Source: Longimicrobiales bacterium
GTDB taxonomy: Bacteria > Gemmatimonadota > Gemmatimonadetes > Longimicrobiales > Gaopeijiaceae
Reading direction: 5' to 3'
NCBI GenBank assembly: GCA_963664435.2
Contig: CAXXKM010000003.1
Span: forward strand, 1 to 64,000
Length of the DNA stretch: 64,000 nucleotides
In this document: piece after piece, positions 1 through 64,000 of the stretch
Layout: each line of letters begins with the position of its first letter
How positions within the stretch are numbered: position 1 is the first letter of the stretch
Notes under the pieces: model-generated
Database searches by the model: none
Seen by the model: only the letters and a program-made list of their open reading frames with translations
What the model was told of the DNA's origin: nothing
Position numbers and translations under genes: made by a program

Positions 1-1
1 C

Positions 2-316
2 TTCGACATGCCCGAGACCGCGCATCTGGATGGGGCATCGTCGTTCGTCTTCGCCATCCCCGCGCCCGAGGGATGGGCCGGCACCATCGGGCGCATTACG
101 CTCGACGGACCCGGCGGGACCGCAGTCCTGGACCCGGAGACCGGCGAACCCGCCATCATCGTCCGGGATCCGGCCAGCGGGCGCGTCGTCGGCCTGCTCA
201 CCGACCCGCCGCCAACCCTGCTACCTTCCGCGGACGGTCGGGCGAACTCGTCGCTCTCGGGCTTCAATGTCGTCGTCAGCAACGGCTTGCCCGAGGTCCA
301 CCAGGAGGGGCGGTGA
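2..316 (+). CDS. 3' end of a large surface or metalloprotease-type protein (partial, starts before the window)
   Basis: Open frame from the window edge to a stop at 314-316. FDMPE...SSFVFAIP...ITLDGPGG...RDPASGRVVG resembles C-termini of M66-like secreted proteins (recalled similarity). Confidence 0.5.
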   Translation, partial: FDMPETAHLDGASSFVFAIPAPEGWAGTIGRITLDGPGGTAVLDPETGEPAIIVRDPASGRVVGLLTDPPPTLLPSADGRANSSLSGFNVVVSNGLPEVHQEGR

Positions 317-439
317 TCCTCGCCAGCCGCAACACCGTGTTCGTGTGCTGGTGTCAATCGGCACGGAAAATGTCCCGACTGGCGTTGTGGATCGCGGCGA
401 CGGATTTCGGGGGTTGTAGCACCATGGCAGCAGACAGCC

Positions 440-505
440 GGGGTTCAAAGGGGCGGTGCCTCCCCTTGCCAGAGCGCTCACGTCAACGTCGCGTCGGCTC
501 GCTTC
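440..505 (+). other. Degenerate oriT-like motif (copy 1)
   Basis: GGGGTTCAAAGGGGCGGTGCCTCCCCTTGCCAG...GCTT aligns with the oriT-like block at 44427-44490. The nic motif is degenerate. Confidence 0.45.
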
Positions 506-530
506 CCGGCCATGGTGGGTCATGCGCCAG

Positions 531-713
531 CCCTGCGGACGCTGGCACTCGCTGAGGCGGAAGTTCGCTTCCGACCTCATGGACCTTCCGCTGAAGGTGC
601 TGTGCGAACTGGGCAGCTGGAAGGAGGCCCAGACGGTGCTGCGCTGCTATCAGCAGGCAGACTCGGTACAACTCAGGAAGGCTTTGGACAGTCGTCCGAG
701 GGTCCGCGCCTGA
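531..713 (+). pseudogene. C-terminal fragment of a tyrosine integrase
   Basis: RWHSLRRKFASDLMDLPLKVLCELGSWK...YQQAD is near-identical to the C-termini of the integrases at 17688-18842 and 41193-42365. The N-terminal part is absent. Confidence 0.9.
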
Positions 714-726
714 CCCAAACCAATCG

Positions 727-951
727 GCGGGAATCAATCAGCGGGAACCCGCCCGGAGAATCCCGTAAGCTAAACGCTCACAACGACATGTGATGCCAAT
801 GGCTCATGTCGCGGAGGATTGCTAACAGCCAACATCACGGCAGGAGATCACGTAAGTTCAATCAAGACTGCACGATCTGCCATTCTTGCCGTTGGCTCGC
901 ATCTGATGCATCCGTTCCGAAACAGCGAGGAAGCGGGGTGGAAAAGCGGGA
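727..951 (+). repeat. Integrase-associated att/arm-like region
   Basis: Paired GCGGG(A) direct repeats at 727/741 and 933/946. 727-797 resembles 18856-18932, and 834-894 matches 59496-59556 (48/61 nt, ungapped, by hand). Confidence 0.55.
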
Positions 952-1107
952 ATTCGGAGGGCGGTTTCGAATCGCTGTTTCGAGCGCCTTCTTTGGTGTC
1001 TGCCGTGTGAATGCCAGAGTGGGAGTCGACTGGAGAGAGCCGAGTGAAGCGTATGGAATCCGGAGTCGGCTGGGCCACAGGATCGCGTATCTGCCCCCTC
1101 CATGAAT

Positions 1108-2739
1108 TCACCGCTCCCGTGCCAAGGACCTGAACAGCCCGGCGATCATGAACAACAGAACGACACTCACGGGCAGGGCGGCGGCTATCGCCGCGGTCTG
1201 CAAGGCCTGGAGACCGTCGGCAAGCAGTAGCACGGCGGCCACCACTCCGACGCCGAGCCCCCAGACGATGCGGAAACGTCGAGGCGGGGGGGCGTCCCCC
1301 ATGCTCAGGAAGGTGGTGATGACAAGGGTGCCGGAGTCCGATGAGGTAACGAACCATGTGGCCAAGAGTAGGGTGGCCATGGCGGACATGGCCCAAGTGA
1401 GCCAGCCGATGTCGCTCATCCGGCCGATGGTCGCGTAGAGCGCGGCTTCGTAATTCGCATCCCGCACCAGTTCCATGATCCCGGCCGTTCCGACACCGCC
1501 AAGGGCGTTGAGTTCCAGGTGGATGGCGTTGCCGCCGAAAATCCCGAACCACAGCAGCACCAGACCGGTCGGGACAAACATCACGCCGAGGATGAACTCG
1601 CGCAGCGTACGTCCGCGGGAGATGCGGGCGATGAACGTGCCGACGAAGGGCGCCCAGGAGATCCACCATCCCCAGTAGAAGATCGTCCAAGCGTTCTGCC
1701 AGGCGGCTTCCCCCGGATCACCGGCGATCCAGACTGACATGGGCGCCAGGCGCCACAGGTACTCGCCGAGGGAGGTGGCAACGAATCCGGCGAGCCATGT
1801 GAAGGGGCCCAGCAACAGGAAGCAACCCAACAGGAGGATGCTCACGCGGATGTTCCACTCCGACAGGACGCGGATCCCGCGGTTCACGCCGGACACCGCC
1901 GACAGGGTGGCCGCCAGCGAGATGGCGGCGATGAGCGCGACCTGCGTGACGCGACCGGGATCGACGCCGAGCAGCACGTCGAGTCCGGTGGCCATCTGGC
2001 TTGCCCCCAGGCCCAGGGAGGTCGCGATGCCGAAGACCCCGCCAAACACCGCAAGCAGGTCCACCAGGTCGCCGATCGGGCCGTAGATGCGGTCGCCGAT
2101 TAGCGGGTACAGAGCAGAGCGGAGCGTCAGCGGCAGCTTCTTGCGAAAGCCGAAGTAGGCCAGACACAGCCCGACCACGACGTACACGGACCATCCATGT
2201 ATGCCCCAATGGAAGTAGGTGACGCGCATGGCGTGCACGGCGCGCTGCTCGTCCAGCGCCATCGCGCCCGCCAAGTCGGCGCTCGGGTTGTTGGGGTAGC
2301 CCGCGGCCTGGCTGGTGTCGAAATAGAAGAGCGGTTCGGCGATGGAGAAGAACAGCAATCCGATCCCGATACCTGCCGAGAACAGCATGGCGAGCCAGGA
2401 GGATGTCTTGAACTCGGGTGAGGAAGCGTCATCGCTGAGCCGGATCCTGCCGTAGCGGCTGCACACCAGGAATAGGCAAGCCAGCACGTTGGTGCAGACG
2501 ACCAGGAAGTAGAACCAGCCGAGCGTGCCCTCGATCCAAGAGCGGATGCGTCCGAAGACGGCGCCAGCGGCATCCACGTCCCAGACGGTGGCGAGGACGA
2601 AGGCCAGGACGACGCCCTTGGCGGCCATCGCCATCACGGGATTCAGCCCCTTCCACAACCCGGCATCCGTGGTGGTGCGCCGGCGCCTCCCGGATGTCAC
2701 GGGTCGATGCCGGGCTCGCTCCCTACGACCCGGCCGCAT
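1108..2739 (-). CDS. BCCT family betaine/carnitine/choline transporter
   Basis: SWLAMLFSAGIGIGLLF, FHWGIHGW and WTIFYWGWWISWAPFVGTFIARISRGRT signatures. About 12 TM segments; start uncertain. Confidence 0.95.
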   Translation of the reverse strand: MRPGRRERARHRPVTSGRRRRTTTDAGLWKGLNPVMAMAAKGVVLAFVLATVWDVDAAGAVFGRIRSWIEGTLGWFYFLVVCTNVLACLFLVCSRYGRIRLSDDASSPEFKTSSWLAMLFSAGIGIGLLFFSIAEPLFYFDTSQAAGYPNNPSADLAGAMALDEQRAVHAMRVTYFHWGIHGWSVYVVVGLCLAYFGFRKKLPLTLRSALYPLIGDRIYGPIGDLVDLLAVFGGVFGIATSLGLGASQMATGLDVLLGVDPGRVTQVALIAAISLAATLSAVSGVNRGIRVLSEWNIRVSILLLGCFLLLGPFTWLAGFVATSLGEYLWRLAPMSVWIAGDPGEAAWQNAWTIFYWGWWISWAPFVGTFIARISRGRTLREFILGVMFVPTGLVLLWFGIFGGNAIHLELNALGGVGTAGIMELVRDANYEAALYATIGRMSDIGWLTWAMSAMATLLLATWFVTSSDSGTLVITTFLSMGDAPPPRRFRIVWGLGVGVVAAVLLLADGLQALQTAAIAAALPVSVVLLFMIAGLFRSLARER

Positions 2740-2827
2740 GCGTGAGGCTCACCCTGCCCATCGCTCTGCCGCACGCTTCACGCAACGGTCAAGACCGGCC
2801 ATGAACGCCGAGGCTTCTTGCGATTTG

Positions 2828-5437
2828 TCAGAACGAGACGGTGGCGGTCATGGATATGGTACGGGGCGCGCCGAGCCAAGCCGCGTTCTCGGTGATTGCG
2901 GACAGGTAGGGGGTGTCGAGCAGGTTGTTCGCGACGATCGAGAACTCGGTCGATCGGAACACGTCGCTCAACGCTTCACCTTGGAAGCTGACGTACGCGT
3001 CCACCGTCCAGTAGGCGTCGGTCTGCCAGTCAGCCGTCAGACTGACCCGGCGCGAAGCCGTGTATTTGGCCGACAGCCCTCCGCCCAGGGGTCCCGAGCG
3101 GTCGAGGGAGAGGACCCACAGCCGGGGCGGCACGCCCGTCACGTCGCTGCCGGGAACGATGCCCTGGCTGGCGTCGACGAGCGGATCGTCGGTCCCGACG
3201 TACTTCGAGTCGTTGAGCGTGAGGGCGGAGTAGAGCGATGTCCGGCCCGGCAACGCCACCGTGGCGGCCAACTCGACACCACTCGTTTCGATGCCGCCCG
3301 CGTTGAAGTAGGCCCCTCCTCCGGGGATCAGGTAGTTGGGTCCGGCGGAAGTCTGCGGGCCGAGGTAGAAGATCCGGTTGTCGAAGTCGATGGAATACAG
3401 GGTGGCGCTCAGGGCGAGCCGCCCGCCGGAGTACTGGACTCCGACATCGATGTTGGAGGCCGTCTCGGGTGCCAGTTGGTCCAAGCTGCGTCCGGGCACC
3501 TCGAGCAGAAGGCTGCCGATCGCACGGAAGTTCTCGGCGTAGCCCGCGAACAGATCGAGGCCCTCGACCGGCGTCTCGTAGGTGAGGCCGCCCGAGAAGA
3601 GCAGCTTCGAATCGGAATCGACGCCGAGGTCCCGGTCGATGCCGAACTGGTCATCGCGCGACACGGAGACGAGGTACTGCTTGACGCCGGCGGCCAGCTC
3701 GAACGAGCCGAAGTACAGCGTCTCCTCGACGTACCACTTGAAGATGTCCTGCGGAAAGTCCCACTCGTACTGGTGCCAGTAGGCCTTTTCGTCCCACTTG
3801 AAGTTGATCGCCGGATCCAGTATCCGGTGCCAGTCCCGGCCAAGGTCGCGGCGCGAGTCCTCGTACCAGATGCCGGCGCGCAGCGCGCTGCCCCGTCCGC
3901 CGCCGAACAGCACGGACCATTCCCCGTCGATGTTCATGCCGAGGCGGTTCTTCCCGTAGTGGCTGTGGCGGTACGATTGAACCGCCGTTGCCCCCGGGTG
4001 GCATGCCGGGTCGACCTCGGGACCGCCCGAGCCGTAGTAGTTGAAGATGTAGGACGACGTGCATCCCGGCACCGGTCCAACGGCCACACCATTGGCGTCC
4101 ACGAACCGGATCACTCCGAGCTGGCTGCCGCCCTGCACCGGCGCGCGGCCCGCGAGCTCCGACTCCGGTCCGTCCCCGTCGTCGACCAGGTCCACGATGA
4201 ACGGGGGCAACCAGTCGCCGCGCCCCGAGTTGTGATGGTTGTATGCGCCCACGCTGAGGGAGATCAGTTCGCTGACGGACCAGTCGGCCTTCACATAGGC
4301 GAGCGTGTTCTTGCGCCGCGTCTGCCAGCCGGGCCGGTAGAACTGGTTCAGATAGGGCACGCCGGGCCAGTGGCCGATCAACCGGTCCCAGCGTGGGTCG
4401 GCCCGGAAGTCCGCGTCGCTGTAAAGCCGCTGGTACACATCCTCGTGGATGTCGTCGTGCGAGAAGTAGCCGGTAAGGTCGAGGCTGCCGTGCGAGGACA
4501 CGATCTTGGCGGCGAGGTGCTCCCGCTCGTTCCTCGCCGAGCCCTCCATCCAGTCGGTCGCCTCCTGCCGGATCGCGGCGACCCAGGCCCGCGTCGTACC
4601 GCCGAACAGCGATCCGGTCTCGACCCGCGCGGCGAACCGCTGACCCTCGTTCTCGCCGATCGTCACGGAGGCCGTCCGGCTCGCCTCCTCCGACGGGTCG
4701 GCCGTCAGGAAATTGAGCGTGCCGCCCAGCGCCTCGACCGACCGCGAGGCGATGTCGGCGGTCCCCTGCGACACCTCGACGCCGCCGAGGTTCATCGGGT
4801 CGACGAACCGGTTCGCCTTCGCGCCGCTCCAGTAGTCCGACGTGCCGTTCGGGAATCCGTCGATGGTGGTGCCGATTTGTGCGTCGTTGTAGGTCGTCTG
4901 GAACCCGCGCATGACGACGTTGCTCGACCAGTCGTCAAAGGAGTACGCGTCCCCCTCCTGGACCGAGACGCCGGGAAGGTTGTCGATCACCGATGTCACT
5001 GCGGTGATGCTCGACTGCTGCCTCATCATCGGCTCCGCGACGAAATTGCGCGCGAAGACCGTGGGCTCCTCCGCCACGACGCTGAGCGGCGTGAGCTGGA
5101 AAAAGGGCTGCAGAACGATCCGGATCGTCTCGACCGCGCCCGCGGGTACCGTGACCGGAATCTCCCGCGCCGCATAGCCGAACAGGGTGGCGGTTACAAC
5201 ATAGTCGCCGGCGGCGAGAGCGGTGAATTCGTACGCACCTTCGGCATCCGTGACAGCTTCCGCGTCCACGCCGGAGCCGGTCGCCGTGACCCGGACATCG
5301 GGCAGGGGGTTGCCGGACACGTCCACGACCGAGCCATTGATGGTTCCCCCCGACTGCGCGGCCGCCGGTGATGCGGCCAGCAGCAACAGCAGCGCGGCGC
5401 GGCCAGCGATGGCAGCGATAAGACGAAAGATTGGCAT
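2828..5437 (-). CDS. TonB-dependent receptor with an N-terminal carboxypeptidase-regulatory-like domain
   Basis: Signal peptide, plug region (LPGVSV...RGF), NLLD...Y...GAPRTI motif and terminal Phe. Confidence 0.9.
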   Translation of the reverse strand: MPIFRLIAAIAGRAALLLLLAASPAAAQSGGTINGSVVDVSGNPLPDVRVTATGSGVDAEAVTDAEGAYEFTALAAGDYVVTATLFGYAAREIPVTVPAGAVETIRIVLQPFFQLTPLSVVAEEPTVFARNFVAEPMMRQQSSITAVTSVIDNLPGVSVQEGDAYSFDDWSSNVVMRGFQTTYNDAQIGTTIDGFPNGTSDYWSGAKANRFVDPMNLGGVEVSQGTADIASRSVEALGGTLNFLTADPSEEASRTASVTIGENEGQRFAARVETGSLFGGTTRAWVAAIRQEATDWMEGSARNEREHLAAKIVSSHGSLDLTGYFSHDDIHEDVYQRLYSDADFRADPRWDRLIGHWPGVPYLNQFYRPGWQTRRKNTLAYVKADWSVSELISLSVGAYNHHNSGRGDWLPPFIVDLVDDGDGPESELAGRAPVQGGSQLGVIRFVDANGVAVGPVPGCTSSYIFNYYGSGGPEVDPACHPGATAVQSYRHSHYGKNRLGMNIDGEWSVLFGGGRGSALRAGIWYEDSRRDLGRDWHRILDPAINFKWDEKAYWHQYEWDFPQDIFKWYVEETLYFGSFELAAGVKQYLVSVSRDDQFGIDRDLGVDSDSKLLFSGGLTYETPVEGLDLFAGYAENFRAIGSLLLEVPGRSLDQLAPETASNIDVGVQYSGGRLALSATLYSIDFDNRIFYLGPQTSAGPNYLIPGGGAYFNAGGIETSGVELAATVALPGRTSLYSALTLNDSKYVGTDDPLVDASQGIVPGSDVTGVPPRLWVLSLDRSGPLGGGLSAKYTASRRVSLTADWQTDAYWTVDAYVSFQGEALSDVFRSTEFSIVANNLLDTPYLSAITENAAWLGAPRTISMTATVSF

Positions 5438-5776
5438 GGCGGCGGGCTCCTATGGCTGTGTCCCCGGTACTTGGACGGTCGGTTGCAGGCTTCCTCAAAT
5501 TAGCGTCCGTGATGAACAGCGGCGAATGGAATGAGTGCGCCCCAACTGCCGGATGTTACCGGTTTGCTTGGCTGTCGCCATGTACCGGCCGCCACTTCCG
5601 CCCCCAATAGGCGGGCCACGGAGAGTCCAGCGGCGTCCGGTCAACCGCCGGAAGGCGTGGGCAGCTTGCCCCAACCGCTTGCTCCCCGACGTTCCGACCT
5701 ACAAGCTGGATCCACGCCAGCGGTCTTGCTCGCGACTCCCCCCCAACTCCGACCAAGCAACTGGAGAACCCCGGCG

Positions 5777-7081
5777 ATGACGTATCAACCGACCAGCGTG
5801 GACCAGTCCGACAGGATCGTCCCGATCAACCTGCGCCAGAGCGGCCGCACGCCGGTCGAGCTTCTCATCTCCACCAGGGTCCGGAAGTCCCCCTACTGGC
5901 ACCTGTCGCATGACGCGGGTTGCTGGCGGGCCACCGTCTACAACCGCATCTACCACCCCCGCGGCTACGTGCGGCCCGAGGAAGGCGGTGCCGCGGCGGA
6001 GCACGAGGCGCTGACCCGGGATGTCACGGTGTGGAACGTCGCCGTGGAGCGGCAGATCCGGGTCAGGGGACCGGATGCGGAACGGTTCACCGATTACGTG
6101 ATCACCCGGGACGCGACCCGCATCGAGCCGATGCACGCGAAGTACGTCATCCTCTGCAACGAGAAGGGCGGCATCCTCAACGACCCGGTGCTGCTGCGGC
6201 TCTCCGACCGGGAATTCTGGTTCTCGCTTGCAGACTCCGACCTCCTGTTCTGGCTGCAGGGCGTAAGCGTAGGGCTCGGGATGGAGGTGGAGATCGACGA
6301 AATCGATGTCTGTCCCTTGCAGATCCAGGGGCCGAAGTCGCTTGACCTCATGGTCGACCTGGTCGGCACGGGCATCCGGGACATTCCGTACTACGGGATC
6401 ATGGAGGCGGAGATCGCGGGGTGTTCCGTAGTGGTCTCCCAGTCCGGGTTCTCGGGCGAGAAGGGGTACGAGATCTATCTTCGGGACGCCACCCTGCACG
6501 CCGAGAAGCTCTGGCGCGCGGTGCTTGACGCGGGAGAGGCGCACCGATTGATGGTCATCGCGCCGGGCCACCAGCGCCGGATCCAGGCCGGAATCCTGTC
6601 GTGGGGACAGGACATCGACCACGAGACGAGTCCGTTCCAGTGCAACCTGGCGTACCAGGTGCCGCGCGAGAAAGCGGGAGACTACATCGGCCGGGCCGCG
6701 CTGGAGCGCCAGCGCGCCGAGATCGACGCCGGACGCCTCCCGTTCGCGATGGTAATGGTCGGGATGAAGCTGGGCGGGAAGCCCATCGACGACTACGCCC
6801 CGGACTTCTGGCTCGTGTCGGACGGGGACGGCGGCGATCCCATCGGCTATCTCACTTCGCCATGGCACGCCCCGGAACTGGGCTGCAACATCGCGCTCGG
6901 GCACGTACCCGCCGGGAAGTCGGCCATCGGCACGGAACTCGCGGTGTGGCTGCCCGACGAATACGCCAGCGAGCCGGGCCGACCGGACCCTGCGCGGGTG
7001 TGCGAGGTTCCCTTTCGCCCCTCCGTGAACCCCAGCGCACGCGAGGTGGCGCTTGCCCAGGGCCTCGACGCGGCGGTCTGA
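5777..7081 (+). CDS. GcvT-family THF-dependent demethylase/aminomethyltransferase (DmdA/LigM-like)
   Basis: STRVRKSPY...TVYN, VAVERQI, GGILNDPVLL, IQGPKS and SGFSGEKGYEI motifs. RBS GGAGA precedes the ATG at 5777. Confidence 0.85.
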   Translation: MTYQPTSVDQSDRIVPINLRQSGRTPVELLISTRVRKSPYWHLSHDAGCWRATVYNRIYHPRGYVRPEEGGAAAEHEALTRDVTVWNVAVERQIRVRGPDAERFTDYVITRDATRIEPMHAKYVILCNEKGGILNDPVLLRLSDREFWFSLADSDLLFWLQGVSVGLGMEVEIDEIDVCPLQIQGPKSLDLMVDLVGTGIRDIPYYGIMEAEIAGCSVVVSQSGFSGEKGYEIYLRDATLHAEKLWRAVLDAGEAHRLMVIAPGHQRRIQAGILSWGQDIDHETSPFQCNLAYQVPREKAGDYIGRAALERQRAEIDAGRLPFAMVMVGMKLGGKPIDDYAPDFWLVSDGDGGDPIGYLTSPWHAPELGCNIALGHVPAGKSAIGTELAVWLPDEYASEPGRPDPARVCEVPFRPSVNPSAREVALAQGLDAAV

Positions 7082-7128
7082 GGGGGTCACCCGTCGACTC
7101 ACGGCTTCTCTTTGACTCGGTGCGGGGT

Positions 7129-8001
7129 TCAGCTCGGATTGGGGTTTCGCAAAGCCGACAGCCAATCGGCGGAATCCGCCAGACCGCCGAAGGTGAACAG
7201 GTGAATGTCGACGGCCGGCATGTTCTCGTGATCGGCCAGATACCGGGCCAGTGCCAGCGCGATGGGGGTCGGTGACCATCTGCCCGCCAAACGCGCTATG
7301 CTTGGCCTGCGCTTCAACGCCCGTGCGGACGCCCCAACGCCGCAGCGGACCGCGTAGCCGATGAGCGCACTCAGCGCGACCGGCCCCGGCACCCCGATGC
7401 GGACCGGCAGTGTGCAACCGGCCTCCCTCGTCTTCGCCAGCCAAGCGAGCGCGGGGGCGGGTGAGAACACGAACTGCGTCACGATCCAGATTTCCGTACC
7501 CGTTGCCTGGGCGTATTCCGTCTTGCGGCGGAGTGTTTCGTCCAGATCGGCTTGGGCGACGAGGGGATGCCCTTCCGGATACGAAGTGACGCCAAGTCGC
7601 CGGAGACCGTGTTTGGCGGGTAGCCCGGAGTCGAGCAGGGCCGGCGTATCGGGGTAGGGGCCGGCGGGTACGTCGCAGTCTCCGGCCACCAGCATCAGGG
7701 TGTCCACGCCTGTCTCCACCAGCGCGGACAGCCAGTCGCCGAGTTCTTCCGAACTCCGCACCGAGCGCGCTGGCAGGTGCGGCACCGGCATCATGCCGGC
7801 CGCCAGCACCCGTCCGCACGCGGCGACCGTGTCCGCCCACCGGCCCTTCGGTGGGAACGGCACATAGACGGCGGACCCGCGCGGGAGCTGGCCGACGAGA
7901 ACTTCCGGCGGGGGGACTTGGCCCGCCGGGACCTCGACGGACGCACCGAGAGCCAGGTCGTGAAGCGCTGCACCGGTCCGGGTCTCTGGAGGAAGTGGCA
8001 T
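7129..8001 (-). CDS. metF: Methylenetetrahydrofolate reductase (demethylase-associated type)
   Basis: PVPHLPAR, YPEGHP, IVTQFVF and RIGVPGP...RCGVGAS motifs. Confidence 0.85.
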   Translation of the reverse strand: MPLPPETRTGAALHDLALGASVEVPAGQVPPPEVLVGQLPRGSAVYVPFPPKGRWADTVAACGRVLAAGMMPVPHLPARSVRSSEELGDWLSALVETGVDTLMLVAGDCDVPAGPYPDTPALLDSGLPAKHGLRRLGVTSYPEGHPLVAQADLDETLRRKTEYAQATGTEIWIVTQFVFSPAPALAWLAKTREAGCTLPVRIGVPGPVALSALIGYAVRCGVGASARALKRRPSIARLAGRWSPTPIALALARYLADHENMPAVDIHLFTFGGLADSADWLSALRNPNPS

Positions 8002-8065
8002 TCGGTACAATCCGGCTGATTGACGGCGGCCGGTAGGCTGCCGACCGATGGCGGGTTGACGATCT

Positions 8066-9181
8066 TCAGATCCGACCGCTACGGCGCAGCACCCTCAGGT
8101 GGGTGCGCACGTTGTCGTGCTCGAAGTAGGCGTCCTGCAGGTGGCGCCGTCCGTTCGAGCGCAGTGCGGTGCGACCATGCAGCACCCGGTGCCCGTCGCA
8201 CAGCAGGATCTGCCCGCCCTCCAACCGGAAGGTGACTTGGGAGCCGGGGGAGTTGACGCGCCGGGACAGCTCGTGGTAGGCGGCGTAGAAGTCGGCCAGG
8301 CGAGGCTCCGACAGGGGAAGGGTCTGCATCTGCGCGGTGTTGAACCGCACTAGACTTACCTCGCCATCGCGGTCCAGCCGGACCATGGGCTTGACCGCGT
8401 AGCACTCGAATTCGTCGCTGAAGATGCGGAACGGCACCGGCACCGCGCACAGCACGTCGAACTTGTCGGGGTGATCGCTGCGCAGTTCGTTGAGCAGGCC
8501 AAAGCCGTCCACGACCGTGGATTCGCCGCCTTCACACTCGTTCACCAGCATGTGCAGCGCCTGCACGTTCGGCGGCCAGGTGTAGCTGGTAAAGTCGTTG
8601 TGCGGCGCGACCGCCAGACCCGTGTGCGCGATGTTGTAGCCCTTCGGATCGACCTTGACGTTGTGGATGCGCTCGAACAGCACCTCGCGGATCGGGCCCA
8701 AACGGGTCGTGAGCTGTTCCGACGAATCCGGGTCGGTGGGGGCGTCAACGAGCACGCAGACCCCGCTTCGCAGAAACTCTTCGATCAACTCCGCTGCCAA
8801 GCGGTCGCTCGCCAGAAACCGCTGGTAGTCGAACCGCCGCGGCTGGAACCCGCCGTCCCAAGTGTGCCGTTCGAAGCGAGGCAGGCTCAGAAAGCCGTGG
8901 ATCTCGCTCGACCGATAGCGGGTGCGGTGCCCGTCAGGCCAGGCGATGCAGATCGCCTCGTCCTCGGATCCGGCGTGTTCGATGCTGACCTGCTTCGGCC
9001 TCAAGTCGCTGGTGACCCGGAAGAGGTGGAACCGCTTCTCCGTCGTCTGCACGACGCGGCACTCGCTGCAACCGCAGTTGTCGCGCATCCAGAGGTAGGG
9101 AAGATCGGTCTGCCCACCGTTGCTCCAAGTTGCCGACAAGGCATCGGAGTTCTGGGTGAGGCTGCTGATCGAGCGATGCAT
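8066..9181 (-). CDS. Fe(II)/2-oxoglutarate dioxygenase, gamma-butyrobetaine hydroxylase/TmpA-like (TauD/TfdA)
   Basis: N-terminal WMRDNCGCSEC Zn domain, plus PHND (HxD) and HRVLHGR motifs. Confidence 0.9.
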   Translation of the reverse strand: MHRSISSLTQNSDALSATWSNGGQTDLPYLWMRDNCGCSECRVVQTTEKRFHLFRVTSDLRPKQVSIEHAGSEDEAICIAWPDGHRTRYRSSEIHGFLSLPRFERHTWDGGFQPRRFDYQRFLASDRLAAELIEEFLRSGVCVLVDAPTDPDSSEQLTTRLGPIREVLFERIHNVKVDPKGYNIAHTGLAVAPHNDFTSYTWPPNVQALHMLVNECEGGESTVVDGFGLLNELRSDHPDKFDVLCAVPVPFRIFSDEFECYAVKPMVRLDRDGEVSLVRFNTAQMQTLPLSEPRLADFYAAYHELSRRVNSPGSQVTFRLEGGQILLCDGHRVLHGRTALRSNGRRHLQDAYFEHDNVRTHLRVLRRSGRI

Positions 9182-9476
9182 GGTCGATCCCTTGGGTCTT
9201 GGGGTGGTCGCCCCGTCAGCACGCTTGCGCAGGGGCTCGGTATGGGTGCCTGAGCTTGAAGCGCAGCGAACGCCAGCGCTACCGAGTATGAGAGTGCGCC
9301 CTTCGCGCGCGTGTCAAGCGCCGGACGCCGACGGAGGCGTTCGGTTTGCGCCCCAAGACTCCGGGTGTGCGCGAAGAGAGTCGGATGCGGGTCTCTGGGA
9401 GCATCCCTCCTCGACATGGCGTTCCGCTTTCGCCCACGCTCCCAGCGGGGAGTCCTCTTTGAGAGAGTCGGCAGGT

Positions 9477-10073
9477 ATGGAAGACATGGGTCAGCCGAAC
9501 GGTCCGAAGGTGAGCTTCACCCGCATGGCGGACGGCACCCCCGAGGACTACGAGTTGCTGGCCCGCTTCGAGGACGAGTTCGCCGCGGGCACCGCCGACC
9601 GGGTGTTGGCGCACCTCCGTGAACTGTCCGGTTCGCTGGCCGGCTACCAGATAGACCGGCTGGAGCATTCTCTGCAGACGGCCACCCGCGCATATCGCGA
9701 CGGCGCGGAAGAGGAGATGGTGGTGGCGGCGCTCCTTCACGACATCGACGATCTCTTGGCCCCACACAGCCACGGGGAGTTGGCCGCGTTGCTGCTGCGT
9801 CCCTACGTGACCGAGCGAACCTGTTGGATCGTCCGGCACCATGGCCTGTTCCAGTACTACTACTACGCCCATCATGTGGGCGGGGACCGCGACGCCCGCG
9901 ACAAGTACCGCGATCATCCCTGGTATCAGGACGCCGTGGACTTCTGTCACCGCTGGGACCAGTGCGCGTTCGATCCCGACTACGATACGCTGCCGCTGAA
10001 GTTCTTCGAGCCGATGGTGCGCCGGATCTTCGCGCGCGAAGCGTTCCGCTTTGCGCCAAGGGGGCAATCGTGA
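9477..10073 (+). CDS. HD-domain metalloenzyme (PhnZ/TmpB/MIOX-like diiron family)
   Basis: RLEHSLQTATRA, ALLHDI, H...HH and WDQ pattern. Start at 9477 or 9486. Confidence 0.8.
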   Translation: MEDMGQPNGPKVSFTRMADGTPEDYELLARFEDEFAAGTADRVLAHLRELSGSLAGYQIDRLEHSLQTATRAYRDGAEEEMVVAALLHDIDDLLAPHSHGELAALLLRPYVTERTCWIVRHHGLFQYYYYAHHVGGDRDARDKYRDHPWYQDAVDFCHRWDQCAFDPDYDTLPLKFFEPMVRRIFAREAFRFAPRGQS

Positions 10074-10075
10074 TA

Positions 10076-10213
10076 CGGGATCCGGCGGCAGAGGAAACGG
10101 ATCACCCCCGAGAGGTGGTCGAGACGGCGCTGGCGCACGTGGTCCAAAACAAGGTGGAAGCCGCGTACCGTCGCACCGACCTGTTCGAGCGGAGGCGTCG
10201 GCTCATGGACGAC
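10076..10213 (+). pseudogene. C-terminal remnant of a P4-like integrase
   Basis: RDPAAEETDHPREVVETALAHVVQNKVEAAYRRTDLFERRRRLMDD is the typical P4-Int tail with LAH and the catalytic Y. Confidence 0.8.
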
Positions 10214-10432
10214 CTATCTGGAGGGCCGGAGACGGAGCACGGCGACCTGACACCCCCGCGACGAACTCAGAAGCCGTTTCCGGTCGGTTTGGGGGCATCT
10301 CGGAGAACCCACGGGCCGTGGCATCGCCTGAGAGTATCCATGTCAAGCGGAAGCCCGTTTTTCCCGAAGCAACCTGCCTCGCAACGCCCATTGCGACGCT
10401 TCCGCTTCGGTGCCCGTTCTTGTCCGGCTCGA

Positions 10433-11434
10433 TCATCCGTGAACGCTCCCCGCCGGGCTGGGCGTCGGGAAGGCCGGGCAGGAGTACTCGCGCGGCGGAT
10501 GTGCCGTCCAAGTGCGGTCCTGGTGCACCAGGGCGTTGGCGAGGACGAGGAGCTTCCGCATCACGGCCGTCAGGGCGACCTTCGGCGGCTTGCCCCGGGC
10601 CACGAGCGCCTCGTACTTGCGCTTGAGGTCGGGATTGTGCTGGACCGCGACCACCGCGGGCATGAAGAGCATTCTGCGGACCCGGTGCCTGCCGCCCTGG
10701 ATGAAGCTCCGTCCCTTCCAGTGTCCGGACTCCCGGGTGACCGGGGCGAGTCCGGCGAGGCTGGCGGCGCGCGACCGAGTGAGCCTACCCAGTTCCGGCA
10801 GGTGGACGATCAGTCCCGCGGCGGTGATGTCCGAGATGCCCGGGATCGAGGTCAGGATCTCGGCCCGGCGCTCCATTTCCTTCTCCTCCCCGATCCGCTG
10901 CCGGATCTCGGTATCGATGAGCTTCAGCTGGCGGTCGATCTGCCGCACCCTCTGCTTGGTGACCCGCTTGCCCACGGGAGTGCGCAAGTTCTTGCCCCGG
11001 TTGGTGGTTGCGGTGCGATCCCTGACCAGCGCGTCGCGGATCTGCTGGAGCTCGGCAAGGTCGCGCTGCCGCTCCGACCGCGCCTGGGTCGGGCGCAGGT
11101 CCTCGACAGCGGCCGCCATGGTGGCCAGCATCCGGGCGTCCACCGCGTCGGTCTTGGCGCGCCGCCCGATGGAGCGGGCGAAGGACCGGACTTGGAAGGG
11201 GTTGATCGCGTACAGGGGGAGCCCGGCTTTCCGGAGGGTGTCCTCGAAGTCGCGGTGGAAGGCTCCGGTGGGTTCGTAAGCGATCCGGTCGATCCCGGAG
11301 CCGATCCAGGCGATCAGCTTCTGGAAGCCGGCCCTGTCGTTCGGGAACCGGGACGCTCTCCCCTCGGGGGCAGCGAAGGCGTCGAGCCAGTCTTTGGAGA
11401 TGTCGATCCCGACGGTGCGGAGGATGCTGATCAT
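10433..11434 (-). CDS. IS110 family transposase/recombinase
   Basis: GIDISKD, YEPTG, AKTDAVDA (DEDD), SIPGIS and LAGLAP..RESG motifs. RBS GGAGAAGGGAAG. Confidence 0.95.
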   Translation of the reverse strand: MISILRTVGIDISKDWLDAFAAPEGRASRFPNDRAGFQKLIAWIGSGIDRIAYEPTGAFHRDFEDTLRKAGLPLYAINPFQVRSFARSIGRRAKTDAVDARMLATMAAAVEDLRPTQARSERQRDLAELQQIRDALVRDRTATTNRGKNLRTPVGKRVTKQRVRQIDRQLKLIDTEIRQRIGEEKEMERRAEILTSIPGISDITAAGLIVHLPELGRLTRSRAASLAGLAPVTRESGHWKGRSFIQGGRHRVRRMLFMPAVVAVQHNPDLKRKYEALVARGKPPKVALTAVMRKLLVLANALVHQDRTWTAHPPREYSCPAFPTPSPAGSVHG

Positions 11435-11444
11435 GTGTTCTTCC

Positions 11445-11672
11445 CTTCTCCTGTGCTTGTCGTGCGAGCCTCGATGCTCGTGTATCCATTCAGGACATTG
11501 GGAAGGACGGTGGCGACCACACTCCCGACGGCCCCTTACGGCCAGCCAGCCTATCGATCCGACCACCGTCCCTGTTGAGCGCCCGCTCCGGCTCGCTACG
11601 CTCGCCTCTGCGGGCGCTCAACAGCCCGGGCCTTCCCCGCGACCCGGTCATGCAAATCAAGCGGCAATCTGC
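11445..11672 (-). ncRNA. Putative IS110 bridge RNA
   Basis: Hairpins plus two internal-loop stems. The donor loop carries ATGGATAC (11482-11489) and GACAAG (11456-11461), matching the predicted circle junction ATGGATA-CT-TGTC. Transcript ends are approximate. Confidence 0.7.
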
Positions 11673-11786
11673 ATGATTATGAGAGACAAGCGACGATCTC
11701 GGGCCTCCGAGGGGTACGTAGGGCAGAACACGGCGGGCTGCAGAGAGTACCGCGACACCCACGCCGCTGCTGACACGGTCGGCACG

Positions 11787-12326
11787 TCATCCCCGGATGG
11801 CCGAGAGGCGGTTCAGATAGTGAGCAGCCCGTTCTTGGGAGAAGTAGTCGATAAACAGCGCGGCGGTTCCGAGGGCAATGGCGGTCAAGGCGGCCGCCCT
11901 GACCGCTGGCGATCGCGCGAACCCAAAGACTGCCAGCCCAACCATGACGAAAAGCGTGGCCGCTCCGAACGTGTACCCATACCATCCCGAAAACCCCCGG
12001 ACGCGCTCGATCTCGTGCTCCACGAACCCAGCCGGATCGTTCTCAAAGGCTTCGTTGAACGTCGACAACCGACGGTGATTGCTGACCGCCATTGCGCCCC
12101 CGACCGAAACGAAGAACACCGCAAGAGCGGACACGGGAAACACCAAGGAGCGCGGTGCCGGTGTGGCTCCGAACCTCCACAGCAAACCGACACAGGCAAG
12201 AAGAAGGATGCCGCCCACGGCAAGCGCCACCGCTTCGATGAGTTCGCCTTTCACCCAGGCGAGTGCGTGCTCAAGCACGGACGCGTCGTTCCCGGTCCCG
12301 GATTCGTCGATCGTCATTTGCTTCAC
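11787..12326 (-). CDS. Hypothetical 4-TM membrane protein
   Basis: 179-aa ORF with four hydrophobic segments. Confidence 0.65.
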   Translation of the reverse strand: MKQMTIDESGTGNDASVLEHALAWVKGELIEAVALAVGGILLLACVGLLWRFGATPAPRSLVFPVSALAVFFVSVGGAMAVSNHRRLSTFNEAFENDPAGFVEHEIERVRGFSGWYGYTFGAATLFVMVGLAVFGFARSPAVRAAALTAIALGTAALFIDYFSQERAAHYLNRLSAIRG

Positions 12327-12758
12327 GGTTCGGAGTGTGGCTGGCCTCTGATGGCTGGCTGTTCGACATCGGCATCATCGTTCCAACAGAACCAATCTAA
12401 CGCATGATCCCCGCTGCGGTCTCGCGACTCGACCGACTATCGACAGACCCCGAAACGCACGCCGGTTCGGGGGTGATGTTGGGGAGAGGCCGCTTGACCA
12501 ACCCTTTTCCCTGGCCCTTGACAAGCGGAAGTGTTCGCTTGGGCAGTTCGGCTTCGTTTGCCGTGGACAAGATTTCGGCTGGACAAGTCGTTGCTGGCGA
12601 GTACGTTTGTCGTACGGGTTTTCGGATGCCCGCGCCGGAGGGACCGCAGATCGCCGACTCGGTCGCTGTTGACTAGCGACTTGTGGCTAGGCGATTTGAT
12701 CGGCTTGCCGTGGGCGCAGTGCGGATCTCTTTTCTTTGGCCGAAGGAGGACATGAGGA

Positions 12759-14204
12759 GTGACGGACACAGAGTTGGCTCGGATCGAAGAGGCCCGTGCG
12801 GTCTTTCGGCGGCAGAAATCGCATAGCTCGCCGTCCTCCGCGCCGACGTACGGTGAGAGAATCGACCGTCTTGAGCGAGTCGAGACGCTGTGCAGGAGCC
12901 ACGTTGACGAGATCACCGAGGCGCTTCAGGCGGACTTCGGGTGCAGGAACCCGGACATGACGTTCATCGCCGACATCTTCCCCCAGCTCGATCACATAGG
13001 GTACGTGAAGCGGAAGTTGAGTAAGTGGATGAAGAGGGAGAGAGCTGGCTGGAGCCCGCTTTCTCTGACCGGACAGCGGACCTATGTGATCCACGAGCCG
13101 CTCGGCGTCGTGGGCATCATATCCCCGTTCAACGCGCCCCTTAGTCTGGCGCTCGTGCCCGCCGTCGAAGCGCTGGCTGCGGGCAACAGCGTGATGATCA
13201 AGATTTCGGAGAGTACGCCGCGCACCTCGGGACTGCTCGAGTCGCTCGTGGCGCGGTACTTCAGGGCAGAGGAAATGGCGGCGATCTCCGGCGGCGTCGA
13301 GATGTCGCGAGCGTTCGCGGCCCTTCCATGGGATCTTCTGTTCTTCACGGGCGGTTCCGAGGTCGGTCGGAAGATCCTCGCGGCCACAGCTGGGAATCTC
13401 ACGCCGACCGTCCTCGAACTCGGCGGCAAGTCTCCCTGCGTGCTCCTGGAGGATGCCGATGTCGGAGAGGCCGCGCGCAAGATCGGGCGGGTGCGCCAGA
13501 TGAACGCGGGCCAGGTGTGCATCGCCGGCGACTACGCGCTTCTTCCCGAACGGCACCTCGAGCCGTTCGTCGCCGCCGTCATCGAGGGCGACGCCGACGC
13601 GTACCCCTCTATCCTCGACAACCCGGAGTACACTTCCGTCATTCACGACGGTGCCTACGACAGGCTCGTCGCATACATCGACGAGGCCAGGGCCGCCGGT
13701 TGCAGGATCGTCGAGTCCAACCCGATGAACGAGGCGGTTCCGGATCGGGCCACGAGGAAGATTCCCCTCACGCTCGTCATCGATCCGGCGGACCATCTCA
13801 TGGTGTCCAGAGAAGAGATCTTCGGTCCGATCCTGCCGATCCACACGTACCGGAAGCTCGACGACGCGATCGCCCACATCAACCGTGGGGGCAAGCCGCT
13901 CGCGCTCTATGTCTTCGGCAGGAATCGGCGACGGATCGACAGGATCCTGCATTCGACATCGAGCGGTGGGGTCACGGTGAACGACCTGCTCCTTCACGCC
14001 GGTTCCCACACCATGGGGTTCGGGGGAGTGGGTCAGAGCGGCATGGGACGCTACAAGGGAGGGCACATCGGGTACAAGGCGTTCTCGAATCCCAAGTCCG
14101 TCTTCGAGCAGGGGATCATGAGGAGGTTCACCGGGATGTTTTTCGTTCCGTACGGGAGCGACCGGACGAGGAGAATCCTGCGAAACCGCGTCGGCGTGGG
14201 CTGA
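12759..14204 (+). CDS. Aldehyde dehydrogenase (coniferyl/fatty aldehyde DH-like)
   Basis: FTGGSEVG, LELGGKSP, NAGQVC, EEIFGP and KPLALY motifs. GAGGAG RBS before the GTG start. Confidence 0.92.
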   Translation: MTDTELARIEEARAVFRRQKSHSSPSSAPTYGERIDRLERVETLCRSHVDEITEALQADFGCRNPDMTFIADIFPQLDHIGYVKRKLSKWMKRERAGWSPLSLTGQRTYVIHEPLGVVGIISPFNAPLSLALVPAVEALAAGNSVMIKISESTPRTSGLLESLVARYFRAEEMAAISGGVEMSRAFAALPWDLLFFTGGSEVGRKILAATAGNLTPTVLELGGKSPCVLLEDADVGEAARKIGRVRQMNAGQVCIAGDYALLPERHLEPFVAAVIEGDADAYPSILDNPEYTSVIHDGAYDRLVAYIDEARAAGCRIVESNPMNEAVPDRATRKIPLTLVIDPADHLMVSREEIFGPILPIHTYRKLDDAIAHINRGGKPLALYVFGRNRRRIDRILHSTSSGGVTVNDLLLHAGSHTMGFGGVGQSGMGRYKGGHIGYKAFSNPKSVFEQGIMRRFTGMFFVPYGSDRTRRILRNRVGVG

Positions 14205-14331
14205 GGGCGGGTGTGCCGTGATGCCGTCGTTGCATCCCGGCACACGGTTCTCCACGCCCCGCGGGTCGACGATGGCTACGCCAAGGCACGCGCGTCCTGA
14301 AGGGTTGGCTGCGGGCGCCGGAGCGTCCCTC

Positions 14332-14928
14332 TCAGCCGATCAGATCGGTCGCGGCGGCCAGATCGTCGGCCACATGAAAGTCGTCCTCCATCTCTCCCTC
14401 GTGGCCGTGTCCGTGTCCGGTGCGAACCAGAATTCCCTCGCCGCCGAGCGTCCGGGCGGGAAGCACGTCGCTCCGCTTGTCGCCCACGAAGTAGGAGCCG
14501 CGCAGCGTCAGACCCAGCGCGCGGGCCGCGTCGCGATACATCTTCGGGCTCGGCTTGCGGCAGGTAATGGCGGGGTCGCCGCCGGGAGCGTCGGTGCAGA
14601 AGCGGGTGGCGTCCACGCTGACGCCTCGCTCGAAGAGCCGCCGCTCGGTTTCGGCCGCGACCCGATGGTAGTCGGCCAAGGTATAGAGACCGCGTCCGAT
14701 CCCGGACTAGTTGGTGACGACGACCAGGGCGAGTCCCAGCGCGCGCAGGCGGAGCAGCGCCGTGGCGGAGCCGGAGATGAGCGCGACCTCGGCCGGATCG
14801 GCGATGTAGTGGCGATCCTCGATGATCGTGCCGTCGCGGTCCAGGAAGGCGGCCCGCCGGGGCCGGTTCCCGAGGTCCGGTCGCGGGTGGACGGTCAGTT
14901 CTGCGGGCACTTCGGACCCCTGCGCCAT
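14332..14928 (-). pseudogene. gmhB: D,D-heptose 1,7-bisphosphate phosphatase with an in-frame TAG
   Basis: FLDRDGTI...VVTN*SGIGRG...CRKPSP...VGDKRSD. The TAG at 14707-14709 replaces the conserved Gln of TNQSG. Confidence 0.85.
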
Positions 14929-15042
14929 GGGACCTGCGCCATGCCGGGGAGTCATTCGGAGGAGGAAGGCGAGCGGTGGCGGTCGGCTGCCGCTCCGTCG
15001 GTGGCGAAGCGGCGGCGGGTGGGCTGTCTCATGCCCTTGTGC

Positions 15043-15110
15043 GTAAGCCAAGCGACGCTCAGTTGAGCATCGCGGTCTGGCGAGGGGACGCTCCGCCCTC
15101 TTGGACCCCC
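15043..15110 (-). other. oriT-like motif (copy 2)
   Basis: The minus strand reads GGGGGTCCAAGAGGGC...CCCCTCGCCAG-hairpin-TTGGCTTA, homologous to 44427-44490. Confidence 0.55.
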
Positions 15111-15382
15111 AGCGCTTCCGCGCCGCTGCCGGGGCAGCGGGCGGGCGTTCCCACCTGGCCCCGCCGGACCGTGGAGCACCTTGTAGGCGCGGCTGAGCGG
15201 AAGGCCTCCCGGCGCTTCCCGCCCGCCGTCCACGGGAGGAACGGCGATCCGCGCTTTGTCTGGATGAGACGTTTCGACTATCTTTGATTGCTGGAGCTGG
15301 CATGCCCCGTGCCCGCCCGAGAACCAGCCATCCTGCAGGGTGTTGACACGATGAAGTCGTTCCGTTACGCCCCATCGTTAGC

Positions 15383-15494
15383 CCGAGCCGAGCCGAGCCG
15401 AGCCGAGCCGAGCCGAGCCGAGCCGAGCCGAGCCGAGCCGAGCCGAGCCGAGCCGAGCCGAGCCGAGCCGAGCCGAGCCGAGCCGAGCCGAGCC
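15383..15494. repeat. Pentanucleotide tandem repeat (AGCCG)n, about 22 units
   Basis: 21 perfect AGCCG units at 15386-15490 plus partial flanking units. Confidence 0.98.
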
Positions 15495-15840
15495 TGACGC
15501 GCGTTTCCGGCGCTACCGCCCCCGTTTCTCCCCTCCTCCTCGTCTCCCTGCTGCTAGGCACGCCCCGCCTGTTCGCCCCCTCGCCGACGCAGGCCGACAC
15601 CATCTAGGCCGCCCAGCTTGGTCGAAGGTCCGGCCACGCAACCAATGTACTCGGATGCACCGCCACGGACTCGAAACAGTCGTCGTGGAAGGGGAAGTGT
15701 GTCCGCCCTCGGGTCAGCGGCAGTCTCCATCTGCGGGAAACCCGTGCTCTCTTTCATCGGCGAGGAGCCCGCCGAGGGGCTGCGGTTCGAAGGTTCAATC
15801 GACTGTCCCTGATTTCCCAACACCGAGAAAGAGAAAAGCG

Positions 15841-16383
15841 ATGCTGATCCGAACCATCATCAGGCTCCTCCTGGTCGGGGCCGCGCTCGAGGCGGTGCCC
15901 GCAGACGCCCAGACGTTCCCTCCTCTTGGCGCCGAAGAAGCCTCACGCGCCCTCACCGCCCGAGCGCTCCTGTTCCCCGACGTCGTCACATTCAGCCGCA
16001 TTCCTGCAAGCACGCTGCGGAGCGGGAATGTTGCGGTGGCACCGAGACTCTCTGCGTTCACAGAGCTGCTTCCGTTTCCATCGAATCCGGCGGCCGACTT
16101 GAACGCCTCGCGTGCGGCACCCGCTGGCGCGACCCTGACGACTTCGTTGCATGGCCGACAATCGTTCCAACGCGCCTTCGTGGACTTCCGACAGGAGCAG
16201 GAGGAGAAGGACCCTGTGCTCAAGTACGTAGGCGTCGGCATGATGGTCGTGGGTGGGATCAACTTCCTGTACGGCAGCGTTGCCTGCGCCGACGCTGGGA
16301 TTGGAGGCCGTTGCGTGCCGTACGTTGTGATATCCGGTGGCATCGGTGTTGGCGGGTGGTTCCTCTACAAAAGGCACAGATGA
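15841..16383 (+). CDS. Hypothetical exported/membrane protein
   Basis: Signal-peptide-like N-terminus (ADA-Q) and two C-terminal hydrophobic segments. Confidence 0.55.
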   Translation: MLIRTIIRLLLVGAALEAVPADAQTFPPLGAEEASRALTARALLFPDVVTFSRIPASTLRSGNVAVAPRLSAFTELLPFPSNPAADLNASRAAPAGATLTTSLHGRQSFQRAFVDFRQEQEEKDPVLKYVGVGMMVVGGINFLYGSVACADAGIGGRCVPYVVISGGIGVGGWFLYKRHR

Positions 16384-16568
16384 TGCGTGGTTCCGCTGTC
16401 GCGCTGTGCTGACAAAGGTACGGGGCGGAAAGCGGGCGGCGCGGGAGAGCGCCGGCGTCGCCAAAGGAGTGACGGGTCGGCCTGTTCGCCCTCGCCGTCC
16501 GTGAGGCTGGCGACCAAGAGGTCGAGGAGCTTGCAGGGAGGGCTTCGCGGGTGGCCATGGGGCTGACT

Positions 16569-16830
16569 TGAGCCACTGTTCGATGGCTCAGCCAGCCTAC
16601 CCCGTGTAATACACCGGGGCTGGCGAGGGGTGGCCCTGCCCCCCTTCGATCCCCCCGAGAATCGCGCTCCCTTGGAGGTCGCGAATGAGGGCGCCGCCCC
16701 CTTTCCCCCGTGTCGGTGCGGCGTGATGCCTGAGCGCCGCGCCGCCCGTCGTCACCGCCCGCATATCGGCGGCCGAGTCCGCCACAGGGTTGTCGCCGAG
16801 GCGAAGGCGTACCCCGATGGCGTCTCTACC
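16569..16830. other. oriT-like motif (copy 3) followed by a frameshifted mobC remnant
   Basis: 16588-16712 aligns with the reverse complement of 44368-44488. Downstream VVTARISAAESA resembles VLVAVRLTPGESA of MobC. Confidence 0.65.
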
Positions 16831-17687
16831 TCCAACGTCCTCCCCCGTGGTGGCGTTCGAGCCGTCTTTGTCGGCGGACCCGTTTTGAGCGCCGAATGTG
16901 GGTGTTGGTGGCAAGTCCTGCGTGTCCGGCTCACTTTGAGGGTCGCCGGACACGAAATCGCCGTTCGGCCGGACACGGCCCCGGCCGTCCATGTCGCTGG
17001 TGCGCTTGCGTTTGCACCACGGCCAGCGGAGCGCCGACGCCAGTCCGCGCTCCTTGGACGTGGCTGGGAGTGACCCCCATCTCGGCAAGACCTCGATTGG
17101 CGCCGGGGAGGATGGAGCCGGACAGCCCCATCCGCCCCGCCGCTGCGGGGTCACTCCCAGCCAACAGTCCTTCCCGGAAGGGTGTCGAGCGCCGCTTCGA
17201 GCTGGAGGACCCGTTGCCCGACCACTTGGCCGCCGGGCTGTCCGACATCGCCGGCCAAGACCGGGAACGCGCCCGTTCCGGCTCGCCGTTTGGCCTTCCC
17301 GCACGGGATTGCTGGCCCGTAGCGACCTCCCGCGGAGGATGGCATGGCGTGTCCATGCCAATCCTCCCCCATGGCACGCCAGGTGCCCAAAGTGGGGGGT
17401 CGCTACGGCCACGCCCGCAAGCTCCCGCGCGACACGGCCGCGTCTGCGGCCATGTCGCAACCGAAAGGCGGGCCGCGACATGCGGAATCATGAGCGTGTC
17501 CGCTGAAGGGACGCTTTCGTGTCCGCCCACCTCCAACGTCGGACGGACACCCACGCTACGGCCCCGGCGACAGGGTTCCGGGCCGGGGACCTCCTTCCGG
17601 GCGACTGACACACGCACTGGCGGAGACGGCTTCTCTCGGCGAAGTTTCCTTCGCGCAGATCGTGCAGTCCATCACGCGAGGAATCGA

Positions 17688-18842
17688 ATGATGGCACGCA
17701 CGAAACGAAAGCGCCGGAGCTACGGCGCCGGTGAATGGGGCCGGAACCGGGTCCGGGTGTTTCCGGATCCGAAGACCGGCATGTTCCAGATCGAGTGGCG
17801 CGACAACGGGCGAAGGCTGACCCGGTCGCTGCAACACCGTGACTGGCGGCGCGCGAAGAGGCAGGCGGATCAGTTCGCCGCCGGGTTCATCGACGCGCCC
17901 GACGGCAATGCGGAGCCCGAGCCGCTCACGCTGGACAAGCTGTTTGAAATCTACGGTGAAGAGGTGACGCCCACCAAGGCGGAGGCGTCCCAGCGGGCCG
18001 ACCGGGCCGCGACGAGGATGTTCCTCGGGTTCTTCGGACGAGACCGCAAGCCTTCAACGCTCTCCCGGCGCGACTGGGACCGGTTCATCCGGGCGCGGCG
18101 CGCGGGCAAGGTCGGTGCGAGCGGCAAACCGGTGTCCGACGCGACGATCGAACACGATCTGAAGTTCCTGATCGCCGTGTTCAACTGGGCCGGCAAGTCG
18201 AAGGACGAGGAGGGCCGGCTGCTCCTCGGCTCGAACCCGCTGAAGGGTCTGAAGACGCCCACGGAGAAGAACCCGACCCGGGTCGTGTTGTCCGAGGAGG
18301 AATACCAGGCGCTTCTCGGGGTGTCCCGGGAGGTGGACTGGCGCTTCCACGTCGCGCTCGTGCTGGCGCACGAGACCGGGCACCGAATCGGGGCCATCCG
18401 CCACCTCAGGTGGCCGGATATCGACCTTGAAGCCCGAGCCATCCAGTGGAGGGCCGAACACGAGAAGACCGGCTACGAACACCGGACTCCGATGACGGCC
18501 GAGGCGGTCGCCGTCCTTGAGCAGGCGCGAGAGCGGAGCGCCGGGATTGAGGTTGCTCCGGTGCTCCCCGCACCACGAGATCCGTCGCGGTGCGCGGGCC
18601 GGACGCTGGTGCGCCTCTGGTGGAACCGAGCCCAGAAGCTCGCGGGGCTCGAACCCAAGCGCGGACGGGGCTGGCACTCGTTGAGGCGCAAGTTCGCCAG
18701 CGACCTCATGGACCAGCCGCTCAAGGTCCTCTGCGACCTCGGAGGCTGGAAGACCGCCAAGACGGTGCTCCAGTGTTATCAGCGAGCCGACGAGGGACAG
18801 CTTCGGAAGGCACTGGAAGCCCGCCCGAGACCTCGCGGCTGA
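17688..18842 (+). CDS. Tyrosine recombinase/integrase
   Basis: ETGHRIGAI, WHSLRR, LGGW and the catalytic Y. Paralog of 41193-42365 with a conserved 5' leader. Confidence 0.95.
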   Translation: MMARTKRKRRSYGAGEWGRNRVRVFPDPKTGMFQIEWRDNGRRLTRSLQHRDWRRAKRQADQFAAGFIDAPDGNAEPEPLTLDKLFEIYGEEVTPTKAEASQRADRAATRMFLGFFGRDRKPSTLSRRDWDRFIRARRAGKVGASGKPVSDATIEHDLKFLIAVFNWAGKSKDEEGRLLLGSNPLKGLKTPTEKNPTRVVLSEEEYQALLGVSREVDWRFHVALVLAHETGHRIGAIRHLRWPDIDLEARAIQWRAEHEKTGYEHRTPMTAEAVAVLEQARERSAGIEVAPVLPAPRDPSRCAGRTLVRLWWNRAQKLAGLEPKRGRGWHSLRRKFASDLMDQPLKVLCDLGGWKTAKTVLQCYQRADEGQLRKALEARPRPRG

Positions 18843-19019
18843 GGCTCGCAATTCAGCGGGAGTCAAATAGCGGGAACCCGGCCTTCCAATTCCATAACTC
18901 TAACGCTCACAGGAAGATACCAACCTGATGCCGCATGACGTAACGTCAGGGTTGGCGTCAGCCTGTCAGCAAGACAGTGCCCAGGTTAACTTCCCGATCT
19001 GTGCGCACCGGAGTTGCGA

Positions 19020-19116
19020 GGGGGCGGGTGGGGTCTGGTGACCCCAGCGGTCTTCAAAACCGTCTGGCCCGGCTTGAACCCGGGCTGGTGAGTTCGATTC
19101 TCACACGCTCCCGCCA
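19020..19116 (+). tRNA. selC: tRNA-Sec (anticodon TCA)
   Basis: Extended acceptor stem, D stem TGGGGTC/GACCCCA, anticodon loop CTTCAAA, long variable arm, GTGAG-TTCGATT-CTCAC T arm and GCCA end. Confidence 0.92.
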
Positions 19117-19159
19117 CTCCCGGTTGCGTCATCCGGCCGCGGCGCACACCCTACCCTCC

Positions 19160-19429
19160 ATGAAATCGTTCTTCCCCCTGAGGCGCAGCGAAGGCGCGAC
19201 CCTCGTCTTCCTCATCGCTTTCGCCGCGTTCGCGTTCATCCCGGAGTGGCGCACCATCGAGGTGGGGGGCATGGCGGTCTTCGGCTGGCTCATCGCCGCG
19301 CTGATGCTGATCTCGCCGGCGCTGGCCCTGGTCACGATCCTGCGGCGTGACGGGACGGGAGGCACCGCGGCCCGAGCGCGCGGGAGGGAATCCGGGGCGG
19401 GCGGGGAAGAGGGCGGAGGAGACGCCTGA
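19160..19429 (+). CDS. Small 2-TM partner protein of the SSS symporter
   Basis: Two TM helices; stop overlaps the symporter ATG (TGATG). Confidence 0.7.
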   Translation: MKSFFPLRRSEGATLVFLIAFAAFAFIPEWRTIEVGGMAVFGWLIAALMLISPALALVTILRRDGTGGTAARARGRESGAGGEEGGGDA

Positions 19430-20856
19430 TGCTCCTCGAACGCGTCCTCGTCGGGGTATATCTCGCCGCCTGCATCGGCATCGGGATCGCGGTGTCGAAG
19501 AGGGTCCTCAGCTCCCGCGACGAGTACTGGGTGGCGGGACGGCGCATCGGCACCGTCGTGAACTCGATGGCGATCATGGCGGCGCTGGCCAGCGGGGGCT
19601 CCATCATCGGTGTCATGGGGCTCGCCTACGCCCAGGGCATCCCCGCGACGCTCGCGCTCTTCGGGGGCGCGGTGGTCGGCTTTCCGCTGGCGTCCATCCT
19701 CGTTGCGAGACCGCTTCGCAACTTCGGAAAGTTCACGATCACCGACTTCATGAGCTTCCGGTACCCGCACGCGGTGGTCCGCTACCTGGTCCCGATCCTC
19801 ATCGTCGCGGCCTTCACCATCTACATCGTGGCGCAGCTGAAGGCGGCGGGCATCACCGCCGAGGCGCTGCTGGGCATCCCGTACGAGACGGCGCTGGCCC
19901 TGGCCACGCTTGTGTTCATCATCTACGTCTCGTTCGGGGGCATGGTGGCCATCACCTGGACGGATGTGATCCAGGGATTCCTCATGCTCTTCGTCATCAT
20001 GGGCACGGCGCTGGTGATCGTCTGGCGCGTGGGTTCGCCCTTCGAGATCATGAGCCAGGCCACGGCCGTCGCTCCCGAACTGGGGCAGGTCGCCAACCGG
20101 CCGGTGTCCAGCTACCTCGGATACTTCATCATCTGGGCCACGGCCATCCCGGTGATCCCCCACATCGTCATGAGGGTTTTCACGGCCCGGGACGCACAGA
20201 GCGCGCGCCTGTCGCTGAACCTGTCGATGCTGGTGTACAGCGTGATGATCCTCGCGGCGGTGCTCGCGATCGTGCCTGTGGGCAGAATCGACTTTCCGGG
20301 GCTTCAGGATGCCGACCAGCTCTTCCTCCGCGTGATGGAGACCCAGTTTCCGCCGCTCATCCGCGGAATCGCGGTCGCCGCCGTGCTCGCCGCCGTCATG
20401 TCCACGACCGATGCGCTGCTGCTCGCCTGCAGCTCGGCCATCTCGCACGATCTCCTCGGGGGGCTGCTGCGGGGCCGGGCCAGCGAGCGCACCATGAGCC
20501 TCGTGCGCATCGGCTCCACCTGGGTCATCGGGATCGCGGCGCTCCTGTGGGCGTTCTCGCCGCCCGAACTGATCACCGAGTTCTACACGGCGGGGGTGGG
20601 GGTCCTGAGCGCGAGCCTGTTCGTGCCCACCATCGCCGGATTGTGGTGGAAGAGGGCCAACCTGGCAGGTGGAGTCGGGGCGGTCGTGTCGGGCGCGGCC
20701 GTCTACATCCTGGTGCAGTTCGGGGTCATCGATGTCGGCCTTGCGCCGGTGGTCGTCGCCCTCTTCGCCAGCGCCGCGGCGATGATTCTGGGAGGGCTGT
20801 TCGGGCCGCGGGAATCCAGAGAGATGGTCGAGCGGATCGAGGCGCTGCACGGGTAG
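19429..20856 (+). CDS. Sodium:solute symporter (SSS family)
   Basis: YWVAGRRIG, FGGMVAITWTDVIQG and AAVMSTTD motifs. Confidence 0.93.
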   Translation: MLLERVLVGVYLAACIGIGIAVSKRVLSSRDEYWVAGRRIGTVVNSMAIMAALASGGSIIGVMGLAYAQGIPATLALFGGAVVGFPLASILVARPLRNFGKFTITDFMSFRYPHAVVRYLVPILIVAAFTIYIVAQLKAAGITAEALLGIPYETALALATLVFIIYVSFGGMVAITWTDVIQGFLMLFVIMGTALVIVWRVGSPFEIMSQATAVAPELGQVANRPVSSYLGYFIIWATAIPVIPHIVMRVFTARDAQSARLSLNLSMLVYSVMILAAVLAIVPVGRIDFPGLQDADQLFLRVMETQFPPLIRGIAVAAVLAAVMSTTDALLLACSSAISHDLLGGLLRGRASERTMSLVRIGSTWVIGIAALLWAFSPPELITEFYTAGVGVLSASLFVPTIAGLWWKRANLAGGVGAVVSGAAVYILVQFGVIDVGLAPVVVALFASAAAMILGGLFGPRESREMVERIEALHG

Positions 20857-20973
20857 TCACGCGCCGGCTCGCAGCTCGGATGCCCTTGTTCCGGACGTCC
20901 GCACCGGTCCACGTTGAAGGGCCCTCGACACCCGACTTCCTGCAGGACCGACGTGCTCGGTCGGGAGGCTCCG

Positions 20974-22878
20974 ATGAGACGAGTACTCTGGATTCCCCTC
21001 GTTCCGCTCGCCGCCGCAGCCTGTGCGGATGCCGGCGGCACCCCGTCATCCGCCCGTACTCCCGGCGACTTCACCCTGGAGGAGTTCGTGTCGACGAGCT
21101 CCCTCGTGGACGGAGCCGTGCCCGACTGGTCCCCGGACGGGTCGACGATCCTGTTTCTCGGGCGCGGCACGCTTTGGACCATCGACGCGAACGGAGGCGA
21201 CCCCGCGGCCATCCCCGCGGAGGGCGTCACCAGCCCGGCGTACTCCCCGGACGGCGCCTGGATCGGCTACGTGTCGAGCGCATCGGGCAACGGGCAGGAG
21301 CTCTGGCTGTGGTCCATCTCCGAGCAGCGCGCCGTCCAGCTGACCGACCTCGGCGCCCGCACCCTCGCCTGGGCCTGGTCCCCGGACGGGCGGCACATCG
21401 CCTTCTCCAACTCGCTGCGCGGCAACTACGACATCTACACGGTCTCCGTCCCCGGTGGGCAGGTGAAGCGGCTCACCACCGACACCCGCTACGACGTGCA
21501 GCCAACCTGGACGCCGGACGGTTCGGGCATCGTGTTCGTGCGCATGGACCAGTGGTGGGTCCATCGCGACGTCATCGCCATCGATGCCGCGACCGGCGCC
21601 GGCGAGCGCCTCATCGTGAGCGACCGCGACTGGATGGACTACCGCACCGGGCAGGAATTCGGGCCCGGCCAGGTCTCGCCGAGGGGCGATCTGGTGCTCT
21701 TCCGCTCCTACCGCAGCGGCTGGATCAACTGGTGGCTCGCGCCGATGGAGGGCGGGGAGCCCCGTCCGCTGGCGCCCGAGGCGGCCGATCAGAGCTCCCA
21801 GAAGCCCTTCCGCGGCTATGCCCGCTGGTCTCCCGACGGGGGAATGGTCGCGTACACCTCAAACCTGAGGGGTCGTCAGATTCTGCGGGTTGCGTCGGTG
21901 GACGACGGCACCGTCCAGACCCTCTTCGCTCCGGAGATGGGTCTGGTTGCGAACCCGGCATGGTCCCCGGATGGAAGCCGCATCGCCTTCACCTTCGACA
22001 CTCCGGCGCAGGTGCCGGATCTGTATGTGATGGACCTGGCCGGAGGGCAGCCGGCCCGCCTCACGCATTCGCTGCCCGATCCGTCGCTGGCCGACGCCTT
22101 TTTCATGCCCGAGCGGGTGAGCTACGAGAACGACGGGCTCACCATCCACTCCTACCTGTTCCGGCCGCCCGATCCTCCACCACCGGGGGGATACCCGGCC
22201 ATCGTGTGGGTCCATGGAGGACCGTCCTCGCAGTTCGAGGATGGATGGAGGCGGCACTCCGACGCCCACTACTTCATCAAACACGGATACGCGGTCCTGG
22301 CGCCCAACATCCGGGGGAGCTCCGGCTTCGGATGGGAGCACGAGGAGGCGAACAACGGCTGCTGGGCCCGGTGTGATCTGGATGATGTCGTGGCCGGGGC
22401 GAGGTATCTCGGCACCTTGCCGGACATCGACGGGGACCGGGTCGCGGTCACGGGCGTGAGCTACGGAGCCTACCTCAGCTTCGCCGCCGGCACCTTCGCC
22501 CCGGACGCGTTCAGGGCTGCCGTGCCCCTGCGGGAGGGATACGCCAACCGCATTCAGCTGGTCGAGAGGGAGTCGGCTCTTGCCAACATCAACATGTACC
22601 AGTACGAACTCGGCCTGCTGGCGGAGAACCGCGAGACGTTCCGGCGGGCGTCGCCCACGCTGTTTGCGCAGGATCTGGGGGTGCCCATGCTGATCATCGC
22701 AGGGGAGGGCGACGTGCAGATGCGGGGCTTCGCCACGGAGGCGGCCCGCTACTACAAGCCAATCACCTACGAGCGGTACGAGGACGTTGCGGGCCCGACC
22801 GCGCGGCTCGAATGGATGCCGAGGATGCTGGCGTTCCTGGACCGGCATGTTAAGGGCGACGTGGATCTCTGGCCGTAA
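20974..22878 (+). CDS. S9 family peptidase lipoprotein with a PD40/TolB-like propeller
   Basis: Lipobox LAAAAC, repeated WSPDG, VHGGP and GVSYG nucleophile. The catalytic His is not evident. Confidence 0.85.
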   Translation: MRRVLWIPLVPLAAAACADAGGTPSSARTPGDFTLEEFVSTSSLVDGAVPDWSPDGSTILFLGRGTLWTIDANGGDPAAIPAEGVTSPAYSPDGAWIGYVSSASGNGQELWLWSISEQRAVQLTDLGARTLAWAWSPDGRHIAFSNSLRGNYDIYTVSVPGGQVKRLTTDTRYDVQPTWTPDGSGIVFVRMDQWWVHRDVIAIDAATGAGERLIVSDRDWMDYRTGQEFGPGQVSPRGDLVLFRSYRSGWINWWLAPMEGGEPRPLAPEAADQSSQKPFRGYARWSPDGGMVAYTSNLRGRQILRVASVDDGTVQTLFAPEMGLVANPAWSPDGSRIAFTFDTPAQVPDLYVMDLAGGQPARLTHSLPDPSLADAFFMPERVSYENDGLTIHSYLFRPPDPPPPGGYPAIVWVHGGPSSQFEDGWRRHSDAHYFIKHGYAVLAPNIRGSSGFGWEHEEANNGCWARCDLDDVVAGARYLGTLPDIDGDRVAVTGVSYGAYLSFAAGTFAPDAFRAAVPLREGYANRIQLVERESALANINMYQYELGLLAENRETFRRASPTLFAQDLGVPMLIIAGEGDVQMRGFATEAARYYKPITYERYEDVAGPTARLEWMPRMLAFLDRHVKGDVDLWP

Positions 22879-23464
22879 GCGCAATCGTGGGGCCGGCGGC
22901 CTGACCCGACGCGGGAGCCCGCCACTCGTCGCGCAGGACGGAGTAGATCACCATGTCCTGCCGAACTTCCGGGTCGGCGTCGCTCGGACGTTCGCTTCTC
23001 AGCAGCCCGTCCCGCCTCATTCCCAGCTTTTCCATCACTCTTGAGGACCGGGTATTCGCAAGGTCGGCCAGCGCGGTGATCTTTGCGAGGCCGAACTCGT
23101 CGAACGCCCAGTCCATGACCGCGGCTGCGGCTTCGACGACAAGGCCCTTGCCCCAGTGCGCGCGTGCGATGCTGTACCCGATTTCGGCGGTCCCCATGGA
23201 CGTGTCGACTCTGATGTTGATTCCGCCGACGCACCTGCCGCTCATACAAATCGCGAAGACGGGGTTCGCATCCCAGGCAGCAAGCACGGACCGCGCCACG
23301 AACTCGACAGCGTGCCTGTATTCATAGGGGCTGGGGACTGGCAGATACCGAGCCCACTCGGAGTCGCGAGCGTAGGCGTAGACATCGTCGACATCCGTGA
23401 GCTGGAACGGGCGCAGGAGCAGCCGATCGGTTGTGAGCGTAATCGGCTCCATCTTCTTCGTCAT
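22850..23464 (-). CDS. GNAT N-acetyltransferase (RimJ/RimL family)
   Basis: TDRLLLRP, EIGY...WGKG and N..S.RVMEKLGM motifs. Confidence 0.9.
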   Translation of the reverse strand: MTKKMEPITLTTDRLLLRPFQLTDVDDVYAYARDSEWARYLPVPSPYEYRHAVEFVARSVLAAWDANPVFAICMSGRCVGGINIRVDTSMGTAEIGYSIARAHWGKGLVVEAAAAVMDWAFDEFGLAKITALADLANTRSSRVMEKLGMRRDGLLRSERPSDADPEVRQDMVIYSVLRDEWRAPASGQAAGPTIALTARDPRRP

Positions 23465-23544
23465 GACTCATCCGCGCCGGGGGAAGGTTCGATTCCTCGA
23501 CAGGCAGACCAGGGGCGGCCGGGCTCCGCTCCTCGATGAGCCCG

Positions 23545-25032
23545 TCAGGGGCGGCCGAGTTCCGCCTCCACCTCGTCCAGGGCGATGGGCCAGCGCGGGT
23601 GGCGGGCGGCTCTGATGCGCGCCATCGGTCCTGCCACGACGGTCACGAAGGCGGCGGGGTCCAGGTACTCGCGAGCCAATCGCTTTACGGCGGCGGGCGT
23701 TGCGGATTCCACCGTCTCGGGCCACTCCATCAGGTGGTTCGTGCCCCCGTGCCGCACATGCTCCACCGCGAAGGTCCCGCTCGCGCTGGTCGCCAGCTCC
23801 AGCGACCGCCGCCAGACCGCGCTCACCAGCCAGCCCTGGGCACGCGCCACCTCCGCTTCGGTCACCGGCGCATCCGGATCGTGCATGCGCCCGATCTCGT
23901 CCAGGCTGAATCGGAGGAGGGGCGCCACCGCTTCGGGGCGACCTCCGGTGCGCACGAGCAGGAGGCCGGTGCCCGACGCCGTCACGGGTATCTCGAAGTC
24001 GTCCCGGTTGGCCAGGCCCCTCATCTCGCGCGCGGCGATGTTCAGGCGCTCGGCGAGGATGAAGCGGAGCACGGCAAAAGCAACCCGGTCCGATTCGGGG
24101 ATGGCGCCCACGGCGCGCCCGATGGCGATCCAGCCCTCCAGGCTCGGAACTTCCACGGCGTGGAAGCGGGTCGCGGGCCCGGGCGAATCGGCCATCGTCG
24201 GGGCCTCCTCGATCAGGGAGGGTTCGGTCACCAGGCCGCTGCTTCTCGCCCAGCCCCGGGTCGCCGACTCCAGCGCCTCCTCCACTTCGTCGCGGGGCAC
24301 GGGCCCGCCGACTCCGAGCACCACGCGGTCGGCCGCCAGGCTTCGGGACGCGAGGGCGCGCACCGCGTCCGGCGACACCGTCTGTCCCGGGTCCGGAGGC
24401 GCCAGGGGGTATCCGCCGAGCCGCCGCTCCAGCTCGACCCTGGGACGAAAACCGTCCCCGTCGATCCCGGCCATCGGCATGTCGTAGCCCGGGCCCGTCC
24501 TGTACTCGCGGATGGTCGCGGCGTCGAGATCGGGATTCCGCACGAGTTCCACGAGCAACTCGAATCCCTCCTGCCAGTCGTCCGGGAGTACATCGAGGGA
24601 GATGCGCGTGGCGTCGAGGGTCACCGAGGCACTCAGCGACGTTCCCAGCTCCGCGAAGCGAAGCGAAAGCGGGCTGCTCGCGCCCGCGGGACCCCGCGTC
24701 GTGAGGAGTTGGATGAGAAGGGCCGACGCGCCGGCCTCGCCATCGCGCTCGTGGAGCCGGCCGATCGGCAGCGCGGCAGTGAGGCGCACCAGCGGGTCGG
24801 CTGCTGCTCCGGTCACGATGTACGCCCGCGCGCCGCTGGAGGCCTCGAAGAGCGCTTGCTCCGGATCGGGCGGCGTGAACGCGGCCGAGCCGAGCGCGAG
24901 CGCGCCCGGGTCCGGCCAGTCGTGCTCCAGGAGCGGCCGCGAGCGGCCGGGAAGGGTCTCGCCGGCACCGTCTCCGCATCCTCCGGGGGCGAGCGCCGCC
25001 AGGGCCAGCACCGCAGCCATCCCGCCCCTCAT
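23545..25032 (-). CDS. M16 peptidase, non-catalytic partner subunit (lipoprotein)
   Basis: M16-like segments with no HXXEH; translationally coupled to the upstream M16 gene. Confidence 0.75.
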   Translation of the reverse strand: MRGGMAAVLALAALAPGGCGDGAGETLPGRSRPLLEHDWPDPGALALGSAAFTPPDPEQALFEASSGARAYIVTGAAADPLVRLTAALPIGRLHERDGEAGASALLIQLLTTRGPAGASSPLSLRFAELGTSLSASVTLDATRISLDVLPDDWQEGFELLVELVRNPDLDAATIREYRTGPGYDMPMAGIDGDGFRPRVELERRLGGYPLAPPDPGQTVSPDAVRALASRSLAADRVVLGVGGPVPRDEVEEALESATRGWARSSGLVTEPSLIEEAPTMADSPGPATRFHAVEVPSLEGWIAIGRAVGAIPESDRVAFAVLRFILAERLNIAAREMRGLANRDDFEIPVTASGTGLLLVRTGGRPEAVAPLLRFSLDEIGRMHDPDAPVTEAEVARAQGWLVSAVWRRSLELATSASGTFAVEHVRHGGTNHLMEWPETVESATPAAVKRLAREYLDPAAFVTVVAGPMARIRAARHPRWPIALDEVEAELGRP

Positions 25033-26702
25033 CGCCCGTCTCCCGGCAGGTCCGCCCACAGGAAGTCGAGCCAGCTCGGCCCGCTCCCCTCGGGGGGCCG
25101 GGCGCGCGCGGTGGCGATCACCCGGTTGGAGGGAACGAAGTAGGTCGATGCGACCCGCTGCACGTCCGCCGCCGTGGCGGCGTCCCGCGCCTCGATGAGG
25201 TCCGGCAGCACGCTCCAGTGGTTCATGGTGTGGTGATGGCCGATCAGGAAAGCGAGCTCCTGTGGGTTGTCCAGAAACTCCGCCCACTCGACGCGAAGGC
25301 GCTTGCGCGCCCGCCCCAGCGCGCCGGCGTCGATCCGTCCCTCCCGGAGGTCGGCCACGGCGTCCAGCAATCCCCGCTCGACCGCTGCCAGGTCGCCGTC
25401 CGCCCCGGCTCGCGCAACAAGGTTGAACGCTCCTGGCGACCCGAAGCGGTAGGTGTGGATGACCCGGAAGTCGGCGGCCACCGAGGCGCCCGTGCCGATC
25501 GCCGCCAACCTCCGGCCGGCCATGCCGTGGGGCCCGTTCAGGAGCGCGGCGATGAGGTCGAGCACGGGCCGGTCCGGGTGTCCCATCCCCGGAATGCGGT
25601 AGCGCACGTGCACCTGCGGCGAGAGCGGCTCCGTCCAGTCGAGCCGGATCGATCCGCCGGGCACCAGCTCGGCCTCGACGTCGAGGTCGGCCGGCGGCTC
25701 GGGCCCCCGCGGCAGCGCTCCGAAATAGCGTTCCGCGAGGGGGACGACCTCGTCGAGGGTCGCATCGCCGACCAGCACCAGCGCCGCGTTGTTGGGCACG
25801 AAGTAGTCGTCGTAGATCCGCCACATGGCGGCCCGCGTGAAGTTGTCGAAATCGCGGAGGTGCCCGCCGTCGGGGACGTAGACCGGGTGCCCCTGGGAGG
25901 TCACCCCGTCGATCGCCTCGTTGAAGCGCGTCTGCGGCCGGCTCTTTCCGCCGAGGATCTGCTCGAGCACCGTGAAGCGCTGCGCCTCCCATCCCCTGAA
26001 AACCGCGTTCACCATGCGCTCCGCCTCGAGCCGGAAGAAGAGCTCAAGGTGCTCCCTGGGGAGCGCCATGTTCATCTCCATGTAGTCCTGCTCGGTGCTG
26101 GCCGGGACCGGATCCAGGTGCCGGACGTACCCGCCGTGCTCCATGTACCACTTGTAGGAGGTCCAGAAGTCGCGGTACTCGTTGTCGCGGTCCTCGAGCT
26201 CGTAGAGCCTCGCCCGCAGGGCCCGCAACTCGGGAGTCGACGGCCAACCCAGCTCGTCGTAGAAGACATCCCGCTCGCGAAGCTGATTGCGCACGCGCTT
26301 GCGCGCCGCGATGAGCTCCTGCTCGGTGTCGTGGATCTCGCGCAGGATGGGCAACTCGCCCGCCAGGTCGCGGGTGCCGATGGTCGTGGTCCCCTGGTGA
26401 ATGACGTGCTCGAGGAAGTGCGTGATGCCGTGCATCCCCACCGCCTCCTGCATCGAACCGACGCGGATCCACAGGTTGGCGGCGACACGCGGCGCTCGAT
26501 GGTCCGCGACGAGAAGAATCGTGAAACCGTTTTCGAGGACGTGCTCCTGTACCTGAAGTGGTGGGGACGGGGATTGCGCGGGAAGCGCGGGTGCTGCCCG
26601 GGCCGGTGACCGGGCGGGAGGCGTTGCCGATGACGCCGGTACGCCGGGGAATGCGGCCGCGCCCCCGGCAGCGAGGAAAGCGACGACGAGCAAAGTGCGC
26701 AT
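25029..26702 (-). CDS. M16 (pitrilysin-family) zinc peptidase
   Basis: Signal peptide, LENGF, GITHFLEH (HXXEH) and YFVPNNA. Confidence 0.9.
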   Translation of the reverse strand: MRTLLVVAFLAAGGAAAFPGVPASSATPPARSPARAAPALPAQSPSPPLQVQEHVLENGFTILLVADHRAPRVAANLWIRVGSMQEAVGMHGITHFLEHVIHQGTTTIGTRDLAGELPILREIHDTEQELIAARKRVRNQLRERDVFYDELGWPSTPELRALRARLYELEDRDNEYRDFWTSYKWYMEHGGYVRHLDPVPASTEQDYMEMNMALPREHLELFFRLEAERMVNAVFRGWEAQRFTVLEQILGGKSRPQTRFNEAIDGVTSQGHPVYVPDGGHLRDFDNFTRAAMWRIYDDYFVPNNAALVLVGDATLDEVVPLAERYFGALPRGPEPPADLDVEAELVPGGSIRLDWTEPLSPQVHVRYRIPGMGHPDRPVLDLIAALLNGPHGMAGRRLAAIGTGASVAADFRVIHTYRFGSPGAFNLVARAGADGDLAAVERGLLDAVADLREGRIDAGALGRARKRLRVEWAEFLDNPQELAFLIGHHHTMNHWSVLPDLIEARDAATAADVQRVASTYFVPSNRVIATARARPPEGSGPSWLDFLWADLPGDGR

Positions 26703-26932
26703 GGCGGTGGCCCCCGTGCGTTGGTGACGAGGCGTCCTCCCGCGATCCAGCGGGTACTCCGCAGGTCGTGCGAATCGAGGCCTCGATCGTGCGGGCCCCC
26801 TCAGAATGCAGCGGGATTGGGCGTGAGTCGAGTGCAATCGCCCGCCTCGACGCCCTGGGAGTGGAGCCGCCGGCTGCCCGCCACGCTGGTTCCGTGTCCC
26901 GCCCGCGCGGCAAGGAGGCAGGCGGGCGTCCT

Positions 26933-27613
26933 CTATCGCGCCCGGAAGGTGATGGGAATCTGGATCCACACCGGGACCACCTTGTCGAGGTTGAGCGCCG
27001 GGGTGAATCTGGCCACGCCGGCGACGCGAAGAGCGGCCTCGTCGAGCGACACGTGTCCGGACGCCTCGGCCACCAGCGTTCTCTGCACCGTCCCTTCCTC
27101 GTCGATGAAGAAGTGGATGAGCACGGTTCCGCCTATCCCCGCATCGCGCAGCATCGCGGGATACTCCCGCTCCAGCGCCCGCTGCAACTCACGCCGGTTG
27201 GTGATGCTCGGTCGAACCGTCATCGGTGTGATGGCAGGCGCGTCGATGAGGCTTCCGGCCTCCTCGTCCCGCGGTTGCATGAGCGTCTCGACCGGGTTGT
27301 CCTCGAAGGTGGTGGGCGAGATGGTGATATCTTCGCTGATGTCGGCCGTGGTGATCACCGGGATCGCCGGCCGGCTGATCGCTTCCGGCTCGGGCGGTAT
27401 CTCGATCTCTGGAGGGACAACCACCACCCTGGTCTCCGTCGAGTCCGAAGGGACGTTCGCCGCGGTCATGTCGGGCCAGAACATGAACATCGCGAAGTGA
27501 AGGGCGGTTGCGGTGAGCACGGAACCCCAGAGCCATGCGCTGAACGATTTCTTGAAGCGGTCGTTGGCGGCGGCCCGGGACGGGGCCTGGTGGTGAAGGT
27601 CGCTGTCGCTCAT
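26933..27613 (-). CDS. tonB: Energy transducer TonB
   Basis: N-terminal TM, Pro-rich linker and C-terminal YP...GIGGTV...LDEAA...FTPA domain. Confidence 0.9.
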   Translation of the reverse strand: MSDSDLHHQAPSRAAANDRFKKSFSAWLWGSVLTATALHFAMFMFWPDMTAANVPSDSTETRVVVVPPEIEIPPEPEAISRPAIPVITTADISEDITISPTTFEDNPVETLMQPRDEEAGSLIDAPAITPMTVRPSITNRRELQRALEREYPAMLRDAGIGGTVLIHFFIDEEGTVQRTLVAEASGHVSLDEAALRVAGVARFTPALNLDKVVPVWIQIPITFRAR

Positions 27614-28057
27614 GGTCTCTCCTCCATGCGGCGTTTCGACTCGATCGGGAGGACGACGCGGCCACATTCGCAAGTCGTCCGTTATCGAGTTGGATGCAAT
27701 TCCCGAGCCTGTGACTGGCGGCACTGCGGCCCGTCGTCGACGCTTGCCGGGACGATGACCGGACGGGGCGCCTCGAGACGATGAAGTCGCGCCGTCGCCC
27801 GCAGGATGATCTCGTCATGAAGCCGACCGTGCGCGAGCGTCGGCTCGAGCAACCAGCGGGAATGCAGAACGTCTCGATTGCTGCCGGGTATCAGCCGCGT
27901 TCGCCTGCCGGTCCAGGCTCGTTCGCCCACCGGCCGGGAGGCCTCTTCGCCAGGAAAGTACCTTGCTGCATAAGGTTTTATGCCTGATAGACCTACGGAT
28001 GTGCTGCCAGGCGTCGGAATCGCATGCTCGGCGCATGCCCGGCCACGGCTCCCGGTG

Positions 28058-28711
28058 ATGCACGCTCCGATCCGCCCGCGCCGGGCTCCCGCGGCGTGCC
28101 TCCTTGCGGCCGCCGCGATCGCATTGACCGCCTTGGCCATTCCGCAAGGAGCGTGCGCCCAGGAAGCACAGGCGAACGTCGAGCCCCAAGCGACGGATTC
28201 CGTCGCACCGTCGCCATCGACGGGCCGCCCATCCCCCGGCGGCGCCCTCCTCCGCAGCGTCGTCGTCCCCGGCTGGGGACAGGCGGCGTCAGGCTCGTAC
28301 GGCCGGGCCGCATTCTACTTCCTCGCCCAGGCGGGCAACGTGTGGATGGCCTACAAGACTCACTCGCTGCGCGACACCGCGCGGCGGCGTCAGCGGATGC
28401 TCGAGGACGCGAAGACCGCCGAGCTTCTGCGTGGCGGCGTCGCATCGGAGGCCGTGGAGGCCCAACTCGGCGCGGACGAGCGCATAGAGGACATCCGTCT
28501 GCTGGCGACCGCGCGCGATGAACAGATGGAGGACTGGGTCGCGCTGCTGGTCTTCTTCACCTTCTTCGGGGGAGCCGACGCCTACGTCTCGGCCCATCTG
28601 GCCGATTTTCCCGTGCCCCTGACGGTGGAACCGGTCGCCGGTCCCTCCGGCACGGCGTTCGAGGTCGGTCTGTCGCTGCCGTGGACGCCGGAGCTTTTTC
28701 GACGGGACTAG
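28058..28711 (+). CDS. DUF5683-like membrane protein
   Basis: ALLRSVVVPGWGQ and DAYVSAHLADF motifs. Confidence 0.75.
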   Translation: MHAPIRPRRAPAACLLAAAAIALTALAIPQGACAQEAQANVEPQATDSVAPSPSTGRPSPGGALLRSVVVPGWGQAASGSYGRAAFYFLAQAGNVWMAYKTHSLRDTARRRQRMLEDAKTAELLRGGVASEAVEAQLGADERIEDIRLLATARDEQMEDWVALLVFFTFFGGADAYVSAHLADFPVPLTVEPVAGPSGTAFEVGLSLPWTPELFRRD

Positions 28712-29481
28712 GCCGAAGGCGCCCCGCCCCTCCAGTGCTCGATGCGCGGGGGTCCCGAAGTTTCGACCACCGCATAGGATCGCTCGCGCATCCACCTGCC
28801 GGCGTTCACGTAGTAGCGGCCCCCAACCTCCGCCACCGCAGGGACATGGGTGTGCCCGAACACCACGATGTCGAGGGTCTCGTCACGTTCCAGCTTCCGT
28901 ACTGCAAGCGCCTCCAGCGCCCTGGCGCGCTGCCGGTTTCCTTCCCCCGGGCGCCCCGCGTGGCTTTCGGTCCTGGAGAGAAGCGTGGCCAGCCGGCCGC
29001 CGAGGTCCGGATGGAGCCAGCGGAACGCGCGACGGAACACGCGCGACCTGAGGACGCCGCTCGCCACCCGATAACCGTAGTCGCCCCGGCCCAGCCCGTC
29101 GCCGTGCGCGATATAGGCGCTTCGCCCGGCGAGAGACGTGCGGACGGGGGCGCGGTGGAACGACACCCCGATCTCTTCCGCCAGGCAAGGGCCGCCCCAC
29201 CAGTCGTGGTTCCCGCCCAGAAAGGTCACCGGCACGCCCGCGTCCACCACCTCCGCGATCGCGCCGAGGACGCGCACATGCCCGCGCGGAATCGCCCGCC
29301 CATACTCGAACCAGAAGTCGAAGATGTCGCCGTTCAGCACCACGTGCGACGCACGTTGCCGCGCGTACCGCAGCCAGTCGGCGAGATCGGCCGCGCGCGC
29401 GCCCGGCGACGCCCCGAGGTGCGCATCGCTCACCACGTAGGCGGGCCTGGCAGCCCGCGGACCAACTCCCTGCGCATTCAT
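28708..29481 (-). CDS. lpxH: UDP-2,3-diacylglucosamine diphosphatase-like metallophosphoesterase
   Basis: SDAHLG, GDIFDFW, GNHD, HGD and GHTH motifs. Start could be 29523. Confidence 0.8.
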   Translation of the reverse strand: MNAQGVGPRAARPAYVVSDAHLGASPGARAADLADWLRYARQRASHVVLNGDIFDFWFEYGRAIPRGHVRVLGAIAEVVDAGVPVTFLGGNHDWWGGPCLAEEIGVSFHRAPVRTSLAGRSAYIAHGDGLGRGDYGYRVASGVLRSRVFRRAFRWLHPDLGGRLATLLSRTESHAGRPGEGNRQRARALEALAVRKLERDETLDIVVFGHTHVPAVAEVGGRYYVNAGRWMRERSYAVVETSGPPRIEHWRGGAPSA

Positions 29482-29589
29482 CAACGGACCGCCGGTGGTC
29501 GGTCTCGGATTCCGGTGTGACATCGATTATCGTTGTAGGCAGTGGTCCCCACACAGGCAAGCGCATCGGCCTTGAAACCGCGATTCCGC

Positions 29590-30303
29590 ATGAGCTGTTC
29601 CCGCTTCCGGCGCGTGTTCCTCGTCGCTGGCGTCGTGCTGACGGCGAGCTGCTGGCTGCCGAGGCCGCCCGAGCCCCCGTCCTCCGGCTCCTCCCAGGCC
29701 CTCGACTACTACCGCCGTGCGCTGCTGGTGGAGGCAAGCACGCGGTTGGAGACCCCGGTACGGCTCATCTTCGACTGGAGCGTGCGTGAACCGGGGCTGC
29801 GTTCGGGCGGGCGCGGGGTCGCTCGTCTGGAACCCCCCTATCGTGCGCGGTTGGACCTCTTCACGGGGCGGGGCGAGACCGTGCTGCGCGCGGCCCTGGT
29901 GGGCGACGACCTCCGGCTTCCGGAGGGCGCGTCGGGGGAACTGGTCCCACCGCCCGCGCTCTTCTGGTCCTCCCTCGGCATCTTTCGTCCAGGAGGCGAC
30001 TACCGCCTGGCGCAGGGATGGGAGGCCGACGACGGCACGCTTCGTCTCACCTATGACTCGAGCAGCCGGCCGGATCTCCTGTACGAACTCGACGACAATG
30101 GCGAGGTGGCCGCCCTCGCTCTCCTGAGCGACGGCGAGACGGTGGATCAGCTCTCCCTGGCGCTCCCCCTGCGCGACGGCTTTCCGACCGAAGCGACCTA
30201 CCGGAACCTGATCGACTTCCGCGAGTTGACCTTCACTCTCGACACGGTGGAAACCGTGGAGCCCTATCCGTCCGACATCTGGTTCCCACGCAACCAGGAG
30301 TGA
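29590..30303 (+). CDS. Hypothetical lipoprotein
   Basis: Lipobox LTASC; coupled to lptE. Confidence 0.7.
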   Translation: MSCSRFRRVFLVAGVVLTASCWLPRPPEPPSSGSSQALDYYRRALLVEASTRLETPVRLIFDWSVREPGLRSGGRGVARLEPPYRARLDLFTGRGETVLRAALVGDDLRLPEGASGELVPPPALFWSSLGIFRPGGDYRLAQGWEADDGTLRLTYDSSSRPDLLYELDDNGEVAALALLSDGETVDQLSLALPLRDGFPTEATYRNLIDFRELTFTLDTVETVEPYPSDIWFPRNQE

Positions 30304-30878
30304 GCGTGAAACGTCGAATCCCGTCCAGATCGAAGCGTCCCTCCCATGGGATTCCCGCCGTCGCCCCGGGCCTCCCGCACCTTGCGTGGCGCGCCGCGCT
30401 GCTGGCCACGGTGTTGCTGTCGGGATGTAACTACAGCTTCCGCGGGGGCAGCTTCCCGGACCACATCCGGACCCTCGCGATCCTCCCCTTCGACAACGAG
30501 ACCGGCCTCTTCGAGATCACCCAGGAGATCCACCAGTTCCTGCTCCGCGAAGTTCCCAGGGGTCTCGGCGTGAATCAGGGCGCGGAAGGCAACGCGGACG
30601 CGATCCTGCGCGGCTCAATCAACCGGTACGAGCTCCGCACCCCTCTCTTTCGCGCCGGAGAGAGGGGCGGCGGCCCCGAGGTGCTGCAGCGCCAGGTCAG
30701 CATCAGTCTTCAGGTCGAGCTGATCGACGTGGTCAACAACGAAATCCTGTGGGAGAATGGAGGACTCAGCGCGCAGGGGCAGTTTCTGGAGGCCTCCGAG
30801 ACCGAGGAAGTGGCCCGCGAAGAAGCGATCGAGCGCCTGGCCCAGTTGATCATTGACGGGGCACAGTCCACTTGGTAG
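30300..30878 (+). CDS. lptE: LPS assembly lipoprotein LptE family
   Basis: LSGCNYSF lipobox and HIRTLAILPFDNET motif. Confidence 0.75.
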   Translation: MSVKRRIPSRSKRPSHGIPAVAPGLPHLAWRAALLATVLLSGCNYSFRGGSFPDHIRTLAILPFDNETGLFEITQEIHQFLLREVPRGLGVNQGAEGNADAILRGSINRYELRTPLFRAGERGGGPEVLQRQVSISLQVELIDVVNNEILWENGGLSAQGQFLEASETEEVAREEAIERLAQLIIDGAQSTW

Positions 30879-30927
30879 GTTGCCCGTCGCCGAGCCCCCA
30901 ACCTCTCCCAGACGCCCGCATCGCCTC

Positions 30928-31419
30928 TTGACCCCACGTCCCGTCGCGCGCGTAGCCGGCCTGTGCCTCCTCTGGTACGCCATGTGGCTGCTCATGTCGG
31001 GACACTACACCGACCTGCTGCTCAGCCTGGGCGCCGTGTCGGTCGTGGGCGTGGCGCTGCTGGTCACCAGGATGCAGTTGCCCGACAGGGAAGGGGCCGC
31101 CTTCCACATCGTCCCGAGGCTGCTCTTCTATCTCCCATGGCTCGTTGTCGAGGTCTTCAAGTCGAACCTCGCCGTGGCCCGCGTCATCCTCTCGCCGCGG
31201 CTGCCCATCCGGCCGCGGGTCGTTGACTTCCACGGGCATCAGAAGACGGATCTGGGCCGCTTCATCTACGCCAACTCGATCACCCTGACGCCGGGCACCA
31301 TCACGGTGCGCCTGGATGACGAGGGATTCCGCATCCACGCCCTTACCGCGGAGGCTCTGGACGGAACCGAGGAGGGTGAAATGGATCGTCGGGTGTGCCG
31401 TCTGGAAGGAACGTCATGA
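30928..31419 (+). CDS. mrpE: Mrp Na+/H+ antiporter subunit E
   Basis: YANSITLTPGT motif; start uncertain. Confidence 0.9.
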   Translation: MTPRPVARVAGLCLLWYAMWLLMSGHYTDLLLSLGAVSVVGVALLVTRMQLPDREGAAFHIVPRLLFYLPWLVVEVFKSNLAVARVILSPRLPIRPRVVDFHGHQKTDLGRFIYANSITLTPGTITVRLDDEGFRIHALTAEALDGTEEGEMDRRVCRLEGTS

Positions 31420-31709
31420 TGGTGGTCGGCGCCTCGATCGCCGTGCTCGTCACCATGGGCATGGCCATGGTGCGCGCGCTCCTCGGGCCCACCGTCTACG
31501 ACCGCGTGCTGGCGGTCAACATGTTCGGCACCAAGACCGTCCTCACCATCGCGCTCATCGGATTCTTCACGGGGCGGCCGGAGTTTCTGGACCTGGCTCT
31601 TGCGTACGGGCTGCTCAACTTCATCGGCACCATAGCGGTGCTGAAGTTCTTCCAGTTCGGGAGCCTGGGGGCCTCGGGACCGCCTCCCGGCGAGACGGAG
31701 TCCGGCTGA
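31416..31709 (+). CDS. mrpF: Mrp antiporter subunit F
   Basis: GPTVYDRVLA motif. Confidence 0.92.
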   Translation: MMVVGASIAVLVTMGMAMVRALLGPTVYDRVLAVNMFGTKTVLTIALIGFFTGRPEFLDLALAYGLLNFIGTIAVLKFFQFGSLGASGPPPGETESG

Positions 31710-32029
31710 TGGAGAATGTCCTCGACTACCTAAGCGCCGCGCTCCTGCTGCTGGGCAGCTTCTTCGTGGTCGTCGGCGGCATCGGCGTCCTGCGCATGCC
31801 CGATGTCTTCACGCGCATGCACGCGGCCGGGGTCACCGACACCATGGGCAGCTTCTTCATCCTCACCGGGCTCATGCTGCAGACGGGCTTCGACGGGGTG
31901 ACGCTGCGCCTGGCGATGATCCTCGGCTTCCTGTGGTTCACCAGTCCGGTCGCGACCCATGCGCTGGCCAAGGCCGCCCTGCACGGCAAGGTGGAGCCCA
32001 TCGTGCACGAGGACGAGAGAGGAGACTGA
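31709..32029 (+). CDS. mrpG: Mrp antiporter subunit G
   Basis: GVLRMPDVFTRMHAA and TSPVATH motifs. Confidence 0.92.
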   Translation: MENVLDYLSAALLLLGSFFVVVGGIGVLRMPDVFTRMHAAGVTDTMGSFFILTGLMLQTGFDGVTLRLAMILGFLWFTSPVATHALAKAALHGKVEPIVHEDERGD

Positions 32030-32030
32030 G

Positions 32031-32642
32031 ATGGAATCCGTCGTCGACCTCGCGCTCCTCGGGCTGCTGGCCGTGACCGCGATCGCCGTCGTGCGCGTGC
32101 GCAATCTTGTTGCCGTAGTGATGCTGATGGGGATCTACAGCTTCCTCTCGGCCGCGCTGTTCGTCGTGCTCGACGCGGTGGACGTGGCGTTCACCGAGGT
32201 GGCGGTGGGCGCCGGCGTCTCGACCATCCTGGCGCTCGGCACCGTGGCGCTGGTCGGAACGCGGCAGCAACGCCACGCGAAGTCGCCCGTCATCCCCCTG
32301 CTGATCGTGCTGGTCACCGGGGGCATGCTGGTGTACGGCACCTACGATCTTCCCCGCTGGGGCCAGGCCGACAACCCCATCCACGGGCATGTCGCCCCAG
32401 AGTACCTGGCCGACCACGTTCCCCTGGCCGGGCAGGATGGCGAAGCGCTCGAGGTGCACATCCCGAACATCGTGACCACCGTGCTGGCCAGCTATCGCGG
32501 CTACGATACGCTGGGCGAGACCACCGTTGTCTTCGCCGCAATGGTGGGGGTCCTGCTTCTTTTCGTCGGCACCGGAGGGCGGCGGGGAGCGAGCGCACGC
32601 GGCGCGGGCGGTGGGGACGACGACCCGGACGGCGCGTCATGA
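32031..32642 (+). CDS. Mrp subunit, DUF4040/MrpB-related
   Basis: AVDVAFTEVAVGAG and NIVTTVLASYRGYDTLGE motifs. Confidence 0.88.
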   Translation: MESVVDLALLGLLAVTAIAVVRVRNLVAVVMLMGIYSFLSAALFVVLDAVDVAFTEVAVGAGVSTILALGTVALVGTRQQRHAKSPVIPLLIVLVTGGMLVYGTYDLPRWGQADNPIHGHVAPEYLADHVPLAGQDGEALEVHIPNIVTTVLASYRGYDTLGETTVVFAAMVGVLLLFVGTGGRRGASARGAGGGDDDPDGAS

Positions 32643-33061
32643 GAGACCAGATCATCCTGCGCATCGCCGCCAAGATCCTTGTCGGGCCTATCCTGCTCTT
32701 CGCTCTGTACGTCCAGTTCCACGGCGACTACGGGCCGGGGGGCGGCTTCCAGGCGGGCGTCATCTTCGCGGCCGGGATCATCCTCTACGCCCTGGTCTTC
32801 GGGCTTGACCAGGCCAGGGCGGTAATCCCGATGGGGGTCGTGATGTGGTGCGGAACGCTGGGGGTGCTGATCTTCGGCGGCGTCGGCGTGGTGGCCATGC
32901 TGATGGGCGGGAACTACCTCGACTACGGCGTCCTCCTGCACGACGCCAGCCATGCCCAGCACATCGGCATTCTCCTGGTCGAAGCGGGGGTCCTGGTGAC
33001 GGTCTTCGGGGTCATGGTCACCCTCTTCTACAGCTTCGCCGGACGACGGAGGGCCGGGTAG
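32639..33061 (+). CDS. mrpB: Mrp antiporter subunit B
   Basis: HGDYGPGGGFQAG motif. Confidence 0.9.
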   Translation: MRDQIILRIAAKILVGPILLFALYVQFHGDYGPGGGFQAGVIFAAGIILYALVFGLDQARAVIPMGVVMWCGTLGVLIFGGVGVVAMLMGGNYLDYGVLLHDASHAQHIGILLVEAGVLVTVFGVMVTLFYSFAGRRRAG

Positions 33062-33466
33062 ATGGAAGTTCTCGGCCTGTTCAACTACTGGGTGGTCATC
33101 TTCCTGATGATGGTGGGCTTCTACGCCCTCATCTCCCGCGGAAACCTGGTCAAGAAGGTCATCGGGCTGAACATCTTCCAGACCTCGGTGATCATCTTCT
33201 ACGTCAGCACCGGAAAGATCGCCGGCGGGACCGCGCCGATCCTGATCGGGGATGACCACGGAGTCGCGGAGGCGGGCGCGGAGGTGCTCTACTCCAATCC
33301 CCTCCCGCATGTGCTCATGCTCACCGCGATCGTTGTGGGCGTGGCCACCATGGCGATGGCGCTCGCGCTGGTGGTGCGCATCCGGGAGACCTACGGCACC
33401 GTCGAGGACGACGAGATCCAGGAACAGGTGCTCGCCGACGAAGCGGTCGAGGGAGCGCGGGCATGA
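33062..33466 (+). CDS. mrpC: Mrp antiporter subunit C
   Basis: NLVKKVIGL and NPLPHVLMLTAIVV motifs. Confidence 0.93.
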   Translation: MEVLGLFNYWVVIFLMMVGFYALISRGNLVKKVIGLNIFQTSVIIFYVSTGKIAGGTAPILIGDDHGVAEAGAEVLYSNPLPHVLMLTAIVVGVATMAMALALVVRIRETYGTVEDDEIQEQVLADEAVEGARA

Positions 33467-34941
33467 GCGCGCACCTCCCCGCCATTCAGATCGTCGTGCC
33501 CCTGCTGGCGGCCGCCCTTTGCGTGCTGGTCCCCTGGAAGCGGGTTTCGTGGGGGATCGCGTTCGCGGGATCGGTGACGGCCTTTTTCGCCGCCATCGGG
33601 CTGCTGTCCCGCGTTCTGGACGGCGAGGAAATCCGTTACGCGCTCGGGGGATGGGCGGCGCCCTGGGGGATCGAGTACCGGATCGACGCCGTCAACGCCC
33701 TGGTGCTGCTCATCGTTGCCGGCATCGGCGTAGTCGTGACGCCGTTCGCGCTCAAGAGCGTGGAGCGCGAACTGGACGGGCGCCGCATCCCCCTCTTCTA
33801 CGGGGCCTGGATGCTGTGTCTGTGCGGGCTCCTGGGCATCGCCATCACGGGCGACGCCTTCAACATCTTCGTCTTCCTGGAGATTTCCTCGCTCTCGGCC
33901 TACGCCCTGATCGCGATGGGTTCGGACCGGCGCGCGCTGGTTTCGGCCTTCCGCTACCTGATCATGGGCAGCGTGGGAGCGAGCTTTATCGTGATCGGGA
34001 TCGGGCTGCTCTACGTGGAGACCGGCACCCTGAACCTGGCCGACCTGGCCGAGCGCCTGCCGGCGCTGCACGGCGAGCGGACGGTCCTGGTGGCGTTCGC
34101 CTTCCTGACGGTCGGCACGAGCCTCAAGCTGGCGCTCTTCCCGCTCCACCTCTGGCTTCCCAACGCCTACACCTTCGCGCCCTCGGCGGTCACGGCCTTC
34201 CTCGCCGCCACCGCCACCAAGGTCGCCGTATACGTGCTGCTGCGCTTCTTCTTCACTGTCTTCGGCACGGCGTATTCGTTCGAGCAGCTCAGGCTCGGGG
34301 TGTGGCTGCTGCCTCTTGCGCTGGTCGCGATCTTCACCATGTCGCTGGTTGCGATCTTCCAGGGCAATGTGAAACGCATGCTGGCCTACTCGAGCGTCGC
34401 CCAGATCGGCTACATCATCCTGGGCGTCAGCTTCGCCTCCGTGACCGGGCTGACGGCAGCCACCCTCCACCTCTTCAACCACGCGCTCATGAAGGGGGCG
34501 CTCTTCCTCGCGCTCGGTTGCGTGATGTATCGCGTGGGCTCCGTCCACATCGACGCCCTGCGCGGCCTCGGACGGCGCATGCCCTGGACCATGGCCGCCT
34601 TCACCGCCGGCGGCCTCAGCCTCATCGGGGTGCCGCTCACGGTGGGTTTCGTGAGCAAGTGGTTCCTGGTGCTGGGGGCGCTCGAACAGGGGATGTGGCC
34701 GGTCGCGGCGCTGGTGCTGGTCACCTCAACCATGGCCGTGGTCTACATCTGGCGGGTGGTGGAGGCCATTTACTTCGGTGAGCCGTCCCCGCGGGCCGAG
34801 TCAGCCACCGAGGCGCCGCTCTCGCTGCTGGTGCCCACCTGGGCGCTCATCGTCGCCAACCTCTACTTCGGCATCGACGCCACCCTGACCACTTCGGTCG
34901 CCGGGCAGGCGGCGCGCACCCTGCTGGGAGGCGCTCCATGA
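33463..34941 (+). CDS. mrpD: Mrp antiporter subunit D family
   Basis: GDAFNIFVFLE, KLALFPLHLWLP and KRMLAYSS motifs. Confidence 0.92.
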   Translation: MSAHLPAIQIVVPLLAAALCVLVPWKRVSWGIAFAGSVTAFFAAIGLLSRVLDGEEIRYALGGWAAPWGIEYRIDAVNALVLLIVAGIGVVVTPFALKSVERELDGRRIPLFYGAWMLCLCGLLGIAITGDAFNIFVFLEISSLSAYALIAMGSDRRALVSAFRYLIMGSVGASFIVIGIGLLYVETGTLNLADLAERLPALHGERTVLVAFAFLTVGTSLKLALFPLHLWLPNAYTFAPSAVTAFLAATATKVAVYVLLRFFFTVFGTAYSFEQLRLGVWLLPLALVAIFTMSLVAIFQGNVKRMLAYSSVAQIGYIILGVSFASVTGLTAATLHLFNHALMKGALFLALGCVMYRVGSVHIDALRGLGRRMPWTMAAFTAGGLSLIGVPLTVGFVSKWFLVLGALEQGMWPVAALVLVTSTMAVVYIWRVVEAIYFGEPSPRAESATEAPLSLLVPTWALIVANLYFGIDATLTTSVAGQAARTLLGGAP

Positions 34942-36413
34942 ACGCCGGCGAGCTTGCGCTCCTCGCCCTCATCATCCCCGCGGTCGGCGCGGGGCTGGTG
35001 GGCCTGCTGCGTGCGCAGCCCAACCTGCGCGAGGCCGCTTCGCTGATTACCGGCGGCGTGCTGCTGGGCGTGGTGATGCGGATCCACCGGGCGGTGGCCG
35101 CGGGCGAGATCCCGCGCCTCGTGCTGGCGGAGCCCCTCCCCGGCATCCCGCTGGTACTCGAGGTGGAACCGCTGGGGATGATCTTCGCCCTGGTGGCGGG
35201 AAGCCTCTGGATCGTGACCACGCTCTACGCCATCGGCTACATGCGCGGGCATCACGAGAAGAACCAGACCCGCTTCTACATCTTCTTCGCCCTGGCCATC
35301 TCCTGCACCATGGGCGTCGCCTTCGCCGGCAACCTGTTCACCCTCTTCGTCTTCTACGAGGCGCTCACGCTCTCCACCTTTCCGCTGGTCACGCACGCGG
35401 GAACCGACGCGGCGAAGAGAGCCGGACGCGTCTACCTGGGCATCCTGCTCAGCACCTCGATCGCCTTCCAGTTGTTCGCCATCATCTGGACTTACCTGCT
35501 GACCGGGACCATCGATTTCGAGATGGGCGGGATCCTAGAAGGCAGGGCTGGGGAGGGCGTGGTGGCGGTGCTGCTGGCGCTCTACGTCTTCGGCATCGGC
35601 AAGGCGGCGGTGATGCCCTTCCACCGCTGGCTGCCCGCGGCCATGGTCGCTCCGACGCCGGTAAGCGCGCTCCTGCACGCGGTGGCGGTGGTGAAGGCGG
35701 GGGTGTTCAGCATCCTCAAGATCACCATCTACGTCTTCGGCATCGACTTTCTCACGCAGCTCGGCGCGAGCGTCTGGCTGATGTGGGTGGCCGCCGCGAC
35801 CATCATCCTGGCATCGCTGGTCGCCTTCCGGAAGGACAATCTGAAAGCGCGGCTGGCCTACTCGACCATCAGCCAGCTCTCCTACGTGGTGCTGGGCGCG
35901 ATGCTGGCCAACACCATGGGGATCATCGGCGGAGGCATGCACATCGTCATGCACGCCTTCGGCAAGATCACCCTGTTCTTCTGCGCGGGCGCGATCATGG
36001 TCGCTGCGCACAAGACCGAGATCAGCGACATGAGGGGCCTGGGGCGCAGCATGCCCGTCACCTTCGCCGCCTTCTTCGTCGGGACGCTGTCGATCATCGG
36101 ATTGCCGCCCGCGGGGGGCACCTGGAGCAAGTGGTTCCTGGGTCTCGGGGCGCTGGACGCGGGCCAGGTCGGACTGGTCGCCGTGCTGATGGTAAGCTCG
36201 CTGCTATCCATCGGGTATCTGATGATCGTCCCGGTGCGGGCGTTCTTCAGCCCGGCCTCCAACCCGCACGGCCACGGGCACGCGAACGGAGGGATACACG
36301 AGGCGCCGCTGCCTTCGCTGATCGCGATCGTGATCACCAGCCTGTGCTGCTTCGCGCTCTTCGTGTACCCGGATCCCTTCTTCCAGCTGATCTCGATGGT
36401 GGCGGGGCCATGA
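34938..36413 (+). CDS. Mrp antiporter subunit D/A family (second paralog)
   Basis: PFHRWLPAAMVAPTPVSALLH and KARLAYSTISQ motifs. Confidence 0.9.
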   Translation: MNAGELALLALIIPAVGAGLVGLLRAQPNLREAASLITGGVLLGVVMRIHRAVAAGEIPRLVLAEPLPGIPLVLEVEPLGMIFALVAGSLWIVTTLYAIGYMRGHHEKNQTRFYIFFALAISCTMGVAFAGNLFTLFVFYEALTLSTFPLVTHAGTDAAKRAGRVYLGILLSTSIAFQLFAIIWTYLLTGTIDFEMGGILEGRAGEGVVAVLLALYVFGIGKAAVMPFHRWLPAAMVAPTPVSALLHAVAVVKAGVFSILKITIYVFGIDFLTQLGASVWLMWVAAATIILASLVAFRKDNLKARLAYSTISQLSYVVLGAMLANTMGIIGGGMHIVMHAFGKITLFFCAGAIMVAAHKTEISDMRGLGRSMPVTFAAFFVGTLSIIGLPPAGGTWSKWFLGLGALDAGQVGLVAVLMVSSLLSIGYLMIVPVRAFFSPASNPHGHGHANGGIHEAPLPSLIAIVITSLCCFALFVYPDPFFQLISMVAGP

Positions 36414-36448
36414 GCGCGGGAGGGACGCGATGAAACGGGGGCCACGCC

Positions 36449-36856
36449 ATGAATAGGCGAGATTCGGGACGCGAGGGCGCCCACGGATCGGGACACGGGA
36501 ATGCCCACGGCTCCGGCCACGATGCCTCACACGGCGGCGGCCATGACTCCCGGCGCCGTGGCGCTCAAGACTCCGGACATGGCGCTCACGAGCCCGGACA
36601 TGGCGCTCACTCCGGACATCCTCCATCCAGCGTGGGCCCGAAGGCCACCCGGGTGATCCTTGTCGCCTTCTTCGTGATTTGCGCCGGGCTGGTGATCGCC
36701 GACTTCGTCTATCACCGGCACATGGAACACCCGCTGGAGGAGATCCCGGCGTTCTACACGATCTACGGACTGGTTGGAGTGGGCGCGCTGATCATGGCCG
36801 CCAAGGGGCTGCGGCGCATCGTCATGCGGTCGGAGGACTACTACGATGCCGACTGA
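36449..36856 (+). CDS. Small Mrp-operon membrane protein with a His/Gly-rich N-terminus
   Basis: GHGxH repeats followed by two TMs and RSEDYY; overlaps the next gene. Confidence 0.75.
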   Translation: MNRRDSGREGAHGSGHGNAHGSGHDASHGGGHDSRRRGAQDSGHGAHEPGHGAHSGHPPSSVGPKATRVILVAFFVICAGLVIADFVYHRHMEHPLEEIPAFYTIYGLVGVGALIMAAKGLRRIVMRSEDYYDAD

Positions 36857-38552
36857 CCTGCCTCCCTTTGCGATCTTCCTGGCCGGCGCCCTGCTGGTGC
36901 CGTTCGTTCGAGGATGGCCGCGCCGCGTCCTGCTGCTTGCGATCCCGGTCCTGGGCGCGCTCAACGTCGCCGGCATCCAGGAGGGGTTCGAGCTCTCCGT
37001 GGGTATGCTCGGCTACGAACTCTCGCTTGTTCGAGCCGACCGCCTGAGCCTCCTCTTCGGCTATCTGTTCCATCTCGGAGCGTTCATCGCCATCCTCTAT
37101 TCGCTGCACCTGCGGAAGGAGGAATCGGCCACGCTCCAGCACACCGCCGCGCTGGTGTACGCGGGGAGCGGGCTTGGCGCCGTGTTCGCCGGTGACCTGG
37201 TGACGCTCTTCCTCTTCTGGGAGCTGCTTGCGGTCAGCTCGGTTTTCCTCGTCTTCGCGCGCGGCACCGAGCGGGCGCGCAGGGCGGGGATGCGCTACCT
37301 GGTGATCCAGGTCGTGTCGGGGGTGGCGCTCCTGGCGGGGGCCATGGCGCGGGCCGCGCAGACCGGGGACATCTCCTTCGGCTTCATCGGGCTGGAGGGC
37401 CTGTCGGGATGGCTCATCTTCCTGGCCATCGCGGTCAAGGGGGCGTTCCCGCTGGTGCACAACTGGCTGACCGACGCCTACCCGGAGAGCACCCCCACGG
37501 GCACGGTATTCCTCAGCGCCTTCACCACGAAGGTTGCGGTGTACGCGCTTGCACGCGGCTTTCCGGGCACGGACCTGCTCATCTACGTGGGCGCGGTGAT
37601 GGCCTGCTATCCGATCTTCTTCGCCGTCATCGAGAACGACCTCCGGCGCGTCCTCTCCTACAGCATGATCAACCAGATCGGCTTCATGGTGTGCGGCGTG
37701 GGCGTGGGTACGGCGATGGCCGTCAACGGAGCCGTTGCGCACGCCTTCAACGACGTGCTCTTCAAGGGCCTGCTCTTCATGTCGATGGGCGCGGTGCTGT
37801 ACCGGACGGGAACGACCAAGGCATCCGAACTGGGCGGGCTCTGGAAGACGATGCCGTTCACAACCATCCTGTGCATCGTGGGAGCCGCCTCCATCTCGGC
37901 GCTCCCGCTCTTCAACGGCTTCGTCAGCAAAGCGCTCATCATGACCGCCCTGCTGGAGGAACATCACTACTGGATCTGGCCGGTGATGCTGTTCGCCTCC
38001 GCGGGCGTGGTCGAGCACGCGGGCATCAAGATTCCGTTCTTCGCCTTCTTCGCGCACGACTCGGGCATCCGCACCCGCGAGCCGCCGTGGAACATGCTCG
38101 CCGCGATGACCGTGGGCGCCGCCGCGTGCATCGCGATCGGTTCAATGCCGTGGCTGCTCTACGAGCATCTTCCGTTCTCGATGGACGGCTACTCGCCTTA
38201 TGACGTGACCCACGTCCTGACACAGCTCCAGCTGCTCGCCTTCGCGATCGGCGCCGTGGTGCTGTTCCGCCTGATGCGCATCTATCCCGATGAGATTCGG
38301 GCGGTCAACCTGGATGTGGAGTGGGTCTACCGGAAGGCGGCACCCGCGATGGTGCGCCGGGTGGGATCGGCGATTCGCGGGGCGGACTCGGCCGTGAGGG
38401 GCGCGGCGCTCGGCGGGGTGAACTGGGCGCTCGGCGGCGCCTTCCGCCATACCGGCCCGCACGGCGCCCTCGCGCGCTCCTGGCCAACCGGCAGCATGGT
38501 GTTGTGGGTCGCCGTGCTGCTGGCCGCGTTCCTCATCCTGCGGGCGTTCTGA
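36846..38552 (+). CDS. Mrp antiporter subunit D family (third paralog)
   Basis: WLTDAYPESTPTG and RRVLSYS motifs. Confidence 0.9.
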   Translation: MPTDLPPFAIFLAGALLVPFVRGWPRRVLLLAIPVLGALNVAGIQEGFELSVGMLGYELSLVRADRLSLLFGYLFHLGAFIAILYSLHLRKEESATLQHTAALVYAGSGLGAVFAGDLVTLFLFWELLAVSSVFLVFARGTERARRAGMRYLVIQVVSGVALLAGAMARAAQTGDISFGFIGLEGLSGWLIFLAIAVKGAFPLVHNWLTDAYPESTPTGTVFLSAFTTKVAVYALARGFPGTDLLIYVGAVMACYPIFFAVIENDLRRVLSYSMINQIGFMVCGVGVGTAMAVNGAVAHAFNDVLFKGLLFMSMGAVLYRTGTTKASELGGLWKTMPFTTILCIVGAASISALPLFNGFVSKALIMTALLEEHHYWIWPVMLFASAGVVEHAGIKIPFFAFFAHDSGIRTREPPWNMLAAMTVGAAACIAIGSMPWLLYEHLPFSMDGYSPYDVTHVLTQLQLLAFAIGAVVLFRLMRIYPDEIRAVNLDVEWVYRKAAPAMVRRVGSAIRGADSAVRGAALGGVNWALGGAFRHTGPHGALARSWPTGSMVLWVAVLLAAFLILRAF

Positions 38553-38565
38553 CGCCGGTCTTCGA

Positions 38566-39543
38566 GTGTCCGCAGGTTCTCCGCAGGTCAGACTGCAAGC
38601 TCCCCGTCTGCGGCTGGGGACCCGGGGATCCACGCTCGCCCTGATCCAGAGCCGGCAGGTGGCGTCCGCGCTGGAGGCGGCGGCCGGAGCGAGCGTCTCG
38701 CTGCACACGATCCGAACCCGCGGCGACGAGCAGGCCGATGCGTCGCTCGCCCGCATCGGCGGCGAAGGCGTCTTCACCAGCGCACTGGACGGCGCCCTGC
38801 TCGACGGTGCCGTCGACGTGGCCGTGCACTCCCTGAAGGACCTGCCGACCCGCATGACCCCCGGCCTTTGTGTCGCAGCCACGCCGCCGCGCGCAGACCC
38901 GCGGGACGCGCTGGTGCTGCCCCCGGGCGACCAACGCACCCTGGCCACCCTGCCCGCCGGCTCGCGGATCGGTACCGGCTCCCAGCGCCGCGCCGCGCTC
39001 GCCCGCGCCTTCCGCCCGGACTGCATGGTGGTGCCCATGCGCGGAAACGTCGACACCCGGCTGGCCAAGCTCGACCGGGGCGACTGCGAAGCGCTCGTGC
39101 TGGCGGCCGCCGGGCTGGGGCGCATGGGGCTCTCCGACCGCGCGAGCGAGCTTCTGGAGCGCACGGCGTGGCTGCCGGCTGCGGGGCAGGGCGCGCTGGC
39201 CGTGGTGGTCCGCTGCGACGATCCGCGGGCGCGCCGGCTGGCGGGGTCGCTGGACGACGGCCCAACCCGGCAGGCGGTGCGGGCTGAGCGGGAGCTGTTG
39301 CGTCTGCTGGGCGCCGGATGCCACCTGCCCGTCGGTGTGCTGGGACTGCCCTACCCGGGCGGCCTCAGACTCTGGACGATGGTGCTCAGCCCCGATGGCC
39401 ACCGGATCATTCGCTCCGACCGCACCGGCCGCCAAGCCGAACCGGAACGCCTCGCGGCCGACGTGGCGGCGGTCCTTCTGGGCCGGGGCGCGGGCGAGAT
39501 CCTGGCGGACCTCTCCCGCGCTCCCGCCCAGCCGCCACCGTGA
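38566..39543 (+). CDS. hemC: Hydroxymethylbilane synthase
   Basis: GTRGSTLA, VHSLKDLP, RGNVDTRL and GC cofactor site. Confidence 0.95.
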   Translation: MSAGSPQVRLQAPRLRLGTRGSTLALIQSRQVASALEAAAGASVSLHTIRTRGDEQADASLARIGGEGVFTSALDGALLDGAVDVAVHSLKDLPTRMTPGLCVAATPPRADPRDALVLPPGDQRTLATLPAGSRIGTGSQRRAALARAFRPDCMVVPMRGNVDTRLAKLDRGDCEALVLAAAGLGRMGLSDRASELLERTAWLPAAGQGALAVVVRCDDPRARRLAGSLDDGPTRQAVRAERELLRLLGAGCHLPVGVLGLPYPGGLRLWTMVLSPDGHRIIRSDRTGRQAEPERLAADVAAVLLGRGAGEILADLSRAPAQPPP

Positions 39544-39619
39544 TGGACACCCCCGGCTCCTTCGCCCGCCGGCTGCGCCCGGAATACCCGCGCGCCGCGG
39601 CCGCACCGCCGCCACGCCG

Positions 39620-40123
39620 ATGATCCCGCCCGTCTCCCTCGACCGCAGGCTCCTCTCCATCGATGAGCTTGTCGCCCGCCACGGCCGCCCGCGCAGCGGC
39701 CGTCTCGTGTTCACCAACGGATGCTTCGACATCCTGCACCGCGGCCACGTGGAGTACCTGGCCGCCGCCCGCGCCCTGGGCGACATGCTCGTGGTCGGGC
39801 TCAACGGTGACGCCTCCGTCGCCCGCCTCAAGGGGCCGCACCGCCCCTACGTCCCCCTGCGCGACCGCGCCGCCGTCCTCGCGGCGCTCGCCAGCGTCGA
39901 CGTGATCACCCCCTTCGACTCGGACACCCCCGGCGCGCTCATCGCGGCCCTGCTGCCGGACGTGCTGGTCAAGGGCGGCGACTACGCCCCGGAGGAGATG
40001 ATCGGCCGCGACGAAGTCGAGGCCGCGGGCGGGGAAGTGGTGGTGGTGCCTTATCTGCCGGGACGATCCACCACCGGGCTGGTGCGCCGCATCCGCCGAG
40101 CGGAACCTCCATCATTCGAGTGA
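39620..40123 (+). CDS. rfaE2: D-glycero-beta-D-manno-heptose 1-phosphate adenylyltransferase
   Basis: FTNGCFDILHRGH, VKGGDY and STT motifs. Confidence 0.92.
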   Translation: MIPPVSLDRRLLSIDELVARHGRPRSGRLVFTNGCFDILHRGHVEYLAAARALGDMLVVGLNGDASVARLKGPHRPYVPLRDRAAVLAALASVDVITPFDSDTPGALIAALLPDVLVKGGDYAPEEMIGRDEVEAAGGEVVVVPYLPGRSTTGLVRRIRRAEPPSFE

Positions 40124-40265
40124 GTCGTCCTCACCCATGCGGCGTCCCTTGCGTCAGCCCCGGTTCCCATAGAGAGTTTCCTTCGCGACACGCCATCGTC
40201 CCCTTCCAGCCGGGAGCGGACGCAATCCATCCCGAACAAGGACACCCACAGACAGGAGCGCGCGA

Positions 40266-40910
40266 ATGAGCCCGTCGCACGCACTCACGCTGGTTGCCGC
40301 CACGCGGAGCCCGCACAAACTGGACGAGATCCGGCGGATCCTGGGAAAGGATCCCGGACTGCGGGTCCTGAGTCTCGACGAAGCCGGCATCCCCTTCTCC
40401 CCCGAGGAAGACAAGATCGAGGTCTTCGACACGTTCGAAGAGAACGCCAAGGCCAAGGCCGCGTACTTCAACAGCCTTTGCGGAGCCGCGACCATCGCCG
40501 ACGATTCCGGTCTCGAAGTCGATGTGCTCGATGGGGCTCCCGGGGTGCGCTCCAAGCGTTTCGCGCCCGCGCCCGACCTCGTCGGCGAGGAACGCGACCA
40601 CGCCAACAACGAGCACCTGGTCAAGCTGCTCGCGAGTCACAAGCCCCATCGCCGCACCGGACGCTTCGTGTGCGTCGCCGTGCTGCACTTCGGCATGGGC
40701 GAACCGCTGGTGTTCCGGGGCGAGGCGCCGGGCACCATCGTCCTGGAGCCAAAGGGGGAAGGTGGCTTCGGATATGATCCACACTTCCTGGATCCCGAAG
40801 CAGGCCGGACCTTCGCCGAACTCGATCCCCGGGAAAAGGATGTTCGGAGCCATCGGGGCCAGGCCTTCCGGGCGCTCGGCTCGCACCTGCGCGAAACCCT
40901 CCACTACTAG
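40266..40910 (+). CDS. rdgB: Non-canonical purine NTP pyrophosphatase (Ham1)
   Basis: TFEENA, ADDSGL, GFGYDP and SHRG motifs. Confidence 0.93.
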   Translation: MSPSHALTLVAATRSPHKLDEIRRILGKDPGLRVLSLDEAGIPFSPEEDKIEVFDTFEENAKAKAAYFNSLCGAATIADDSGLEVDVLDGAPGVRSKRFAPAPDLVGEERDHANNEHLVKLLASHKPHRRTGRFVCVAVLHFGMGEPLVFRGEAPGTIVLEPKGEGGFGYDPHFLDPEAGRTFAELDPREKDVRSHRGQAFRALGSHLRETLHY

Positions 40911-41071
40911 CGGCTCGTGGATGAATCCGCTGGCGCACCGGGAGCGGTGAGGCGCCGGGCCGCCAGGACGCTTTGAGGGCCGAATGGCAGGCTCCGGGGT
41001 GGAGCCCGCGGTCGCGTGGGGATTGAAGCGACCGCCGAAAACACTGATTCTTCCGTGTTGAAGTGATGAGA

Positions 41072-41145
41072 CGGGGCGTGGCGCAGCCCGGTAGCGCGCC
41101 TGCTTTGGGAGCAGGAGGTCGCCGGTTCGAATCCGGCCGCCCCGA
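41072..41145 (+). tRNA. tRNA-Pro (TGG), CCA not encoded
   Basis: CGGGGCG acceptor, CCTGC-TTTGGGA-GCAGG anticodon arm and GCCGG-TTCGAAT-CCGGC T arm. Confidence 0.95.
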
Positions 41146-41192
41146 TTGGAGTTACGTGATTTGGGGGGTTTGATGTTCGCTAATTATGTCCG

Positions 41193-42365
41193 CTATTTGG
41201 ACGTGGAGCCACCCCCCCGGTACTCCTCGATGGCTTTTCTGAGCCGGTCCTCGTCGGGGCGCTGATAGCACTGGAGGACCGTCTCGGCGGTCTTCCAGCC
41301 GCCGAGGTCGCAGAGCACCTTCAGCGGCAGGTCCATCAGGTCGGAGGCGAATTTCCGCCTCAGCGAGTGCCAGCCGCGGCCACGCTTGGGTTCCAGCTCC
41401 GCAAGCGTCTCGGCCTTCTTCCACCAGTCCCGCGCCAGCGAGCGGCTCACGCACGCGAAGGGATCCTTCGGTGCGGTCAGCAGGGGCGCGTCCCCAATCC
41501 CGGGGTTGTGCCTCCGCGCTGCCTCCAAGGCGGCGAGCGCCTTGGAGGTGACCGGCGTCCGGTGCTCGTAACCGGTCTTCTCGTGCTCTCCCCGCCACCG
41601 GATGGTCCGGCCATCGAGGTCGATGTCGGCCCATCGAAGCTGCCGAATGGCACCGATTCGGTGCCCGGTCTCGTGGGCGAGCACCAAGGCCACTTGGAAC
41701 CGCCAGTCCACCTGGGCGGACACTGCGAGCAACGCTTCGTACTCTGTCTGGGTGAGCACCACCCGTCTCGGATTCTTCTCCTTTGGCAGCTTGAGGCCCC
41801 GGAGCGGGTTGGATTCGAGGAGGAGCCGTCCTTCCGCGTCCCTTGACTTCGCGGCCCAGTTAAGGATCGCGAGTAGCAGCCTCAGATCGTATTCGATCGT
41901 CCGTTCGGACACGGGTCTGCGGCTACCGCCGGCCTTTCCCACGCGCCGCGCCCGGATGAAGCGGTCCCAATCGCGTTGCGAAAGGGTCTCGGCCTTCCGG
42001 TGCCTCCCGAAGAACCGAAGGAACCTCCTCATCATGGCCCGGTCGTGGTTCTGCGACCGCCCGCTCTTCGTGGGGGTGACCTCTTCACCGTAGATTTCAA
42101 ACAGCGTTTCCAAGGTGAGCGGCTCGGACTCGGCTTCCGCCGTGTCCGTGGTCACGGGCTCGGCGAGTCCGGCGGCGATCTTGTCCGCCTGCCGCTTGGC
42201 CCGGTTCCAGTTACGGTGCTTCAGCGACCGGGTGAGCCTGCGCCCGTTCTCGCGCCACTCGACCTGGATGATACCGGTTCTGGGATCGGTAAAGACCCGG
42301 ACCCGGTTCCGGCCCCATTCGCCGGCGCTGTACGAGCGCCGACTTCGTTTCGTGCGTGCCATCAT
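41193..42365 (-). CDS. Tyrosine recombinase/integrase
   Basis: Same motifs as 17688-18842; ends 47 bp from tRNA-Pro. Confidence 0.95.
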   Translation of the reverse strand: MMARTKRSRRSYSAGEWGRNRVRVFTDPRTGIIQVEWRENGRRLTRSLKHRNWNRAKRQADKIAAGLAEPVTTDTAEAESEPLTLETLFEIYGEEVTPTKSGRSQNHDRAMMRRFLRFFGRHRKAETLSQRDWDRFIRARRVGKAGGSRRPVSERTIEYDLRLLLAILNWAAKSRDAEGRLLLESNPLRGLKLPKEKNPRRVVLTQTEYEALLAVSAQVDWRFQVALVLAHETGHRIGAIRQLRWADIDLDGRTIRWRGEHEKTGYEHRTPVTSKALAALEAARRHNPGIGDAPLLTAPKDPFACVSRSLARDWWKKAETLAELEPKRGRGWHSLRRKFASDLMDLPLKVLCDLGGWKTAETVLQCYQRPDEDRLRKAIEEYRGGGSTSK

Positions 42366-42457
42366 TCGATTCCTCTCGTGATGGACCGCACGATCTGCGC
42401 GTCCGAAACTTCGCTGAGCGGTGTTGCTCGCGCGAGATCCAGCCCTGGCCGCAGCCA

Positions 42458-44026
42458 TCAGCGGCTCGGACCCTGATCGCGGTCCGGTCCCGGGCGGCGC
42501 ATCAGATACGGAGGCCGCGCGGTCTCGCGACGGTGGATGTCCCGGAATATTCGGCCAAGCGTGTCGCCAGCGCGTCGAGCCGCTCGATTTGCATCAGCAA
42601 GGCTTCGTACTCCGCGCTCTGCCGCTCGACGTGCTGCCGCAAGGCTTCGATCTCTCCGCCTTGCCGCTCGACGTGCCCTTGCAAGGCTTCGACCTGCTCG
42701 GAGTGCCGCCGCTGTTCCGTTTCGTACTGCGCGGACAGCCTCCGCAAGGCCCTCGTCAACTGCTCCTCTAACGCGGTCATAAACCTCCTTTACTCGTTCG
42801 ACAGCTTCAACGCCGGAAGGTGCCCGTCCACCCACCAGGGCGGATCGGCCAGCACCCCGTCCGGCACCACCACGAACCGCTCGCCCTCGATCTCGTGGAA
42901 CACGAGCCCCCAGGTGTCCTCCTCCAGCTGGGCCAGCGTCCGCCGGGCGTCCTCGATGTCCCGGTTCAGTTCGGCGCGGGTCACGATCCGGTCCTGAATG
43001 CTCCCCGCCAACCAGCGCATCGTCGCCCAGCTTCCGCCGAAGAAACCGATCCAAAGGCTCAGGCCGACGATCAGCGGCCGTTGCCACGCCTTGACCAGCA
43101 ACTCGCGCATCTTGCCGGTCGCCTCCTCCGTATCGCGCTCGATGGTACGCAGCGCGCTCCTCGCGACGCGCCGCGAGTGCTCGGCGAGCCTTTCGAGCTC
43201 GTTCGCGGTCAACTCCTCGATCTCCCTGCGCTCGCTCTCCAGCCGCATTCGCAGCCGTTCGGTCAAATCGTTCGCGTTGGAAATCAACTCCGTACAGTTC
43301 TCCTTTCAGTCGCCACCGGTCTCCGGTTTCGGGGTCCAGCGCGGTGATGTAGTCCATGCCCTGGCGCGGCACTTCAAGGCCCGCCTCCCGCAGCGCGGCG
43401 ACAACATCGCGGCGGTCTTTGACCGCACCGTGCTCGACACGCTGGAGCAGGTAGTCCCGGATCAGGTCGCGGGGGGACGATTCGAGCCGTAGTCCGGCCC
43501 GCAGCCGGGTCGCCTCGATGTAGGCGCGGTGGCCGGGGTGTTGCACTCTGGCCCGCTCCGGGTCGTCGGGTCGGCTCCAGCCGTGCTCGTGGTTGAAGGC
43601 GTCTCGGAGCGGATCGAACGTCCGCTGCCAACCCGGAGGCGCGATGTTGAGGCTTCGGCCGGTCTCCAGGTCGCACCGAGCGGCGAGGACATGGACGTGA
43701 GCGCCTCCGCCCTCCTCACGGTGCAGGACGGCTGCCCAGGCATAGCGGTCGGGCTCCAGCCCCGCCCAAGCCGTCTTCTCGAACTCGTCGAGCACAGCCT
43801 CGATCTGCTCGTCGGTGGGGTGGTCGTCCGGTGCCCAGGCGATTACGCCGGAGGTGTACCTGTGCTCGAAGTCGAGCGAGTCGGCCACCGAAGCCACCAT
43901 GTCCGGGTTCCCGCGCAGCACCTCGACGCCTTCGCGAGGCTTCCCGGTGGCGTCCCGCTCCCCGAGGAGGTAGCCTGCCGCATTGCCGGCCGAGCCGGTC
44001 CCGTGCGCGAGAAACTTAATGTGCAT
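42458..44026 (-). CDS. Relaxase, ColE1 MbeA-like (MOBP)
   Basis: MHIKF...G.G...YLL, EVLRGNP, YTSGVIAW and HxxxxxxxHVH motifs. Confidence 0.9.
   Translation of the reverse strand: MHIKFLAHGTGSAGNAAGYLLGERDATGKPREGVEVLRGNPDMVASVADSLDFEHRYTSGVIAWAPDDHPTDEQIEAVLDEFEKTAWAGLEPDRYAWAAVLHREEGGGAHVHVLAARCDLETGRSLNIAPPGWQRTFDPLRDAFNHEHGWSRPDDPERARVQHPGHRAYIEATRLRAGLRLESSPRDLIRDYLLQRVEHGAVKDRRDVVAALREAGLEVPRQGMDYITALDPETGDRWRLKGELYGVDFQRERFDRTAANAAGERAQGDRGVDRERARKARRALAARREERAAYHRARYGGGDRQDARVAGQGVATAADRRPEPLDRFLRRKLGDDALVGGEHSGPDRDPRRTEPGHRGRPADAGPAGGGHLGARVPRDRGRAVRGGAGRGAGRSALVGGRAPSGVEAVERVKEVYDRVRGAVDEGLAEAVRAVRNGTAAALRAGRSLARARRAARRRDRSLAAARRAAERGVRSLADANRAARRAGDTLGRIFRDIHRRETARPPYLMRRPGPDRDQGPSR
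42502..42780 (-). CDS. MbeD/MobD-like protein nested in the relaxase gene (alternate frame)
   Basis: MTALEEQLTRAL...Y resembles the MbeD N-terminus. Coiled coil; RBS AGGAGG. Confidence 0.75.
   Translation of the reverse strand: MTALEEQLTRALRRLSAQYETEQRRHSEQVEALQGHVERQGGEIEALRQHVERQSAEYEALLMQIERLDALATRLAEYSGTSTVARPRGLRI
42790..43287 (-). CDS. MbeB/MobB-like membrane protein nested in the relaxase gene
   Basis: Coiled coil plus one TM; RBS AAAGGAG before TTG; same position as ColE1 mbeB. Confidence 0.7.
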   Translation of the reverse strand: MISNANDLTERLRMRLESERREIEELTANELERLAEHSRRVARSALRTIERDTEEATGKMRELLVKAWQRPLIVGLSLWIGFFGGSWATMRWLAGSIQDRIVTRAELNRDIEDARRTLAQLEEDTWGLVFHEIEGERFVVVPDGVLADPPWWVDGHLPALKLSNE

Positions 44027-44354
44027 CGCGCTCCGGATTCTCGAATCGAGCCAGCGCGCCGAGCGCGCGCTCGATGGCAACCAGACGGGCGAGGACCTCG
44101 ACGGCCTCGGCCGCCCCCTTGTGGGTGTTCGCCCATTTGGCGATCTGGTTGAGGTTGTTCCCGATCCGCGACACCTGCCGGGTGCGCTCGCGCTCGACCT
44201 CGGCCGCGCGTGCGGTCCAAGTCCGTGTACGGGCCACGGCCCGCCGGATCAGCGCCGAGAGCGGTACGCCGGCGGCCTTCGCCTTGGCCCGCCAGTCGGC
44301 GGACTCGCCCGGCGTCAGGCGGACGGCAACCAGAACCGGTCGGCGTCTAGCCAT
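44016..44354 (-). CDS. mobC: MobC/MbeC relaxosome protein
   Basis: RHH-like N-terminus and RIGNNLNQIAKWAN signature. Confidence 0.92.
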   Translation of the reverse strand: MARRRPVLVAVRLTPGESADWRAKAKAAGVPLSALIRRAVARTRTWTARAAEVERERTRQVSRIGNNLNQIAKWANTHKGAAEAVEVLARLVAIERALGALARFENPERDAH

Positions 44355-44367
44355 CGGGATGCGCCGT

Positions 44368-44490
44368 CACGGGGGGAACGGGGGCGACGCCCCCGCCCGC
44401 GCAATCCATCGGAGCGCGGGTCTGTTGGGGATCGAAGGGGCAACGTCCCTCGCCAGCCCCGCGGTTATACCGGGGGTAGGCTGGCTTACC
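44368..44490 (+). other. oriT with a ColE1-type nic motif CTGG^CTTA
   Basis: GGGGATCGAAGGGGC...CCCTCGCCAG-hairpin-GTAGGCTGGCTTA directly upstream of mobC. The nic motif is at 44481-44488. Confidence 0.75.
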
Positions 44491-45241
44491 GGCATTAGCC
44501 GCGTCCGACATCCCCGTCGGCGACGGATCCGAGACCCGGCGGCGGCCACCGCCAATGCGGTGGCAGAGCACCTCCGCGAACGCTTCGGAGAAGCCGTTCA
44601 ACGGGCGTCGCGGAGCCCAGCCGCCGCTGGGATGGAGACCCGCGATGCCGGGCCGTCCATGTACCCGGGAAGCCGGAGCGGAGACTGATCCCCGCCAGCG
44701 CCCCTGTCGGGGGACGCGGGCATCGGTTCCGCCGTGGGATAGATCAAACTGAACTGCGCGTCTCCTCCCGCGTTTCGCCTCGTATGGTTGCACTACCCTT
44801 CCACCCTTCGGTGACCCGAAGGGCGACATCCTACGGATTGCATCCGCAAAAGGTTTCATTCCGGCCGGGGGGTACCTGAGCGACCGTCGCGATAGCGTCT
44901 CCTCTCCGCCCGGTGTCGATCTGCCATCAACACTGTCATGCGGTTGCGACACACACGCTGTCCGGCACCGGACCGACACCGCAGAATCGGTCCGACATGG
45001 TCCCCTCTCTCTGGATGTTGCCGCACCGCCTTGCAGCCCCGGCTAGGACCGGATAGACTCACCCGCGATGCGGACATTCGCTACCCTGCGGCGCGGCTCG
45101 AACCCATTCGGCGGGCAGAGAAATGCATCTACTAAGGAATCCCCTCGTTCCGTCGCGGACGCCAGGCAGGTCGGGATTGTTTCCGCATCCGCGCCGTGAC
45201 AGGCGACGACACGCCGGAAGCAGCCGAAAGGAAGTAGGCCA

Positions 45242-47062
45242 GTGAATGTCAACCTGCGAAGCCTGACCGACCTCTTTGTGCAGCCGGTCCAGTACGAGAT
45301 CCCCAGGTTTCAACGGCCGTACGTCTGGAACAGGGATAGGCAGTGGGTGCCTCTCTGGGTTGATGTCCAGCACACGGCCGAACGCATCCTCGTGGCAGAG
45401 CGCGGGGGCTCGCCGCAACCCCAGCCTCATTTCATGGGCGCGGTCGTCTTCCAGCAGATTCCCAACGTGACCGGCTCGCTCACGCGACGGATCGTGGTGG
45501 ATGGGCAGCAGCGGTTGACCACGCTTCAGCTTCTCCTTGACGCGGCCCAGGAGGTATTCGAAGGAAGCGGAATCGCCGAACCGGCCGCGCGGCTTACGGC
45601 GCTGGTACTGAATCAGGCTGCGTTTTGCGGGGACAGGTCCGACAACGCGTTCAAGGTATGGCCCACCGACGCAGACCAGGCCCCTTTCCGACAAGCGATG
45701 ACCAACGACTCGCCGAGTGCCGAGTGGGCCAATTCGCGGGTCGTCGAGGCTCACCAGTTCTTTCGGGACCAAATCGAGCAGTGGCTCCGAGAAGGCGAGG
45801 AGGGGCTGGACGAGGGTTCGACTTCGACAGCAAGGGCGGAGGCGCTTGAGCAGGCTCTCTCGCGTCTGCTAGAGCTGGTCGTCATCGACCTCCGTTCATC
45901 GGACGATCCCCACATCATCTTTGAGACGCTGAACGCCCGAGGGACGCCCCTTCGCCAGTCCGACCTGATGAAGAACATGATTCTCCATGAAGCGGGGAAG
46001 GCTGGTGTCGGCGACGAAGTGGGTTGGCCACTCGAAGATGTTTGGTGGGACGAGGACATTCGCCAGGGCCGCCTGAACCGGCCTCGCGCCGACGTGTTCC
46101 TGAACTACTGGCTCGTGATGCGCGCCCTTCAAGAGGTCCGCGCGGCCGACATCTTTTCGACGTTCCGACGCCGGTACAAGCAGGGGAGCCATGGTGCGAT
46201 TGAGGAAATCGCAGCCGATGTCAAGATCGTCGCTGCGGCCTATCGGCGGCTGGAAGCCGACGAACTGGATGGTGTGTGGACGGTGTTTTCCTATCGCTGG
46301 AAGACCATGCAGGCGGCGGTCGTTACCCCGATCCTGCTGTGGTTGCTGGCGTCCGACGTGGAGCCAACGCATGTCTCCAGGGCTCTCAAGGCGATGGAGA
46401 GTTATCTGGTCCGCAGGATGGTGTGTCGTATGACCACCAGAGGCTACAACAGGATGTTCGTCGATCTCCTGCGTCGGCTCGATCAGGCGGGTCCGGAGAG
46501 AGCGGGCGATACGGTCATCCAGTTCTTGGGCGAGCGGGAGGCGTACGGGACACTCTGGCCCGTCGACAACCTGGTGCTAGACGCGATATCGAATAAGCCT
46601 CTCTACCGCCTGCTGACTCGCGGGCGGCTGAGGATGGTCCTGGAGGGGATTGAGCAGGAATTGCGGACCACCAAGGCCGAAGACCAGACGGTCCCGAAGG
46701 GGTTGACGATCGAGCACGTAATGCCTCGGAGTTGGCGGGCCAAATGGCCGCAACCGAAGCCCGGCACGGGGCCGGAAGGGCCGGAAGATAGGCGGTGGCG
46801 GTTGCTCGACTCGCTCGGTAATCTGACCCTACTGACTCAGCCTTTGAATTCGGAACTCTCCAACGGACCTTGGGCGGACAAGCGAAAGGGGATATCCTGT
46901 CACAGTACGCTCTTCCTCAACAAGGACTTGCTGCGACATTCCTCGCGAGACGACCAGTGGGACGAGGAGGGGATCCACGTTAGGGCGACTCGGCTCCATA
47001 GGGCCTTCGTGAAGGCATGGCCTCACTTCGCCGAGATTGGCGCGGCCGGGGCGGCGAGGTAA
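45242..47062 (+). CDS. DUF262/DUF1524 (GmrSD/SspE-like) modification-dependent nuclease
   Basis: IPRFQRPYVW, VDGQQRLTT, FETLNARG and TIEHVMP...LGNLTLL...N (HNH-like) motifs. Confidence 0.92.
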   Translation: MNVNLRSLTDLFVQPVQYEIPRFQRPYVWNRDRQWVPLWVDVQHTAERILVAERGGSPQPQPHFMGAVVFQQIPNVTGSLTRRIVVDGQQRLTTLQLLLDAAQEVFEGSGIAEPAARLTALVLNQAAFCGDRSDNAFKVWPTDADQAPFRQAMTNDSPSAEWANSRVVEAHQFFRDQIEQWLREGEEGLDEGSTSTARAEALEQALSRLLELVVIDLRSSDDPHIIFETLNARGTPLRQSDLMKNMILHEAGKAGVGDEVGWPLEDVWWDEDIRQGRLNRPRADVFLNYWLVMRALQEVRAADIFSTFRRRYKQGSHGAIEEIAADVKIVAAAYRRLEADELDGVWTVFSYRWKTMQAAVVTPILLWLLASDVEPTHVSRALKAMESYLVRRMVCRMTTRGYNRMFVDLLRRLDQAGPERAGDTVIQFLGEREAYGTLWPVDNLVLDAISNKPLYRLLTRGRLRMVLEGIEQELRTTKAEDQTVPKGLTIEHVMPRSWRAKWPQPKPGTGPEGPEDRRWRLLDSLGNLTLLTQPLNSELSNGPWADKRKGISCHSTLFLNKDLLRHSSRDDQWDEEGIHVRATRLHRAFVKAWPHFAEIGAAGAAR

Positions 47063-47167
47063 AGCGAGGCTAATCGGTCAGGTCAGCCCGGCCTCCGATA
47101 CACTCGCGAAGAGCGGTCTCGGCGGCTTGGGTTGCCCGTATCGACCCTACTAAACGTCCGGCCCCCG

Positions 47168-47425
47168 TCAGGCAACGTCGTGCTTCTTGATCCAGTCGCG
47201 CAGGGCGTGGTCGATCCGTGTCTGCCAACCCCGCCCTCCGGCACGGAAATGGTCGATGACCTCCCGGGACAACCGGATGGTAGTCGATACCTTCGGTCGC
47301 GCTTTGGGGGGACGCCCCCGGCGTACGGGCGCCTTGGCGAACTTCTCCGGCCAGCCGTCCTTCGAGAGATCGGGGGCTGTGTCGGGTTCAAAACCTCGGG
47401 CCGTAGAGCTGTCGTTCTCTTTCAT
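47168..47425 (-). CDS. brnA: BrnA antitoxin
   Basis: RGRP...TIRL...GRGWQTRID motif. Confidence 0.92.
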   Translation of the reverse strand: MKENDSSTARGFEPDTAPDLSKDGWPEKFAKAPVRRGRPPKARPKVSTTIRLSREVIDHFRAGGRGWQTRIDHALRDWIKKHDVA

Positions 47426-47657
47426 TGGCCCTCCTCATGCTGATGATCCTGTGTGCGTCGTCGCGGCGCGTCCAGATGAGTACCACCATCGCCTCGTCCA
47501 GAAAGCCGATGGTGATGTAGCGAACCTCGCCGTAGTCCTGCCGATCGTCCTCAACGGTCAGCGTCGGGCCGGCGAACACGTCCGCTGCACGGGCCATGTC
47601 CAGCCCTCGGGCCTTGATCGTCTCCGCGCGCTTTGCCCCGTCGAACTCGATCCGCAT
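47388..47657 (-). CDS. brnT: BrnT ribonuclease toxin
   Basis: IEFD.AK, DYGE.R and RIISMRRAN motifs. Confidence 0.92.
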   Translation of the reverse strand: MRIEFDGAKRAETIKARGLDMARAADVFAGPTLTVEDDRQDYGEVRYITIGFLDEAMVVLIWTRRDDAHRIISMRRANERERQLYGPRF

Positions 47658-47827
47658 GATTAATGTTACTACAGAAATTGCGCTGTCAAGCCCAGTCCCC
47701 GGTCGCTGAGGAGCTCATGACAGAGGACCGAGGCGTCCAAGTGGACGGCGAGCATGGACATATCCCCGGTCGGGCAGTGAAGTTGAGTAATATGATCGGC
47801 AACGGCCTCTCGAACACACGGCGAACG

Positions 47828-48286
47828 GTGACCCCCAACGAGTTCATTGCGAAGTGGCACGCCTCGGAGCTGAAGGAACGCTCCGCGGCGCAGGAGCACT
47901 TCATCGACCTGTGCCGCCTGCTCGGCGAACCCACCCCGGCGGAGGCCGACCCGAAGGGCGACCACTACTGCTTCGAGCGCGGAGCCCTCAAGGACTCCGG
48001 CGGGGGAGGCTGGGCGGACGTGTGGAAGCGCCACTGCTTCGCCTGGGAGTACAAGGGGAAGCACGCGGACCTCGACGCCGCGTTCGACCAGTTGCGGCAG
48101 TACGCGCTTGCGCTGGAGAACCCACCACTCCTCATCGTCTCCGACATGCGCCGGTTCCGGATCCGGACGAACTCCGTGAGCAAGACACACGAGTTTGGGT
48201 GCGGCAAGCTCCATCGTTTGACGGCGGCTATCGACCAAACGAGGGGACGGCTGAAGTGGCCTTCGTTGAGACACCGCAGACAATAG
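47828..48286 (+). pseudogene. N-terminal stub of an MmeI-like type IIL restriction-modification enzyme
   Basis: TPNEFIAKW...ERSAAQEHF...WADVWKR..FAWEYKG...LENPPLL. The frame degenerates after about 140 aa and has no methylase domain. Confidence 0.8.
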
Positions 48287-48295
48287 GGAGACACG

Positions 48296-49147
48296 ATGTA
48301 TGTCATGAAGAGAACCATCGCCACGACTCACCGTGACCGGCACGGCGATGTGATCACGCGTGAAGCGCTTGAGGATATGGCCGAGCAAGCGTCTCGGCGC
48401 TGCATCCCCCTGATGTACGAGCATGACCCACGCTTTCCTCCGGTGGGCCGCACGCTGTCGGCTGAGGTGGTTCGGTTGCCAGACGGCCACCATGCTCTCG
48501 TTGCGACATCGGAGATGTTCGAGCCGGGCGACGTAGCGCCTCCCTTTGAGGGAGGTCCATCGATTGAGCTGGGCAAGCTGGCAGATGGGATCAATCTCGT
48601 AGTGGACCGCAGCCATCTCGACGAATCCAACCGAGAGGTTCTTGCCGAACTCGCGGCGCAGGGCGTGACGATTGAACGCTACGCCAAGAAGTCGCTTGAA
48701 CCAATCAGCGTGCTCGTGCTGGCGTTCGCAATCATGGCGCACGGCTTCTTCGGAAAGATGGGGGCCGACCTTTGGGACGCGGTTCGTGATGCTGATTGGT
48801 CTGCCGTCTGGACTCGCGTCCGCAAGCTCTTGAGCCATCGGCGCCGAACAGGAAGCGAGTTCCTGTTCGTGCTTGAACTGCGCCTCCGCGACGATCCGCA
48901 CCCACTGGCGTTGAGCGTCATTCTTGACAGCCCTACCGATGAGGAGCTGGATGACTTCATGGTCAGCGGCGAGCCATTGATTCGTGAAATGATCCCGCAT
49001 CTTCTGGCACTCGGCGACGAGGTTACCAAGGCGGTGGTGCGATACGAACGTGGAGAGCTGCGACCCGGATACGTGATCCGTAGCGACGGGTACCCAGGCC
49101 AACTCGAAAGGATCAATCCGGAAGAGTTAGCCAGCGGGCTATCATAA
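48296..49147 (+). CDS. Hypothetical protein with a prohead-protease-like N-terminus
   Basis: DRHGDVITREAL...IPLMYEHD...PVGR; RBS GGGGAG. Confidence 0.7.
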   Translation: MYVMKRTIATTHRDRHGDVITREALEDMAEQASRRCIPLMYEHDPRFPPVGRTLSAEVVRLPDGHHALVATSEMFEPGDVAPPFEGGPSIELGKLADGINLVVDRSHLDESNREVLAELAAQGVTIERYAKKSLEPISVLVLAFAIMAHGFFGKMGADLWDAVRDADWSAVWTRVRKLLSHRRRTGSEFLFVLELRLRDDPHPLALSVILDSPTDEELDDFMVSGEPLIREMIPHLLALGDEVTKAVVRYERGELRPGYVIRSDGYPGQLERINPEELASGLS

Positions 49148-49448
49148 GGCGGCGGGACTCTCGCTCCCGGCGCGTCTTCGCACCTACAGGTTTCCGAGTT
49201 CCCAGCCGAGCAGTTCGCGCGTCTCATGGTCCAAGTCTCTGAGGACGTCGGGACCCAGCCCTACCACGACGCGCCGCAGCCTCCGATTCAACTCCTCGGC
49301 CTCGGCCTCGACCTTGGGCGGCTCGTCAAGCTCCCGGCCGAGCCTTTCCAAAGCGATGATCGGTGAATGCTCGCACGCCCAACGGGTCGCGGGCGATCCA
49401 AGAGGCTAGCCCAACCTCACCTGTTTCCAAGGGGTGAGACTACTCATT

Positions 49449-49667
49449 TTACAGCCTGCTGTATTGGTATGCTCCCTTGATGTTCTCGTTGAGATATTCT
49501 CCCTTCGACTCGGCCTGTCGGAACTCATCAAATCGCCACTCCTCCACGTCGTAGTAAACGTATGTGGCTCCAGACTTCAAGAAGCGCACATGAACCTGCT
49601 GAGTATCGACATCGTATCCAATGGCTTCAATGTTGGATGAATCCACATAGTGCATATCGATCATCAT
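49449..49667 (-). CDS. KTSC domain protein
   Basis: VDSSNIEAIGYD...F..G..Y.Y..V...AESKG.Y.N..IKG.Y signature. Confidence 0.92.
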   Translation of the reverse strand: MMIDMHYVDSSNIEAIGYDVDTQQVHVRFLKSGATYVYYDVEEWRFDEFRQAESKGEYLNENIKGAYQYSRL

Positions 49668-51529
49668 TCCTGCTCCTGTTTCTGTTTAGCGGGGTCGTGA
49701 TTTCCATTCGGCACGCTCTGCGCCCTCCATCCTGCGACCGCATCCGAATATAGCGAGGACTCAGGCCGTACGCCCTTTTGCCACACGTCGGGAAGTGCCG
49801 GATCATCTCCGATCGGCTTGTGTCGCGCGCGGCGAATCCGCACTCGTGACGGGATTGCCATCACCGCACCAACAAAGATGCCTTCACCAGTTCTCAACGA
49901 CGGAAGCTGTTCTGCAAGACCACCCAACTCATCGGGCAGCGCACCGGCCACGATGCCCTTGTCAGCACGATTGGTCGTACGCAGTGCTACCATTGACCCG
50001 CACTGACTCAGCGCAGAACGTGCTATTTCGGACGGCCGCTGCGTGACCAACAAGAGACCGGTGCCGTATTTCCTCCCCTCCTTAGCGATCATCGATACGG
50101 TCCGATGGGCTGGCGAGTCTTTCCCTCGTGGTACAAACAAGTGAGCTTCGTCTAGGACGATTAGCAACGGCTGCTCCCGACCACCGATCGGGAGACTCTG
50201 CGCCCAGAACAGCACGTCGTACACGATTCGAAGAACGGTACCGACAACTGTCGGTAACACTTCTGAAGGCAATCCGGATACGTCGAGTACCGTGATCGGC
50301 CGATCATGGCCGACCCAGCCTGCAACCAACGCATCGATATCGGAGTCCACTTTTCCATCGAGATGGGGCGAGAATCCATCCCCTGGCGCAAAGAGAAAAG
50401 AATACCGACCATCCCGTAACCGGCTTCGCATTAGATCGAGGTGGCGGTCGATGTTGCGCTTTTTTTGATTCATGTACGGCGGTTTGTTGTACGGGGTAAC
50501 CGCTGGGTATACATCGGGTGTCAGCGTCTCCGCGTCGCCAGTCGTCTCTGGTGGGTATGCGTTCTCATCGGATTGGTTGCTCGACTTGGGGAAAGTCATC
50601 CGCTCGAATCTATCAAGCTCATACCATAGCCTCTTGATGCTGAAGGGTATCGGCGAGTCGGCAGTCAGAGCCTCCACGGGAGGTGGTTCATGCAAGTAGC
50701 GTGACGCTTGGGTTTTCAGAGCAAGCACCGCGTCTCTGACAGAAACCTCGTGGTTCGGCTGGAGATCTCCGAGGGTCAACATCTGAAGTTCGCGAAAAGG
50801 CAGGGCCCAAAACGGGACCCAAAGCGGCTGTTCATCCGTGCCTGCCTCAGCCCCCACGCGAAACACTTTCGCGTGGTTCTCCAGTGCAGCGCCGTATTCT
50901 CCGTGAGGATCAATAACGAGGGCTCGCGCTCTCGGCAGCCTGCTGTCCGCTAGAGCTTCGAGCAGGACAGAAACGAGATTAGACTTGCCAGCACCTGTGG
51001 AACCCACTACAGCGCAGTGGCGACTCACAAGGCCGGCGATGTCGATACCCGCCGAGATGTTAGCCGTACCAGCGATGGTACCGACCGAGATTCCACCGTG
51101 TTCCATACCGGTAGAGCCATAGATGAGTCTGGCATCGCTGTTGGTTACAACGTGAACTTCATCACCGACAGTGGGGTATTGACTCACACCTCTTTCGAAA
51201 TCACCACCGATGGCTTCGCCGAACAACATTACCGTCATCCATCGGTAGCCCATGAGTATTGGGTCAATCGCCTCGTCAGCGATGCGTTCGTTGGAAAAAG
51301 CATTGGCAATGCTGGCTGGCATCGCGTCGGCACCCGTTTGTGTGCACACAGCATAGATGTCGGTGTACCCGATCGGTAAGCGAACGAACCCGCCGACTTG
51401 ACCCACGCGATACGACTCTCCACCGATGAGCAAAAGGGTGGATGGCATGTCGTCACGCAAACGGACACGAACGGTCGCGCCCGTGACAGACGCGACACGC
51501 CCGATGTATGTAGGCTCAGTGCGTGACAT
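49664..51529 (-). CDS. herA: HerA/DUF87 ATPase
   Basis: HAS-barrel N-terminus, GSTGAGKS, IDPHGEY, LDEAH, KEGRKYG and TQRPSE motifs. Confidence 0.92.
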   Translation of the reverse strand: MSRTEPTYIGRVASVTGATVRVRLRDDMPSTLLLIGGESYRVGQVGGFVRLPIGYTDIYAVCTQTGADAMPASIANAFSNERIADEAIDPILMGYRWMTVMLFGEAIGGDFERGVSQYPTVGDEVHVVTNSDARLIYGSTGMEHGGISVGTIAGTANISAGIDIAGLVSRHCAVVGSTGAGKSNLVSVLLEALADSRLPRARALVIDPHGEYGAALENHAKVFRVGAEAGTDEQPLWVPFWALPFRELQMLTLGDLQPNHEVSVRDAVLALKTQASRYLHEPPPVEALTADSPIPFSIKRLWYELDRFERMTFPKSSNQSDENAYPPETTGDAETLTPDVYPAVTPYNKPPYMNQKKRNIDRHLDLMRSRLRDGRYSFLFAPGDGFSPHLDGKVDSDIDALVAGWVGHDRPITVLDVSGLPSEVLPTVVGTVLRIVYDVLFWAQSLPIGGREQPLLIVLDEAHLFVPRGKDSPAHRTVSMIAKEGRKYGTGLLLVTQRPSEIARSALSQCGSMVALRTTNRADKGIVAGALPDELGGLAEQLPSLRTGEGIFVGAVMAIPSRVRIRRARHKPIGDDPALPDVWQKGVRPESSLYSDAVAGWRAQSVPNGNHDPAKQKQEQE

Positions 51530-51530
51530 C

Positions 51531-52709
51531 TCAATCTCTCTCGGTCATGGATTCAATGAACTGACAGAAAACGGCAAAATCGCCGATGCTTACCTCGACG
51601 TCGTCTTGCTCATCGCCATTTCCACGGGACCGGATGACATTGCCGAGTACCGCGGGGACGTTGCTTGCGTACCAAGGGAGGCGGCGTCCACTGATCACGG
51701 CGGTCTTCGGTCCGATAACGAGAATGTTGCGATGCTGTTTTGCTCGCTTGGTCAGATCGCTATCCGGCGGTTCTTCCCTAAACTGGAGTGCGTAGATGTG
51801 AGTTCGCGGGTGGTTCTCCAATGCCCGGAACAGCAGGTCATTGATATGTTCATCGCCGAAACTGAAACCGGAGATGATCAACACTGCATCCTGCTGTCCC
51901 AAGAACCAAGCCAGTCGGTCGCGGAATGCGACATATGGTTGTTGTCGCGACTGTTCGTATTTCTGAAGAGAGGGGTAAATCATCTCCCCGTCCGACTCAG
52001 GGTTGCCGCGCACGATGTCGGACCGACCACCGCGATCTTCCCGCCGCCACGTTACCGATCCATGCATTTTCCACAATCTGGACCAAGTCGCACCTGGCTG
52101 CGACTCCGGGAGTTGAAGGCTCTCAGGATAGAAAAAGGGCCGGTAACTGCCTACGAATCCATCATGCAATGGAACACGCTCAACCTCCATGCCGTGCTCG
52201 ATCAGCACATCATAGTTGACGGTAAACACTTCTACCGGCCTGTGGTGCGATGAACGAGAGATCCATCTCGCAAACTGGCGATGCGGAAAGTGCTCAGGGA
52301 CGGAAGCCATCTCTGGGTTTACAGTCGTGGCAATAGTTGCCCGCGTCGTGGCATCTAGCTCCTTCAGTTGTGCTCGGTCTAGTCCCGAGAGCTCATCGGA
52401 ATCACGCATTGCAGCAATCATCGTGCGAAGACGCGACAGAATGTCCTCGACATTGGCCTTTCGCGTCTCCGTATCACAGCTGCTGGCGATGGAGTCCCAC
52501 GCCGCAAGGAACTCGTCACCCAAAGCCTGGGCCGCGTCTCTGCACTGGCCAGTCAGCTCTTCGACGGCTGGAATGAGCGGATCGTTATCGATGCGGATGC
52601 TGCATGATGTGCCCGCGCCAAAGAAGAAGGCGATGGGCTTGTCGTGGAGTGCCAAGTGGTTGCGGAGTTCGTCTAGCGTCTTGACGGGATCGTGTGTTCG
52701 ATTGGACAT
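51531..52709 (-). CDS. SIR2-like (SIR2_2) protein
   Basis: FFGAGTS, FTVNYD, KMHGS and GFSFGDEHIN motifs. Confidence 0.9.
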   Translation of the reverse strand: MSNRTHDPVKTLDELRNHLALHDKPIAFFFGAGTSCSIRIDNDPLIPAVEELTGQCRDAAQALGDEFLAAWDSIASSCDTETRKANVEDILSRLRTMIAAMRDSDELSGLDRAQLKELDATTRATIATTVNPEMASVPEHFPHRQFARWISRSSHHRPVEVFTVNYDVLIEHGMEVERVPLHDGFVGSYRPFFYPESLQLPESQPGATWSRLWKMHGSVTWRREDRGGRSDIVRGNPESDGEMIYPSLQKYEQSRQQPYVAFRDRLAWFLGQQDAVLIISGFSFGDEHINDLLFRALENHPRTHIYALQFREEPPDSDLTKRAKQHRNILVIGPKTAVISGRRLPWYASNVPAVLGNVIRSRGNGDEQDDVEVSIGDFAVFCQFIESMTERD

Positions 52710-52796
52710 AGTGATTGACAGGTTGGGTCGGTTGGAGTGTCTGTTATCAGACTTGCCGGTAGGGTAGCCTGGTTGTAGTGCGTGTGGGCATTGCGA

Positions 52797-55595
52797 TCAG
52801 CCATTGGCATCGAGTGCGGATGTGGAGCGCGAAAAGCCGGAGCGTCGCGTTACGATGCGAACCCGACCCCCTAGATCCAGATCCCGGAGGGCTTGAGTCA
52901 GTTCAGCCTCAAGGCTCCGAACCCTCTCGGGGCTGACGGTCGCCGACAGTTCAATGCCGACCCTGAGGTTGTCCAAGGGCCGAAGCTTCGGGAGAATCCT
53001 AATCCCGAGCCGGTTCCAGACTTCCGCGGGTATCGTTCCGAGAACCTGAAGGACCGCCCTCGACTCCTCAGTGGGGGTTGGCGTTGGATCCGACTCGGGC
53101 TCTGCTCCGGTGTCGCCGGGCTGTGGCTCGCGAGGCGGCGGGTCCGGCTCGGGCGGGGTTGTCAGGGCCTCGGACTGCCTCTTGGTGAGGAGAAACACAT
53201 CCGGATCGAACGTGATCTCCTCCTGCCTGATCGGCTCCGCATACCAGAATCGGCCGTAGCCTCCATCGGGCCGGGCACCGGACGCCAAACCGAACTCGCC
53301 CGCGGCCACGAGCGCGGCGATCTGCCGCCGAAGGACCTTCTCTGGATCGCTCAGCCGCGTCAGCGAACCATCGAGGAAGCTCTGGCGCAGGCTTCTGAGC
53401 GGCCACGCCCCGGAATCCGTGAACGCGGGCGGCCAATGGCGGTCGATGTAACCAGCTCCGACCGACTCGTTGAGAAGTGCCTCGGCCTTCATGGCGCTCG
53501 TAATGCGACCGCAAAGGGTCTGGCTTCCGCTGGAATGGCCCGCGCCCAAGTCGATGACCCTGAGGCCCGTCTCCTCGCTGTTGTCGGACAGCACGGCGAA
53601 ACGGTAGCTCGCCCAAACCTCGTCCCTGGCGGCCTCTTCCGAGTCTCTGACCATGGTGGCCACGCCCGCGCGATCCGCGCGGTCGAAGTCCGCGCCCAGC
53701 ACACCCTGCGCCACCTCGGTGGCGACTCGCTGCCACGCTAGCCAAAGCTCCACCTTGTCGGTCAGTTCCCGCCCAGGCTTTCTGACGCACCAAACGAGCG
53801 ATGCGGGATAAAGCCGATCCGAGGTGCCGCGCCTTCTGGTCCACTCGGCGATTCGTCCGGTCGCCGCCCCGGCGTCCGTCCAATCCGTCTCCGGGTCGCA
53901 CAGCACGAGCGAAAGGTTCGGCGTGTCCGGAATGTCCATCGCGGTGCCGGGGAAGGGGACGAGGGGCAACATGGCTCCTCGCGCGAATTCCGCCTCGACG
54001 AGCTTACGGACGGCCGGTCTGATCTCCGTCTCCTCGTCCAGCGAAGCGCGGCGGTCGCTGACCACCTTCCTCAGGGTTGCTTGGTGATGGATGCGGTATC
54101 CGTCCGTCCCCACGCTGCGGACGAAGAACCCGGCCGCCTCCAAGGCGGCTGCCGCGTTGTCCACGGTCGTGGTGTCGATCTCTGGTTCTCCGAGCGCGAA
54201 CCGCAATTCGGGAAGGTGGGCAACTTTGTCCACCTGACCGCCGGACGACTCGAAGAGGATGGCCGTGCCTGTGCGTCGATGGATGTCGCGCAGCGCACCC
54301 CTGGCGTCCGCGTCCAGTGCTCGCGCGTGTGCCTGTTGTCCAGCCAAGTCGGCCTCGATTGCCGCGTCGAGGCGCGACTCCCCCAACTGGCCCAGCACTA
54401 CCGCGCGGAACTCGGGCACATGCATCGGAGCGGACCCCAGCGTGATCAGCGGCTCGGTGCGCGCCTTTCGAAAGTGTTCGCGCGCGGCCCACGATACCCA
54501 CTGGGCGAGCATCGCTAGCGCACCCCGGGTCTGCTGAAACTGCGGCAGCGCCCGCCATTTCCGCTGAAACACAGAGAGTGTCGCCGGGTGGAACGGGTAG
54601 CAGGCCTCGAACCGGGTGCGGAGGAACTCCCGGGCCTTCGCCTCGGTCGTCGCGGTGTCCACGGCCAGCCATTCGCGCGGGAGACGCGCGGTGCGCTCGA
54701 AACACCAGTTGGCGTAAGTGTTGGCCACCCTCCTGCGGATCCGAACCCCGCCGAGATCCTCGAAGAGCCGCCGCCGCACGACCTCGCTGATCTCCGCCTC
54801 GTCGTTCGCGATCAGGTCGCGCGCAACCCGGCCGACGACCTTGTCGATCTTGGCCTGCCATTGCTGATCCCAGTCCGTCATTTCGACTTGGCTGCGAGGC
54901 AGGCTGATGATCGCGGCCGCGCGGGTGGTCCCAGTGACGGCCACCGTGAGGTTCTGGATGAATGCGTGAAAGCTGTCGGCCATGGCGCGGTGGCGGTTGA
55001 CGAAGTTGAGAACCTCGTCGAACAAAAGCAGAACAGGTGCCCCTGCGGCGGCGAACACGTTGCCCAGAGTCGCAGTCCCGGGGGGCGTGGTCCGCGCAGC
55101 CGCGCCGAGCGCCGCGACGCCGGGCTCGCCCGCCACTTGGCGAGCCAAGTCGATCCATGGCGTCTCCCGGCCTTCAGCCGGATCCCACGCGTTGCCGACG
55201 AACACGCCGACCCGGGCCGAAGGCACGGCCCGGAGCCCCTCCATTTCGAGCAGGCTCTCCACGCCCGGGAACCCGGAGGCCGCCTCGCCGCTGCTGGCCA
55301 AGTGATAGAGTGAAGTCAGGGTGTGGGTCTTCCCGCCGCCGAACTGGGTGATGAGCGTGAGGACCGGCGCGGTGTTCTCCGTCTTGCCCGAGAGCCGGCG
55401 TAGCGCTATGCCGACGTGCTCTGTAAGCGCCCGCGTGAAGCAGGTGCGCGCGAAGAACTGCGCCGGGTCGCTGTAGTCGGGCGGCGCGGTTCCGGCGACC
55501 ACCTGTTCGAGCGCGATGGCGAACTCGTCCGGACTGAAGGAGCGGCCTTCGCGCACTTCTCGGCGCAATGTTGCGACTCTGTACCAAGGATCCAT
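52797..55595 (-). CDS. DUF499 AAA+ ATPase
   Basis: TQFGGGKTH, LLFDE, VVRRRLFE, YPFHP and FQQTRG motifs. Confidence 0.9.
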   Translation of the reverse strand: MDPWYRVATLRREVREGRSFSPDEFAIALEQVVAGTAPPDYSDPAQFFARTCFTRALTEHVGIALRRLSGKTENTAPVLTLITQFGGGKTHTLTSLYHLASSGEAASGFPGVESLLEMEGLRAVPSARVGVFVGNAWDPAEGRETPWIDLARQVAGEPGVAALGAAARTTPPGTATLGNVFAAAGAPVLLLFDEVLNFVNRHRAMADSFHAFIQNLTVAVTGTTRAAAIISLPRSQVEMTDWDQQWQAKIDKVVGRVARDLIANDEAEISEVVRRRLFEDLGGVRIRRRVANTYANWCFERTARLPREWLAVDTATTEAKAREFLRTRFEACYPFHPATLSVFQRKWRALPQFQQTRGALAMLAQWVSWAAREHFRKARTEPLITLGSAPMHVPEFRAVVLGQLGESRLDAAIEADLAGQQAHARALDADARGALRDIHRRTGTAILFESSGGQVDKVAHLPELRFALGEPEIDTTTVDNAAAALEAAGFFVRSVGTDGYRIHHQATLRKVVSDRRASLDEETEIRPAVRKLVEAEFARGAMLPLVPFPGTAMDIPDTPNLSLVLCDPETDWTDAGAATGRIAEWTRRRGTSDRLYPASLVWCVRKPGRELTDKVELWLAWQRVATEVAQGVLGADFDRADRAGVATMVRDSEEAARDEVWASYRFAVLSDNSEETGLRVIDLGAGHSSGSQTLCGRITSAMKAEALLNESVGAGYIDRHWPPAFTDSGAWPLRSLRQSFLDGSLTRLSDPEKVLRRQIAALVAAGEFGLASGARPDGGYGRFWYAEPIRQEEITFDPDVFLLTKRQSEALTTPPEPDPPPREPQPGDTGAEPESDPTPTPTEESRAVLQVLGTIPAEVWNRLGIRILPKLRPLDNLRVGIELSATVSPERVRSLEAELTQALRDLDLGGRVRIVTRRSGFSRSTSALDANG

Positions 55596-55739
55596 TCTCG
55601 ACTGCCCTCAAGGCTCGCGCATGTCTGTGCTACCAATCACGGGCGGATGGTTTCAGCACTGCGGTTCGCTGGGGATGGGGTTCGGGCGGCGGGGCCTCCG
55701 GCGACCTGCAAGTAAGCTCGACGACTCGTCTCCGGGATG

Positions 55740-58505
55740 TCAACGCGGGACGGCCAGGATCATCGCGTCCAGAAGGCGCTTCTCGCGGCTCCAGCGGGGA
55801 TAGAGGGCGGAGAGCGCGTTGGCCAGCCGCAAGAAGGCGGGTCCCCGATCCTGTTCGGCCGCGATCAACTTCCTGAGCGCGTTCGCGTGACCGGTTGCCT
55901 GAAGGAGCATGCCCGCATGGACACGATCGAGCGTGGTCGCGCCGGACCGCTCCAACGCGTCGTCAGAATCAAGGATCGATCTGGCCCCGCGACGACGGCG
56001 TGGACTCGGTGTCGCCGTGGTTTCCCAATCGGGGAAGAGAGCCGGTTGCAGGTCCGCCTGCGGATCCCTTTCGATCCAGTCGGCCGCCGCGTCCGCGCCG
56101 TCCCGGCCGAACAGCTCATCGGCTCGCTCCGACACGGGTAGGAGGCGCACGACACCCTTTTCTTGGCCAATCACCCGACCGGTCCATCGGTCGAGTCCGA
56201 TGCCCATAGGCTGCGAGAACCGTCGCACCACGTCGTAAGGAAGTTTGAGCCCTTGCGCGGCCGCCTTGGCCGCGGCCCGCTGGGCTTTGGCGTCCTTGGC
56301 CGAATCTTCCTGATCGCCTTCAGTGCTCTGGTACGTCCAGAGAAACAGGGCGGTGAGGCGGGCATCCTCTTCGAGCGTGCCCGCGTCGGCCGTGCCGAGC
56401 ACCTGTTCGAGCGCCGCCCGTCCCACGACCTGCCAGACCTTCTCCAGAAAATGGGGCAGGCCGACCTCATTCCCCTCAGCGGTCTCGACGGCGCGATAGC
56501 GGCTGAACACCTCAAGCGCTGGCCCGACGCAAGCGAAGACCAGGTCGGCACCGCGTATGCCCTCGTCCTGGAGCCGCTTCATCCATGCGGCCACGCGGAC
56601 CGGCAATTCTCGGACGACATCGTACCAGTCACCAACCGGGGCGTCATCTGGGCGTGGGCGGCAAATCAAATGCACGCTGGTTGCCAGTGAAGCTGACTCT
56701 CGCGCTCTGAGGCGCGCTTTCCTTTCGGTCGCGATCGGCCAAGATCCGGTGATTGTCCACCCGCCACGAATCATGCCGGAAAGCAGCGCCTCCCATCCTT
56801 CTGTTGTCTTGTGTGCGAAGACCACGGAGCCGACGCCGTCTTCTCGCAGGACGCGGCGGCCTTCTGCGAAGGCCTTCGCCATGGTCTCCTCGAACCAGTT
56901 ACCATCCTTCCGACATCCGTCGGCATCTCGCCTGGTTTCGTCCTGTACTGCTTCGCCGACCTTCGGGGAGAGAGGGTTTTCGGGATCGAACGGATCCAGG
57001 AGGAGGGGGTGACCTGGCTGCGTCCGCTTGAGCCAGACCAGGAAGAAATCCGACAGATCCGAATAGGGGATTGCATCGTAGTACGGTGGATCCGTAAACC
57101 AAAGAGCGCACGTCTCATCCGGGAGGGAATGGCTCGCCGCGTCAACGTTCTCGGCTTGCCCTTGCCCCCTGACGGCTGCCAATGAGAGTGACGCTTCCGC
57201 AGCTTTGTCGGTCACGTCTGCAAGGCCGCCGGCATAGGGTACCAAAGGGTACATCTCGGGGTAGTCCCAAGACATGGGTAGGGTCTGCATTCCGAATGCC
57301 CCCGCCACGGTTTCGCTCCCCCGGTGCCATTTTGCGAGGACGTTGCTATGGCGCAGTAGCTTGCCCATCGCCAGGGCCAGCAGTCTGGCGACGACTTCGT
57401 GTTCCGACTCCACCGCAGACATCAAGAGAGTGACCAGCACCGCCTTCTGACGCGCCGTAAACAGGTCGCCCCATTGGAGCATGCCGTAGCGCTGGACGCT
57501 GAACGCTCGCCCAGCGCCTGACCCGCCTCCGGCGGGGGTAGGCTCGTCCGGCAGCGGACGGAGTCCCTTTCGGCCGCCGACCTCCCACTCGTCCAGTATC
57601 CGGGCGACCGCCGTCTGTGCCCTGCGCACGGGCGCATAGTCCGCGTCCGTGGGCAGTCGGTAGTGCCGCCATCCCCGCTGGCCCGGACGAAACGTGACGA
57701 CCGCCATCATGCGTGCTCCGCCGATCCGGTTGCCTTCCTCGTCGAAGACTGTGTCGGCGCCGCCCCGCTGGGCTGCCAACTGCGACCGCAGCCGCTCCTT
57801 CGGCATCACCGCGCGACAGCACGGGCACGTTGCCTTCGCGTAGGACACCGTGCCGGGATGAACGTCACCTTTCGTCTCCGGCTCAAAGATCTCGAAGGCG
57901 ATCCGCGGCGAAGTGCCAGCGGCCCGTTCGACCGCGAGCCGTAGCGCACGCTTGCGCTTCGGCTTGCTGCACAGCCAGAAGGATTGCGCCAGCGGAATCT
58001 CGGCACCGCAGTTCGGCGACTCACAGCGCACCGTACGCGCCCACAGGTAGGCTAGCGGCGTCGCGCCGTTGGGCTCGGGCGGGTAAAGGTCGACGAGTCC
58101 CTGCCGAGCCTTCTGCTCGACCGATTTCGCGGCCCGTCGCAAGTCCTCGGCCAGCCCGGGGCCGTAGCGCGGAATATCCTCCAGCATGGCCTTGAGGATC
58201 AAGCACGCCACCGGGTTGAGATCGCTGGCGAAAGCCCCGCATCCGAGCCGAAGGGCCTCGAGCGGAATCGATCCACCACCCGCGAACGGGTCCACCACCA
58301 GCGGTGCTTCGTCTCCGTGTGCAGCCTTTACGAGCGCCTTGGCCGTCTCGATCCACGATTGCTTCGCCGAGTGATCCCAGCTTGCAAAATCGGCGATGAA
58401 CTTGAGGAGGATCCGGCGAAGCCCCTCGTCCGTCCCGAGCTCTGCGGTCCACCCAGAGGGGCGCCCGCCCATGCCGAGCAGAATCCGCCGTGCCTCCTTC
58501 CCGAA
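55740..58505 (-). pseudogene. DUF1156 adenine DNA methyltransferase, 5'-truncated by IS1595
   Basis: DPFAGGGSIPLEA, Zn-ribbon CxxC and TDPPYY motifs. The native N-terminus is replaced by IS sequence from about 58506. Confidence 0.85.
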
Positions 58506-58523
58506 GGGAATTATACGCCTGCC

Positions 58524-58552
58524 TTGACAGCAACCCCGGATCATGTTATTAT
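58524..58552 (+). promoter_or_regulatory. Sigma70-type promoter of the IS1595 transposase
   Basis: TTGACA-17 nt-TATTAT with an extended TG, 36 nt before the ATG. Confidence 0.75.
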
Positions 58553-58588
58553 CAATGTACGCTAAGAGCAACGCAATGAGGGGGTTAC

Positions 58589-59488
58589 ATGGCGGCGAAG
58601 GGACCGGGCAAGCACCACCGCAAGGGCATCACGATGCCGCAGGTCGCGACAATGTTCGCGACCGAGGAAAAGGCAATCCGCTGGTTCGAGTCGTGGGTCT
58701 GGCCGGACGGCGAGATGGCCTGTCTCCGCTGCGGTTCCGTGAACTGCTATCGGGTAAAGTCGGGCAAGCCGATGCCGTACCGCTGTCGGGACTGTCGGTC
58801 GTATTTCTCGCTCAAGACCGGGACGCTCATGGAACAGTCGAAGCTTCCGCTTCGGCTCTGGGGCTGGGCGATCTATCTGGAACTGACGAGCCTCAAGGGC
58901 GTTTCGTCTATGAAGCTGCACCGCGATCTGGGCGTTCGGCAGGCCACGGCGTGGTTCATGTTGCACCGCATCCGGGGCGCGTTCGCGGACATGGCGTTGA
59001 CGTTCGACGGCCCGGTCGAGGTGGACGAAGCGTATTTCGGCGGCAAGCGGAAGAACATGAGCAACACGCGCCGGAAGGAACTGGAGGGCACGGGCCGCGG
59101 GCCGGTCGGCAAGCAGGCGGTGGTCGGCATCAAGGATCGGGCGACGAAGCGGGTTGCCGCGCGAGTGATCGACCGGACGGACGGCGAGACGCTACGGGGT
59201 TTCGTGGACGCTCACGCGAGCGACGGCGCGAAGCTGTACACGGACGATGCCACGGCCTACCGGGGCACCGACCGGGAGCACGAGACGGTCAAGCACTCGG
59301 CAGCCGAGTACGTCCGGTATCTGGAAGGCGAGACGGTCCACACCAACGGCGTAGAGAGCTTCTGGGCCGTGTTGAAGCGAGCGCACAAGGGTGTCTACCA
59401 CCGCCTGTCGCCGAAGCACCTGCAAGCCTACGTGGACATGTTCGCAGCACGCCAGAACGTGCGCGAGATGGACACACGGAGCACCTGA
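58589..59488 (+). CDS. IS1595 family transposase (C-terminus probably truncated)
   Basis: Zn finger CLRC/CRDC, VEVDEAYFGG, YTDD and HTNGVESFW motifs. Confidence 0.92.
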   Translation: MAAKGPGKHHRKGITMPQVATMFATEEKAIRWFESWVWPDGEMACLRCGSVNCYRVKSGKPMPYRCRDCRSYFSLKTGTLMEQSKLPLRLWGWAIYLELTSLKGVSSMKLHRDLGVRQATAWFMLHRIRGAFADMALTFDGPVEVDEAYFGGKRKNMSNTRRKELEGTGRGPVGKQAVVGIKDRATKRVAARVIDRTDGETLRGFVDAHASDGAKLYTDDATAYRGTDREHETVKHSAAEYVRYLEGETVHTNGVESFWAVLKRAHKGVYHRLSPKHLQAYVDMFAARQNVREMDTRST

Positions 59489-59495
59489 GGTCCGG

Positions 59496-59615
59496 ATCAC
59501 GGCAGTAGATCTTCTAACTACATACAGGACTGCACGATCTGCGTTTCCTGTCGTTGTACTGGACCTTGCTGGACCGTGCCGCCAAAGCGGGAAAAACGTA
59601 CTTGAATGGCGGGAC
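59496..59615 (+). repeat. Second copy of the integrase-associated end motif
   Basis: 48/61 identity to 834-894, followed by GCGGGA repeats at 59587 and 59609. Confidence 0.6.
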
Positions 59616-59950
59616 TCCCGCGCCCGCCCCGCCTCTGACCAAGGTCCCGGAAGCCGACGTTGCCGACCGTCTCCCTCACCGGCAATCGGATCGACCTCGA
59701 CGGCCAAGACGGCCAGCCCGCGATCGGCGTGGATCGCTATCATTCGGCGGTGGGCGGAGCACCGGACGCGGACACCGATGCGCCGACCCTCCGATGGGAT
59801 GCATCATCGCGACGTCGCCCGGCCCGGCTCCCTGAACGGAGAGGCTTGTGGAAGCGAACCGGGCGGTTTCGCTAGATTCCCGGGCCGCCGAGGTTCGGCG
59901 GCCCGAGTGACGACACGCGGCCCGACGCCTTGCCTGCCCGGAGAAACCCG

Positions 59951-60865
59951 ATGCCCGGCTGGACACTTGAAGACATTCCGCCTCTTCGCGGCCGCACGGC
60001 CGTCGTGACCGGAGGCAACACGGGGCTCGGCTTCAGATCCGTTCGCGAGTTGGCCCGCAGGGGCGCGCGGGTCTTCCTGTCCAGCCGCAGCGCGGCCAAG
60101 GGGCAGGCGGCCGTCGGAGCGGTTCTGTCCGACCTGCCGGGCGCGAGGGTCGAGGGCTTCGCGCTGGACCTCACCGATCCGGTGGGCATCGAGCGCTTTG
60201 CCGGACGCGTCGCCGCCCGAACGGGTCGCCTCGACATCCTGCTGAACAACGCGGGCGTGGTGAATCTCGCCGAACTGCAACGGACGCCGCTCGGCCACGA
60301 GATGCACATGGCCACGAACCACTACGGCCACTTCCTGCTCACGGGACATCTGTTCGGGCTGCTGGTGGCAACGCCGGGCGCGCGCGTGGTCACGGTGACC
60401 AGCGGCGCGTACCGGGCCGGCGTCATCGACTTCGGCGATCTGGACTGGCGCGGGCGTCCGTACAGCCGCGGCAAGGCGTACGGCGACAGCAAGCTGGCCA
60501 ACCTGTTGTTCGCGCGGGAGCTTCAGGGACGGTTAGACGCCGCGGGCGCGGCGGCCCTGTCGCTCGCGGCCCATCCGGGCCTGACCGGGACCGAGCGCCA
60601 GCAGTCGGTCGGAATCGGCGGACGGCTCGCCCGCCTGTTGGCCGCCCCGGTCGATGTCGGCGTGCGTCCACAACTGCGCGCCGCCACCGATCCGTCGGCC
60701 GGGAAGCTGGACTTCTTCGGACCCCGGTTCGGGCTGAGGGGACCGGCCCGCCGCATCCCCGTCCGCGGACCGGCCCGCAGCGACGACTTGGCGCGCCGCC
60801 TCTGGAGGGTCACCGAAGAGGTGACGGGCTTCCGCTACGCGGCCGCACCGGGCAACCCCGCGTGA
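59951..60865 (+). CDS. SDR family oxidoreductase (retinol-DH-like)
   Basis: TGGNTGLG, NNAG, YGDSK and AAHPG motifs. Confidence 0.92.
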   Translation: MPGWTLEDIPPLRGRTAVVTGGNTGLGFRSVRELARRGARVFLSSRSAAKGQAAVGAVLSDLPGARVEGFALDLTDPVGIERFAGRVAARTGRLDILLNNAGVVNLAELQRTPLGHEMHMATNHYGHFLLTGHLFGLLVATPGARVVTVTSGAYRAGVIDFGDLDWRGRPYSRGKAYGDSKLANLLFARELQGRLDAAGAAALSLAAHPGLTGTERQQSVGIGGRLARLLAAPVDVGVRPQLRAATDPSAGKLDFFGPRFGLRGPARRIPVRGPARSDDLARRLWRVTEEVTGFRYAAAPGNPA

Positions 60866-61140
60866 GCTACGTGGTCACCGTGCCTTGGAAGTAGCAGAAG
60901 CCGCTGGCCCTCGTCCAGAACGTGATCCGCGTCTTCCTGTCGTCTCGAATCTTCAAGTATCGAACTGTCAGACTGCACTTGTTGGTGTCCGGGTCGTAGG
61001 TCCGACGCTCACAGCCTTCCAAGGACTGCATCAAACCCATCGGGAGTGAGGCCAGCGCTTCGGAACGCGCGAAGGCAGCCTGACCGTTCTCGGAGCCAGA
61101 CTGGCCTGGAGATGGGGGCCGGCGGCGGCCCCGCAACCAC

Positions 61141-61950
61141 TCAGCCGACCGATCCCTTCTGTCTGGCTCCCGGGTCGGGAGCCACGAGCGTGTCAGGAGT
61201 TACCCGCAACGGCAGAAGGGAATCCGGCGCGACGCTCCGGATGCCGCTCTTGTAGGGATCGCGGAGTGTGGGCATACACCCTCGCTCCAAGCGCTTGCGG
61301 CCGATCCGTCCCGAGTAAAGAAAGGCGCCTCCGACTGCGACCGAGATTGCAGCGACGCCCACCTTTTCCCCGGAAGTCCGTTCCGCGTCCCCCACACTCC
61401 CCGCAAGGCCGCCCAACAGCCACACTGACCCACCTAAGACGTCCCCTGCGAGAGGGAGCACATCCCGAAATCTCAAGTCCCTGCACCAGGCCCCATCCGC
61501 CGGAATTGTCGGAGACGGCGCCGCTCCGGGGCTCAGTTCTTTCAGGCGCTGGCTCTGCCACCGCCGGTGCAGCGCGCGGCATTCGTTGATGCGTTCAAGC
61601 CCGGTTTTGGCTTGATTGTAGCCGGCAACCCCTCCGGCAAGTCCCATGCCCGCACCGGTGAGCGCCGCTGTCACCCCCTCCCCTCCCGGTTCCAATCCAC
61701 CCGCCGCAGCAACGGCAAGGCCCGTCACGCCGACGATGCCCAGCAATGTGGCACCCGCAAGATAGGCTCCGGGCAAGATCGAAGTCGTCGTGCATTGGGG
61801 CGCGCTCGCAGCCAAACCGGGCGCGGCGATTCCCGTTCGAGGCGGTTCCTGAATGAAGAGTGTGGAACAACCGCTCAGCGAGGCCGCCAGTGCGAGCAGC
61901 ACCAGAACGCTGGCCGGTCCACGGGCGGCTTTGATCATCGACATCATCAT
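61141..61950 (-). CDS. Hypothetical lipoprotein/membrane protein
   Basis: Lipobox LSGC and internally repeated C...TM-TM...C units. Confidence 0.55.
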   Translation of the reverse strand: MMMSMIKAARGPASVLVLLALAASLSGCSTLFIQEPPRTGIAAPGLAASAPQCTTTSILPGAYLAGATLLGIVGVTGLAVAAAGGLEPGGEGVTAALTGAGMGLAGGVAGYNQAKTGLERINECRALHRRWQSQRLKELSPGAAPSPTIPADGAWCRDLRFRDVLPLAGDVLGGSVWLLGGLAGSVGDAERTSGEKVGVAAISVAVGGAFLYSGRIGRKRLERGCMPTLRDPYKSGIRSVAPDSLLPLRVTPDTLVAPDPGARQKGSVG

Positions 61951-62061
61951 GAAATGCTTCCTTGCGCTGTCGGGCAGTTGGAACACTTCGTCCCGGCGAT
62001 TCGGCCCGCCCGACAACTCAACATGTGCGTTTTGCCCCGTGTCGGGGCCTGCCGCAGCCCA

Positions 62062-62700
62062 CTACCCGATCGGGATGTTGATCCCCGCTTGGATGGCCAA
62101 GTGCCGCGTCATGGCGTCGTCGTCCTCGGCCACCGGCGCAAGGCCGAGCGAGTAGAGCACGTCAACGCCCAAGCGCATCCCGGCCATGGGGAAGTCCGCG
62201 CCCGCGCCCAGGGCGATCCCGTAGTCCAGGGCCTTGGTCTCAAGCTCTGCGTCGGAGCAACTCGAACTGATGTTGACGCCCTCCCCCGGAGCGGAAGCCT
62301 CCAGATTGCAGGAGAGCCGCAACGCGATCCATGGACCGGCCATCACGCCCACGAACAGTCCGCCCTCGGCGTGTGTGCCGATGCGCGCCAACCCCGAGAA
62401 CTGGGCGTAGTCGATGTTGAGCCCGACGCTCAATCCTTCGAGCTCATCGGCACCGAACCCTCCGCCTTTCTGCACGTAGGCGCCGCCGACCCTGATGTCG
62501 AACAGTCCGGGTCCGGGAATGGTCAGGTCCGCGCTCACGACGATGCCGCTGCGGGATCCGGAATCGAGACCCACTTCCTCGACGGAAACGGAGGCGAAGC
62601 CGGCTCCGCCCCGCAGACCGAGGGTCTTCTGGGCCGTCAGGGGAGCGGCGATCAGAATGAGGCCGGCAAGAGCCAGCAGGATGGGGATGCGTTTCTTCAT
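62062..62700 (-). CDS. Outer-membrane beta-barrel (porin family) protein
   Basis: Signal peptide, alternating beta strands, YVQKG and a terminal beta signal. Confidence 0.8.
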   Translation of the reverse strand: MKKRIPILLALAGLILIAAPLTAQKTLGLRGGAGFASVSVEEVGLDSGSRSGIVVSADLTIPGPGLFDIRVGGAYVQKGGGFGADELEGLSVGLNIDYAQFSGLARIGTHAEGGLFVGVMAGPWIALRLSCNLEASAPGEGVNISSSCSDAELETKALDYGIALGAGADFPMAGMRLGVDVLYSLGLAPVAEDDDAMTRHLAIQAGINIPIG

Positions 62701-62730
62701 CGTTTGCCTTTCATTTCAGGGGGTTCTGCT

Positions 62731-63999
62731 CTAGCGAATGCCCGAGGACGAGGAGATTGTCCCGCCTGTCACCGCGCGCCTCACCGGACTGGTTTCATCG
62801 TCTTGCGGCTCGGTGCCCGGCTTGACGCGCAGGACGCCCTCGACCGGAAGGCGGAGCGCGGACGGATCGTCGCCGGGGCGCGGGCGGATGACCGTCCATT
62901 CCGCTCGCGTAGAGTGCAGCAGGCCATCCCATTGCGGTTCGACCGTCAGGCTGCCGCTCGACTGCCTGCTGGCCCGGATGCTGCCCTGGGTGACCCGCCG
63001 GTTCACGATTTCGCACCCCGTGCTGGTCAGACAGCTGTAGCGGATGTTGCCCTCGACGATGTACGAACTGGTGCCGGTGAACTCCACGGTCGCTACGCCG
63101 CTGGAGTACCGGAAGGAAATGCCGCCGCCCGAGGTGTCCGGAGTCCAGAATCCGGTCGGGAGGGTCTCGATCGTCTGCCCCGTCGTGTACGTCGTGTCGC
63201 TGCCGCCACCGTTGGTCCGTATCGTGACCCTTATCGCCGACGAGCAGTTGTTGCTCGTGTCCGATTCGCCGGAAACGGCGTCGACACATTCCCCGACATA
63301 GACGGTGCCCAACGGAGCACCGGCGTCGATCTCGATCAAGGCCTCGCCGCTCACTTCCTCGGACGGGTTCAGGGAAGGCACCGCAGCGGCGCCGACGTCG
63401 GTGTCGTTGGTGGAAATGGTCGCGTCGGCCGAAATCAGGGTCCGTACGAGGGTGGCCGCCGCCGCCTCGTCGCCTTGGTTGCGCACCGTCAGTTCGTACG
63501 AAAAGCTGCTTCCGCGCGACACCGTGACGCTCGATCTGGAGAGACTCACCACCAGATCGGGGCCGCCGGACCCGCCGACGGTCACGCGGACGCCCCGCGA
63601 GCAGTTGTTGGCCGTGTCGGATTCGCCGGACACCGCATCGATGCAGATGCCGAAGTAGAAGGAGCCTGCGGTCAGGTTCGCCACGGTCCCGGTAATCGTC
63701 CGGCTCTGCCCAGCGGCGAGGCCGGCGAAGGCCGTTCGACCGATCTCGTCGTCCGTCGTCGAGATTGTCGAGTTGCCTGACTGGTAGAGGCGGATCGTTG
63801 TGGCCGGCGCCGGCGCGTCGCCGGTGTTCCGGATCGTGAAATCGGCCTGAACCGACCCGCCGACCGACCCCGTCACCGAGGTCGGCGTGACATTGGTGAA
63901 CTCCAGATCCGGCGCGCCGGAACCCGTGACCGTCACCCTGACACCGGTCGAGCAGTTGTTGCCCGTGTCGGATTCGCCGGAAACGGCGTCGGCGCAAAT
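62731..63999 (-). CDS. CARDB/Ig-like repeat surface protein (partial, starts beyond the window)
   Basis: Repeated PDL...V.N.G...C.DAVSGESDTxNNCS modules. Confidence 0.85.
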   Translation of the reverse strand: MCADAVSGESDTGNNCSTGVRVTVTGSGAPDLEFTNVTPTSVTGSVGGSVQADFTIRNTGDAPAPATTIRLYQSGNSTISTTDDEIGRTAFAGLAAGQSRTITGTVANLTAGSFYFGICIDAVSGESDTANNCSRGVRVTVGGSGGPDLVVSLSRSSVTVSRGSSFSYELTVRNQGDEAAAATLVRTLISADATISTNDTDVGAAAVPSLNPSEEVSGEALIEIDAGAPLGTVYVGECVDAVSGESDTSNNCSSAIRVTIRTNGGGSDTTYTTGQTIETLPTGFWTPDTSGGGISFRYSSGVATVEFTGTSSYIVEGNIRYSCLTSTGCEIVNRRVTQGSIRASRQSSGSLTVEPQWDGLLHSTRAEWTVIRPRPGDDPSALRLPVEGVLRVKPGTEPQDDETSPVRRAVTGGTISSSSGIR

Positions 64000-64000
64000 C

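Follow-up and report, generated by a model that had tools for sequence, protein, structure and literature searches.

The IS110 element described in this work occupies a target site that agrees poorly with its own guide sequences and fully with those of a sibling variant of the same family, here called type S, and we consider it probable that an S bridge RNA chose the site, either in trans or by swap-out of a resident copy. The element lies in a window of 64,000 nucleotides (the whole stretch of DNA that was analysed) from a Longimicrobiales bacterium, and its features are collected in Table 1. Across the family, the covariation observed between guides and DNA, both at the donor and at the target, supports an IS621-type bridge-RNA architecture and its guide rules. 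The first-pass annotation of this sequence had proposed such an architecture in a new orthologue, and the covariation tests back that proposal.

Table 1. Features of the IS110 element, its target and related repeats. Positions are those of the window unless a contig (C1 to C3) is given.
Feature	Position	Strand	Remarks
Whole IS110 element, CT core to CT core	10333..11690	-	1358 bp; ends common to four other copies and relatives; empty paralogous sites
IS110 recombinase gene	10433..11434	-	Intact, 333 aa; PF01548 and PF02371
Right end	10333..10346	-	-35 TTGACA 10346-10341; left donor ATGGATA 10341-10335; CT core 10334-10333
Left core and right donor	11685..11690	-	CT 11690-11689; TGTC 11688-11685; TGTC in 68/80 and TGTT in 12/80 insertions, guide tracks the change
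-10 candidates of the predicted junction promoter	11673..11681	-	CATAAT 11681-11676 (15 nt from TTGACA) or AATCAT (18 nt); promoter haplotypes in 71 full insertions
Short conserved hairpin near the predicted RNA 5' end	11626..11647	-	7 pairs, 100% paired, no double changes; weak support
Perfect 15-bp hairpin	11572..11624	-	8/15 pairs change on both sides; probably the 5' stem-loop
Target-binding loop	11505..11571	-	Left guide AGGCTGG + CT 11552-11544; right guide CGGGAG 11527-11522 (reads CT-CCCG)
Donor-binding loop	11449..11495	-	Left guide ATGGATAC 11489-11482; right guide GACAAG 11461-11456; handshake CA 11455-11454
Left target half ATCGTCG	11691..11697	-	3/7 to own guide, 7/7 to sibling S guide
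Right target half CTCA	10329..10332	-	2/4 to own guide, 4/4 to sibling S guide
Remnant, C-terminus of a P4-type tyrosine integrase	10076..10210	+	Target repeat ~120 bp downstream
Empty type-2 repeats	C1:728951, C1:1455553, C2:839638, C3:404893, C3:429599, C3:574794, C3:1159512

The element in the window has neither terminal inverted repeats nor a target duplication. Its protein combines a DEDD RuvC domain with a Tnp domain, and the catalytic residues D11, E54, D96, D99 and S236 were placed by alignment to IS621 (8WT6, E 1.5e-33) and ISCro4; together with the CT ends and the scarless insertion, these are features of IS621-type elements. On the minus strand, all the sequence statements of the first-pass annotation hold, namely the two ends, the CT core, the donor ATGGATA-CT-TGTC, the stems of the left end and the donor guides. 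The other copies for which it had called share the ends as well: the same genome has four further full copies, 88% identical and with identical ends, in addition to fragments, and among the relatives and copies taken together ATGGATA-CT is present in 69 of the 71 full insertions. Records of relatives name Longimicrobiales and Candidatus Palauibacter, and many of the runs containing the stretch are sponge metagenomes.

An empty paralogous site (C1:720511-720804) has equal length if one CT is kept, with no duplication, and a public contig (X16 record 17) bridges an empty site, joining 10332 directly to 11689 with one CT; since each of them keeps a single CT, the ends of the element are right and its insertion is scarless. 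The contig stems from a paralogous site, as it shows 11 differences in 60 letters. The same insertion is also found in genome G011, and contigs of two runs from different studies (X1, which may be the source sample, and X6) span its junctions, so that an assembly artefact is ruled out. A core at the second CT, which would give a promoter spacing of 17 nt, was rejected, since every copy has its end at the first CT, the only register that agrees with the empty site. IS1111-group elements of the IS110 family have sub-terminal inverted repeats and a guide RNA in the right end; this assignment was also rejected, given that the guides lie in the left (long) end and that no sub-terminal inverted repeats were seen by inspection. 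The neighbours of the element are ordinary, with a gamma-butyrobetaine hydroxylase-like dioxygenase at 8066-9181 (-), an HD-domain protein at 9480-10073 (+) and an aldehyde dehydrogenase at 12759-14204 (+); the frame at 11787-12326 (-) has no Pfam match. Elsewhere in the genome, identical IS fragments with identical flanks lie in opposite orientation at C3:1134928-1135144 and C3:1789034-1789250, either as a large inverted duplication or as an assembly artefact.

The folding and covariance check suggested in the first-pass annotation came out in favour of a structured left-end RNA. The left end, which extends over 257 nt to the start codon, folds with a z-score of -5.67, with none of 200 shuffles as stable, and the order of the predicted RNA is short 5' hairpins, the 15-bp hairpin, the target loop and the donor loop. 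The donor-loop stems TCCTG/CAGGA (11495-11449) and CGAGC/GCTCG enclose both donor guides, and the target loop has its handshake bases TG at 11521-11520, its guide register having been fixed by the co-resident copies and by relatives whose guides match their own sites. In 44 distinct left ends, which are kin and not independent, 99% of 2420 cells are paired, against 36-44% in slid controls, and both bases have changed in 10 of 55 pairs, a level that none of 500 shuffles reached. This set comprises 43 of 46 left ends plus L032, one genome-only copy, one end with a 9-nt duplication and one truncated end being omitted, and the first hairpin (11677-11648) was excluded from the pair count as it is not kept in type-2 ends. 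Eight of the double-changing pairs belong to the 15-bp hairpin and two to the stem of the target loop. The stems of the donor loop, being nearly invariant, add no covariation. The bases ATCG, previously read as a partial match to the flanking target, lie in the target-loop stem, where the column pair 140/182 varies as UA, UG and CG, and that match does not stand. A search of Rfam gave no match at E up to 1.

For the comparison of guides with DNA, 90 left ends were found and 80 distinct insertions were kept after dropping 10 duplicates; three loci with an unparsable target loop were excluded. The right donor guide follows the donor in 76 of the 79 readable insertions, as expected from a true guide in the first-pass reading, with 67 TGTC and 9 TGTT cases concordant and 3 discordant. 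The left target guide agrees with the left flank at 6.11 of 7 positions on average, compared with 4.63 after shuffling and a maximum of 5.20 in 5000 shuffles (n=79), although these shuffles overstate significance because the elements are kin. A handshake pairing at position 7 is described for IS621 (PMC11208158). Here, position 7 of the target is G in 79/79 insertions, facing the C of the donor-loop handshake, and position 7 of the donor is A, facing T, in 80/80; since the handshake bases are invariant, they are consistent with such pairing rather than covarying.

The family varies its target loop and keeps one donor, on which 27 target-guide pairs were seen, and therefore its variants aim at three intergenic repeats. 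Type 1 guides (ending in GCTGG) correspond to a palindromic repeat, type 2 guides (ending in GGTCG) to a long inverted repeat, and the type S guide (ATCGTCG) to a repeat that lies on the downstream side of P4-type integrases. The type of an element's guide corresponds to its kind of site in 75 of 79 insertions (49 of type 1, 24 of type 2 and 2 of type S); the four exceptions are the window copy, two type-1 sites that a later insertion has split and one element whose guide and site are of a kind of their own. In type 1 the left half is strict, positions 3-7 matching at 90-100% in 41 sites, and the commonest left guide (20/45) is the one carried by the window copy. The right guide of this type agrees at 2.42 of 4 positions versus 1.58 when shuffled, with 13 different guides and 9/45 perfect matches, and that of type 2 is tighter (3.38/4, n=21).

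The window copy, a type-1 element, departs from these rules. Its guides specify AGGCTGG-CT-CCCG and its site reads ATCGTCG-CT-CTCA, so that only 5 of 11 positions agree, and 22% of all CT sites fit its guides as well as the occupied site does. Among the 27 guide pairs, only S fits the site fully (11/11), the next best reaching 8 or 7. The window copy is the only one of 52 type-1 elements at an S-type site. Five of the 48 type-1 elements with both flanks, the window copy included, score 5/11 or less, and the other four lie at type-1 sites damaged later, through nesting of another element, the loss of one base or short tandem repeats. A perfect fit to any of the 27 guide pairs occurs at 29 of the 457,697 CT sites of the genome, a figure that makes the case look stronger than it is, given that the site belongs to a multi-copy repeat also used by another IS110-family element, L072. 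The S elements L040 and L041 are inserted in the same repeat as the window copy, and the right halves L037-L039 overlap their left halves at 100% over 114 bp.

In all 13 segments the window copy is 93-100% like the type-1 element L044, which is its closest match in nearly every one of them; compared with S, its two ends are 77% and 85% identical and no S residue is present at either of them. Targets of its own type stand empty in the genome, with 17 type-1 repeats, two of which are in the window. A search for the S guide gave two metagenome contigs, no match in 19 genomes of the genus and, in 401 genomes of the order, a single match with one mismatch, which looks unrelated; this genome and G011 are among those without a match. 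Among type-1 variants, a test for action in trans, weak overall, gave a mean best match to a co-resident guide of 1.89 vs 1.73 (p 0.16) and 2/27 perfect matches vs 0.27 expected (p 0.02). Half-match insertion through a donor half was considered and rejected as neither half fits the site, the halves agreeing, by inspection, at 3/7 and 0/4 positions.

By analogy with IS621, the element would circularise at its CT core, with the junction building a promoter, and the left-end RNA would grip the donor junction with one loop and the target with the other, the recombinase tetramer acting with two RNA loops from two RNA molecules. Since all variants share the donor, an S RNA could take the circle of the window element to an S site. 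It is quite possible, and we tentatively favour this route, that the S RNA carried the type-1 circle into the S target in trans. The other route, which we find doubtful, is that the site was first opened by an S copy, which was afterwards exchanged through recombination at the donor ends common to both: the window element would have been inserted at the junction of the S copy through a donor half-match or a donor-donor reaction, and S would then have been lost. This proposed guide-lending case is one event, and its sequence does not separate action in trans from swap-out. The bridge RNA of IS621 works in trans (PMC11208160), and the two loops used are supplied by separate RNA molecules (PMC11208158); ISPpu10 also uses donors in trans (10.64898/2026.03.19.712850); donor half-match and donor-donor insertion reactions have been described (10.64898/2026.08.31.748434; 10.1101/2025.05.14.653916); and elements without an RNA region have been noted, for which trans action was suggested (10.64898/2026.08.14.744561).

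The first-pass annotation had seen in the poor target match a possible relaxed or off-target insertion. The family is indeed relaxed on the right half (2.4/4 in type 1), but the site is perfect for sibling guides instead of being a loose match to the element's own. As a rival explanation, the own bridge RNA would have inserted the element off-target into a structured hot-spot repeat, the sibling fit being coincidental because siblings evolved toward the same hot spots. Besides the looseness of the type-1 right half, it can draw on the position of S sites at ~200 bp from type-1 repeats, on the specificity that target stem-loops add for ISPpu10 (10.64898/2026.03.19.712850) and on IS621 off-target insertions that fit no guide half (10.64898/2026.08.31.748434). 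However, the left half is matched with high fidelity in type-1 sites, every other type-1 element with a similarly low score is at a site damaged later, and more than a fifth of all CT sites would have served the own guides equally well; we regard an off-target event as unlikely.

Lending of a bridge RNA in trans by a co-resident type-2 copy (D, or A-C) has the attraction that these copies share both the genome and the donor, and the guides of D fit the site at 7/11, with the four core-proximal left bases correct. It is nevertheless very unlikely: none of 24 type-2 elements is at an S site, their left matches are 6-7/7 but for one 5, and type-2 targets stand empty in the genome. Finally, an S element might have been inserted and its guide region then overwritten by gene conversion from type 1, or its guides or flanks might have drifted. 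The family includes mosaics (L036, L039), so recombination between variants, or misassembly, does occur; yet no S-like segment exists in the window copy, its first 30 and last 98 nt included, its left guide is the commonest of type 1 and both flanks match intact empty sites, which leaves this history highly improbable. Selection of the site by a sibling S bridge RNA thus remains our preferred reading.

The 15-bp hairpin had been taken for an extra part upstream of the loops. It is real, as 8 of its 15 pairs compensate, but its extra status probably does not hold: judging from its position and its relatives, it is probably the usual sequence-variable 5' stem-loop, because it lies directly 5' of the target loop like the stem-loop of IS621 and because distant relatives have something else at its position, namely a short hairpin in L093, L095 and L096 and an unrelated hairpin in L035. 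In IS621, the structure of the 5' stem-loop is conserved and its sequence is diverse (PMC11208158). The tip of the hairpin reads GC-GNA-GC (11601-11595) within tandem G-A loops, a motif that 41 of 46 left ends carry with T, G or C for N. The same sequence, with N likewise free, is described as a DNA mini-hairpin of unusual stability, and motifs of this sort occur where single-stranded DNA is primed and at promoters (PMC13037366); here, the sequence caps a long stem within a predicted RNA, and relatives manage without the tip. The exact 23-nt tip motif occurs in six contigs of a viral collection: three are phage contigs and three, of ~3.8 kb, come from circular viruses with single-stranded DNA, a torque teno virus ORF1 domain being encoded on one of them. 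Separately, the left end of L044, the closest relative, has a 9-nt duplication inside the hairpin tip.

According to a recent copy-out model, IS621 may exit as a single-stranded circle (10.64898/2026.08.31.748434), a proposal contrasted with PMC13626964. It could be imagined that the family forms a guide-sharing pool, with a single donor and many target loops that are lent in trans, and that the GNA-capped hairpin also serves the excised single-stranded circle as a signal at the DNA level, as a priming or protein-free site for second-strand synthesis by the host. We consider this decidedly unlikely, since distant relatives lack the hairpin or carry a replacement and GNA hairpins are common in the repeats of this genome.

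The promoter predicted at the circle junction was compared in the 71 full insertions. In 36 of them TTG(C/T)GA stands 17 nt from CATAAT, and in 22 TTGACA stands 17 nt from CATT(C/T)T; a further 12 combine TTGACA with AATCAT or CATCAT at 18 nt, and one fits none of these groups. Thus, 58/71 relatives hold the 17-nt spacing through compensating changes of the ends, and the fact that the two large groups keep 17 despite a 2-nt difference at each end speaks for a junction promoter. The window copy belongs to the 18-nt group of 12, of which only two also have CATAAT at 15 nt. The spacing of 15 nt first proposed for the -35 and -10 elements is arithmetically real, but it is probably the wrong working register, considering that the relatives use 17 or 18 nt. 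No end-to-end circle joint was found among the 15 of 19 joints listed from contigs of four public runs. In 401 genomes, the lone junction-like match that could have indicated a circle or tandem copies turned out to be a right end lying in a type-1 target whose first bases resemble the right donor. Two RNA runs hold contigs across related elements, although such contigs cannot show transcription.

The integrase remnant beside the target repeat has no Pfam match on its own, and the paralogous locus C1:720511-720804 carries the full integrase of 407 aa. The S-type repeat gave 62 matches in 16 of the 19 genus genomes; among 37 distinct instances, four are empty and are exactly the window target, and the core of most others reads AT. 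Empty S-repeat sites with a CT core are enriched for the exact S target, and they may be scars of earlier insertions. The type-1 repeats have a GTAG-like start, nested palindromes and GC-GNA-GC hairpins, and often lie ~200 bp from an S repeat and the end of a P4-type integrase; the two empty ones in the window, among the 17 in the genome, are at 16590 (-) and 44486 (+). The seven empty type-2 long inverted repeats (14 strand matches) have conserved arms and are folded in between. We take the target repeats to resemble REPs, a label that refers to their shape, since the REP-associated HUH transposase PF01797 had no match in this genome.

Tandem CTTG or CTTGCTGG units are present at the target sites of 5/80 insertions (junctions L055, L056, L058, L061 and L092), and extra bases like them at other sites (L063, L138, L141), none of them in this genome; the tandem units look like footprints of repeated imprecise excision and re-insertion. 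In G011:C2 (L148:1854-3261), the insertion shared with the window is interrupted inside its left target guide (window 11547) by a 1408-bp IS110-family element, presumably of IS1111 type, which encodes a 340-aa protein and has sub-terminal inverted repeats. As this nested element sits in the guide and its right end carries GTAGGCTG, a type-1 target sequence, guide DNA can draw in a competing RNA-guided element as a decoy. Ends similar to those of the nested element abut the type-1 insertions L048 and L149. L039:1238-2596 is of type 1 in its left half and the flank on that side and of type S in its right half and the adjoining flank, through recombination of neighbouring variants or misassembly. 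The more distant L093, L095 and L096, from Vicinamibacteria records and with 78-79% protein identity, retain the donor loop together with guides of type 2; no right end turned up for them within ~260 bp of the match, and they may carry extra DNA.

With 80 insertions and 27 guide pairs on one donor, the family represents a natural experiment on the reprogramming of the target loop, in which the left half is strict, the right half is loose and changes fast, and the promoter ends change together. If the sibling S RNA did choose the window site, this would be a natural case of an IS110 element steered by the guide RNA of a sibling, and an element's own guide would not always tell its target site. 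It would also mean cross-reaction between co-resident systems with a common donor once they are employed as editors. Three guide types, three targets and one donor provide a ready-made test set.

As for known systems, the mechanism is known and the element is one more bridge recombinase. With IS621 (Durrant 2024, PMC11208160; Hiraizumi 2024, PMC11208158; PDB 8WT6) it shares the DEDD and Ser recombinase, the CT core, the long left end with a 5' stem-loop and target and donor loops, the 7+4 guides and the handshake bases, as well as the junction promoter, predicted here, and insertion into intergenic palindromic repeats. It differs from IS621 in its distant protein (E 1.5e-33), in its donor and targets, and in a longer left end with more 5' hairpins; moreover, 27 natural target-guide pairs occur here on one donor and one copy is in the target of a sibling. 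A donor with the same 13-nt core and other flanks is already in the Durrant supplement (donor_seq5461), and the donor-loop stem of the family was not found in the part of that supplement that was searched. In literature that mostly did not include subscription papers, we came across neither a case of natural cross-targeting among sibling variants nor one of IS110 in Palauibacter. ISCro4/IS622 (10.1101/2025.05.14.653916; PDB 9T56) has the same architecture and a distant protein (E 2.2e-32), and the donor-donor recombination shown for it (10.1101/2025.05.14.653916) would make a swap-out possible. ISPpu9 and ISPpu10 of Pseudomonas putida (PMC12288879; 10.64898/2026.03.19.712850) are IS110 elements that likewise target palindromic repeats; the two share one target repeat, and trans activity on split donors has been shown for them. 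In the accessible text of those two reports, trans action concerns non-autonomous or engineered donors, and not, as proposed here, an autonomous sibling placed by the guide of another variant.
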